Part shown: positions 1 through 64,000 of the stretch, in pieces
Layout of the letters: each line of letters begins with the position of its first letter
Numbering within the stretch: the first letter of the stretch is position 1
Origin: Mobula hypostoma
Taxonomy: Eukaryota
Direction of reading: 5' to 3'
Assembly (NCBI RefSeq): GCF_963921235.1
Contig: NC_086108.1
Span: 44,084,001-44,148,000, forward strand
DNA: 64,000 nt
The notes under the pieces: generated by a model
The model's database searches: none
What the model saw: only the letters and a program-made list of their open reading frames with translations
What the model was told of the DNA's origin: nothing
Position numbers and translations under genes: made by a program

Positions 1-1432
1 TCAGCCCACCACAAACCATGCTGATTATTAAACACCCATCAGTACTATTCCCACATACCAGCAGAGCCTTCTATAACCGGGAAATTCAAGTGCTTATCCA
101 GCTTCCTCTTAAATGTGAAGACATTTAAAAACGTGTGCTTCAGATTTCAACCATTCTAAGTGAAAGGAATCCTTCGTACCGTAAGTATATGTCACTTTGT
201 AGACACTTCTGCTACAGGGGGAATGTTTCTTAAGTCTACCTTATCCATGTTCCTCAATTTTGTATATACCTGGTTCAGGTGTCCCTTCAGCTCCTTGGCT
301 CCTAAGAATACAAATCTAACCTATCCAATAACTGAAACATTCCATCCTAGGCAAAATCCTCGTAAATCTCCCGTAGATCTTCTGCAGTGCAAGCAATGTA
401 TGATAATATACAGTGACTGATGATAAATACTGATCAAGATGGCACACACAAAGTGGAATTTAAAACATTAATGTTTAAATTGGGGCATTCAAGTCACAGT
501 AAGAGATCAAATATACTGCTGAGTCACTTAATTTTAGTCTACCTCAGTTTTGAGAAGCTGGACATACCAAAACAGGACACAGGTAGCAATAAGTGGTAGG
601 CCTCAAACCCCAAAAGTTTCAAACCATGTGAACAGGGTAAACAACTTTAGTTGTAAACAACTGAAAGATTGAAGACAGGATTTATGAGTAGCCTAGTTTA
701 TGTTTAAAGTGTTACCTAAAAAAGCCAGTAATGGTACATATAAAATGACTGATATATTTACGTGGTTGACAGCATCATTTATTAGAAACCATTTTTAAAG
801 CCTTAGTAGTCTTACAGGTATAATCAATGTCTGGGATCTTGATCCAACCAGCAGCTGTCATAGATTTTAAAGAAGTCCACTGTTTTATTGATTAAAAATT
901 CTCTTGCCAAATGTATTTAAATAACTTAGCATAGTCTTCTTCCATTCTTTTCCCCCATCTTACCTCCACTGCCCTTAACTAATTGCATCTATTTGATTCT
1001 TTACAAAATAATCAACTATCTCCTCGTGAAAATCTGTCCAAACATTTTACATTATAAAATAAAAAAAAGTTCTGTTACTCTCCAGTGCCTGCCTCTCCCT
1101 GTAACCTTTGACGCTACAGTATTACTAGTCGAGAAACTATAAACCTCCACTTTATATATACTCAATGACTTGGCCTCCACAGACATCTGTGGGAATGAAT
1201 TCCGCAGATTCACTATCTTCTGGCCAAAGAAATTCCAATTTATCTCTGTTCTAAAGGAACATCCTTCTAATGCTGTGCCCCCTGGTCATAGACACTCCCA
1301 CCATTGGAAACATCCTCTGCACATCCACTCTATCTAGGCCATTCAATATTTGGTAAATTTCAATGAAATACCCCCCATCCCATTCATATAAACTCCAGTG
1401 AGTACAGGCCCAGAGCCATCAAACACTTTTCA

Positions 1433-2471
1433 CCTGGACTATACATTTTCCCACTTTGTCAGTTGTAAAAATGCCATCCCCCTCTTTCAATTCCTCAGTC
1501 TCCACCACATCTCCTCTCAGGATGAGGCTTTTTCATTCCAGAACTAATGAAATGTCCTCCTTCTTCAAAGAAAGGGTCTTTCCTTCCTCCACCATCAACG
1601 CTGCTCTCACCTGCATCTCCTCCATTTCGCACATGTCTGCCCTCACCCCATTCACCTGCCACCCCACCAGGGTTCCTCTTGTCCTCACCTACCACCCCAC
1701 CAGCCTCCGCATCCAGCACATAATTCTCCGTAACTTCCACCATCTCCAGCAAGGTCCCATCACCAAGCACATCATTCCTTCTCCCTACTCTCCACAGGGA
1801 TTGCTCCCTATCGGACTGACTCCCTTGTCCATTCATCCCTACCCACAAATATTCCTCCTGGTACTTATCCTTGCAAGCGAAATAAGTGCTACACCTGCCC
1901 CTATACCTCCTTCCTCACTACCATTCAGGGCCCTAAACAGTCCTTCCAGGTGAGTGACACTTCACCTGTGAGTCTGTTGGGGTCATCTACTGTATCTAGT
2001 GCTCCCCGTACACTCAGGTTGGAGGAGAAATACCTTATATTCCATCTGGGTAGCCTCCAAACTGATCACATGAACATCGATTTCCCAAACTTATGGAAAT
2101 TCCCCCTTCACCATTCTGCCCATTCCCATTTTCCTCTCTCACTTTATCTCCTTACCTGCCCATCACCTCTTTCTGGTGCTCCTCCCCTTTCCCTTTCTTC
2201 CATGGCTTTCTGTCCTCTCCTATCAAATTTCCCCTTCTCCAGCCCTTTATCTCTTTCACCAATCAACTTCCCAGCTCTTTACTTCATCCTTCTCCCTCTC
2301 CCGATTTCACCTATCACCTATTACCTTGTATTTCTTCCTCCATCCCCCCACCTTCTTCTCATCTCTTTTTCCCAGTCCTGATGAAGGGCCTTGGCCTGAA
2401 ATGTTGACTGTTTACTCTTTCCCATAAATGCTGCGTGGCCTGCTGAGTTCCTCCAGCATTTTGTGTGTTTT
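1433..2471 (+). mobile_element. Penelope-like element 3' part (RT thumb, deleted GIY-YIG region, pLTR with hammerhead)
   Basis: ORF pieces RVPLVLTYHP and RLEEKYLIFHLGSLQTDHMNIDF. Imperfect 8-bp flanking repeat acttttca (1425-1432) / acttctca (2472-2479). Confidence 0.85.
2373..2410 (+). ncRNA. Minimal type I hammerhead ribozyme motif in the PLE terminus
   Basis: CAGUC-CUGAUGA-AGG gccuugg CCU-GAAAUGUU-GACUG. Core and stems I and II are intact; the stem III palindrome has decayed from ACGU to AUGU. Confidence 0.7.
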
Positions 2472-3574
2472 ACTTCTCATATATTAACTCTTCCATTCCC
2501 AGGATAATTTTTGTAAAACTCCTCTAGATCCTCTCCATTGCTGGTCCATCGTTTCTTAGGTAAGGGGATGAAAATGCCTCATAATACTCCAAGTGTGGTC
2601 TGACCAATGCCTTATAAAGCCTCAGCATTACATCCTTGCTTTTATATTCTAGTGATCTTGAAATAAATGCTAACGTTGCATTAGCCTTCCTTACTACTGA
2701 CTCAACCTGCAAGTTAACCTTTAGGGAAACCTGCACTAGGACTCCCAAGTCCATTTGCACGTCAGATTTCTGAATTCACTCCCTGTTCAGAAAATAGTCT
2801 ATGCCTTTATTCCTTCTACAGAGTACATGACCATACACTTTCCTACTGTATTCCATCTGCCACTTCTTTGCCCATTCTCCTGATCTATCCAAATCTTTCT
2901 GCAGACTCTCAGCTTACTCGGCATTACCGCAGACTGGGCCACAAAGCCATCAATCCCATTATCCAGATCATTAACATATAACATTAAAAGTAGCGGAAAC
3001 AACACTGACCCTTGTGGAACATCACTAGTCACTAACAAGTAACCAGAAAATTCCACCTTTATTCCCACACTTTGCCTTCTGCTAGTCAGCCAATTATTTG
3101 TCCATCTTTCATGTATTACCATCAGCTCTTCTCTTGTTAAGCAGGCTCAGGTGTGGCGCATTTTCAAAGGCCTTCAGAAAATCAGGTAAGCAACATCTAC
3201 TGACTCTCCTTTGTCTATCCTGCCTGTTATTTTCTCAAAGAATTGCAATAAATTTGTCAGGCAAGATTTCCCCTCAAGGAAACTATGCTGAATTTCACCT
3301 ATTTTATCAAGTGCCTTCAAGTACCCCGAAACATCATCTTTAATAGTGGACTCAAGATTTGCTAACATGTAGGTCAGGTTAACTGGCCTATAATTTCTTG
3401 TCTTTTGCCTCCCTCGATTCCTAAAGAGTGGTGTGCCATTTGTGATTTTCCAGTCCTCTAGATTCTGGTGATTCTTGAAAGTTTACTACTAATGCCGCTA
3501 CAATCCCTTCAGCTACCTCTTCCAGCACCCTGGAGTGTTGCCCATCTGGTCTGAATGAGTGGAGCTCCAAAACT

Positions 3575-4310
3575 CAAGAATGAAAACAGAAACCTAGGAA
3601 AAAATGCATCAGGGCATGCATATCTTTGAAGGCAAAGCAAGTTGACATTTTGGATGAAGACGCTGCATGAAGGGAGATGGGATAATGTCTCATACCTGAT
3701 AGGTGGAATCAGATAGGGAGGGAATAATGGGATGGGACAGAAGCTGGTAAGTGGAGGATAGACCGATGGAATTGTGGTGGGAGTGGGGGGAAGGGAAGCA
3801 TGAGAGAAGGAAACTTGGTGGATAGGTGAATGTGTGTAGTAGAAGAACACTGGGAGTGTGGACTACCTGAAATTGGAAAATCCAGTAATTATATCATTGG
3901 TTCATAAACTACTTAATCTCTACTGCTACAAAGTAGCCAAGGGCAAATTGGAAGGACTGCTTCCCATGTTCCACTTGAGGAACTTACAAACCAATGGTAT
4001 GAACACTGTGTTTTCCAGTTTTAGGTCATCCACACCTTAGTCCCTTACACACTCACCTGTCCACATAGTTTTCTTCTCCCTTTGTTTATATTTCCCATCC
4101 CATCCCATCACCTGCTTTCATCTGTCCATTATCCCTCTTGTTGCACCCACCCCAAATCCTGTACTGCCAATGCTAGCAGTCCTTCCTCATCCCTTTTAGA
4201 CTTGAGCAGGGTCTCAACCCAAAATATTGTCATTCCTTTTTTTCCTCCTACAGATGTTGAGTGACTACTGAGTTATCCTAGCATCCTGTTATCCTGCAGT
4301 CTCTTTTGCC
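3575..4310. mobile_element. Old, degenerate PLE remnant with inverted termini
   Basis: Diverged copies of the PLE terminus on both strands. ...HLRNLQTNGMNTVFSSF resembles the GIY-YIG C-terminus. Confidence 0.5.
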
Positions 4311-4750
4311 TTTAAGCTCAAGGTTCCAGGACAATGCAACCCCATTTGGCACCCCATCAACTGTTTTCAATACTTATTTCTTCTACCAATGCTGTGCATT
4401 GATTGAAGTGCATTCACTGTATTTATACACCCAGTATAACCCAACAAACTTCATAAAGCCACAGCCTCCATCACTATGAAAGACCTGAACAGCAGGCACC
4501 TGAGAAAACACTGCCTGCAGGTAGCCTCCTACGTCTACCAAGAAGGAGACCCAAGAGGTTCAGTAAACATATTTCCACAGAGAGAAAGGGCAGGACCGTC
4601 AAACCTAGAGCACCCTGGGTACAATGTTCCTAGAAGACAGGATGTGTTGAGAACATTACACCTAGGACAGGAGCAAAATTAAAAAGGAAATAAGAAAATA
4701 AAAGTCAAAAAGTGAAAAAAATACTTGCAAGAAAAATCAAGAAAATCCAA

Positions 4751-4964
4751 GCAACACACATAAAAGTTGCTGGTGAACGCAGCAGGCCAGGCAGCATCTC
4801 TAGGAAGAGGTGCAGTCGACGTTTCAGGCCGAGACCCTTCGTCAGGACTCCCTGAAACGTTGACTGCACCTCTTCCTAGAGATGCTGCCTGGCCTGCTGC
4901 GTTCACCAGCAACTTTTATGTGTGTTGCTTGAATTTCCAGCATCTGCAGAATTCCTGTTGTTTG
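4751..4964 (-). mobile_element. Fold-back mini Penelope-derived element (214 bp) with 13-bp TSD
   Basis: Inverted arms at 4748-4828 and 4851-4931 (80/81 complementary). Direct repeat caagaaaatccaa at 4738-4750 and 4965-4977. Confidence 0.85.
4814..4849 (-). ncRNA. Minimal type I hammerhead ribozyme, intact core
   Basis: Minus strand reads AGUC-CUGACGA-AGG gucucgg CCU-GAAACGUC^-GACU. All core nucleotides, a GUC cleavage triplet and a palindromic ACGU stem III are present. Confidence 0.8.
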
Positions 4965-4977
4965 CAAGAAAATCCAA

Positions 4978-6015
4978 AATAGCTTTATAATATACAGAGA
5001 GCAAGTGGATAACTAAAGAAAGCACAGAGCATCATAGAGACCAAATAGATCAACTATGTGCAGAGGCAGAGGATGTGGATAGGGTTCTTAATGAATACTC
5101 TTCCGTTGTGTTTGCAAAGGAGAGGGGATGCCAAAGGAGAAGGGGTTAAGGAGAAGTAGATGGGATAAGCACATAAATAAAGAAGTATTAAGGGGTTTAA
5201 AGCCTTTGAAAGTGTATATCTCACCAGGCCCTGATGAAATCTATCCCACTCTTTTAGAAAATGTGAGAGAGGATATCATAGAGGCCTTGGTACAAGAGGC
5301 AATGCCAATCGGGATCCAGATTTGGCTAACCCTGAAAGCTCAGTACTCCTTCACTTGCATAGAATTATACATATTAATGACTTAGATATGAATATAGGGG
5401 ACATGATATGTAATGTACAGATGATAGAAAAACTGACAGTGTTTGACAGGGATGAGGAATGCTTAAGAAAACAGGAAGATATAAACGGTCTGGGCATATA
5501 AATGGCAATTGAGTTTAGTTCAGGAGAAAAACGAGAGCAAATGTGTTTGGAGATTACAAGACAATGGAATATACAATAAATGGGAAGATGCTGGAAACAG
5601 AGAGATCTTGGGTGATAGTAGGGTCAGATAAGGAGGATGAAAAGTTTTTAATGGCCAAGGCACAACATTACCAAAGCAAAGAGGTTATCCTAACCTTAGA
5701 AAGCGTGTTAGGCCATAATCTGAGTACTGCAGACAGTTCTACTCAGCACTTTACAGAAAATATGCAATTGCACTGAAGAGGGTACAAAGGTGATTTATGA
5801 GGAATTTTACAGGACTGGAAAATTTTACTGGGGTTATTTTCTCTGGAACAGAAGAGACTACTGAAAGACCTAATTGAGGGGTCTAGAATTTTGAGGGTCC
5901 CAAGATAAAATAGGATCTGTTTCTCTTTCCATTATTGTCAAAAACTAGTGATCAGTTGAGCTGAAGACAAGTGTTTCATCCAATATGTGGCTCAAATCTG
6001 AAAGTTACTGCCTGA
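4978..6015 (+). mobile_element. Highly degenerate CR1 LINE
   Basis: SPGPDEIYPTLLE motif and C-terminal CR1 remnants. Confidence 0.65.
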
Positions 6016-6719
6016 AACACGGAAACTCTCACAAGGCTGCATAGCTGGCAGGGTGCCAGACTAAATGTTGGAAGGAGTGCAGCTCTTCAGGAAAGTGGCT
6101 TGCCACGATCTTGGCAAGTATAATTCGGGAGAGGCAATGAATACTGGCCTTGACAGCACAGCCGATGTCCCAAACCCGAATGAATAATTTAAAACAGCAT
6201 TTGCACGAACATAGAAGTTTTGGGAGATTTAGATTGTGGTCTGAATGTGAAAATACACATACCCAAATGTACCACAGACCTGGATGAAACTCTAACCCAA
6301 GCCAAAAGAAGTACACTGTGTCTTAGAATTCAAGCTTATATGGGCACCATCTATTTGTTCTCACTGCATCATTTATTAGCAGATGTAGAAACTAAAACGT
6401 ATCCAGGTTCTCACAGGAGGAAGACCAGAATACCACAGAACTATCATTCCTGGGGACATCACACACTTCAACATGCTGCAAGGGGTACACTGAACTGAAG
6501 GCAAGAAAGAGGATTGTGGGCACAAGGGTTTCTGCAGATGCTGGAAATCTTGAGCAGCACACTCAAAATAAATTCTGCCTGACTTGCTGAGTTCCTCCAG
6601 CACTGTTGTGGGCACATGTTCCGAAAGTATAACCAAAAGAGCACTATCTCCATGGGGTCAGTATCACTACTGGTGGTGCTTGGCAAACTCCCATAGTATA
6701 GAAGGGCAGCAGTAATATT

Positions 6720-7845
6720 CACAAACAAGAGGAAGTCTGCAGATGTTGGAAATCCGAGCAACACACACAAAATGCTGGAGGAACTCAGCAGGCCAGGCAG
6801 CATCTATGGAAAAAGTACAGTTTACATTTCGGGCTGAAACACTTTGGCAGGACTGAAGAAAAAAAAGCTAAGGAGTATGAGAGGTGACCTGATAGAGGTG
6901 TTTAAGCTGATGAGAGGTGTTCGATCCGTGTGGATAGTCAGAGGCTTTTTCCCAGGGCTGAAATGGCTAGCATAAGAGGGCACAGTTTTAAGTGCTGGGA
7001 AGTAGGTACAGAGGAGATGTCAGGAATAAGTTTTTTACGCAGAGAGTGGTGAGTGCGTGGAATAGGCTGCCGGTGACGGTGGTGGAGGCAGATACGATAG
7101 GGTCTTTTAAGAGACTCCTGGATAGATACGTGGAGCTCAGAGAAATAGAGGGCTATGGGTAACCCTAGGTAATTTTTCAGATAAGGACATGTTCGGCACA
7201 GCATTGTGGGCTGAAGGGCCTGTATTGTGCTGTAGTTTTTCTATGTCTAAGTTTCTATGAATAGATTTAAAAGGTGGGGGAAGGGGAGAAAGAACCACCA
7301 GGTGATAGATGAAACCTGGAGGGGGAGGAATGAAGTAAAGAGCTGGGGTGTTCATTGGTGAGATGAGGTGAGAGAGGGAAAGGGGAATGGGAAATGGAGA
7401 AGGGAGGTTGTGGGGGGCATTACTGGAAGTTTGAGAAATCGATGTTCATGCCATCAGGTTGGAGGCTACCCAAACGGAATACAAGGTGTTGTTCCTCCAA
7501 CCTAAGTGTGGCCTCATCACGACAGTGGAGGAGGCCATGGATGGACATATCGGAATGGGAATGGGAAGTGGAATTAAAATGGGTGGCCACTGGGAGATCC
7601 CGCTTGTTCTGGTGGACGGAGCGTAGATGCTCGGTGAAAGCGGTCTCCCAATCTGCATCGGGTCTCACCGATATACAGGAGGCCACACCGGGAGCACCGA
7701 ACACAGTAAATGACCCCAACAGACCCACAGGTGAAGTGTTGCCTCACCTGGACAGACTGTTTTGGGAAATGGATGGCAGTGAGGGAGGAGGTATAGCACT
7801 TGTTCCGCTTGCAAGGATAAGTACCAGGAGGGAGGTCAGTGACAT
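6720..7845 (-). mobile_element. Penelope-like element (Neptune-type GIY-YIG endonuclease plus pLTR), frameshifted; a CR1 3' end is inserted at ~6878-7259
   Basis: YPCKRNKCYT...FTCGSVGVIYCVRCSRCGLLYIGETRCRLGDRF / TEHLRSV...VATHFN...RLEEQHLVFRLGSLQPDGMN. This gives the GIY-YIG motif, catalytic R/E/N and a Cys-rich linker. Confidence 0.9.
6878..7259 (+). mobile_element. CR1 3' end nested in the PLE terminus
   Basis: Typical CR1 3' sequence (RGDLIEV...) with a tctatg-type tail. The PLE resumes on both sides. Confidence 0.75.
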
Positions 7846-8134
7846 TCACCACCACTGGGAGTGTGGCCTGGATCATCCACTCTCCATGCAGACCACCATA
7901 GACAAGGCAACATAGTCAAGGCACCCCTGATGAGCTGGAATCTCCTCACGCCCTGTCAGGCCCAGGTAGGTGACCCTGATCCTGAAAACACAGCGCCCGA
8001 GGTAGATTGTGCGGCATGTGGTGAGTCTTCTATGCCCTCTGCTCTCCTCTCCTCTGTCTGTAACCATAAGCCCAGCGACTACTGCTGCCACTACACCTGG
8101 GGTCATCGAGATTCCTTGAACAAAGCACTGCAAT

Positions 8135-9140
8135 GGTTGTTAGCCCCTGCTCTTCCCATTTTCTACTCATAACTGTGAGGCTAAGACTAGCTGCAATGCC
8201 ACATTTCAGTTTGCTGCTGACACCACTGTTGTTGGACGGATGGGTATATTGGCAGGGAGAAACAAAATCTGGCGGAATGGTGCCACAACAACCACCTCTC
8301 ACTCAGCATCAGCAAAACCGAAGAGCTAGTTATTGACGACAGGTGGGGGAAACTGGAGGTACATGAGGCAGTCTTCATCGGGGATCAGAAGTGGAGAGGG
8401 TTGGTAACTTTAAATTCCTCGATGTCATATCAGAGGATCTGTCCTGGGACCAGCATATAAGTGCCATCTCAAAGAAGGCACGAGAGTGCCTCTACTTTCT
8501 TAGAAGTTTGCCCAAATTTAGCATGTCATCTAGTACTTTGACAAACTTCTATAGATGCACATTGGAGGGTGTCCTGACTGGCTGCATTATGGCCTGGTAT
8601 GGAAACACAATGCCCTTGAATGGAAAAAAAAACCTACAGGAAATGGTGGACTCACTCCTGTCCATCACAGACAAAAATCACTCCTTACCATTGAGCACAT
8701 CTAGAAGGAATGCTGCCACGAGAAAGCGGCATGGTTCAGCAAGAACCCCCACCATCCAGCCCTACTCTCTTCTCACTGCTGCTATTGGGAGAGAGGTACC
8801 GGAGCCCTAGGTCCCACACCACCAGGTTCAGGAACAATTATTACTCTTAAGGTAATACCCTTCAGTGTGGGTGACTTTACTCACCTCAACTCTGAATAGA
8901 TTCTGCAGCCTATGGACTCACTTTCAAGAAGTTGACAGCTCATGTTCTCTGTTATTTATTTATATTTTATGTTGTATTTGCATTTTGTCTCGTTTGCCCA
9001 TCAGATGTCTGCCAGTCTTGGTGTGTAGTTTTTCATTTATTCTACTGTATTTCTCTGTCGTGAATGTCTGCAAGCAAATTAATCTCGAGGTAGTATATGA
9101 TAACAGATACATACTCTGATAATAAATTTACTTTGAACTT
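8135..9140 (+). mobile_element. Rex1/Babar-type LINE 3' fragment
   Basis: ...QFAADTTVVGR, then KKARECLYFLRSL...TNFYRCTLEGVLTGCIMAWYGN. Tail aataaatttactttgaactttg. Confidence 0.8.
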
Positions 9141-9144
9141 TGGA

Positions 9145-10403
9145 AATACTCCCTTCCTGGGCCTAATCGGCACCAGCTCTGACATGGGTGCTCATATTTT
9201 GTTCTCCAAGTTTCGAATGGCCGGCATGTGTGCACCGCTTTTCCATTATTCGGTCTTTGAACAAGTATCGAACCGCTTTAATGGGCTCTTCCCTCAACCT
9301 TCTGTAGAGCAGGAGGGGAGCGGCCGGGAGCCCAAATCCTCGACTGGCGCTTCCTGCTCGGGATTCCAGCATTTTAACCACCGCTTCGCATAGTGGCTGT
9401 GGGAATTTCGCTCCGCGCCACCCCGCCCGCGTCCCTCCTCTTGGTTTTACACTCAGATCAGATCATTCATGGGATCACTTTCGGCGGAGCTGCGATCCAA
9501 CCTGTGCTGAAGCGCAACCCCAGCAAAAAAAAGGGGTGCCTTCAGTCAGCAAGCAAGGACCACACGACCCCACCCCCACCCCCCATCCCACCTCCTCTCC
9601 ACACATTGCATTAAATAATTCTATCTGCAAACCGACTGGGGAGCCGTCTCAACGAACGTTTAATGTATGGGGTGCAGCAGAGTCGCTTGCCCTCGCCGGC
9701 GTTCTGCAGCGCCCCTTCCTGTGGCGTTGAGCAATGCCGGGACTTCGCTGATTCCCTCTGTTCAGTTACTCTTTAGATCTATCAATGAATTCCACCCCCC
9801 CCCCACCCCCCGACCCCACCTCATGGCCCCAGTGAATCTGGCCAGACCTATGTTCAAAGGTGTGATCTTGTACTCTCTCACACTGTACTCAAAACCCAGT
9901 GTCGGCCACCTTACATAACGTGTATTTTTTGCATAAGTAACATAAAACAGACAAAATGAAAAAATCTCTATTAATTATTAACCTTGCAAAGTTCGTGCAA
10001 AAGAGTTTCAAGAGAAACTCGTGTCTTCAACGTCTGAAACGGCGAGCAAAATTTAATGCATGGAAATCTATGAAATATTCACACATTCCTTAAGAAATAT
10101 CAGAATGTATTGCAACATTTCCGATGAATCAATATTTCAGGTTAGGTTTGTGCTGATATGAATTCAGGGTACCCAACTGTTCTGTTTTCATTTGGTTACT
10201 CCCTACGCAAAACAATGCCCCTGAAAAGTAAATGAATCTCCTGCAGGGTTACTGACTTGCGATGCAAATAGGAAACCAGGGGCTGTCTCTCTCTGCCAAC
10301 TCGTGGACAAAAAAAAGACCGTCCAACTCTTCAGTGACTCTAAGTGCTGGGATTTACAACACCGTAGAGCAGCTTCAGAGGAGCGCCGGGTATGCTGCAT
10401 TGG
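9145..10403 (+). promoter_or_regulatory. S1PR1: CpG-rich putative S1PR1 promoter and candidate non-coding exon 1 (donor tgg|gtaagg at 10403/10404)
   Basis: CpG-rich non-repetitive stretch at ~9150-9900 with CACCC clusters, an octamer ATGCAAAT at 10262-10269 and a consensus donor at 10404. The TSS cannot be determined. Confidence 0.4.
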
Positions 10404-11511
10404 GTAAGGATAAGAAAATGTATTGCACCTCACTGTTCAATCAGGAACATTTTGTTGATTAAAACGGAATTTCTTATTTTGCATTGCTAGATTGTGTTAC
10501 TTTTTAAAGTGTGAAGAATTAGCAAACCTTCATTCCTGAATCACACATCTTGCAAGAGTGTGAGCTGTTGTTAGTTCAAGGTGATGTTTTTTTTAAAAAT
10601 AGACTTTTAATTGAGAGCTTGGGACAACAGTTAACATTGTGGTCGGCTGGCTCTAGTTGTTGTTCAGCTGCTCCTCTCCCAGACCCTTTGCGTCAAACGT
10701 TTTCCTGTTTTGTATTTTCTTTATCAGCTGAGTAATCTTTTTATCCCCACCCAGTCTCACCATTTACTTGACTTTGATATGACTGGGACGACGGTAGACA
10801 CAAGTCTGGGACACAAGTGGTTACTTTTTCACAAGTAACAGGGGTCTGAGGAGCGCGACACTTTTCATTGTCCTGAATCGAGTAAAGGGTTCTCACGGGT
10901 TCGTTTCTCAGAACATTGTGTGACATTTTCAGTTAAAAGGTAATTATTAATGAAAACAGCGAGCTGTACTCTGTATCTTATTCTCCATTTCCAATAATTT
11001 AATTTTTATTAGTTTATATGGTAAAATTTAATCGGTTTTTGGGATACATTGCCTGTCTACTATTTATTGCTTGCGTGGGATAACAGATTTATAACGGAAC
11101 ATTTAATACTTACAATATGCAAAATGTGTATTGTTAAGTATTGAAGGTTTAATTGTTGACTGTTTTGGAAAAATATTTATATTCGATTAAACCATTTCAT
11201 AACCATAAAAAAGTTAAGTAACTTAACGCTTACAGCAAAGTAACGTTTTCTAAATTGTTTTGGAATAATTATTATTTCTGCAGAAAAAAATACTGTTTAT
11301 AACTGAAACATGCTTCCACAAAATTGATGCATTTTGTGGATGCATTGTGTATGTAACTTTAATTGCTTCTTTTGCCATTGACAAATTAGGCAAAACTACA
11401 TAATACTTTACTGCCCACTCACCTCTCCGTGGCTGTAATGCCACGGAACTGTCGAATGTTTTTAAAGAAGTATGCAAAAAAAGAAATTTCTCCTAAACAG
11501 CCAACATCACT

Positions 11512-11596
11512 TGTGTGTGTGTGTGTGTGTGGGGGGGGGGTGGGGGGTGTGTGTGTGTGTGTGTGTGTGGGGGGGGGGTGTGTGTGGGGGGGGGTG
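11512..11596. repeat. Compound (GT)n / poly-G microsatellite
   Basis: Alternating GT tracts and G runs of 6-11 nt. Confidence 0.95.
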
Positions 11597-11675
11597 TTGC
11601 TTGCCTTCATCGAACCGGTGGGACGGGATGCCTGCACACCCGCCGCCTAATTCCTCTGCTCTGATTTGTTTTCAG

Positions 11676-11832
11676 GCGGTAGCCCTAATCTGACTGGCCC
11701 GCAGTCGCCGCGCCCCCTGGTGGGCATCCCGGTCACTGCCAGCCGAGACAACGTGGGAAAAGCAACACACATCAAAGTTGCTGGTGAACGCAGCAGGCCA
11801 GGCAGCATCTCTGGGAAGAGGCACAGTACGCG
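11676..11832 (+). other. S1PR1: Probable 5'UTR portion of the S1PR1 coding exon
   Basis: Strong acceptor ctgatttgttttcag|gcgg (AG at 11674-11675). Mammalian S1PR1 has a non-coding exon 1 and a 5'UTR intron. Confidence 0.65.
11761..11827 (-). mobile_element. 67-nt PLE terminal fragment in the S1PR1 5'UTR
   Basis: 63/67 identical to 4750-4816. Confidence 0.9.
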
Positions 11833-12954
11833 ATGGGTGCAGAAGACAGACGCCAGGTCCTGTTCCCAGGCCCCAGCTACACCGACCGGGAAATCATCCT
11901 GCAGCATTACAACTACACGGGCAAGCTGCCAGACGGGGAGGGGGACTCGCTGCGGGTCACGCCCATCCTCTTCATCGTGGTGTGCTGTTTCATCGTCTTG
12001 GAGAACCTGATGGTGCTGCTGGCCATCTGGCAGACCAAGAAGTTCCACCGCGCCATGTACTACTTCATTGGTAACCTGGCGCTCTCCGACCTGCTGGCTG
12101 GCGCCGCCTACACCGTTAACATCCTACTGTCAGGTTCCAACACCTTCCGCCTGTCCCTGGCGCAGTGGTTTATGCGGGAAGGCAGCATGTTCGTGGCACT
12201 GGCCGCCTCCGTGCTCAGCCTGCTGGCCATCGCCATCGAGCGGTACCTGACCATGATGAAGATGAAGCCGCACCACTCGGGAGGCAGCTCCCGCGTCTTC
12301 CTGCTCATCAGCGGCTGCTGGCTGCTCTCGCTGCTGCTGGGCGGCTTGCCCATTATGGGCTGGAACTGCCTGCGAGGCTTCCCGCACTGCTCCACGGTGC
12401 TGCCACTGTACCACAAGCATTACATCCTCTTCTGCACCAGCGTCTTCAGCCTCATCCTGCTCGCCATCGTGCTGCTCTACGCCCGCATCTACATGCTGGT
12501 GCGGTCGCGGGCGCGCCGCCTGGCCTTCAACCGCTACTCGGTGCGCCCGAACCGGCACGACGAGAAGGCGCTGGCTCTGCTCAAGACGGTGATCATCGTG
12601 CTGAGCTGCTTCATCGCCTGCTGGTCGCCGCTCTTTGTGCTGCTGCTCCTCGACGTGGCCTGTGAAGTGAGGGGCTGCCAGGTGCTCTACCGGGCCGAGT
12701 GGTTCCTGGCGCTGGCCGTGCTCAACTCGGCCATGAATCCCATTATCTACACGCTGACCAACCGGGAGATGAGGCACGCCTTCGTCCGGCTGCTCTGCTG
12801 CGTCTCCTGCCGTCACAGGCTGGCAAGGGCGGCGACGGGTGCCCTGCCCGAGTTCAGCCGCAGCAAGTCTGACAACTCATCGCACCAGCACAAGGATGAG
12901 TGTGGCACCCCCGAGACCCTGATGTCTTCGGGCAACATCAACTCCTCGGCGTGA
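11833..12954 (+). CDS. S1PR1: Sphingosine-1-phosphate receptor 1 (class A GPCR), intronless CDS, 373 aa
   Basis: Seven-TM ORF with EDG-family hallmarks: [52 protein letters not shown]. The C-tail [12 protein letters not shown]...[13 protein letters not shown] is S1PR1-type. Kozak context gcgATGg. Confidence 0.95.
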
Positions 12955-14529
12955 CGCGGGCTCCCTGGTGGAGTGAAGGGGGTCACCACTCTTCCAGCGA
13001 TCGAGGCGGCAGCATTCCCACGTGTGACAATGTGACTATCAACCTCGAGACAAGACGTGGCCCGGCTGGGTACTGCAGGGCAGGAGTGGGCTAAACCCAG
13101 CTGAATTCACTCAACAGAGTGTCAGTGCAAACTCTTTAAAATGCATGGACACCATAGCTCTGGACTGTTAAAAAGAGGCAAATGCATTTAAAGACGAAAC
13201 AAATGTGGCAATAAAGACTTGATTAAGTGTCGAGAATCGTGACCCCTGTGGCCTTATGTGGCTTTTTGGGGGAGCGGCAGAGATTTTTGGAGCTTCGGGA
13301 ACGATTGAGTTTATGGAGTACACTTTGTGGAAGGATGGGCAAGTTCCCAGACACTCTGCTACTTTTGTGACTTTACTGACACTGTTACTTTACTAAGAGA
13401 CTGAAGATTTTAGAGAAACATCAGGCATTAAATTCTTGTCTACAATTAGTATTAAAACATTGTATAAACTGTGTAATGTAAAATAAGATAAAGAGAATAT
13501 AGTGCTAAAATCTTGAAAGTTAGATTTGTTACTAATGGGCCTCAATTGTATCATTTTGAATGTATCTGGATAGTGTCATTCCATCCTGTGTGAACTTAAC
13601 CTTGGATTGTTAATTTATTAACATTTGTGAAACATAATTAGTAGTTCTCCAGATTTATTTGAAAAGAATGATTATGAATATTTAGGTATTTGCTCAAACA
13701 ACAAAAAACTGTCTAAATTATTGAATGTGTAATTAGGAGTTGACACAAAGTATTCAGAATGTCATGACTCGTTCAATCAGAACATTGCGATGTTCTGAAC
13801 ACACTGTGAGAAAGGCACTGAATATTTGTAAATATATATACCTTTAAATTCAAAAGATGTTTCAAGATTTCATCAATTTCAATGCACCTTTTTGATAGCA
13901 GAAACGCTACCAATCAAGTATTCACTTATATATATATATACATACATGAAGCTGGGAAGTAGTGAAACCAATAAGTTTCCTTTAACTGATAAAGTCAGTT
14001 GGAAAACCAAGATGATTGAAATCATGTATTACAGTACATGATTATAAGACACCTACTGTAAGACATGTAAAACACATTGTTTCTTGATTATAACACATTG
14101 TTTTCTCAGAAAGAGAAAATTCATTTTCTTAAGTAATTGAGATTAAGTTCTGAAAATGTCATGGGAATTAATTGCTTTAACAATTTCACATTTTTATCTT
14201 CAATGAAATATCTCACAATTTTCCATTTCTCAAACCTTCTCAAGTCCAGCAAACATCCAAGATCCACACACTGTGTTTATGATTCTTATGGATCATAGGA
14301 CACAGCACTGAGGGACTGCCAGACAACTCTTCATGGCTGAGTCAGTCTATGGAATTAAAGCCAGGTATTTCCTGTGAGTCCTCCAAATCCTTCACCCCAA
14401 CCTTGGTGGTTATGTCCTCAGCCATCCACACCCTAAACTTTAGACTAACTTCCCCAAATCCCTCCATCTGATTTAAACACTCATCAAACCCCACCAAGTT
14501 ACTGTTCTTTTGTTTTGCCATGAACGGTA

Positions 14530-15035
14530 TGTTGTTGGCAGAAAAAGCTGGAAATACTCAGCCTGTCACACCTCATTTGTTGGAAGAGGAACAGAATTGA
14601 TGTTCAGTTTGAAGAACCTTTGTCAGAACCGGGAAGGAAATGAAGCTCATAGGGATGCAGAGAGAATGGTGGAGGGGCGTCTATGAAAGGGTAAACAGCT
14701 GATCACAAGGATAAACTGTGAACAGGTTATGGAGTGAATGGGAGCAGTGAGATTGTAAGAACATGGGGATTGCAAAATGCGGAGTAGGAAGACATTCCTG
14801 AGAGGGCAGGCTGGGAATGTCTTCCCTGCTCAGGGTGTAAAAGAAAATAAACACGCTGAGCCAGCTTTACAGACAGACAACTTATACGGATGCAATTCAA
14901 GTTATGGTTTGGGAGAAATACTTTAAGATTGAAGACCCTTGGTTAGAATGGACAAAGGGTCTCCAACCTGAATTGTAACCTCTGTTCCTCTCAAAAGGTG
15001 TTGCCTGACCTGCTGAATGATTCCAACATTTTCTA
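14530..15035. mobile_element. Old PLE remnant with inverted termini
   Basis: Diverged gctggaaatactcagc... at the left end and ...gcctgacctgctgaatgattccaacatttt at the right end. Confidence 0.5.
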
Positions 15036-16389
15036 GGGTCTTAATATGTTGATATGAGTTAAGGCTCTAAAGCTCCAGTAGTGACCATGAGAGATTGATA
15101 TTCAGGACGGCACATAGAGCAACTGTGAAGGAGTCGACACACACCACGTATTTTCATCGGTGTGACATGGTTTTAGTTTTGCCTCAGCTGAGGGGAGTTA
15201 CTTTTCTAAGAGCATAGTGATTACAAATAAACCTCCAACTGCATTTGGCTTGCAACTCTCTATGGTTTTATTACCTGAAGGGATCTCTACATTAATGGAA
15301 AATATAATCCGGTGGAGAAACATTTCGCCTTCAGTGGAGAGAGAATGTGCAATATGGATAGACAGTGTGCAAAGAACCATACTGTAAGTATGAAGGCAAA
15401 AAGATGGCCCCAGAACATATGGTTTGATTTCTGTGCAAAGAAATCAAAATTTATTTCTGTCAAGCAGGGATTAAGTATTTAGGAGAGTGGTCCTTCAGCC
15501 TGTTTGAACTGCAATTTAATACAGGAAGTAGAACCGGGGATTTTTTATACTGAATTGCTTATTGTTAAAGCTCATACCAGTAGAGACATTAATAAATGTA
15601 AAAGGGACTTGGATGCAGTGAAATAGAGCTGAACACGTACTGTATGTTGTTTAACATTAAGTCTGAGTGGCCAGGACAGACAGTGTAGCTTCAGTTAACA
15701 AGTTTCAATTTTTTTGCAGCAGGGAAGGTGATAATTGTTGAACACAATAAGAAGGGATATAAAGAAGAAACTACTTGCAGTCTGAGTGAGCTTGAAGAAC
15801 CATGCATTTAAACTCTGGCTCCAAGTCTTGCAAACAACAAAATGTGCAAAATTAAAAATTAGCCCAGCAGGGACACAGACCGACAAGTAGAGTATCAGCT
15901 ACCTTGTGGGTTTGAAATAAGGATTTAATTTGTAAGTGAATTTGTAAATGCTGAACAAAGTCCCAATCAAACATAGAAATCAGAAATACAGGAAATATTC
16001 AAGTACATCCATGGATAGAGGAATTGGGCAATGTTTCATAATGACTTTTTGCCACTCAGTCTGAATCTCTGTCATCTTGTTGTCTTGAATAGAGTTACTG
16101 ATTTCAATAATGTTCCATGATTCTATTACAATGATTTATTCCATAGAATTCATAGAGAAAATCATATGAATTACCTTTTGTTAAGTTTATTCACTGTTCC
16201 AAGAACTCTATGAAGCTCCCTCGTTTCCCTTTGTTACTTTCTTGTAACACTGAAATACTCATTTGTCCATTTATTACCTATTGGTTTGGCTACCTTTACA
16301 GCTGTGCCAGCCCCAAATATCTTTGATCCGGAAACAGTACATCAGATGCAGTCTGACAAGTACACTGTACCGATTGAGAAAAGGAGTAC

Positions 16390-16960
16390 CCTAGGTGTAG
16401 GGTTCAAACCTCCCGTCATCCTTGCCCACTATCTATTTCTGAGGCCTTCCATGCACATAAGAGACACCTCAAGACGCTGGAAGGATGCAACCGATCCTAT
16501 TTGTGTAAAATCCGCCATATTATCTGACGAGATCATTAATCCGACATCACTGCCCTCTTCCAGGTGAACGTCCATAATATCGACAGCCTGATTTCACTCT
16601 GACAGCTCCATTGGACTGACCATACCATTCGCATGCCCAACACCAAACTCCTTAGACACTTTATTCCAACTCTGGCGAAGGAAGTGTTGATCACACGTTC
16701 AGGGAAAAGGTTCAAGGATGTGCCCAAGATATCCTTGAAAAATAAAGACTCCCAAGAAACCCTTGCCCAGCACTGCTTAAAGTTGAGAAGAAGCATTCCA
16801 GATGGTATTGAGAACATTGGGTCCATGCACCGGAAAAACACAGAGGTCCACTGTAAGTGGCGGAAGTAGCACACCATGTTACAACTTATACACTTGCCAC
16901 CCAGTCTCGGCAATCACTGTAGTAGTTTACATTTCCTACAAGTGCCTCATCAGTTAACTC
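16390..16960 (+). mobile_element. Degenerate RTE-clade LINE 3' fragment
   Basis: ...HWTDHTIRMPNTKL...GKRFKDVPKISLK resembles the RTE C-terminal RWxGHxxRM...KRFKD motif. Confidence 0.55.
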
Positions 16961-19900
16961 AGAACTCACTGAAACAAATCATTTTCCAAGGAACTATCCA
17001 AAATATAAGAAGAAGACAAGGACATTCTGATTTGCACTTGCATGTCTCCTGTTGTATAGTAAGAGTAAATAAATAAAAACATCATGAAAATGGGATCATC
17101 TAAGAAACCATTAACATCAAACTGGAAGGAAGTCATTTTGAGGACTGGGTGATAACAATGTGAAAACGTTATTTTCCTTGAGAGTTTATTCTAAAACCAT
17201 TAATAGCATTGTGGATTTTGTTCCCTGAAGAAAGCACATTTACTGGAATTTCATGTAATCCATCTCTTCTATCTAGAGAAGATAGTTATTATTCTTCTCT
17301 ATTGAATTACTACAGAACTGGTGTGCATATGTGAGATAGGGAATTCCCTTGGTTTTATTCACTAACAATACAATGAAAAAAACATTACATGTCAGGAAGG
17401 CACATAAGTTGTGAGAAGAAATTGGAAGTGATAACATTCCCATTGTACTATGGCTTGTCTCTCGCAGGAAGATCAGCTATGAAACTAAGTTCAGTGAGTT
17501 GGCAGATATTGTATTCATGAAGTACTGAAGGAGAAGGGGGGTTGAAATGGAGTGTAATAAGTTAGACAAAATTTTAAAAAAACTAAACAAAATAAAAGAT
17601 GTTGAATAGGCAAAACTATATAAGAATACATTTTCAAGAGGAGCTTATAAAAAACAACTTTGATTGGATATCTGGTTTTCTTTGGATGGAGGAGGACAGT
17701 CTTATTTAGTACATGTCTTATCAAGGCAGATTGGGATGTATTTTTGGATAACCCTCTACATTTTTCTTAAAATGTCTTCAGTCATCTAACTTATTGGCTT
17801 GACTTTTGTGCCGAGTGACAAGTTCCCTGCTCTTACTTGTACAGATCAACTGATTACAGTGTGCCAGTTCCATGGTCTCCATGGTTGTTTTGGCAGATGG
17901 GAACAGGGGGCACAGAACGAGTCCTTGTCATAAAAATACCAAACCAGTACTGTCACAGGACCAAGATGTTGATTAAAGATTAAAGTCTGTCACAAGTCTT
18001 GTGGCCCATCAGGCCGGTGCTTATGCCGGTTTCCCATGACCAATATGTGCCCTTTGCTTAACCAGCCACAAAACCTATCAAAATCCATGAATATTTCAAA
18101 ACACTCCTGACATATAAAAACATTTCAAAGTTATTGAATAGAAACATTACAAACAACTTTTACTGCTAAAAAACCATTAAATGGTCTTAAAATAATATCA
18201 TTAAACTAAATTAACTAAGTCAAAATGTAAATTACCTGACATGTACTTTAATTCCAAATGACTGTACCTTCCCTAAGAAATCAATGGACACTGCTCCTGT
18301 GTCAGATCCAAACTGGTGTGTAAATTCTTAGGGTGAATGCTGAGGAAATGTCACAAATTCACACTCCACAACTGACTTCCATGAAGACTTCTACTTCAGA
18401 GCGCCATCAACACGTTGTTGGTGGCCAATTGCCAGCAAGTTCGAAATTTACACCTCTGGAGACACCAACACTGAAATCTCAAGTAAGGTGCATATACAAG
18501 AGAAAGTATTGATTGTTCCATGCAGAATTTCCTTTTAAATTCCTGGCTAAGGTAACTTCAATCCATAAATATCTCCGATTCATCATGGTTTATGCCACTG
18601 AATTTACTATGATAGCTGTTTATGCAATCACACGTACTGAAGTTGAAGAGTCAGGTATTCACAGATCTAATGAACACCTATCACTACATCAGAATCTGAT
18701 AACGCAACACAATCTAGATTGTACTGTATTCAGACACTTTGGGTCAAACACTTTAAAAGGAAGTATGGCTGGAAGTTTACTGTATATGTAAGTTAATTTC
18801 TTTCCTTTGGGGGTGGTGGGGTAGAGGCATGTCTCCGGTCGGACATGTCACAAGAATGGTTTGTGTGGATGTCAGTACAATACCATTCTGTTGAAAAATG
18901 TTTCTAGTACAGACCAATCAGAATAACAGCACAGAAATGGCCCCTTACAGCTCACCTCATCCATGGCAACCATGATGGCTATTTATGCCATCATGTCCAA
19001 GTAGCCATCCAGATGCCTTTGAAACATTGTATTTGTATCTGATCCCACCACCTTCACTGGCAGCTCATCCCAGATATTCAACACACTCGGTGTGAAAAAC
19101 TAACCCCTCAGATCTCCTGTAAATTTCCCCTGTCTTCCTGTACACCTGTGCCCTCTAGTTCTAGATACCCCTTGCCCTGGGGAAAAAAAGACTCTATTTA
19201 CCCTATCAATATTCCTCATAATTTTAAAAACTTTTATAAATCCACAGGCTTCTACATCCCATTGAGCATCATCTCAGTTTCTCTCCTGTCCTGGGGAATC
19301 TCCTTTGCACTCTATATTGCTACTCCATCCTTTCTGTAATGTGGCAAACAGAACTGTACCCATGTGCAGACTTATCAATGTTTTGTACAACTGCAAAAAG
19401 AGTCCCAATTTTTATACTCTAATGTGTCACAGAACCACAATCAGCTTTTGTTACACCTAAACTTCCTAAACTAGACTTAAATCATTGATAGAAAGCAAAT
19501 ATGGAAGAAAAGAGAGAATTTGTAGTAGAATGAATTAGAGATGTTTTCCACCATTTAATCCCTAAAGCTTCACTCTGCAGCTACAGTAATTCTATGCGCC
19601 CTTACGACAACTCTGATCCAGTCTTTCTCGGATCAGCATGACTTTTCCTACAAGTCACGTGAACATTGCATGCTAATGTGACAGAGTAAAATTTAGTGAG
19701 GTTTGGCTCTGATCCTGGCAATGAGACAGAAATGGTACTTTTTAGCATGTTTGTCATTCGAGTTTTAATTCATGGAAATTGATTAATAATGGATCTATTC
19801 TAATTCATATTGATAGGCAGCTGTCAGTAATAATCTATTACTATTATTGTGCCATCTAGGTGGCCAGCAAACGTCAAGGCCATTGTTAGCATTATGTTTT

Positions 19901-22822
19901 AACTTCTCAAATGATTAACATCTTCATATCATTTCATTTGGAACAAAAGATCCAAGTTGAAAGTTGAAAAGTAAAAGTCCAAGTTAAAAGTTCAAAGCTG
20001 AGGGGATACATTAGTAGGTGCAAACATTAAGCTGTATGCAAATATTTATTAGAGTGAAACACTTTAGCAAAAATAAACTATATCTTCGAATTTATTGAAG
20101 TGGAAGTGTCACTGATTCTGTTATTGTGCTCAGATAAACACTCAAAGGTCGGAGACAGCAGAGCATTAGAACCAAATTTGCCCTGTACTTGCTCAACATA
20201 GACAGAGGTCCTTCGGCTCAATGAGTCCGCACTGAGCACAGGGCTCAGTCCGTTTTGCTCTTAATCTTCCAATCCCCACCTCTGCAGGTACCTATCCAGT
20301 GCTTCATAAATAATACTTTTATTCCTGGCTCAACCACTTCCTCTGTAAGTTCAGTCCATGTAATCACCACCCTCTGCGTGAAGAAGTTGCCCTCAGGTCC
20401 CTTTTTACATTTTTCCCCTCTTATCCTACTTAGTCTGTCATGTCTCTGCTAACTTTCATAAAGAAAACTACGCAATAAATGCCAGCCCAGGTGTTCACAG
20501 GTAGCTTCATCTGTTCCGTGTAGACTGATTGTGCCTTGGTCTGAGAAATGAGTTCAGTTCACCTAACAGTGCATCATCAAGGTAGGTCGCTGCAAATGTC
20601 ATGAAAGTTTGCTTATGATACTGAAAAGAGGAACAGTGGAACTTCAAAGTGTTGTTAATTTAATCTCAAAACAATTTCTATAATAAGGCAATATGTTGTT
20701 CCCTTTATCTGTGATTTTACTTTCAGAGTGTAGAATGTAATCTCCTCAGTCCCGTACAGCGTGCATTTTGTTGAATACCGTAATATGACCAGCAGATGGG
20801 GCTGTTGGCACAAAACACATTTCCTGGATCCTAACTAATTGACTCACAGATCGTCATTTTTTATAATTGTTTATGTTCAATTTACTATCTGATTGCATTT
20901 AATGCTCAGTGTGATAATTCTTTAACTCATTATGTTGCAAATGGGTATCTCTGAGGACTGAAGTGACACTCATGGACCAAGAGACTAAGTGAAGCGACGC
21001 ACACAAAAGTGGATTTCTGTGCATCGGGGAAGGTGTAAAGGCCAGTTGGGTGTGATGACGGATAAAAAGCAGAGAATTAGTCACAATGCACGTGAAACAT
21101 GAATGCTTTAATCAGCCTCAAGTCTCTCATCCATCACAGAACGTGGGTGAGTCATTCACTGCAGATGATTACAATGTCAGCATAGAGCAAAGAATTAAAC
21201 AGACCCATTCACTTGATCAGTACGCTCCTGCATACATTAATGAGGAAGGAGACAGAAATGTAAATTGCCTTTTCGCCCTCTGCTGTTATCTAAACCCACT
21301 GATTCACACAATTTTTGCTATTCAGGCAAAATGATGACATGTGAGTCTATTTTAAATGTTTCCTTTATAATGAAGAGGTTTTTAACCTCTACAATGAGTA
21401 GAAAATGATGTTACATCTGAGTGTAACCAAGCTAAACGTCTAACCAGAGCATCAGTTTGTCAAAAGTGACTTCAGTAGTCACTCTTTCCCCCAGACAAGT
21501 ACCCAGCCAATCTCTGCCACCAGGTCTTGGTATCTTTAAAGCACAACCTATTGTTAGCCAGAGTTGCAGATTTCACTAGCTCTCCTCTCTCAGTGTGGGA
21601 GTGAACCCTTTGCTCAAGGGGAATTCCTGATTTATCATGGGATCAGGAATTTCTACCTGAAATGCAGGAAGAGGAGTTGGAATAAAGTAGTATCATTAAA
21701 GGCAATCAGAAGTCAGGGCAAAAATTTATTCCAGGAAACTACCAAATGCTACTGGCAGACTGAAAGAAGACAATGCAGTTACATTAAGGGATATTAAGTT
21801 ATTACAAAACAGCGGTAAAATAGTAGCAGGTGTTGTGGAAATATTCCAGGTTATTGGGAATACCTCTATTATTCAGATTGGATATTCAATATTCCCAAAA
21901 CATTTATATACAGTGTTTACCGGACTGAAGCACAGATAATCTTCACCCTATTCAGTTCACATCCCCATTCCATTGCCTCATTCATTCTACATTACCACTC
22001 TTCACTCTCTGTAAATATTCTCTCTTCATACTCTGAACAAAGCTGATCTCTTCGGTCCCAGTAGGCACTGTCACTCTTCTCTCCACACCCCTGTTTCACA
22101 CTGTCCTCCCTCTCAGCCGCCACTGTCACTCCCGCCCTCACACCCTCGTTCACACTGTCAGCTTCCTCATTCCCTGTTCACACCATCTCTCTTCACTCAC
22201 CAGTCACTTCTATCTGCTCCCTCACAATTCCCACTGCTGTGTTTCTCTCCTCACTCTCATCCCACTGACACTCACCTCTCAACCCACAGAACATGCATAA
22301 CTTCTGCTTATTGCAAGTAAGTCAACAACGTTTTTCATCTTTCCAAACCTGAAGTTTGGTTCTACAGCTGGTGAGCTGCTTTAAAGCATTTACTTCTGAT
22401 TCATCCTGAACTTTTGCATTCTCCTCTGTTTCCTTCAGTGTAAACAATCCTTGTCTTTTCGATGTCCCCTCATAGTTTAAAAGGTTCTGGTCTGAGTATT
22501 TGGTTTACATACACGTCATATGTAGCCCTGGGTTTCCTTCTCCTGTGGGCATACTCAGCAAATCAATAGTGCCTAGCAACTTTAATAACCCATAAGAAAT
22601 CGATCAGTTTAGGGTGCTGATTGAATCGCTGATGGGTGGCAGCATATTCGACATCACACAACTTAAGGCCAAAGAGAACCAGACATAACACAATATTTTG
22701 GATCATTTCTTTGAGATGCTGCTGTGTTGACCTCCATTTATTGGATGAATTGCAGATGATGTTGAACTAGTTCAAGTTAACAATGATCAACATGAAAGTT
22801 TTGGCTCAACTCTAACTAGCTC

Positions 22823-24118
22823 ATTATGTTCTGATAGACAACTTAAATGAGGAAATTCAGAAAGCCTCTGGAACATTGACAAACTTATTTCACATGTTTA
22901 AAACCACAGACTGCGGACCTTTAACACAATGCTCTCTGCCCTTCAAAACCATTTTATTTTGCTGCTGTAAACATTCCCTCTGCTCGTCAAGGATCAACTT
23001 TATCATGGCAAGAATCAACTTTATTCACCATCTACATTTACAGGTTTTAGGAAATTGCTGTGCTGTGCTGGTGCTACATACAACAAAAAAACAAATCAAC
23101 AATTATATAGAATAACAAATTAAATTGTATAAAAATAAGGTTAGAATTACAGATATGGAATAAAATGTGCATAAATATATAAATACCAGCATCTATTTAC
23201 AGTTTCAAGATCTCTGGAGATCTAACCTGATCCCAACATATCGATGTAGTTATAAAGAAGGCAAGACAGTGGCTATACTTCATTAGGAGTTTGAAGAGAT
23301 TTGGCATGTCAACAAATACACTCAAAAACTTCTATAGATGTACTGTGGAGAGTATTCTGACAGGCTGCATCACTGTCTAGTATGGGGGGGGGGAAGGGTG
23401 GGAGGGCTACTGCACAGGACCGAAAGAAGCTGCAGAAGGTTGAAAATCTAGTCAGCTCTATTTTGGGCACTAGACTACAAAGTACCCAGGACATCTTCAG
23501 GGAGTGGTGTCTGAAGGCACACACTCAGCAATTCAGGAACAGCTTCTTCCCCTCTGCCATCCGATTCCTAAACAGACACTGAACTGGTGAACACTACCTC
23601 ACTTTTTTAATATACAATTTATCTCAGTTTTTTGCACGATTTTATTCTATTCAATATACGTATACTATAATTGGCTGACTTATTTATTATTTTTTTCCTC
23701 TTCTTCTATATTATGTATTGCATTGAACCGCTGCTGCTAAGTTAACAAATTTCATGACACGTGCCAGTGATAATAAACCTGATTCTGATGTAAACAGCAT
23801 TATAAAGAGTGAGTGAAAGTGTTTACAGTGCCGTGCAGTGACTGAGTTAATAGTTTGTTGTATGTAACACCAACACACCACAGCAACTGTAAATGTAGAT
23901 GGTGAATAAAGGTGGTTCTTGCCATGATAAAGTTGATCCTTGACGAGCAGAGGGAATGTTTACAGCAGCAAAATAAAATGGTGAGAACACAGGTTTGAAG
24001 GGCAGAGAGCATTGTGTTAAAGGTCCACAGACTGTGGTTTTAGACATGTGAAGTAAGTTTGTCAATGTTCCGGGGGCTTTCTGAATTTCCTCATTTAAGT
24101 TGTCTATCAGGACATAAT
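22823..24118. repeat. Inverted duplication, arms 22823-23087 and 23854-24118
   Basis: Arms are reverse-complementary. ORFs 22876+ and 24065-/24012- give near-identical translations (MTNLxHMxKTTxCGPLTQCSLPFK; ILFCCCKHSLCSSRINFIMAR). Confidence 0.92.
23202..23789 (+). mobile_element. Rex1/Babar-type LINE 3' fragment inside the inverted-repeat spacer
   Basis: KKARQWLYFIRSLKRFG...NFYRCTVESILTGCIT. Tail aataaacctgattctgat. Confidence 0.85.
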
Positions 24119-24569
24119 AGAGGGGGTGGTGTGGGGTAACTAGAATGGTTGATCAGATTACTTGCCTGTGGGTAGAACATTTTGACTTCTTTCCATAGAT
24201 GTGCCTTGGGTTCTCCAGCATTTTCTTCTTTTTAATTATTTGGCTAATAACAAAAACAACAACATTTAACAATAATGTAAAATAGGCAATGAATGTGTTG
24301 ATGGAATGTTTATGGACTGACTGTGAAGCCTTCTCCAAACATTGTTGCAACCCAAAGAGCAGTTGACCATCCAATGCTATAGTAAAGGAGGTAAAAAATC
24401 TTTGAACGGCAGCTAACCTTTTGCAACCAATGCTCCAAATGTGATAGCTGCTTTTGTTTAACCCAAGCAAGTGTGCAATGTTTCAGAAAGTTCCTTGGAG
24501 TAATGTAGAAGAGTAAAGATTTGCTGGTTGGAGCTCATCAACTAGCCCCTATCTAAACACAGGTCAAAG

Positions 24570-26540
24570 CCTCTGATACATCTGATAACTTGCAGGTTGA
24601 ATTGGTGGTGAGGAAGGCAAATGCAATGTTAGCATTCATTTCGAGAGGGCTAGAATATAAAAGCAAGGATGTAATGACGAGGCTTTAGAAGGCATTGGTG
24701 AGGCTTCACTTGGAGTATTGTGAGCAGTTTTGGAACCCTTATCTAAGAAAGGATGTGCTGACAATCGGAGAGGGTTCAGAGGAGGTTCACGAGAATGATT
24801 GCAGGAAATGAAAGGACACCTGTATGAGGAGTGCTTGATGACTCTGGGTCTGTACTCGCTGGAATTTAGAAGAGTGAAGGCAATCTTATTGATACCTGTT
24901 GAAAGACTTGATAGAGTGGATGTGGAGAGGATGTTTCCTATCCTGAGGAGTCTAGGACCAGAGGGCACAGTCTCAGAATTTGAGGGAGTCCATTAAGAAC
25001 ACAAATGAGGAGGAATTTCTTTAGCCAAATGGCGGTAAATCTGTGGAATTTGTTGCTACAAGCACCTGTGGAGACCAGGTCATTTGGGTGTATTTAAGGC
25101 AGAAGTTGATAGGTTCTGGATTAGTCAGGTCGTGAACTGCTGCGGAGAGAAGGCGGGAAATTAAGGTTGAAAGGGAAAGTGGATCTGGATGGACAGGGTC
25201 TGATTAGGAACAGTCAGCATGGATCTGTGTGTGGAAGGTCATGTTTGACAAATCTTATTGAATTTTTTGATGAGGTTACTAGGAAAATTGACGAGGGTAA
25301 AATGGTGGATGTTGTCTATATGGACTTCAGTAAGGCCTTTGACAAGGTTCCACACGGAAGGTTAGTTAGGAAGGTTCAATCGTTAGGCATTAATATCGAA
25401 GTAGTAAAATGGATTCAACAGTAGCTGGATGGGAGACGCCAGAGAGTAGTGGTGGATAACTATTTGTCAGATTGGGTGCCGGTGACTAGTGGTGTGCCTC
25501 AGGGATCTGTACTGGGTCCAATGTTGTTTGTCATATATATTAATGATCTGGATGATGGAGTGGTAAATTGGATTAGTAAGTATGCAGATGATACTAAGAT
25601 AGGTGGAGTTGTGGATAATGAAGTAAGGTTTCAAAGCTTGCAGAGAAATTTAGGCCAGTTAGAAGAGTGGGCTGAAAGATGGCAGATGGAGTTTAATGCT
25701 GATAAATGTGAGGTGCTACATTTTTGTAGGACTAATCAAAATAGGACATACATGGTAAATGGTAGGGCATTGAAGAATGCAGTAGAACAGAGAGATCTAG
25801 GAATAATGGTGCATAGTTCCCTGAAGGTGGAATCTCATGTGGATAGGGTGGTGAAGAAAGCTTTTGGTATGCTGGCCTTTATAAATCAGAGCATTGAGTA
25901 TAGGAGTTGGGATGTAATGTTGAAATTGTATAAGGCATTGGTAAGGCCAAATTTGGAGTATTGTGTACAGTTCTGTCACCGAATTATAGGAAAGATGTCA
26001 ATAAAATTGAGAGAGTACAGAGGAGATTTACTAAAATGTTGCTTGGGTTTCATCTCCTAAATTACAGAGAAATGTTGAACAAGTTAGGTCTTTATTCTTT
26101 GGAGCATTGAAGATTGAGGGGGGACTTGATAGAGTATTTAAAATTATGAGGGGATAGATAGAGTTGACATGGATAGGCTTTTTCCATTGAGAGTGGGGGA
26201 GATTCAAACAAGAGGACACGAGTTGAGAGTTAAAGGGCAAAAGTTTAGGGGTAACATGAGGGGGAACTTCTTTACTCAGAGAGTGTAGCTGTGTGGAATG
26301 AGCTTCCAGCAGAAGTGGTTGAGGCAGGTTCGATGATGTCGTTTAAAGTTAAATTGGATAGATATATGGACAGGAAGGGAATGGAGGGTTATGGACCGAG
26401 TGCAGGTCGGTGGGACGAGGTGAAAGTGAGAGTAAGAAGGGCCGAGATGGCCTGTTTCCGTGCTGTAATTGTTATATGGTTATATGGATCCGCAATGATG
26501 AAATGGTGGTCGAGACTCGATGGTCCAAATGGCCTAATTT
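24570..26540 (+). mobile_element. Nested CR1s: older CR1 3' part (24570-25185 plus 26485-26540) with a younger CR1 inserted at 25186-26484
   Basis: Inner RT fragments SQHG...SCLTNL, GVPQGSVLGP, YADD. The inner copy is flanked by tggatc (25180-25185, 26485-26490). Confidence 0.85.
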
Positions 26541-26599
26541 TGCCTTGTTGACTGCAGGAAAACAGAACAGGGAATTATTATTGGGAAAATCCAGGGTTC

Positions 26600-27670
26600 T
26601 TGCCTGGAGAACTGCACCGCCATCGTAGATCTCAGACTCCCTCTGGCGTTTGTCTGTCGGGTTGCGTGTTCGCCAACCTTCAACTGACAAGCGCGCCCGA
26701 GGGTGCTGCGGGGTTTTCTGCTCACACACCTACCCTTTCCCACGCCACACTGCCAAGGCAGGGAATCTCACTGCTCGCCGTGTCTCCGCTCACCTGTCCG
26801 GGAGCGGGATCGCATGCGATCGTATCTTCTCCGGCCATTCATGCTCCTGGTGTTCCAGATTCTGAACTCTCATCTCAGCCTGTGAAGAAAGTGTCGCCAG
26901 GCACCATACCTTTAATGATGGGGTTGTTTCCCCTTTAATTTCATTTTTTAAAAAAAACGTTTTCTTTGTGTTTCTTTTTGTACCTTTTTGGTGGGGCGTG
27001 TTTTTCACCGAGTGCCTGTGTGTGAGAGGGAGGGTTAGTGAGACTGGCTGCAGGATGTCCGAGAATCTTTGCATGTCTCCAGTAAACTTGGCTGCCGCTG
27101 GGATCAATGCCTCACCCTGGTGTGTAGGAGCTACCACCCCCTCCGTCAAAATAATTCACTGACCCCGTCGCAATCATTAAAAACTTCTTTTCTGCGCCCG
27201 TACTTTTTGAACAACCCCTACCAATCCCCTAATTCCGGAGGTTGTTATTCCGATCTCTGGCAGCTCCTGCGAGGATTTACTGTGTGATGAATGGGTGAAC
27301 TTGACACTTGACCTTTGGTTGAGGAAGCAGGAACCGGGCGGATCCGAGTTGCCAGTGCCGGGACGGAACATGCTGCCGTGTCCCCCGCCTCCTGGCCGAG
27401 TAAAGGTCGCCGCGCAGTGGCAGGCAGTTGTGTGAACGCTGCGATGTGGTCGGACGGAGAGATTCAACACAAGGGCGAGAAACGAAATCTCGCCGCCAGC
27501 TGGCACTGGAAGCTGATGGCCGGCCTCTTCCTCAGCCTGTTGGTCGTTGCTTACTTCGGACTGGTGGGGTACTTCGCTGGTTACAGAAGCTTCCTTTCGG
27601 GTAAGAGCTAGCCTGTTGTCCCAGGGAGTTCCGCGCCTAGCCCTGTCCCAAGAGCCGTCAGTATCCGGTG
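26600..27670. promoter_or_regulatory. FAM151A: CpG-rich promoter region of FAM151A
   Basis: Visibly CpG/GC-rich stretch overlapping coding exon 1, within AT-rich flanks. Confidence 0.6.
27444..27600 (+). CDS. FAM151A: FAM151A exon 1 (N-terminal cytosolic tail plus TM anchor)
   Basis: MWSDGEIQHK...WKLMAGLFLSLLVVAYFGLVGYFAGYRSFLS. Donor g|gtaaga. 157 nt, phase 1, matches exon 2. Confidence 0.8.
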
Positions 27671-28334
27671 CCTGGTGGCAAGAGTAGTTCTTTCAGTGTA
27701 CTACAGGTGAAAGTTCTCGATCCGAAACGTGGACTGTCTATTTGTTATTGTTATTGTTTTATTATTGTCACATGTACCGAGCTACAGTTAAAAAAAAATG
27801 TCTTGCGTCTCAAATCATTACATAGTGCATTGAGGTGAACAAGGTAAAACAATAACAATGCAGAACAAATTGTAAACGCCACAGTGTCGTGGGAGATAAA
27901 CATAAAGCTGAAGAGTTAACGAGGTAGACTGTGAGGTCAAGAGTTCGTCTGATTGCACTATGGAACCGTTCAGTTGTCTTATTACAGCGGGATAGAAGCC
28001 GCCCTTGAGACTGTAGGACGTGCTTTCAGGCCTTTGTGCCTTCTGCCCGATGGGAGAGGGGAGAAGAGAAGTTTGTCAGGGTGGGTGTATTGACTGCTTT
28101 ACTGAAGCAGCAAGAAGTGTAGACAAAATTGAGGCCCTTCACAGAAGCTGTCTGGCCCAGAGTTCCTCAGCAGTTTGTTTTTCTTGTTCCAGATTCCAAC
28201 ATTTGCTGCCCCTTGGGTTTCTCTTTCTTCCATTTACCTGATTTCCATAGTCACTGGGACCTCACCTGTTATTCATAGAGGCCATCAAGGTGCCAAATAC
28301 CCCTCTGGAAAAACTGCTTTTCATTACCTTTTCA

Positions 28335-28616
28335 CAAACTGGAGAAAATCTGCAGATGCTGGAAATCCAAGCAACACACACAAAATGCTGGAGGAACTCA
28401 GCAGGCAACATCTATGGAAAAGAGTACAGTCGCCGTTTTGGGCCAAGACCCTGTGGGAATGCGTACCTACCTCCCCTCCCCCACCTTTTAACTTTACCCC
28501 TCAACATTTTTCCTCCAGTCCTGCTGAAGGGTCTCGGCCTGAAACGTCAACTGTACCCTTTTTCCATAGATGCTGCCTGGCCTGCTGAGTTCCTCCAGCA
28601 TTTTGTGTGCGTTGCT
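28335..28616. mobile_element. Fold-back mini PLE in FAM151A intron 1, with a core-mutated hammerhead at 28516-28553
   Basis: Inverted copies of the PLE terminus. Motif reads CAGUC-CUGCUGA-AGG gucucgg CCU-GAAACGUC-AACUG. Confidence 0.8.
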
Positions 28617-31307
28617 TTCATTACCTTGTGTACACCAGCAGAAGAGTTTGTCACCGGCACACGCTGACTCTGTGCAGAGTTACACAGGCTAGCTCTGACA
28701 CACAAATATTCACACACGTACATACACAGTTAGAGAGGGTGTACATACACGGACACACATACAGTCTCATTTTCTCACAGAAAATCAGATTCAAACATTT
28801 CAGCACAGTAAGTGTGTAGAGTCTGAGATTCATATACACGGCGTCACATTAACCAACATGTGGTCATAGAGTCACATACAGGCACTCAAAGTATACTCTA
28901 TGTGTATAAAAAGCAGTCAAACTATGTGCTTGCTGAATTATTTTTATACACTAGCTGTGAATGGAACAAAGTGAGTTTGAGTAGTGTATAATTAAAGAGT
29001 ATGAGACAAAAATATATCGGTGCTGGAGGGATCAATTTGAAGGCACCAACATTCACTCCAGATATGTAGCTGAAACATCTGTTAATTACCAAGTAACTGA
29101 CATCAGTCTCCTCCACCCCGCTGAGGCTCGGATGTATTGGGATAATGTTCTACTTGCCATGGTGTGTTAGACTTGATGATAACGTGTTGGGAGATCTTGT
29201 CCATACTTGACTAGTAAACATTGTAGCAGAAATTGACTAGATGTTGATTGTCTTTGGGAAATTGATTGTCTATCTGTTTAGCCCCCTGTAGACACTAGGC
29301 TACTAGAAGTAAATACAGTGCAATCGTGCTGTGCTGTGAATGCCTTGTCTATACAGTTCAATATTACACTGTCTTCAAAAAGCCTTTTAACTTCCAACAG
29401 GCCAACAAGGAAAGAGGTTCTGCTGAAGACATTTGAGCAGCTAGGGATTAAATAAAATAGAACCAAAAAGGTAATAATTCCTGAATTGTAGCCTAAGCTA
29501 TGTACAAGTTGGCACAGGGTTAATACCAATAGAGAGTTAAATGCATGGTTCAAAGATTGGTGTGGGAGAAATAGGTTTGGATGATGGACTCCATCCTAAC
29601 TGGGATCAGATCCTGGTGAATTGCATAACTAGGGCTTTAAACTAAACAGTAAGGGGGTGGTATGGATAAAGTAAATGGGAAGGAGAGTGCGGGAGATGTT
29701 ACTAAAGTCTCCAGAATAAAGAATAACATGAAAGTTTAGGAAGAGAACAGAATTTGTCTTCAGGCAACATGGAGACAAAACTGAAAAGAAGGGTGGTGAA
29801 CACAGGGCTGAAGGTGTTAGATTTGAATACACACTGTATATGAAATAAGGTAAATTATCTTGTAGTGCATTTAGAAATTAGCAAGTATCACATCTTAGAT
29901 TTGTGGTTGAAAGAAGATCGCAGCTGGGAATTTAACATCCAAGGATATGCATTGTATTGAAAGGACAAGAGGTGAACAGAGGGGGTGGGGTGGCTTTGTT
30001 GATTAAAAAATTATAACATAATCATCACTTAAATTAGCTACAATGGCAGTGGCATCATTAGTAATTATTTTTAAGATAAATTGAATCTTATTTAGTATTT
30101 GCAGAATGTAGACCATAATAAATATAACCTAATATTAAACATCATTTTATCTTGACATTTATTAGCTATTTTGCACAGCGGATAATGCAAGCTTGCTCAA
30201 ATGTTCAAGAAAGGAGGGCAACGGTCAAGAGGGAAGTATAGGCTAGTTAGCCTGATGTCTGTTATTCAGGGAACGTTGGAATCTGTTATTAGTTAAATAG
30301 TAACAAGCCATTTAGAAAATTGCAGTACAATCAAGTTACGTCAACCTGTGTGATGAATTTTACTAGAGTACTTTGAGAATATAACATACAAAAACAGAAA
30401 CAGTAGATTGAATTTAGATTTCCAGAGAGCAGTCAATGAGGTGTCACCTATCAAGATATTGCATGGTTGTGATTACATATTAGCACAGATAGGTGATCAA
30501 CTAACTAACAGAAAACAGAGAATGAAGGTAATTGGTTCCAATTTCAGTTTGGTATGCTATAATGAGTGACGTGTCCGAAATGAGTGCAGGGGCTTCAGGT
30601 GTATACAGTCTACATTAATGACTGTAAGTTTAATTCACTGCTGGTGTAAAGATAGGGGTATAGATGCAGAGTCTGCCACAGATACAGTGGATCTAGACAC
30701 TTTAACAAAAAGGTGAAAGTTTGGCAGGTGGAGTACACTCGAAGAAATGTGAAGTTTTCCCCTTTGGTGGAAACATTCAAAAAACAGAATATGTGATCTG
30801 TAAGATAGATTCTTGGTTTATAGAGAAGGCAAGAAATATGATGAATAGGCAGAAAACTGGTGTATAGATCAGAATTTTATTGACCAGCAGAGCAGGTTTA
30901 AAGAGTTATATGACACAAACAAAACATTTTTCAGCTGACAGTTGTCTAGTCAAAGCCCCTTCAGTCTTTCAAATGTAGCCTACTGGTGCTTTATGCCATT
31001 GACATTCCATGTATTAGGAAAATATGCTATTTGGAAGACAAAATCTGATGTATACCACAAGACAGAATTTCAGCCACAATCAATAAGGATAATTTGATCA
31101 GCTATGACCAATCCAATGTTTTGCTCAGGTAAACAGGGAAATATCTGGAATGATTTGCCTATGGAAATCCTTGCAAGGAAAGATTTGTTACAGCTAATAG
31201 TTTTGATGATTTCTGAAAAAAATATTGAACTTAAAAACCATCTTGTTTGTGATGTTCAATGTCACCTGACTGAAAGAACACCATCTGTTTTATATCACCT
31301 AGTAATA

Positions 31308-31845
31308 CAGTCAGTGGCCACCTTATATACACCTGATCATTAATGCAAATATCTAATCAGCCGATCAGGTGGCAGCAAATCAATGCATAAAAGTATGCAG
31401 ACACGGTCAAGAGGTTGTGTTGTTGTTCAGACCAAACATTAGAATGGGGAAGAGATGTGATCAAAGTGACTTTGATTGTGGAATGATTGTTGATGCCAGA
31501 CAGGGTGGCTTGAGTATATTAGAAATAGCTGATCTTCTGAGATTTCATGCACAACAGTCTCTGGAGTTCACAGAGAATAGTGGGAGAAACAAAAAAAAGA
31601 ACGTCTGTGGGCAAAAATGTCTTGTTAGTCAGAGGAGAATGGCCAGACTGGTTTGAGAAGACAGGAAGGTGACAGTAACTCAAATAACCACGCGTTATAA
31701 CAGTAAGCAGAAGGACAGCTCTGAACGCACAGCACACCGAACTTTGAAGTGGATGGGCTACAGCAGCAGAAGATCACACAAGGTTTCACTCCTGTGGCCA
31801 TTTTATTAGTTACACTCCTGCACCTAATGAAGTGACCTCAGAGTG
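31308..31845 (+). mobile_element. Tc1/mariner non-autonomous deletion derivative
   Basis: Flanked by TA with degenerate TIRs (cagtcagtggccac... / ...gtgacctcagagtg). Encodes MGKRCDQSDFDCGMIVDARQGGLSILEIADLL, like the Tc1 transposase N-terminal HTH. Confidence 0.75.
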
Positions 31846-32499
31846 TATATTGCAACCAGCCATTTATTCTGAACGCTAACATTTCCCGGGGCATAACCGT
31901 TTAGCTCTGTATTGTAGAGTTTAGAAAATGATAAGTTATTTAAGGAAGCAGTAGCAACAGTCTAGATAAGCTGATAATCAAAGCTGCTGCACGGCAAGAG
32001 ATGGAATATCAAACGCCAATGAAACATTACCAGTCAAATTCAAGATGTTTGATAAGCAAAGATATTAAAGGATATGAAAACAAAGTTAGATTCTTGGAGT
32101 TAGGTCATGAACCAGCCATGATCTTACTGAAAAGAGAAAAGATTGAAGGGCCTATTCTGAATCCTAAATTTCCTATCTTCTTTTTGTTAAGTTTGTACGT
32201 TTGATATGTTATTATAAGCATTCTCTTTCACAACAGCTCTAAAAGTATTCGCATTATGCTATGTAATGATGATAGCTTGCTCATAATTGAGATATCAAAT
32301 GTAATATGATTTTAATATGTGAAGAAATGAATTCCACTAAGATGGTCAAAATGCAACAGCTATCTAGTGAAGAAGAAGCCATCGATGGTTTAATTTTCAC
32401 CCATGGATCAGCAGGATCTAGGTTCATCCACATGATACCTTGCTGTTTCTCCCTGCTCTGTTGTTTACACCATTGCACAAATTTAGTATACGGATGGTT

Positions 32500-32806
32500 T
32501 GGGTGCCACGGTAGCATCATGGGTAGTGTGACATTATTACAGCACAGGGAGTTCCGGAGCTTGGAGTTCAATTTTGGCACTGTTCTTTAAGGAGTCTCGG
32601 TGAATCCTCCCTGTTGACTGTGTGGGCTTTCCTTTGGTTCCCCCCCCACCCCCACAGTCCAAAGGCATACCAGGTGGGTTAATAGGTCATTGTAAATTGT
32701 CCCGTGGTTAAGTTAGGGTTAATGGAGGTTGTCGGGTTGCCTGGACGAGGGGCCTACTCTTCGCTGTTATCGCCAAAGTAAATAAATAAACAAACAAACA
32801 AACAAA
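32500..32806 (+). mobile_element. tRNA-derived V-SINE-like (HE1-type) element
   Basis: A/B-box-like head, cccacagtccaaag...ggtcattgtaaattgtccc body and (taaa)(caaa)n tail. Related copies occur at ~36030-36350 (+) and ~48835-49195. Confidence 0.7.
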
Positions 32807-33097
32807 TAGCTGTGCAATAGTGCAATAGTTGCATTCCTAGGAAATCTCACGTCATAGAATAGCAAAACAAGCCGTAGTAATAACAAAACAAGCTGTAGTT
32901 GCTTTTAAATCACAGATTTCAACAGCTTTACACAACCATAATCTCATGATAACCATTGCAGCCCATGTAATGCAAGTTCTGTTCCATAATCTATTAATTG
33001 CATAATAACATAACTTGCATTATGATCATGTTTTTAAAGCAGAACTATTCGTTCCTCACTTGATAATCTCCAAAAAAAATGACATCAGAACAATCTA

Positions 33098-33475
33098 CAG
33101 TGAATTCTGGTTAATTGGGTCATCAGTTAATCTGGGCATTTGCTTACCTGGGACAACTCTTAAAGAACAGAAACTAATCGAGAACATAGCCAGGATTCCC
33201 TTAGTTTATTTGGGACAGGAAACTGTTGCTGAATGCATGCACTTGTGTGGCGTTAAACACTACACCATACCAGCTATGATGGACAACCACCAGTAGTATT
33301 GGTAATGTTCCAATTTGTTCTGTATTTCATTTAAATGCATAACTTGTTACTCCGTTTGTCTTTACTGTATTATACTTTTTTAACAGTTTCCATGAAACCG
33401 GCTAATTGGGACAGCTGCTTGACTGGGCCAAAATGTACTGGTCCCGATGTGTCCAAATTAACTGGAATCCAACTG
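33098..33475. mobile_element. pogo/Tigger-like MITE
   Basis: ta|cagtgaattctggttaattggg ... ccaaattaactggaatccaactg, forming imperfect TIRs. Confidence 0.55.
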
Positions 33476-34589
33476 CATTTTTGATTAAGGAGTTAAGGCT
33501 ACTTAATGTCAGTATCCACTTTGAAATGAAATGTAGAAATCATCAACTTTGATATGCCTTTGCAAGCTTTCTGCTTTTTATGATATTTTGCTAAAGGAAC
33601 TTTTTTCATTTGTTGGGTTTTTCCACATGGTGCTGGCCTTGTACTTGATACAATACTATACCAGAATAAGGTGAAGATTTCAAAGTAAGTCTATCAAACT
33701 GTCGAAGCAAAAACGTGAGGCTAAGGCTCAGATGGGTGGCACATATGTCTCAGGTTCTGAAAGTCCAGGTCCAAGTCCATTCCGGAAATATCTAGCAGGA
33801 CACTTAAGTGTAGCACCATATCTCCTTAAAATGGAACTGAATTTCAGAGGCAGAGGACAGCAGATTATCACTACTGTTTAGCATTATTGACGGGGGACGA
33901 ACCTCTAGACACCTGTCTTGTCAAATGAGCTGTCATGGTTCCATTGGCTGCCTCAGGTGAATGTGGTACATCCACTGCACTCTTCTGCAGCAAGGGGAGT
34001 TACCACTGGTGTTATGGTCAATACTTCTCCATCAATTAATGTCACTCAAATTATTAGTTGCTTATTTGAGCTTAATAAAATTTGGCCACATTACCACAGA
34101 AAACACCCTTGAAAAGTACTTCCTTGGTTGTAGATTGCTTTAAGGATGACTGGAGGCTGTGTATGGTGCCTCACAAACGTAAGTCTTTCAAATTAATAGA
34201 AGCTAAAATTAGCATGTGGGAGTAGCAATGAGAGGGGATCCAGCTGAATTTTATGGTGCCAGCCCTTGAATCAGACAGCAATGATTAAACTCTGTGAATC
34301 ATGGCCTCTCCCTGCATCACCCTTGTCTTCCTCAGACAGCACGTCATGTATTTCCATAATTATCCTGTAATTATCATCATTACAGAGACCACATAACTCA
34401 GAGTGTCTTTTACTGATGGATTCTCTAAAGTACCAGAAATGTTAATCATACAGTTTATTGATTTACACATCTGACAGGGCACTGGCACCTGTTGAGACAA
34501 CCTCTCTTTGAATTTAGATCTCAGGAAATTATCTAAATTCATCAGATCATCAATCTAGTATGTCAGTAGTGGATATAAATGGAGGGAAA

Positions 34590-35252
34590 GGAGGGAGGAG
34601 AAGATGGCGGCGCGATGCAGCTCGCAGTGGCCACTCCGGTGGTGATGTCTGTTACCTGTCAAGTAGGGTGCCGTGCACAATCCTGATTTGATGGAGACAG
34701 ATGTGAGAGCACAGAGGAACATCTGGTGAAACTTCTGAAATACCTGCTTTGCTGCCGCTGCTACTGTGTGATCCGGAATCTCCGGAGGGAAAGGCCCCGA
34801 GTCCTCAGCTTTGCTTGTTGCTCGGTGGCCGGGGTGGGGTCGAAGCGCTTGGCAGAGGATGGTGCTCGGTGCTCGGTGTCGGAGGCTCGAAGTTTTCGGA
34901 CGGACTCAGAGTCCGCTGCGGTCGGGTGCTTCCAATGGTGCTGCATCGGCAAGTTTGCGGCGCTTGGAGGTTCATGACAGGGAGAGTTTCTCCCTTCTAC
35001 CGTCTGTGTGAGATGATGAGGCTATCGGGACTTGAGACTTTTTTTACTGTGCCCATGGTCTGCTCTTTATCAAATTACGGTATTGCTTTGCACTGGTGTA
35101 ACTATATGTTATAATTACGTGGTTTTGTCAGTTTTAGTCTTGGTTTGTCCTGTGTTTCTGTGATATCTTTCTGCAGGAACATTGTATCATTTTTTAATGC
35201 ATGCATTTCTAAATGACAATAAATGAGGACTGTGTGTCCTCATAATCTAAAT
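34590..35252 (+). mobile_element. CpG-rich non-coding retroposon (SINE-like or non-autonomous LINE derivative)
   Basis: Starts with AAGATGGCGG (YY1-like) and has a CpG-rich body. The 3' end carries tgacaataaa, an 8-bp hairpin and an aatct tail. Confidence 0.55.
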
Positions 35253-36694
35253 CAGGCTGCTTAACAATGAAAACCAAAGACTGACTGTTTACTTATTTCA
35301 AGATAAACTTCATTCATAATGAAAAATTTACTGCAGTGCAATGCTGTTTCATTTTGCATTCATGGTTAATGCAGTAAGTACTGTTCTATTACTTCCTTAA
35401 AACCAATAGCACTGTTGCCACTCATGTGGCCCCTGGGGTGGTGCTTCCTCATCCAACCCTGTTCTTCCCTGTTCAGTCACAGAAAAAACCCTGCACTGTG
35501 ATCCTTTCCACCGGGCCCCTGCTGCGGCTGCACCAAGCTTCAGTGCGTCCCCTTCAGCACGAACTCGTGCAGCCTGGATTGTGCCGGTCAGCAACATCCC
35601 TCCATGGACATCTTGTAAGCAAAGGCTGAAGAGGTGGGATTTCCAGTAAGAACCCTGCCTGGTTTCCTTTCCTGCCTTATAGCCTTTGAGTTAGGTTGCT
35701 TTGACTGGTTAACTCTTCTTGCAGCTGGCGCAGATTCATTCAACATGCTCCAACAGTTCTGAGTCTAACCTGCCTGTAGAATCACACACCGGAGATTTTC
35801 CTAGAGCTCTATAGCCCAGCACCACATGTACCTAGCAAAATGTCAAATACGATTTTACATCTAGTTTTGACATTTAATTCAATGACTACCTGTTTTCCCA
35901 GACTACTAAGCATAAAAATCAGTTTCCTTGGTAACTGTTTAGTTGGAGCATTGCTGATTTACTCCATCTCACAAAGAGCTTCCCGCAACTCAGACAGGGC
36001 AGCTGAGGGTATTTGAAGGAGCATTTTCATTTGGCACAGGCCAGCAGAGCCACTGCCCTTGCAGTGCCAGGAGCCCAGGTTCAATCCTGACCTCGTATTG
36101 TAGATTCCATAATCTCCCTGTGACCACGCGAGTTTCCTCCAGGTGCCCTGCTTTCCCCTCACATCCCAGAGGTGTGCTGGTTGGTAGGTGCCACTGTAAA
36201 CTGCCTTGAGTGTGTAGGTGAATCAGAGTGGAGTTGATGCAAATTTGTGGAAAATAACTGAATTCAGTGTAGGATTATTATAGATGGTGGTCAATGATTG
36301 GTGCAGACTCAGTGGACCAAAGGGCCCATTTCCATTACGTATGTATGTCTCAATCTATTTCTCTGGGACTCCATGACATGCAAATTGAATAATGTGGGCT
36401 ACGCCTAAACTTTAGACTCGTGTTTCCATTAACTTGTGTGCAACTTTTGTCTTTGAGCGATCCACTAGCGAGGGGAGCAACACTAAGACATACTTTGAAA
36501 CTTCCAGGCTCAAGAAAATCAGAGGAACGTTTCAGCAAAGTAAGCCACAAAGGAAGCTGTGGATTTTAAGAGCTGGGTTATCAGAGCTTGGCAGCTGAGT
36601 GCAGCTTTCAATGTGCTTCAGGAAAAATCACTGATTTAATGGGAGAAACAAAGGGAATAACAAGTTAACATGAAACCTTTCTTTTCCACTTCAG

Positions 36695-36850
36695 ACAAGT
36701 GCTATCGATCAGAGGACGGACCTTTCAGCCCAGGTGGAGACCTGCTTGACTATTTGCTTCACAGTGGCATTATTGACAGGAAGGATGGTCTGCTGGTTAC
36801 CTGGTCCCATGGTGCAAACAGCAAGCACCAGATGGAAGAAGCCCTGAAAG
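36695..36850 (+). CDS. FAM151A: FAM151A exon 2
   Basis: Acceptor ttttccacttcag|ac and donor aaag|gtatgt. Encodes GGDLLDYL...DGLLVTWSHGANSK, the menorin HxxNS motif. Confidence 0.93.
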
Positions 36851-37975
36851 GTATGTGTCCAAGGCTAGCAGCCTAGATCATTGAAAATACTGAATGGGAA
36901 TAGATTACCAAAACCTAAAGTACCAAGGTAAAGTATTTAAGCAGGCATTATAAATAGGAGATCTGCAGGAATAAACTACAGTGTTTTCCCCAATCTGATG
37001 AGCGAAGGGGCTGCTTTCATCAGTTACTTAGGAACTTTTGTTTCCGATACTAGTATGAAAGGACAAAAGCAGAAGGTTATAGGAACACAGTGACTTCAAT
37101 AAGTGATGCCTGAAGATGGCAGGATCCATCATTACGGATCTTCACCATCCAGGACTTGTCCTCTTCTCACCATCAGGGAGGAGTTAAGGAGCCTGAAGAC
37201 ACACACTTGATTTTTTAGGAGCACCTTCTTCCCCTCCACCATCAGATTTGTTAATGGACCATGAACCCATAAACACTACCTCACTCTTTCTCTTGTTTTT
37301 GCACTGCTAATTATTTTTTTATTTGTAACCTATAGTAATTATTTTATGTATTGCACTGTACTGCTGCAAAACAACAAATTTCACAACACATGTCAGTGAT
37401 AGTAAATTCTGTCAGGCAGCATCTGTGGTAGCAAAAGGTACAAGTCAACGTTTCTGGTTGAATCCTGATGCAGAGCCTTGACTTGACATGTCGATTAACA
37501 TCTTTTGCCTCCACAGATACTGTCTGACTTGCTATTTTTTTGTTCTTGATTTCAGCATCTGCTATCTCTTTGGTCACTGGTATGAAGTCTAATTGAAAAT
37601 TATTCCAGATCCACCCATTGATGTGTTATAAGGTCAAGCAGTACCACTGGATTAGTTTCAGTTAAATCAAGGCCAAGTTAAATCCTGCTGCGCTTCAGTT
37701 TGCGACACCGATGAAAGTTCATGTCCACACGTGGCCCTGAAATTGCCTGACTTCATGCTACACCAAGACATGCTGAAATGCATCTGACTGGCAAGCCCTA
37801 AGAACTAGAATGTGCCACCGTGCAGAACTGTAGTTTTGAGTGCCACGGTAGATCAGGATCCCAAACGGACCCCAGCCACCCTGAAAAGGAAAATAGAGAC
37901 AATAGAATAGGAAGAATTTAACTGTTTTGCCGATGAACTGGGAGAAGTCTTCCTCTGACGCCACTTCACCTGCAT

Positions 37976-38172
37976 GTTGTTGTTGCTCCTATCCATGGCT
38001 AGTGGAACCTTGCTGTTTCTTTAGCGTTTTTGTCTGTTTTTTACGAGGCCGAGTTGCTAGCTCGACGTTCCACCTAGCACAGGTAGAAAACGTGGAAGGA
38101 GCCGGTCGGACTCGAACCCGGGACCACTTGCCTCAAAGCCTGGTGCAGATGCCACTACACCACCAGCCGGCA
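37976..38172 (-). mobile_element. tRNA-derived SINE with (CAA)n tail
   Basis: Minus strand: ggtggtgtagtggc (A box) ... gggttcgagtcc (B box) ... caacaacaaca tail. Confidence 0.7.
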
Positions 38173-38778
38173 GCTCGCCGGAATGCCAGACACTTAAAAT
38201 AAGCTATTATCACTGTCAAAGTGGTTCTGTCTCTTATGAGGAGTTCCAAGCCTTTATGATGTCCAGTAAGATGTAGAGAAGTGAATCAGTGGAGTGCTAC
38301 ACACACCTCTATAGTTTATCTCAAACACTGGTTTTAATATCCATAGCATCATATGGGTGATACCACACCATCCCCAGAATGAAGGAAGTGTCCCTCTTTT
38401 GCTGAATGTGGCAATCTCACCGCAGAATCTGCTCATTTGGAATTAAGGCACGAGAATCCAAGGTGCCAGGAGATCAATATCTGGAAGTACTGAGATGGCT
38501 GCTGAGTACTCAGACAGAGCAGAGTGAGAAAGCATGGATCTTAAACCATGCTTCCATGGCAGTAATCTCCGGTGGGTGTCTCACAAAAGGACAAAGAAAG
38601 CAATATCTATAATAGCTGGGGAAGAGCTGGCTAGAGAACGGTAGGGCCAGAAGCAAGGTCAATGGTTGTTGCATGTCCTTCACACAAGCTCAGAGTCTGT
38701 GAAAAGCCATGCAGCTCGGAGCATTCCATGGTTTCCCTACTGAGGAGCAGTAAGCAGTCATTCCCTCTGAAGAACTGA

Positions 38779-39006
<228 letters not shown>

Positions 39007-39096
39007 TAACAAAATGAAGAATTTCTCCAGACTTTCTGTCCATACCCTCTTTGGATATTCTCAAACAGAAAATAGTTTTCTATTTCAATGGGAATA

Positions 39097-40463
39097 TAGA
39101 ACATAGAACATAGAATACAGAATAGTACAGCATAGTACAGGCCCTTCAGCCCACAATGTTGTGCCGACCCTCAAACCCTGCCTCCCATATAAGCTCCCGC
39201 CTTAGATTCCTCCATATATCTGTCTAGTAGTCTCTTAAATTTCACTAGTGTATCTGCCTCCACCACTGACTCAGGCAGTGCATTCCACGCACCAACCACT
39301 CTCTGAGTAAAAAATCCTTCCTCTAATATCCCCCTTGAACTTCCCACCCCTTACCTTAAAGCCATGTCCTCTTGTATTGAGCAGTGGTGCCCTGGGGAAG
39401 AGGCGCTGGCTATCCACTCTATCTATTCCTCTTATTATCTTGTACACCTCTATCATATCTCCTCTCATCCTCCTTCTCTCCAAAGAGTAAAGCCCTAGCT
39501 CCCTTAATCTCTGATCATAATGCATGCTTTCTAAACCAGGCAGCATCCTGGTAAATCTCCTCTGTACCCTTTCCAATGCTTCCACATCCTTCCTATAGTG
39601 AGGTGACCAGAACTGGACACAATACTCCAAGTGTGGCCTAACCAGAGTTTTATAGAGCTGCATAATTACATCGCGACTCTTAAACTCTATCCCTCGACTT
39701 ATGAAAGCTAACACCCCATAAGCTTTCTTAACTACCCTATCCACCTGTGAGGCAACTTTCAGGGATCTGTGGACATGTACCCCGAGATCCCTCTGCTCCT
39801 CCACACTACCAAGTATCCTGCCATTTACTTTGTACTCTGCCTTGGAGTTTGTCCTTCCAAAGTGTACCACCTCACACTTCTCCAGGTTGAACTCCATCTG
39901 CCACTTCTCAGCCCACTTCTGCATCCTATCAATGTCTCTCTGCAATCCTTGACAATCCTCTACACTATCTACAACACCACCAACCTTTGTGGCGTCTGCA
40001 AACTTGCCAACCCACCCTTCTACCCCCACATCCAGGTCGTTAATAAAAGTCACGAAAAATAGAGGTCCCAGAACAGATCCTTGTGGGACACCACTAGTCA
40101 CAATCCTCCAATCTGAATGTACTCCCTCCACCACCACCCTCTGCCTTCTGCAGACAAGCCAATTCTGAATCCACTTGGCCAAACTTCCCTGGATCCCATG
40201 CCTTCTAACTTTCTGAATAAGCCTACCGTGTGGAACCTTGTCAAATAGCTTACTAAAATCCATATAGATCACATCCACTGCACTACCCTCATCTATATGC
40301 CTGGTCACCTCCTCAAAGAACTCTATCAGGCTTGTTAGACACGATCTGCCCTTCACAAAGCCATGCTGACTGTCCCTGATCAGACCATGATTCTCTAAAT
40401 GCTTATAGATCCTATCTCTAAGAATCTTTTCCAACAGCTTTCCCACCACAGACGTAAGGCTCA
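39097..40463 (-). mobile_element. Young 5'-truncated CR1 LINE (397-aa open RT fragment)
   Basis: Uninterrupted ORF 39271-40464 with SQHGFVKGRSCLT, GVPQGSVLGP and FADA (catalytic D lost). Short tandem 3' tail. Confidence 0.92.
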
Positions 40464-40483
40464 ATCTCCAATCTCCAATGTTT

Positions 40484-41043
40484 TTTTTTAATATAATTTT
40501 TATTGAGTTTTTGAAGTGATTACATGGAAAGATAATGTCTACCCTCCCCCTCCCCTTAACCCTTCCCCCCGATATATACCCCTAGCTGAAAAAAAAAGGA
40601 AAAAAAGAAAAAGAAAGAAGAACTGCCTGGATATTGGAAGGTTTCCACATGCTCCATGGGATTCAAAATAAATTTAGTATATTTATTTATTACTTTCCCC
40701 AAGGGACCAATATCTTTATCATCAGAGCAACTAAATATGCCATCCCATCTTTTGTAAATAAGGGTGCCAAATATTCAAAAATGTATCATATTTATCTCTT
40801 AAATTATAAGTAATTTTTTTGAGTGGAATACAACTAGACATTTCATTGTTCCAATGATTCATATTTAAATACAAATCCGATTTCCAAGTAACTGCTATAG
40901 CCTTCTTGGCTACTGCCAATGCAATTTTTATGAATTCTTTCTGTTATTTATTCAGTTTAAGTTTTGGTTTTATCCCTTCAGTATCACGTAATAGAAATAA
41001 TACAGGGTTATGTGGAAGTTGAGATCCAGTAATTTGTTCCAAT
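40484..41043 (-). mobile_element. L1-clade LINE 3' end with poly(A) and 14-bp TSD
   Basis: AVAKKAIAVTWKS...KITYNLRDKYDTFLNIWHPYL, then AATAAA plus an A-tail. TSD aatctccaatgttt at 40470-40483 and 41044-41057. Confidence 0.8.
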
Positions 41044-41475
41044 AATCTCCAATGTTTGAGGAAAAGCTTGAAATTTCTGCTTTGGGGAGGAAGAAGGAAC
41101 AATACTTATGATGTTTGCACAATAGTAGCCAACACAATAGGTAGAGATTCAACACAAGCCATCATTGCAATAAGTGTTAATAAAAATTGAGGGACTAGTC
41201 ATGCAGGACTCCACCTACTGTCTATATTTGTCATCCACCATTGCTACAGGATGGATGTGATTTGCTGATCTTGCTCAAGCTCTCCATTCTTTAGTCTACA
41301 GTGGAGGCTGGACACCAGCTTAGCTCTGTATGGTGAAATGGTGGTCCCACCCCGATAGCCTTTGCACATGCCAAAGCTTGGAGATAACGTTAAATGTCTT
41401 TGACATTTAGAAACATTTAAAAACCATTAAAATTGATGTACATAAGTTTTTGAAATAACTATTAAAATTAAAGAT

Positions 41476-41784
41476 TTAAGGCATCCGTTAGTCTTGTGAG
41501 ACCATGGATCTGTGCCTGGAAGGTCTCCACTCTCCAGGGCGTAGGCCTGGGCAAGGTTGTATGGAAGACCGGCAGTTGCCCATGCTGCAAGTCTCCCCAC
41601 TCCACACACCGATGTTGTCCAAGGGAAGGGCAAGGGCCGATACAGCTTGGCACCAGTGTTGTCGCAGAGCAATGTGTGGTTAAGTGCCTTGCTCAAGGAC
41701 ACAACACACTGCCTCGTCTGGGGCTCGAACTCACGATCTTCAGGTCGCTAGTCCAATACCTTAACCACTTGGCCATGTGCCCAC
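41476..41784 (-). mobile_element. tRNA-derived SINE with CORE-like body and 12-bp TSD
   Basis: Head tggccaagtggttaagg...gagttcgagccc and body gtgtccttgagcaaggcacttaacc. TSD aaaattaaagat at 41464-41475 and 41785-41796. Confidence 0.8.
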
Positions 41785-42319
41785 AAAATTAAAGATAACC
41801 GCTAACATAAAATATAGAAATATTATTAAAAAGGCTACGGTAGAATAACAAACCAAAGCTAAAACCGGAAAATGGTCAACAGCTGGGTCAGTGTCTGTGG
41901 AGAGAAGTTTAGAGGTTTTCAATGACCCTTCATCGCAACTGGGAAAAATTAGGCATTTTGACAAATTTCAATTTTCAGTTGGTGGGGTGAGAAGGGCAGA
42001 GGGAACATCCATAACAGCACAAAGACCAAGTTCATATAGACAGGCATTGATTGGGGACAGCTGCAAATCTGTCATTATATGGATAAGGCTTTTATTGTTT
42101 AACTATTATTGCCCTTCAGATGGTGGCCTTGAGCTTTAGTACTTTGAACAGCTGATTACTTGTTAGAACATTTCAGCAGAACAGTTAAAGAGCCAACACC
42201 GTGGCTGCAGATCCAGGGTCATACTAGTGTGTAGGATTGGGTAAAGGTAAAAGATTTCCTTTGCAAAAGGATATCAGTGAACCAAAGGAGTTTTTAGGTT
42301 AGCCTGGTAGCTTTGTGAT

Positions 42320-43218
42320 TGCTCTACTCCTTCTATACCCATGACTGTATGGCTAGCTATAGCTCAAATTTGCTGATGATGCAGCCATTGTTGGTAGAAT
42401 CCCAGATGGAGATGAGCGGGCGTACAGGAGTGAGATATACCAACTAGTTGAGAGATGTCACAGCGACAACCTGGCACTCAATGGCAGTAAAATGAAAGAG
42501 CTGATTGTGGACTTCAGGAAGGGTAAGACAAGGGAGCACAGACCAAACCTCATAGAGGGATCAGAAGTGGAGAGAGTGAGCAGTTCCTGGGTGTCAAGAT
42601 CTCGAAGGATCTAATTTGGTCCCAATATATCTATACAGCTATAAAGAAGGTAAGACAGTAGCTATATTTCATTAGGAGTTTGAAGAGATTTGGTTTGTCA
42701 CCTAAAACACTCAAAAACTTCTACAGATGTACTATGGAGGGCATTCTGACAGGCTGCTTCACTCCCTGGTATGGGGGGGTGGGTTACTGCACAAGACTGA
42801 AAAAAACTACAGAAGGTTGTAAAATTAGTGAGCTCCATTTGTAGTATCCAGGACATCTTCAAGGAGTGATGCCTCAAAAAGGTGATGTCCATTATTAAGG
42901 ACCCCCATCAGCCACAATATGCCCTCTTCTCATTGCTACGATCAAGAAGGAGGTACAGAAGCCTGAAAGTACACACTCAGTGATTCAGGAACAGCTTCTT
43001 CCCCTCTGCCATCCGATTCCTAAATGGACATTGAACCCATGAACACTATTCACTTATTATTTCTGTTTTTGCACTATTTTTAATCTATTTAATATACACG
43101 TACCTACTGTAGTTGATTTACATACTTATTTTTTTCTATATTATCATGTGTTGCATTGAACTGCTGAGTGAGCAAATTTCATGACACATTCTGGTAATAA
43201 TAAATCTGATTCTGATTC
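42320..43218 (+). mobile_element. Rex1/Babar-type LINE fragment
   Basis: KFADD motif near 42366. Same 3' region and tail as 23202-23789. Confidence 0.8.
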
Positions 43219-43644
43219 TGTTGTTGATGTTAGCAGTGTGATTAAGAATGCATACAGGAGACCTGCCTTCATTAGCTGGGGTATAGAATGTAAAAGCCAG
43301 GATGATGTATTACATCTATACAAAACAGTAGCTAGGCACATCCGCAGTTCTGGTCCCCATGCTATAGAAAACATGATTACATTGGAGAAGATGCAGAGCA
43401 AGTTCAGCAAGATGTTGCCTGGGGTGGAGCATTTCAACCACGTGGAGAGACTGAATATTCTAGGTTTGTTGCCTTTGCTGCAGAGAGGGCGGAGGAGTGA
43501 TCAGACTGAAGCACACAAAATTCCGTGGGGAGTTGCTAGGGTAGATAGTGAAAAACTTTTGCACATAGAGTTGACAATACTCAGCAGGCATAGGGTTAGG
43601 GAAGAGCACAGAGTGGATTAGAGAAGGAACTTTTTGAAACCTAC

Positions 43645-46235
43645 TGTAAATATATTGTTTCATTAAGCATTCTTTGTTTACATAATTCATGAAGGGTGAT
43701 ATGTGTGTTCGTCCATTGTCAACATTGATGAGGACCCCAACACCACTATGAAGGTGTCGAGACTGGTGCGTGATTTGGCTTTAAGTGTGGGAGAGTTATA
43801 TGTAAGAAGTATGTGAATCCCATACATTATTATACAGTACCACCACGTCATATGTGAGCTAAGATGAACTAAGTAGACAAGTTATCCCAGGCTCCTGTGT
43901 TTTTCCTTCAATTAATTTTTAGAGTTACAAAACGTAATGGTGGTGAGGAGGAAATTTTAAAATGAACCTGAGACAACTACCTACCTGCTGAAGCACAGCA
44001 TGTTTTTTCTTTGGAAGGGGAGAGAGATGGTTGAGATTTTAAAAGTGGCAGAAAAAGGATGAAATTAACAAGCAACATTTAAGCCCCAGAGTTCATGAAC
44101 AGTATCTACTGGGTGATATAATAATAATAATATGAGGGAAAAGCAGAAATGTCTGGCTACATTGGAAAGATAAACACAGATAACTCAGAGTGCTCAACAG
44201 ATAACTGGATGATATATACTGTACAAATTGAGCAGTCTTTTAAAGCAAATGGAGTAGCCAGGAAGAAACGAGTACCAGTGTTGCCAAGTGTTATAGGAAG
44301 AAAAGAATGCAGTATGTTCAGAAGTTTGACTGCTCCAACCAAACCAGCCAAAATGAGCTTTGCTGACATTGTGAACATAATGCAGGAATATTTATAACTG
44401 TAACCATTGTTGATTGCAGAGTGCTTTAGGTTTCATTAGTGGAATCAAAAAGAAGGGGAGTCCATTTCAGCTCACATGGCTGAATTGAAGAAATTATCTG
44501 AGCATTCAGTGAGGGCTTAATAATGCACTGAGAGATTGTTTAATGTGTAGAATCTTAAAAGGAAACATTCAAAAATAGCTCCTAATTTAAGCCCAATTCA
44601 CATTTAAAAGAACAGTTGAAATTGCTGCATCAGTAGAAACAGCAAGCAGAGACACAACTGAGTTGCAATCAGGAATGAAAGTGAGAATGAACAAAATTGC
44701 AACATCTAAACAGAAACCTATCTGGCCAAAAAACTTGTGTTACCATTATGGAAGGCTCTCACATACGCTGGTTCAATACAAGCTTAAAGGGGAAATTTGC
44801 AGAAAATGCAACAAAGTAGGGCACATACAAAGGGCATGATGGGCAGACAAAAATAAATGGATTGTACAGGGAAGAGAAAAAATAAAAAGTTATGTTGCAT
44901 GTTCAAAAAGAGGACTAATCTGCATGCTGTTGATGAAAAATCTGATAATGATAAGGGTGACACAGGACTGCGTAGCCTTGAGATTTACAACGTGAAAACT
45001 AATTACAAACTAGCAATACGGCTTACACCAGAAATGAACAGCAAATTAATTAAATTGGAGTAGGAAACAGGCTCAGCTGTTCCAGTCTTTCTACAAAATA
45101 AGTTTGAATGACATTTCAAAGATACTGCACTGAAGTCTGCAGATATCTAACCAATAACTTACATTGGAGAAAACATACCTCCTGTGGGAATGACATTTGT
45201 AACAGTGAAACACAACAACCAACAAACCACATTGGGCTTGTATGTGGTGAAACAGGAGGGCCTGCATTGTGTGGCCGTGATTTGCTGAGACAACTAAACT
45301 TGGTTGGAGATCCAGCCACCATTTCCATGCCACATTGCCTGCGTTAGAATCAACTGAAAGAGAATTAAGAAAGGGTCTCAGGAAGAGTGTGCAGGACAAA
45401 GAACGGAGTTAAAATGGGGGCTCCTCAAACAAGGATGTTCAATGTTTCACTCCTGGACAAGCAGTCCTAGTGAGGGACTACAGAGGTGATCAAAAATGGG
45501 TACCTGGAAAGATTAAGGATAGAACTGGACCAATCTCCTATACAGGTTGTGTCTGATGTCATCTGGAGTCGACAAATTGATCATTTGAGGAGAGCGGAGT
45601 CAATTGTTAGAGAAGAAGGTGACCTCAGCTGTCAGAACCTCTTCCTGCAGTCCCAGAGTCAACTCTTCCAATGATGATGGAGGAAGCCCCAGAACCTGAG
45701 ATTGTTTCACAGCCATAAGTCTCACCTGCCGAGCAGAGTGATCCCCCTTGACAGGAAAGATGTTATCCCACCAGAGTAAGAGATCTTCTATAGTGATTAA
45801 ATCTTAAGGCCTAAATGGGACAATTTAAAAATTACTATGCTGTGAATGTCTATATAATAGTTGTATTGTGTAGTATACTGTGCGTGTAATTAATATATAT
45901 AAACACATACATATATATGACTAGCGAGCAATACATTACATATTTGAGTTTAGAAGCATTCTATATTGAGTTGGAGTTTATAGCTAAGCAGGGAGAAATG
46001 TCGTATATTTAATATTTCAGTAACACTTGAGTAATATTGTTATTATATTGTTTGATTATGCATTCTTTGTGTACATAATTCATCATGGGTTCTATGTAAA
46101 AGTATGTGAATGGTGTACGTCATTATGCCACCATGTCATAGTGAGTGCCTCACTAAAGAAACACTAAATAGGCAAGTTATCCTGGGCTCCTGTGTTACAT
46201 TTTTGGGTTCCTTTCTGGAGTTACAAAACATAACA
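43645..46235 (+). mobile_element. Degenerate, internally deleted Gypsy/Ty3 LTR retrotransposon
   Basis: LTRs at ~43645-43937 (5'-truncated, with an insert) and 45999-46235 (TG...CA). A PBS-like tggtggtgagg follows the 5' LTR and a purine tract agcagggagaaa precedes the 3' LTR. Gag from 44149, Zn knuckle CRKCNKVGHIQRA*, protease remnant (xTGSAV) and integrase C-terminal remnant. Confidence 0.8.
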
Positions 46236-47261
46236 CCCGCAACTCGATACCAGAGAGAAGAAAGGTTCTGGCATAACGTTGAGATAGTATTTAGATCAGC
46301 ACTTGAAACACCATGATATGGAAGGTTATATGCTGAGTGCTTGTAAATGGGATTAGCACAGTGCTTGATGACAAGCATAGACGTGTTGAGCCAAAGGGTT
46401 TATGTCCCTGCTGTTTCACCCTAGTTCCAATTCCAGATTCGCCTAAATATTTGAAATAAATTTTCACATCTGTTGTGGTGGGATTTGACCATGTATCTAC
46501 ACATCAACAACCCAGGTCTCCAGATTTCTAATCCTGTAATCTCATATGTTCTCTACCTAATCTTGAAAGTATCCTAGCGACATTTCTCTTTGAATGCTCT
46601 TGTTGAACTGATTATTTGATACATAATAAAAATATTGTCTTTCCTAGGCTGACTGTTAGAGCATCCTATAGTTCCTGACAGGGAATTTGGACATTTAAAA
46701 CAATAATACATCACTTCATGGAGCAATATTATATTTTGTGTATTAGACTATGGTGAAGGCAAGATTGGCCTTTAATTTTATAATACTAACACAGACTTGA
46801 GCAACAGTGCACAAGGAACTGTTAATGTTATTGGAAATGCAAAGGATCCCTGTGAGGTATATTTCCAATGACCCAGTGATGGATATAACGAGTGCTGTAA
46901 TGCAGCCAGTCAGCTTCTAGCGGTATACAACAGCAGTTGCAAAAATTGGTGGTCACAAGCGGTCTAGCATAGCTTGGAACAGCAATTCCATGAAAAACTG
47001 ATTTAGTGACTTCCACTATCATTACAGTATACCTTGGAGGCAGTAATGTCAACAACAGGGCACCCTATTCCCGTTAGCACTGCCACCAGGAAAGTCACCG
47101 AATAATACTTTTTGAGTGTAGCTAGAATAAACACTCACACTTTTCACTTGCCTGTTCTTCATATTAGGTGGGTTTATGACTAAAAATTAAATGATTGCTG
47201 TTTTAAGCATTTGCTTGCAGAAATATTAATGGGGCTGACCCACTTTTCTCCATGGTCTATA

Positions 47262-48300
47262 ACCTGGAAGTGGATATTATCTACATGGACCTTATGAACT
47301 TACATGAACAAAGTCCTCATAGGAAGCTGGTCCAGAAGATTCAGTTGCTTGGCATTCAGGATGAAGTAGCGAATTGGATCCAACATTGGCTTAGTGGGAG
47401 AAGCCAGGGAGTGGTAGTAGATGATTGTCTCTGACTGATGGCTTGTGACTAGTGATGTGCTGCAGGGATCGGTGCTGTGTCTGGTTCTTGTTTGTCATCT
47501 GTATTAACGGTCTGGATGATAATGTGGTAAACTGGATCGACAAATCACAGCAAGGTTGGGAGTGTAGAGGAAGGCTAAAAAAATGGGCTGAAAAGTAACA
47601 GATTGAATTTAGTGCAGACAAGTGTGAGGTGTTGCACTTCAGGAGGACAAACCAAGGTAAGACTTACACAAGAATGGTAGGGCTATGAGGCATGTGGTAG
47701 AAGAAAGAGACCTGCAAATACAGATCCATAATTCTTTGACAGTGGCATCATAGTTAGCTGGGGTCATAACGAGAGCTTTTGACACAATGGCCTTCATAAA
47801 TCAAAGTATTGAGTACAGGAGTTGGGATGTTATGTTAAAATTGTACAAGATGAGGCCAAATTAGGAGTATTGTATGCAGTTGTACCCTACCTACAGGAAA
47901 GATATCAATCAGCTTGAAAAAGCACGAGAAAATTGACATGAATGTTGCCAGGATTTGAGAATCTGAGTTATAGGGAAAAGTTGAATAAGTTAGGACTTTA
48001 TTACTTGGGGTGCAGGAGAATGAAGGGAGACCTTATAAAGGTATTATAATTATGAGGGGTGTCGATAAGATGAGTGCATGCAGGCTTTTGCTCTTCGGGT
48101 TGGGTGAGACTAGAACTATAGGTCATAGATTTAGGGTGAAAGGTGAAGTATTTTAGGGTATCTGCAGGAGAACTTTCTCACTCAGAGGGTGTTATGAGTG
48201 CATAACCAATGTGGATATGGTACTTGAGGCAGAAGATCAGGTTGTCATGGATTAGACATGCTCAAGAGCCAATATCTCTGCTGTGCTACTCCATGACTTT
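47262..48300 (+). mobile_element. Degenerate CR1 LINE
   Basis: VDIIYMD...NWIQHWLSGRSQGVVV and downstream CR1 remnants. Confidence 0.8.
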
Positions 48301-48401
48301 ATGAACAACATCAGAAACCTAGGTATACATTTCTAAAGTATACACGCTATCCAAGCCATGCTCACTCTTGGTCGATCAATTGTTTCACGGTTGTAAGGTA
48401 G

Positions 48402-48587
<186 letters not shown>

Positions 48588-49284
48588 TAACTTTAACCTT
48601 GGTGATGTCAATTTCAAATCCATGTCCACAATTACTGAGAACCACTCTCCCTTTAATAAAAATTAAACCTTTTCTATGTTAGCTGAAACATTTTAAGATA
48701 GAGAAATCAGTCTAATTTTTTTTTGGCACCTAAATTTTTCTGGATATTGAAATGGTGACAAAGAAATGCCACAGTGCCACTATGAAGCAGCCCCAAAGTT
48801 GCTTTTCAGTGTTATGTCAATGCTAAGCCGCACTATTCGACAACCCACCTACTTAACCCTGGCCTAATCACAGGACAATTTACAATGACCAGTTAACCTA
48901 CGAACCAGCACACCTTTGGACTTCAGGAGGAAACGCACACCCTCACAGGAAGAACGTACAAAGTTCTTACAGATGGCATCGGAATTGAACTCCAAACTCC
49001 GACACCTCGAGCTGTGATGGTGTTATGCTAACCCCTGTGCTGCCATGCCGTCCCAAAGATCTACTGGTTAGCAGGTTAATTGGTCATTGTAAAGTGTTCT
49101 GAGATTAGTCTAGGGTTAAATAGGATTGCCGGATGGTGCGGCACAATGGGACAGAGAGGACAGTTCCTCACTGTATCTCTAAATAAGACAAATAAAAATC
49201 TTCTTTAAATTTTCTCCATTCCACTTTAAACATAGGCCCTCTAGTATTTGACTTTCCAGCTGGAAAAAGTCTCTGACTATCTAT

Positions 49285-52200
49285 CATCATCATGATCATC
49301 AGGTGCCATGCCCAGTTTGAGCTTTGACTGCCATGGCCCACACACTCCTGTTTCAGGTCAAGTGGATCAATTCATTGGTATTCATTTCCAGTTCTCTGGC
49401 TGCTGTCTCCATCACCATTTGTCTTTGTCTTCCTCTTGCTTTCTCCCCTTCAATCTTTCCCATAATTACCGTGCATTCGAACTCCTCTTTCCTAATCACA
49501 TGTCCAATGAAGTTACGTTGCCTTTTCATGATCTCATACGTTATTTCTCTTTTTGTGTTTGCTCTGTTCATGATATCCTCGTTAGATATTTGTTTCGTCT
49601 GTGATATTCTTTGCATCCTTCTCAAAAACCACATCTCTGCTGCTACAATTCGTTTCCTCATGTTACTAGATAGTGTCCAACATTCTGAGCCATATAACAT
49701 AACTGGATAAACGTAACATTTCAGTACTCTTGGGCGGGTTGTCATGCCTAGTTTAGTATTGGTCAGTATACTCTTCATTCTCGTAAAGGTGTCTTTTGCC
49801 ATCCCTATTCTTCTTTTGATGTCCAAGTCGCACCTGCCATCTGATGTCACCCAGCTTCCTAAGTAGCAAAGGTTCTGTACTTGTTTTATGTCTTCCCTGT
49901 TTATTTTCAACCTGCAGATAGGATTCTCCTTTTTGGATATCACCATACATTCTGACATTCTGGCTTTTTGCAATTGATAGATGACCCATTTTTGCACTTT
50001 CTTCAACAATTATATCAATTAAGTTTTGTAGTTCTTCCTCCATACTTGCAATTAACACAGTGTCATCTCCATATCTGAAATTATTGATGTTTTCACCGCC
50101 AACTTTGATTCCCAAGATGTCTCTTATTTCTTGTAATATTGTTTCACTGTACACATTAAATAAATCGGGAGAAAACACACCCTTGTCTAATGCCTCTCTT
50201 GATTTTCGTAAACTGACTCACTTCTCCATCTATTCTTACAGTAGCAGTTTGTTCCCAGTACAGATTTCTGATTAGGCGGAGGTCTTTCGAATCTAGATCT
50301 AGAGTTTCCTGTAATATTTCAAATAACTTATTGTGCTTCACTTTATCAAATGCTTTTGTGTAGTCGATAAAACAAACAATCTTTTTGCACTTGAATTGCT
50401 CATTCTGATAGTATCCTTAACATCAATATTGCGTTTCTTGTACCTTTGTCTTTCACAAAACCACATTGTTCTTTGCCTATTTCAGCTTGTATCTTACTTT
50501 TAGCTCTTGTCATCAAAATTCTTAGAAGTATCTTGGTGATATGACTTAATAAACTTATGGTCCTATGTAATTCACATTCTATTGCTCCAGGTTTCTTAGG
50601 AGGAGTGATAAATACTGATTTTTTCATCTCTTCTGGTATTATTCAGACTCATAAATGTCATTGATTAAATCAGTAAGTTTTTCAATTCCATAGTCTTCAA
50701 GAGTGATAATTTGTTCTATTACTAATTCATCAGGGCCTGCTGCCTTTCCTTTCTTCATCTTATTTATTGCATTACGAACTTCAGATTTTAAAATACTTGG
50801 ACCTTCAATGTTTTTCTTAATTTCTGGTTTTTCGCCTCGATCGACTTCAAACAATTCCTGAATATACTCAATCCATCTATTCATAATCTCATCTTTTTCC
50901 ATGATAATGGTACCGTCCTTTGCTTTCAAACATCCATCTGAAGAACAGAGGAGCTTTTTAGCAGTGATATTCTTGATGTAACCTTTTTGGATCAGTAATA
51001 GGGATTCTTTCTATTTGCTCACATTCCTGATTTAACCATTCTTCTTTGGCTTGTTGACATAAGCTTTTAACTTTTTTATCTAAGGACTTATATTCTATAG
51101 GATTTGCTTTCTTCCATCTCCTTTCTTCCATTAAATTTTTGATTTCATCTGTCATCCATTTATTCTTTCTGCTTTTTTCTTTTTTAGGAATCACTGACTT
51201 TGCTGATTCTACCAAGGCATCCTTTAGAGAGTTAAATTTCATTTCTACATGATTGCTATCATCTTCAACAGATTCTATTTCTAGACTTTGAAATCTATTC
51301 CTTACTTCAATTGTAAATTTTTGTCTTAAGTTTTCTTCTTTAATTAATTTCAAGTAGTCAAGGGATTGTTCAGGTTTTTGCTTCTTTAGTTTTTTAAGTT
51401 TTACTTTTACATGACATAGTACTGGGTTATGGTCACTAGTACAGTCTGCACCTGGATATGTTTTGCATTGAGCCACTGAGTTTCTAAATCTTTGGTTTAT
51501 AATAATAAAGTCAATTTGATTTCTAGTGTTATCACCTGGACTTTTCCAGGTCCACAAGCATCTTGGATGGTTTTTAAAGTAGGTATTCATAATGACCTGA
51601 TTATTCATCTTGCACCATTCTACGCATTTCTCACCTCTTTCATTTCTTTCCCCTAGTCCAAATTTTCCTATGGTATTTCCATCAGCACCTTGTCCTACTT
51701 TAGCATTTAGATCTCCCATGACAATAACAATATCTTGAGATTTGCATCCATTCTTTGCTTGTTCAAGCTCTTCATAGAATTTATCTATATCCTCATTTGT
51801 TCCATCTGTTGTTGGTGCATATACCTGTATAATTGCTAAATCAAATGGTTGTCCTCTGGATCTAACAAGGAGCACTGTTTCCGATATTGCCTAATGTCCT
51901 AAAACATTTTTTGCACTGTTTTCATCGATTAGAATTCCTACTCCATTAGTATGGGATGTTCCACAAGAATAAATTAGTGTTTTATTTCTGATCTGACATG
52001 TTCCAGCACCTATCCAACGAACTTCGCTAATTCCCATGATGTTAATCTTTAGTCTTTCCATTTCACTTATCACATTGTCCAATCTTCCTGCTTGATATAG
52101 GGTTCTTACATTCCAAGTGGCAATAATGTTCTTTTGTGTTACCAGAATTTTATGACCGGTAGCTTGATGACGGTTGGGGATCCCCTGCTGGCCAGAATCA

Positions 52201-52636
52201 ACCCTACCGAGTGAAGCATCTTCAAATTGTCTTGAAGATCCTGTTAATGCTGTTGTTGTGTGATACATTTTGTGAGCTTGATCATGGTTTTCTTAGCAAA
52301 TAGCAATGGTGGTTTGCTATTGCCTACTGTTGGGCGAACTAAAGAAATCGCCACTTCTCTTCCCAAATGTTCATCCACCTATACTATAGCCATTGACATT
52401 TGAGGTCGTAGCTCACCCGCCTTCTCCGTCATAACTTCAGTTACTGAACCTGCTGGATCTGCCATTGGCCTTCGCTCGTATCCTGAGCAGGAACCCTTGC
52501 AGGCGCTTCCGTTCCGGGTCAGAGCAGCCCTGGGAGCAATGAATGACTAAGGGGTAACTCCACTTTCCCCAAAGCTCTGAAAGTCCCCAATCAGAGCCTC
52601 ATCACCGGTTGCAGTTTAGAGTCATACCCAAGACTG
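49285..52636 (-). mobile_element. Full-length RTE-clade LINE (APE + RT), frameshifted, 12-bp TSD
   Basis: APE motifs (IATWNVRTL, SEVRW, IQVYAPT, GDLNAK, QIDFI, SDHNPV) and RT motifs (RQGC, FRYGDD, YGSECW). (TGA)n-like 3' tail. TSD ctgactatctat at 49273-49284 and 52637-52648, inside an older CR1. Confidence 0.92.
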
Positions 52637-54041
52637 CTGACTATCTATACCCTCTTTTAATTTTATATACCTCAGCCTCCAAACTCCATAGAAAACAACC
52701 AAAGTTTTTCCAGCCTCTCCTTATAGCTAATAATCTCTGATACAAACAACATCTTGGTGAATCTATTCTGTACCCTTTGCAAAGCCTCCACATCCTTCCT
52801 ATAGTGTGGCAACCAGAATGGCTGCAATATGATTTCCTGACTCTTATGCTTGACCAGTGAAGAAAGCATGTCATGTTCCTTCTTCACCACCCAATCCGTG
52901 AGTTTTGTAAGACCTCAGCTGGCGAGTCTGGAGGCAGAGGGTGAGTCTGGGCCAGGGACTGAAGGTTGGAGGCCCAATGCTTGCAAGTCTGGGAGTCCGG
53001 GCCCGAGACTGGAGGGTAGAGATCTAATGTCTGCGAGTTTTAGAGCTTGGGGCAAAGGACTGGAAACCCAGAGGCAGTGTATCCTGGGACTGGGGGACTG
53101 TGTGTGTGAAGAGGTGAGAGGACCCATTTCACAGTATGTTTCAATGCATGTGTGATAACGAAATCTCAGTTCTGAATAAATCCAGTCTGAATCACTTCTT
53201 CATTTGCAGAAGCTCTTCATTGAATATTGTCTTGTTAACTGCAAAATAAATCTGAAGTTTTAAATCTCATCTCACCAGATGCCAGGCACAATGGAGAATG
53301 TTTGGAGGATCCTGTAGGCCTCTTTCCTCAGCAATTAAAATATTTTATTTAAATTCCTGAAATATTTCCTTAACAATCTTTCAGTTCCAAGAGCGGTTAC
53401 ACACTGAAAATGCAGCTGCACATTGTATGGTGTAACCATAGCAACGTCACTTCATGCCATAACCATAGCCACACACTGTCACACGGAGTATTCATATCCA
53501 TATCCCTGTCATGTGATGGAACACAATTGTAGACCTGTGATATGATGTATCCCTGTCACATGGAAACCAAGATTAATACAAGCAGGATCCAGTCAGTCAC
53601 TCTGGTCGCCTGACTTTTATATCAGCCATATTCCTTCACCATACTACTGGATTCTCACAGTTTTCAAACAAAAATTGCTATGACCATTGTTGTATCCCTT
53701 TCCCATTCTGTAATACTTTACTCCCCACTCTAGTTCCATGACATTGGTCAGAAAAGCAGTTTATCAAACTTACTCAGGGTGAGATATGCCCAAATTATTC
53801 TACACAGAGTTGGTTATTATAAAATTTAAGTATACCTTTCCGATTAAAATATACCTTATGGTATGTTATAGCTGATGGCTACTACATCCCACAAACTGTC
53901 GAAGGGGTTTGGATACCTTACCTACCCAATAATATTCCACTGCACTGAGTGACAGGGGGACTTGTAGTCCAGATGTTCAAAAGATAATTAGTAACCCAGT
54001 TTTTAGATCTAGTCAGTTCATTAAATTAAGTTGCTGCAATG

Positions 54042-54196
54042 ATCCCAGCCTGGCCCACCCATCCATCACATTCCCAATTTCAGCCTGGCCTATCCATTCA
54101 TCACGTTCCCAATCTCAGCCTGGCCAACCCATTCATCATTTTCACGATCCCAGCCTGGTCGACCCATTCATCACATTCCCAGTCCCAGCTCTAGCC
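54042..54196. repeat. 35-bp minisatellite, 4.4 copies
   Basis: Unit approximately atcccagcctggccnacccattcatcacattccca. Confidence 0.9.
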
Positions 54197-55067
54197 ATAT
54201 ACCTTACACCTGACCCAAGGACACACCGAACCATATTCACAAATTGCTACTGTTAAGAAAAAAACCAAAGCAGTCATTCAGTTTAGAAGCTTAAAAGATC
54301 CACTTCATTCAAAAATCTAAGAATTCCATGTCAATTTTTTCCCAAAAATATCTACTTCCATTGGACATTTAGCAATCTACTTCCTTAAACTGGTTTAAAA
54401 AAAATACAGCTGTGGTCTAGAGAAAGACTGATAAAGAGGAAAGATCTCAAAAGTACACCATAGTGTCCTCACTGGCGGCACCCAGATATGGAGCAACTGG
54501 AATTCACTATCACTGCCACGTACACCTCAAATATACTCTCCACTATTCCATAACGTTGCTGGGTCAGAATCATGGAGTCCCGTAAAGCATTTTAAGGGCA
54601 TCTTTATCATAAAGACTAAAATTTTGAAAGTAACCTCCACTCTCATCTTGAGAGAAAAAAGGGAATAAGTAACGAATGCTGGACTGACCCTTGTTTTGCT
54701 TACTTTCAGAATGAATGAAAAGAAAATTGGCTAAGAATGCAGGGTTTCAACTCAAAATGTCAACAATTCCTATCCTTTCACAGATGCTGCTGAACCCACC
54801 GAGTTCCTCCAGCAGTTTGTTGCTTGTAATACTTGCCGATGCTTTGCAAATATTTATAAGCTGTACTACGAATGGAAGAACATATGGAAGGGCCATATAT
54901 TAAACTGAAGAAACATCTCAGTCTGAAACATCAACTGTTTGTTCCTCTCCATGAATGCTGCCTGACCTGCTGAGTTCCTCCAGCATTTTGTGTGTGTTGC
55001 TGATATACTTTGTATGGAATTCTTGTTGAACAATTTATAATTCTCATCTGTAAAATATTTCATGTAG

Positions 55068-55292
55068 GTTTCTGAGTCTTATTCAGCAGAAGTTCCCAAA
55101 TGTCATCCTCTCCCCAGGCTGGATGACGCTTCACCTACCGCTGGTCGCAGCCAAACCCTACACCCGAAGGATGGTGGAAGAGATGTACAACTTGGTCAAG
55201 GATTTACCACAACGTGTCACATTTCCTGTCAGAGCTGTGCTCTTGAAGCAAGCCTGGCCACATTTTAGTTGGCTGCTCAGCCAATCACCAAG
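55068..55292 (+). CDS. FAM151A: FAM151A exon 5 (not in the ORF track)
   Basis: Acceptor tgtag|g and donor caag|gtaacg. Encodes FLSLIQQKFPNVILSPGW...QRVTFPVRA...HFSWLLSQSP. Confidence 0.95.
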
Positions 55293-56509
55293 GTAACGGC
55301 AAAGGAATTGTAACCAATGAAACCACTGTTTAGTTTTAATGATGATAAATTAACAGATTCTGGTACAAGCAAATGTATACCATGGCAGTCACTGTCCTCA
55401 AGTTACATTGAGATATTGCTGGGAGCATAAGCACCAATTCCAAGTATTAAATGAAACCATTAGGATATGCCACAGGAGGTTACACACATTTAAAACAAAA
55501 AGGTGGCTTGAATGCTTCCCCTGTGGGTCTTGTCAAAAAACTGTTTCATCCCTTGCAATTGGGTAAGGCCAAAGAGAAGAGCTTGTTATTGGAGGTGGAC
55601 CAGGGAAATTGTGGCAGAAATTGCCCAAGGTGATCTCCGCCTCACAGCACTGGGGAGAAATTAGACACCAACATGTCCAATGTGAAGAACTATGTGTCTT
55701 TCTTGGACATGCCCCTCTTTTGGAAATGGGCATGTTTCCATTGCCTGTGATGTGTGGGCTGACCATCTGGGAAGGGAGGGGTGGAACTTGAATTTTTTAA
55801 AAAATGAAATAATTGTGAATTTTCTTTACTTCCCTGCTAGCTGGTAGCTGAGTAAAGATGAGACCCATGCGAGTGTACCCTGCAGCATTTGTTTAGATAG
55901 TAATTAGAACCATTAGTATAATCATATGCAGCAGTTGGTGGATGCTAATTACTAGATCCCATAATGTGAATCCAAAGCTCAGAAATGAAAGTGAATGGGC
56001 ATTTGTTCGTATTGTCACTGCCAAAATTAACGCAACCAATTTATTTTAATCCTTTATAACTCTTCTATTTAAAAAAACTGATCTGATTAATTTACTGCAG
56101 ACTTTTAAAAACATTCCCTTTTAGCAGCCAGTATTAAAATATACATGTGCATAAAATTACTCCAAGTAACTTCTGAATAGATTTCATTTGACTTCCTCCT
56201 TGGTGAGTGATTGTTATTGCTTGAATCTTGCTAGAGGATAATTGATGTTTAAGTACAAAAACAAACAGGTACCATAACTAGAATGTGGATCTAAAGTTCT
56301 GTTGGAGATTGCAGAATTATAGTTAAGGGTAAGGAGTGGAACTTGTATCAAGTGATCTGTTATTTGCATCCATGTACATTATTTCCACAGTCAGGCAGAG
56401 ACAACCATTGTGAACACAATGCAAGGAAGTATAATACTTTGGGCAATTTATTCTCCTTGAGATACTTTTCAGTGTTCACAGTTAGTTCCAGGTTGTAACA
56501 TACAGCCCT

Positions 56510-59500
56510 TTACAAGAGTCATGAGGGATTTTAATATGCAGGTAGATTGGGAAAATCAGGTTGGTGCTGGATCTCAAGAGACAGAATTTGTAGAATGCCT
56601 AAGAGCTGACTTTTTAGAGCAGCTTGTGGCTGTGCCCATTAAGGGAAAGGCTATTCTGGATTGGTGTTGTGTGATGATTGGATTAGGGAGCTTAAGGTAA
56701 AGGAACCATTAGGAGTCAGGAATCATAATATAAGAGCATAAGAAATAGGAGCAGGAGAACGCCACCTGGCCCATCGAGCCTGCTCCACCATTTAATACGG
56801 TCATGGCTGATCTGGCCATGGACTCATCTCCACCTACCTGCCTTTTTCCCATAACTCTTAATTCCCCTACTACGCAAAAATCTATCCAATCTTGTCTTAA
56901 ATATTCTGCACTGCTTCATTGATTCACCACTCCCTGGAAAAAGCAGTTCCTCCTCATCTCTGTCCTAAATCTAATCTCATGAATCTTGAGGCTATGTCCC
57001 CTAGTTCTAGTCTCACCTACCAGTGGAAACAACTTTCCTGCCTCTGTCGTATCTATCCCTTTCATAATTTTATAGGTTTCTATAAGATCTCCTCTCATTC
57101 CTTTGAATTCCGGTGAGTACAGTCCCAGGTGATGCCATCTCTCCTCATAGTCTAACCCCCTCATCTCTAGAATCAACCTGGTAAACCTCCTCTGCATCAC
57201 TTCCAAAGCCAGTATATCCTTCCTCAAGTAAGGAGACCAGAACTGCACGCAGTACTCCAGGTGTGGTCTCAGTAGTACCCTGTACAATTGCAGCATAAAT
57301 TCCCTGCTCTTAAATTTAATCCCTCTAGCAATGAAGGCCAAATTCCATTTGCCTTCTTGATAGCCTGCTGGACCTGCAAACCAAAGTTTTGTGATTCATG
57401 TACAAGTAATCCCAAGTCCCTCTGCACAGCAGCATGCTGCAATTTTTTACCATATGAATAATAATCTGATTTTCCATTTTTCCATCCAAAGTGGATGCCC
57501 TCGCATTTACCAACATTGTACTCCATGTGCCAGACCCTTGCCCACTCACTTAACCTACCTGTATCTCTCTGCAGATTCTCCATATCTTCTGCACAATTTG
57601 CTTTTCCACTCAATTTAGTGTCATCAGCAAACTTTGATACACTGCACTCAGTCCCCTCTTCCAGATCATTAATGTATCTCATGAACAGTTGTGGGCCCAG
57701 CACTGACCCCTGTGGCACACAGCTCACCACTGATTGCCAACCAGAGTAACACCCATGTATCCCAACTCTGCTTTCTATTAATTAACCTATCCATGCTAAT
57801 ACATCACCCCCAACTCTAGGCATCCTGATGTTATGGGTAAGTCTTTTACACGGCACCTTATTGAACACCTTCTGAAAATCCAAGTAAATAACATCCATCT
57901 GTTCCCCTCTATCCACTACACTCATCGTATTCTCAAAGAACTCCAGTAAGTTTGTCAAACAGGACCCGCCTTTGCTGAATCCATGCTGTGTCTGCCTGAT
58001 GGATCCATTTCTTTCTCGATTGCTTGCTATTTCTTTTTTAGTGATACTTTCAAGCATTTTCTCAACTACAGATGTTAAACTAACTGGCCTATAGTTACCT
58101 GCTTTTTGCCTACGTCGTTTTTTTGAACAGTGGTGTGACAGTCACCGTCTTCCAATCTTCTGTGACCTGCCCAGAGTCTAGAGAATTTTGGTAAATTATC
58201 ACCAAAGCCTCTACTATAACTTCTTCCATTTCCTTCAGTACCCTGGGATATATTCCATCAGGGCCAGGGGACTTATCTATCTTCAAGCCCGCAAGTTTGC
58301 TCAGCACTACCTCTTTAGTGATAGCTATTGTATCGAGGTTCTCACCTCCCATTGCATCCATAACCTCTCTCTTTGTATATTAGACTTCGCCCTGCAATTT
58401 GAGAGGGAGAAGCTAAAGTCAGATGTATCAGTGTTACAGCTGAGTAAAGGGAATTACAGAGCCATGAGAGAGGAGCTGGCCAAAGTTGACTGGAAGGGGA
58501 CACTAGTAAGGCTGATGACAGAACAGCAATGCCTGGAGTTTCTGAGAGAAATTCGGAAAGCTCAAGATAGATACATCCCAAAGATAAAGAACTATTCTAC
58601 AGGGAAGATGAGGTAACCATGGCTGACAAGGGAACTCAAAAACACCATAAAAAGAAAAGAGAGGGCATACAATTGAGCAAAAATTAGTGGGAAGTTAGAG
58701 AATTGGGAAATTTTTAAAAACCAACTGAAGGCAACTAAAAAAGCAAAAAGGAAGGAAAAGATTAAATATGAAGGTACGTGAGACAATAATATCAAAGAGG
58801 ATACCAAGAGTTTTTTTTCAGATATATTAAGAGTAAAAGAGAGGTGAGAGTACATATCAGACTGCTGGAAAATGATGCTGGAGAGGTAATAATGGTGGAC
58901 AAAGAAATGGCGAATGAACTAACTAACTATTTTGTATCCGTCTTCACTGTGGAAGACACTAGCAGTGTGCTGGAAGCTCAAGAGTGTCGGGGCTGAAGTG
59001 AGCGCATTTTTATTTCTAGGTAGAAAGTGCTTGGGAAGCTGAAAAGTCAAAAGTCATTTGGAGCAGGTGGACAACAGCCTAGGGTTCTGAAAAAGGTGGC
59101 TGAAGAGATTGTGGAAGCATTAGTAATGGTCTTTCAAGAATCATTGGATTCTGGCCTGATTCCAGAGGACTGGAAAGTTGCAAATGTCACTCCAATTTTT
59201 AAGTAGGGAGGGAGGCAAAGGAAAGGAAATTATAGATCAGTCAGTCTGATCTTAGGAACTTGTTGAAGTCAATTGTTAATGACGAGGTCTCAGGATACTT
59301 GGAGGCACGAGATAAAATAGGCAAAGACAGCAGTTTCATTAAGGGAAAATTTTGCCTGAAAAATCTGTTGGAATTTTTTGAGGAAATAACAAACAGGATA
59401 GACAAAGGAGAATTGGTGTGTTATGTACTTGCATTTTCAGAAGGCCTTTGACAATGTGCCTCACTTGACTCTGCTTTACAAGGTAAGAGCCCGTGGTATT

Positions 59501-60570
59501 ACGGGAAATATACTAGCATGGACAGAAGATTGGATGACTGACAAGAGGCAAAGAGTGGGAATAAAGGGAGACTTTTCTGGTTAGCTGCTGATGACTAGTG
59601 GTGTTCCACAGGGTTTGCTGATGGGATTGCTTCCTTTTGCGTTATGTGTCAATGATTTGGATGAGAGAATTGATGGCTTTATGGTTAAATTTGCAGATGA
59701 TATGAAGGTAGGTGAAGGGGTAGGTTGTGTTGAGGAAGCAGGAAGGCTTCAGACAGACTGAGATAGATTAGGAGAATGGGCAACTAATTTGCAGATGGAA
59801 TTCACTGTTGTTAAATCTATGATCATGCACTTTTGTAGAAGGAACAAAAGCATAGACTTTTTTAAATGAGCAGAAAATCTGAGGTGCGAAGGGACTTGAG
59901 AGTCCCCATGCAGGATTCCCTGAAGGTTAACTTGCAGATTGATTTGGTGGTGAGGAAGGTAAATGCAACATTAGCATTTATTTCGAGATGAGTAGAATGT
60001 GAAAGCATATAATGCAGAGGGTTTATAAAGCATTGGAGAGGCCTCACTTGGAGTATAGTGAGCTGTTTTGGGCCCCTTATCTATGAAGGATGTGCTGATA
60101 TTGGAGGGGGTTCAGAAGAGGTTCAGGAGAATGATTCTGGGTTATCATATGAGAAGCATTTGATGGCTCTGATGCTGTACTCACTGTGATTTAGAAAAAT
60201 GAGGGGGGATCTCATTGAAACCTATCGAACGTTGAAAGGCCTAGATAGAGTAGATGTGGAGAGGATGTTTGCTGTAGTGGGGAGATTAGGACCAGAGGGC
60301 ACAGCCTCAGAATAGAGGGACATTCATTTAGAATGGAGGTGAGAAGGAATTTTTTTAGCTAGAGGGTGGTGCATCTGTGGGATTCATTGCCACAGGCACC
60401 TGTGGAGGCCAAGTCACTGGATGTATTTGAGGAGGAGGTTGATAGATTCTTGATTATTCAGGGTGTGAAAGGTTATGGGGAGAAGGCAGGAAAATGGGGT
60501 TGAAAGGGAAAAAGGATCAGCCTTGATTAAATGGCTCAGCAAACTCAATGGGACAAAAGCCTATCTCTTG
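56510..60570 (+). mobile_element. Long degenerate CR1 (APE C-terminus to 3' end), split by an antisense CR1
   Basis: Endonuclease remnant at 56510-56733 resumes at ~58377. RT remnants include KFADD near 59687, followed by a CR1 3' UTR. Confidence 0.85.
56734..58376 (-). mobile_element. CR1 LINE inserted antisense into another CR1
   Basis: Minus ORFs KSPGPDGIYPRVLKE, QHGFSKGGSCLTNLL, VPQGSVLGP, KFADD, RPHLEYCVQFWSP. Confidence 0.88.
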
Positions 60571-61080
60571 TGGTCTCTCCACAGAGATGTATATAATATT
60601 CGCAAGTCACTCTACAACTATAGGGGGTATAGACATATGCACATACAACCACACCACACATCAAATCTGCAGGTTGAGGTTGGGTAAAAATGGGCTTATC
60701 CCTCCTTCAACCACTCCCTGGCCGGGCAGTAAAGATACATCCACTGATGTTCTCTCCACATTATAGAGGAGCAAAGTGCAATGATTGTTAATGGGAATTT
60801 ACCCACTGGAGTTTGCTGCTAGCCTGGGGAGGGAGATGTATCCAAAAGCATTTATTACTCTGGTCCTTATCAACTGGAAAGCTACACATTTATGGATTGA
60901 GGATGAAGCTAATGGAACACAGGGACGGGTTATAGAAACCGCTGATACCACTGGAAGCGTAATCTTAGCACCAACAGACATTCTGAAGATTTAAAAGAAG
61001 AAAATGGGAAATGAAGTAAATACTGCACATATCTGCAATAATTTCCTGAAATGTTATTTTACTTCCTTTCATATTTATAA

Positions 61081-61305
<225 letters not shown>

Positions 61306-61841
61306 TAGGAACTTTGCTTGGAAGCTCTTGCCTTTTGCCTGTTATCCCAGAGATTCAGGAGCTGCTAAGCACAACCCATGCAGAATTTAAGTTTATTCGC
61401 CTTGAAATAAGTTGCCATGGTTCTGTTCATAACTTTCTTACTCCAGTAGGTTTAAAAGTTTCTGTGACAACTTGCGATGAAACCTTACCTGGTTAACCAC
61501 TGTCCAACATTAATTAGCTGATTTTTTTTTTTTGCTGGTTCTATGGTCAACTTTTGTACTGCTTTTGTAAGTTGCTACCCTTAAGGAGGTGGAATTGATT
61601 CTCATTCTTCAGCCATTGGGGCAAAATGCTACTAGGAATTTGATAGCATCAAAAACGGTACATTCATATGTTTCCATTAGGATCTCCAGAAGATTATCTG
61701 TATGATCCCTTGCACTTGTGCTCTATCAGAATCCATCCACTCTCTAAATGGGGTCGAGGAAGGAATTTAAAACACAATTTTTAAAAAAGTGATTCAAAAT
61801 TTTCTGGAGAGCCAGAATTCACCCATTTTTGTTGTGTTCAG

Positions 61842-61979
61842 TGCAGACAAGTAGAAGCCGAAGGTTTTACCCTGGCGGGGAACTACTGGACTATTTTCCC
61901 CATCAAGATATTGGAGAATTGCAGGTCCATTGGTTTGACATTGGAGCCACACTTTTGGACTTGTCAGAACTTCTTCAAG
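61842..61979 (+). CDS. FAM151A: FAM151A exon 7 (not in the ORF track)
   Basis: Acceptor gtgttcag|tg and donor caag|gtaatg. Encodes QTSRSRRFYPGGELLDYF...VHWFD, the start of the second domain, echoing exon 2 GGDLLDY. Confidence 0.88.
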
Positions 61980-62771
61980 GTAATGCTGTCCTTTTCAATT
62001 AATGACATTTTGGTGACACTATTGAATTCATATTTTGGGCCACTATAACCTCCTCCACAATGAATCTTGCACTTATGAAGAAAGTATTTCTTGCAGTTGA
62101 TAGGAACTATTTTCCCATTTTGTTGCCACTAATTCCTTGGGTTAATTGAGCCACTAGAAATTACCCTCAGCAGCTTGATGAGTGAAAGAATCTGGAGGGA
62201 GTCGAAAGGTGTGCAGAGAGAATAGCTGTCAGAAAAAACTTGTGGGGGAATGGATTGCTCTATGAGTGGCATAGTGTAAGCTGGCTGAAATAGCTTCCAA
62301 TGACAATATGGTAAAGGATAGGAGGGACAAGGAGGCAGGGAAGACAACTTTCTCTAATGAACTCGTAATAAGATGTGATGAAGTCATTAAAATCTCCAGT
62401 ATACATCAATGAATGTACACTTTACTCAGCAGATCCCATTATTACATTAATTTCCACACAAGGGCTTTTTCTGGACCAGCAATTTTAGTTTGGCTAACCA
62501 AATACATGAACATTTGTGAAGATGATTGGAGCAGGTAACTGTTGTATCCTGAGCTGGTACAGCTGCACAGACAGAGGAGAAGTCTTTTTGCTGCATTTCT
62601 CTGGGTCTTGTCCACTTTACAGCCAATGAATCACTGCTTTCACTTTCTATAATTACCTGAGCTCAGGTTCATTCTATATAGTTAAACATTGTAAGGGTTT
62701 GGATAGGTTGTAAATCTGAAGACATAAACCCAAGCATATCATATAAATGCTCTTATTTCAATTTCTTAAAG

Positions 62772-63436
62772 GGAACGCTGGAGGAATGCTCGTCCTGAAT
62801 GTGAAGAGTAAAATCGGTAACATTCTGTTGGTGGAAAGTTCCAAACCTGGATCAGATTTCCTTTTGGAAGAGGTTCTATATCAGGTCTTACGTTCATCAA
62901 ACCAGTGGGGCGTTCACCTAAAGATAAAATCCACTCAGGCACTAGCTCCAACTCTGTATCTGCTTTATGATCTTTACACACAACACCTTCTCCACATACC
63001 CGTCTGGATCAGCATGGATGTCTCTTACGGCAGCTTCAGCACACCCGGGTATATTGAAGGAAGCCAATTCATCAATACCATCAATAAAATATTTCCTTTT
63101 GTAACTATAGCTCCAAGCTGGCCAGCTGAAGCACTTAACCATGGTTACACAGAATCCTTGGTGGAAGACATGCTGAGTCTTTGTCAGGGGTTGTGGCAAA
63201 TGTTGTCCTTCCAGCTCCAGGCTATTCCGTTGTCTAAATCATGGCAGGCGACCTTCAAACTGCTGCAGGCTTCCCCCAGCTACACTCTGACAGTGGAACA
63301 CCTACATACACAGGGCACATATGTGGATGCGTTTCGAGGACTGATCAACATGCGAATGCACAGCAGCCGTCGGGTTTACTACCGTTTACCTCCAGATTAT
63401 AGAAATAATTTTGAGATTGATATTTTTACTTCATAA
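62772..63436 (+). CDS. FAM151A: FAM151A exon 8 (terminal)
   Basis: Acceptor ttcttaaag|gg. Encodes WGVHLKI...PVWI...GSFSTPGYI...LCQGLWQMLSFQ...RVYYRLP, stop TAA. The spliced CDS totals 1794 nt in frame. Confidence 0.95.
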
Positions 63437-63514
63437 ATCTGATCCCCAACTCTCTGTATTCATAGTCACGTATTCCTGCTACTTGGCAAGCAAATCAATT
63501 ACAAGTTCCAAATC

Positions 63515-63520
63515 AATAAA
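63515..63520 (+). terminator. FAM151A: Candidate polyadenylation signal for FAM151A
   Basis: AATAAA about 80 nt after the stop codon. Confidence 0.45.
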
Positions 63521-64000
63521 TTCTTGAATGGAACCACTGAGCTGGATGGTTAGAACCCAGCACAGATGTGAGCTGCACTCTTCTTAACTTTTGTTTCTCA
63601 TTACTTTAATATACATCAGTATTCAAGCTTTTGATACAAAAGTTAATTTTCTGGACATTGATTGTAAAAGCCTGATGAATAGTCTGCTAGGTTTAAAGGA
63701 TGATGTACATTTTAATGATTTATCCAGACAGATTTACTTACTCATCTAGTTGTAATCCCATTAGACAAATTGTTCTACCCTGCAGACCTCGGTTGCTTGC
63801 TCATACTGCCCATGTCAAGAGTCAGGATTGTTTAATGTCATGTCCAGTACGCACGTGCAGAGCAGACAAAATCATTGTTACTGTGGATCCAATGCAGCAC
63901 AAAAAGAACACATGCATTAATAAAAAAAAACAATAAATATAAATACATAAGATGGTTTATATACAGTACATAGCTTATTTGTATTTCCATAGAGTGATAC

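Follow-up and report, generated by a model that had tools for sequence, protein, structure and literature searches.

Insertions of Penelope-like elements (PLEs) often comprise an inverted, 5′-truncated copy lying beside a direct copy, with a tail of 30–40 bp on one side only (PMC8557442, PMC3846280, PMC8969392; these and the sources below are cited for the passages that treat the features concerned). In Pen2a_Av of Adineta vaga, for instance, an inverted pLTR is accompanied by a 31-bp tail and a 9-bp TSD (PMC3846280). The mechanism behind such head-to-head insertions was described as undefined in PMC8557442. The PLE protein of Anolis, a predicted dimer, was reported to cut and extend both target strands in vitro, to start at two sites flanking the tail, and to insert without ribozyme cleavage (PMC11167929). 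PLEs were detected in all vertebrates surveyed, the elephant shark included (PMC4350176), PLE-derived retrozymes were reported in the one chondrichthyan genome sampled in bioRxiv 10.64898/2026.07.22.740005, and pairs of minimal hammerheads (min-HHRs) on opposite strands, 100–700 bp apart, were noted in 2014 (PMC4209133).

The locus described here, a fold-back at 4751–4964 of the window (i.e., the whole 64-kb stretch of DNA that was analysed), shares with units of the Pen2a_Av type the head-to-head inverted 5′-truncated copy, the one-sided tail in the 30–40-bp range, the short TSD and the AT-rich target. It differs from them in having neither an ORF nor a body between its arms and in residing in a cartilaginous fish, and its TSD measures 13 bp as against 8–10 bp in the rotifer examples given in PMC3846280 and PMC8557442. 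Its ribozyme motif resembles the metazoan PLE min-HHRs of PMC4209133 in the type I core, the short stem I, the bulge after A9 and the palindromic 15.2–16.2 without a helix III, and close opposite-strand pairs are mentioned in the same source; it departs from them in having a G·U for the G10.1-C11.1 pair and in being whole in one arm only, and the passages cited do not mention cartilaginous fishes. The PAc (Poseidon) element of Anolis carolinensis also has two start sites flanking the tail and a pLTR hammerhead, dispensable for insertion there; as described in PMC11167929, PAc starts without homology to the cut DNA, whereas a homology of 7/8 bases is present at the tail-less end here; products with two arms do not figure in the passages cited. 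With the non-LTR retrozymes of bioRxiv 10.64898/2026.07.22.740005 the locus has in common a non-coding, PLE-derived sequence and a type I hammerhead. Retrozymes, however, are described there as tandem arrays of head-to-tail units, each with its own ribozyme, and we rejected this assignment: 4751–4964 is head-to-head with one complete motif, and does not comprise at least two head-to-tail units that each hold a complete hammerhead. Judged by the structural features compared, 4751–4964 would be classed as an insertion unit of an endonuclease-bearing PLE.

A description of this family’s ribozyme in sharks or rays was not found in the literature searched, subscription papers, Repbase and supplements lying largely outside its scope, and a search on elasmobranch genomes returned nothing specific to this PLE family; the species tables belonging to PMC4209133 and bioRxiv 10.64898/2026.07.22.740005 may already list it.

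Structure of the fold-back insertion

The insert spans 214 bp (4751–4964) and lies between two 13-bp TSD copies, both reading CAAGAAAATCCAA, which repeat comparison placed at 4738–4750 and 4965–4977. Of 3000 random position pairs, none had an abutting direct repeat of at least 13 nt (the best reached 12). TSD, insert length and the 22-nt loop are all as given in an earlier note on this DNA. An inverted-repeat search that included TSD bases returned arms at 4743–4828 and 4851–4936 (86 nt, 98% identity); counted strictly within the TSDs, the arms measure 78 nt with a single mismatch (4818/4861), a CpG transition in the right arm at the cleavage-site C17. The arms are therefore near-perfect, as the note had it, although its length of 81 bp counted 3 nt of TSD. 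It had also overlooked that the right arm extends 36 nt past the left one.

Positions in the pLTR are counted here from the base at which hammerhead stem I begins. By alignment, the left arm (4751–4849, minus strand) is an inverted, tail-less, 5′-truncated pLTR copy covering positions 1–99, including 21 of the 22 loop bases, which it templates. The right arm (4851–4964, plus strand) is a direct, 5′-truncated copy covering positions 22–135, with only the 3′ half of the hammerhead and with C17 mutated at 4861. Between them, the single junction base at 4850 appears to be templated by neither arm. The 36-bp PLE tail (4929–4964, plus strand) belongs to the right arm only and ends at the family’s common 3′ end; in the public contigs, loose ends pile up at 4963–4965, the tailed end of the PLE family. 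At the other side, the final 8 nt of the left TSD agree with element positions 100–107 at 7/8 bases, against a background of ~0.001 per position. Over 4738–4977, stops interrupt five of the six frames and the sole open frame lacks an ATG, in agreement with the claimed absence of an ORF. The fold-back has a fold z-score of -23, and 0/200 shuffles were as stable. A near copy of the TSD start lies directly left of the TSD (4725–4737), with 4725–4740 and 4962–4977 being 88% alike; it could stem from a short duplication that predates the insertion, or from a stutter during it.

The same repeat is present about ten further times in the window. The arms are pLTR sequence, 83–86% identical to the pLTRs that adjoin PLE-type bodies at 1402–2475 and 6718–7840, and the PLE origin proposed earlier is thereby upheld. 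The former (plus strand) is an older PLE 3′ fragment consisting of a broken coding region, a pyrimidine-rich 3′ region and a pLTR 85% identical to the arm, with a decayed hammerhead at 2374–2409 (plus strand). The latter (minus strand), also an older 3′ fragment, has a tailed pLTR (83–86%) and includes a GIY-YIG-like frame (7574–7840, minus strand) in whose translation the YIG motif is visible; it is split by a LINE piece (~6870–7260) that resembles 39102–39475. Since this LINE lies inside the fragment, it was active after the older PLE subfamily. The GIY-YIG identity of the PLE body is a lead, with an atlas score of 0.95 and PF01541 on 16% of one cluster’s members; Pfam gave no relevant match on any of four PLE fragments of the window. 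The earlier note had these PLEs mobilise the fold-back, yet their bodies, an older subfamily, are not the mobilisers, as they are broken into several frames and are 83–86% identical to the arms.

The same plan recurs in a second, older fold-back at 28319–28627. A TSD of 12 bp flanks it, only one of its two arms is tailed, and it turns at a different position; the longer arm holds a mutated hammerhead core, the shorter none. When eight ends from the window were aligned, five were tail-less, at approximately positions 99–101, and three were tailed.

Public contigs and the origin of the two arms

The 24 sequencing runs listed by a search include no RNA run, which has no bearing on expression. Contigs of 4 of these 24 were aligned to 4400–5200 at 88% likeness, yielding 87,261 aligned contigs for run X1 and 13,813–54,598 for each other run, i.e., a very high abundance of the repeat in these four runs. 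Run X1, possibly the source sample, matches both flanks exactly into the insert (4400–4770 and 4945–5200), and run X5, from organism B, matches 4400–4771 and 4943–5200 with 6 differences in 630 nt. The insertion thus appears to predate the split from organism B, whose contigs enter the insert by only 21–22 nt, less than the 31-nt bridging rule; its site is read as filled because its contigs stop where the X1 contigs stop and the rows listed include no skip from 4750 to 4978. As for an empty site, the left flank is covered in organism C only up to 4721, where the contig ends, and in organism D not at all, and organism B is apparently filled. The insertion can be called fairly recent and TSD-bounded, while the “young” of the earlier note holds only loosely, given that organism B apparently carries it.

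The table of joints, i.e., positions at which contigs turn from one arm to the other, has 456 rows, and the best 15 of the 456 are 15 different position pairs, all running from antisense (left arm or loop) to sense (right arm). In 13 of these 15 the sequence between is entered as not known, most of the shorter sides measure less than 30 nt, and X1 is too deep for a full count; the table also omits the junction of 4751–4964 itself, which is identical to the reference, so that its copy number is not readable there. The best-supported joints reach a depth near 200, compared with flank depths of 17.4 (X1) and 9.6 (X5), depth not being equal to copy number. The joints 4786/4893, 4799/4880 and 4777/4915 have fixed inserted letters and ~10–20x flank depth, and the first two are symmetric, with both arms stopping at the same position. 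This pattern fits many independent fold-backs of which a few were multiplied later, the recurrent joints reflecting either re-mobilisation or duplication of larger segments. We rejected two further patterns: turning at the ribozyme cut, suggested by 2 of the 15 listed joints that restart at 4862, one base past the cut site, where the private mismatch of the reference at 4861 would clip alignments, and a preferred truncation at 4849 deduced from piled loose ends, as any longer copy must leave the reference there. Pattern scans returned one locus in viral contigs, none in genome contigs, and none, then 19 with a looser pattern, in metagenome contigs; none of these 20 loci matched beyond the 20–26-nt pattern region, and they were dismissed as chance.

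The reading that we favour, with a probability of roughly 0.85, is that an abundant endonuclease-bearing PLE produced 4751–4964 in a single insertion, dead on arrival and in the shortest form of the “inverted copy plus tail” arrangement; this reading takes the TSD from the sequence alone and involves a junction whose copy number is not readable. Within one 13-bp TSD lie two truncated pLTR pieces, arranged head-to-head and with a tail on one of them only. The PLE family ends at either of two fixed 3′ positions and turns at many different points, as judged by the best 15 of 456 joints and by the window. The earlier note had proposed a discrete mini-family instead, that is, a non-autonomous fold-back unit with a fixed junction and fixed ends, re-transcribed and re-inserted by PLE proteins in trans. 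Such units would find precedent in known non-autonomous PLE derivatives and in rotifer pLTRs, which according to PMC3846280 sufficed alone for mobilisation in trans; the family 3′ end and tail are retained here, a few other junctions recur at 10–20x flank depth, and the copy number of the present junction is the one that the table does not display. The ends are indeed shared, being the PLE family’s two general 3′ ends, but the junctions are heterogeneous, the kind of outcome that the earlier note itself had set as refuting: all 15 listed among the best of 456 differ, the second fold-back of the window turns elsewhere, and the junction of 4751–4964 occurs only once in the 64 kb. Moreover, a copied fold-back would have no need of the left-end match to native PLE positions 100–107, and would have to stop exactly at the family’s internal start site. 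We therefore consider a mini-family improbable, and see an equally small chance that some hairpin units, possibly 4751–4964 among them, were re-copied whole by the PLE machinery into small, MITE-like fold-back lineages. Were that the case, the junctions whose inserted letters are identical at 10–20x flank depth would count as the first examples of re-copied fold-backs and, if transcribed, re-copied units would supply perfect dsRNA against the parent PLE family. An assembly artefact or a DNA-type MITE is hardly plausible: assemblers can be misled by long inverted repeats, and the centre of the fold-back is unspanned among the contigs listed, yet the flank-to-arm joins on both sides are matched by contigs of two organisms, and the one-sided tail, the PLE pLTR arms and the 13-bp TSD argue against a MITE.

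Given a single PLE insertion, we lean towards a model in which two cDNAs were primed separately from the two target strands. The PLE enzyme would have cut both target strands, 13 nt apart. The right target 3′ end would have primed reverse transcription of an ordinary PLE RNA at the distal start site, giving rise to the tailed arm, and the left target 3′ end, aided by the 7/8 match, would have primed at the proximal site, giving rise to the tail-less arm. Both cDNAs would then have stopped early, and their joining, with the addition of one untemplated base, would have taken place close to a short inverted match that lies in register.

Several features bear on this model. The loop sequence belongs to the tail-less (left) arm, and its orientation, combined with the one-sided tail, excludes a simple snap-back of either first-strand cDNA: arguing from the sequence, a snap-back of the tailed cDNA would place the loop on the tailed arm, and a tail-less cDNA that snapped back could not copy the tail. 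The 7/8 match to template positions 100–107 is as expected if the left target end primed on native PLE RNA. In addition, the native sequence upstream of position 1 apparently matches the start of the right arm over 5–6 nt, in register and 2 nt from the turn; this match was noticed post hoc, and the native upstream sequence was taken from seven X10 (organism C) contigs through 4857 and from one X1 joint, which supplies the first 4 native bases, rather than from this subfamily’s master. Twin priming explains the loop placement, the 7/8 homology and the 5–6-nt inverted match together. A literature search that joined Penelope with twin priming found nothing on PLE insertion structure among titles and the starts of abstracts.

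The alternative to the priming step alone, which combines proposals made in PMC3846280 and PMC8557442, is that an antisense PLE RNA self-primed at the inverted match and that the endonuclease resolved the resulting hairpin asymmetrically. This scheme, too, would place the arms head-to-head and assign the loop to the tail-less one, as observed, and could draw on the same 5–6-nt in-register match, apparently 2 nt from the turn. Under self-priming, however, the two native bases beside the match should persist, and the locus has two others, one of them templated by the other arm; furthermore, the enzyme in vitro starts at both tail boundaries on an RNA spanning the junction of pLTR and ORF, and extends both DNA strands. 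We thus regard self-priming as rather unlikely. The locus is one of very many PLE remnants, and its value is that of a clean specimen: minimal two-armed insertions contain, in ~240 bp, the TSD, the junction and the two ends, and if collected genome-wide in this lineage they could tell twin priming from antisense self-priming.

The hammerhead motif and the hairpin

The minimal type I hammerhead motif lies on the minus strand at 4814–4849, with a 4-bp stem I, the core CUGACGA, a bulged A, GAAA and a palindromic ACGU; the predicted cut falls between 4818 and 4817. All of CUGANGA, GAAA and UH with a closing stem I are present, as are the bulged base between 9 and 10.1 and the palindrome at 15.2–16.2 that mark min-HHRs. 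The motif sits in a pLTR-derived arm, as suits the pLTR origin assigned to it earlier, and is present because every pLTR carries one; the insert holds one complete motif and, in the right arm, a 3′ half. A minimal-hammerhead descriptor matched twice in the 64-kb window (4849, minus strand, and the older copy at 2374, plus strand), compared with 0.01 matches per simulated 64-kb window (n=200), whereas an Rfam scan (E up to 10) over the 64 kb returned no hammerhead and two unrelated sub-threshold matches. The check by models that had been proposed for the motif was thus positive for the descriptor and negative for Rfam.

The ribozyme had been called intact, with a 3-bp stem II. The letters of the core and of the 4-bp stem I are as claimed, but the conserved G10.1-C11.1 pair is absent, replaced by G·U. 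In the published min-HHR parse, with the bulge after A9, stem II has 4 bp and starts with G10.1·U11.1; it exceeds the 3-bp parse in stability by 1.4 kcal/mol and displaces it. A C at 11.1 is kept in two older copies in the window, and the U at 11.1 in both arms implies that the template already had it. A G·U in place of G10.1-C11.1 would be expected to lower hammerhead activity, and dimer cleavage by small PLE hammerheads was reportedly described by Lünse and colleagues in 2017. Of the variant places in run X1, 34/51 are C>T or G>A, and both strands of the two hammerhead CpGs (positions 15.2/16.2 and 17/1.1) are among the places affected, a pattern expected of neutral decay.

Regarding folding, a minus-strand transcript would adopt the long hairpin because the complementary arm is made first. 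At all six nascent lengths computed, the ribozyme stems cost 18–30 kcal/mol more than the hairpin, and 20 nt of the 5′ arm were already enough to disfavour the ribozyme fold; the energies are nearest-neighbour estimates, with tertiary contacts and protein left out of the calculation. Computed ribozyme-stem occupancy was 1e-13 to 1e-21 in context and ~1e-3 to 1e-4 without the 5′ arm. Even the isolated 36-mer favoured a rod that pairs its core (-10.0 vs -6.0 and -4.6 kcal/mol for the two ribozyme parses), and a GUCGAC palindrome across the cut site forms a stronger duplex than ACGU (-10.3 vs -3.1). The two folds are mutually exclusive, as the earlier note had reasoned, and in these computations the fold-back is predicted to be a trap and not the switch envisaged there, the energy gap being too wide. 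A minus-strand fold-back transcript would not cleave, and the hammerhead would be a passenger inherited from the pLTR and kept from folding by the hairpin.

A functional hairpin/ribozyme switch maintained by selection could appeal to this mutual exclusion, to the complete core and to an insertion apparently common to two organisms. The flank divergence between the two, however, is only ~1%, too small to reveal conservation; the inhibitory arm is transcribed before the ribozyme half, the pairings computed above leave the ribozyme stems almost unoccupied, and the S1P-receptor gene close by is on the other strand than the motif. We find such a switch barely credible. The motif is located ~4 kb upstream of a CpG-rich stretch that starts near 9.0 kb. 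A transcript of either strand would form a 78-bp duplex, on which editing or small-RNA pathways might act. PLE silencing by small RNA was reported in rotifer and Drosophila (PMC3846280), and a literature search on PLE-derived siRNA found nothing specific.

Neighbouring features of the window

A 68-bp tail-less scrap of the same young subfamily as the arms (94%), the sole close copy in the window, lies on the minus strand at 11760–11827, ending 5 nt before the ATG (11833) of the S1P-receptor gene, for which the closest solved structure is S1PR1 (E 4.5e-159). A likely splice acceptor is located near 11676; being downstream of it and before the ATG, the scrap is probably in the 5′ UTR of this gene. 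Speculatively, its flanks (ACG-TGGG on the left, ACGCGATGGG on the right) could be what is left of a TSD in which the start codon was duplicated and the upstream ATG later lost. That the scrap starts 1 nt after the ribozyme cut was discarded as a signal, as it is one case in about ten, not significant, and the alignment is ambiguous over positions 29–34.

Other elements were also observed. A 1.3-kb element at 22823–24118, with terminal inverted repeats of ~220 bp at 94–98%, encloses a repeat that is present also near 8.4 kb and 42.6 kb, and has the appearance of a non-autonomous DNA transposon into which another sequence was inserted. A tandem array at 54042–54216 has a 35-bp unit, with ~5 units 67–81% alike. 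The reading frame at 62747–63436 encodes a Menorin domain (PF10223, E 2e-42) and is probably the last exon of a host gene. Lastly, broken LINE frames, which we take to be RTE-like, occupy 49353–52292 on the minus strand and include endonuclease- and reverse-transcriptase-like stretches.
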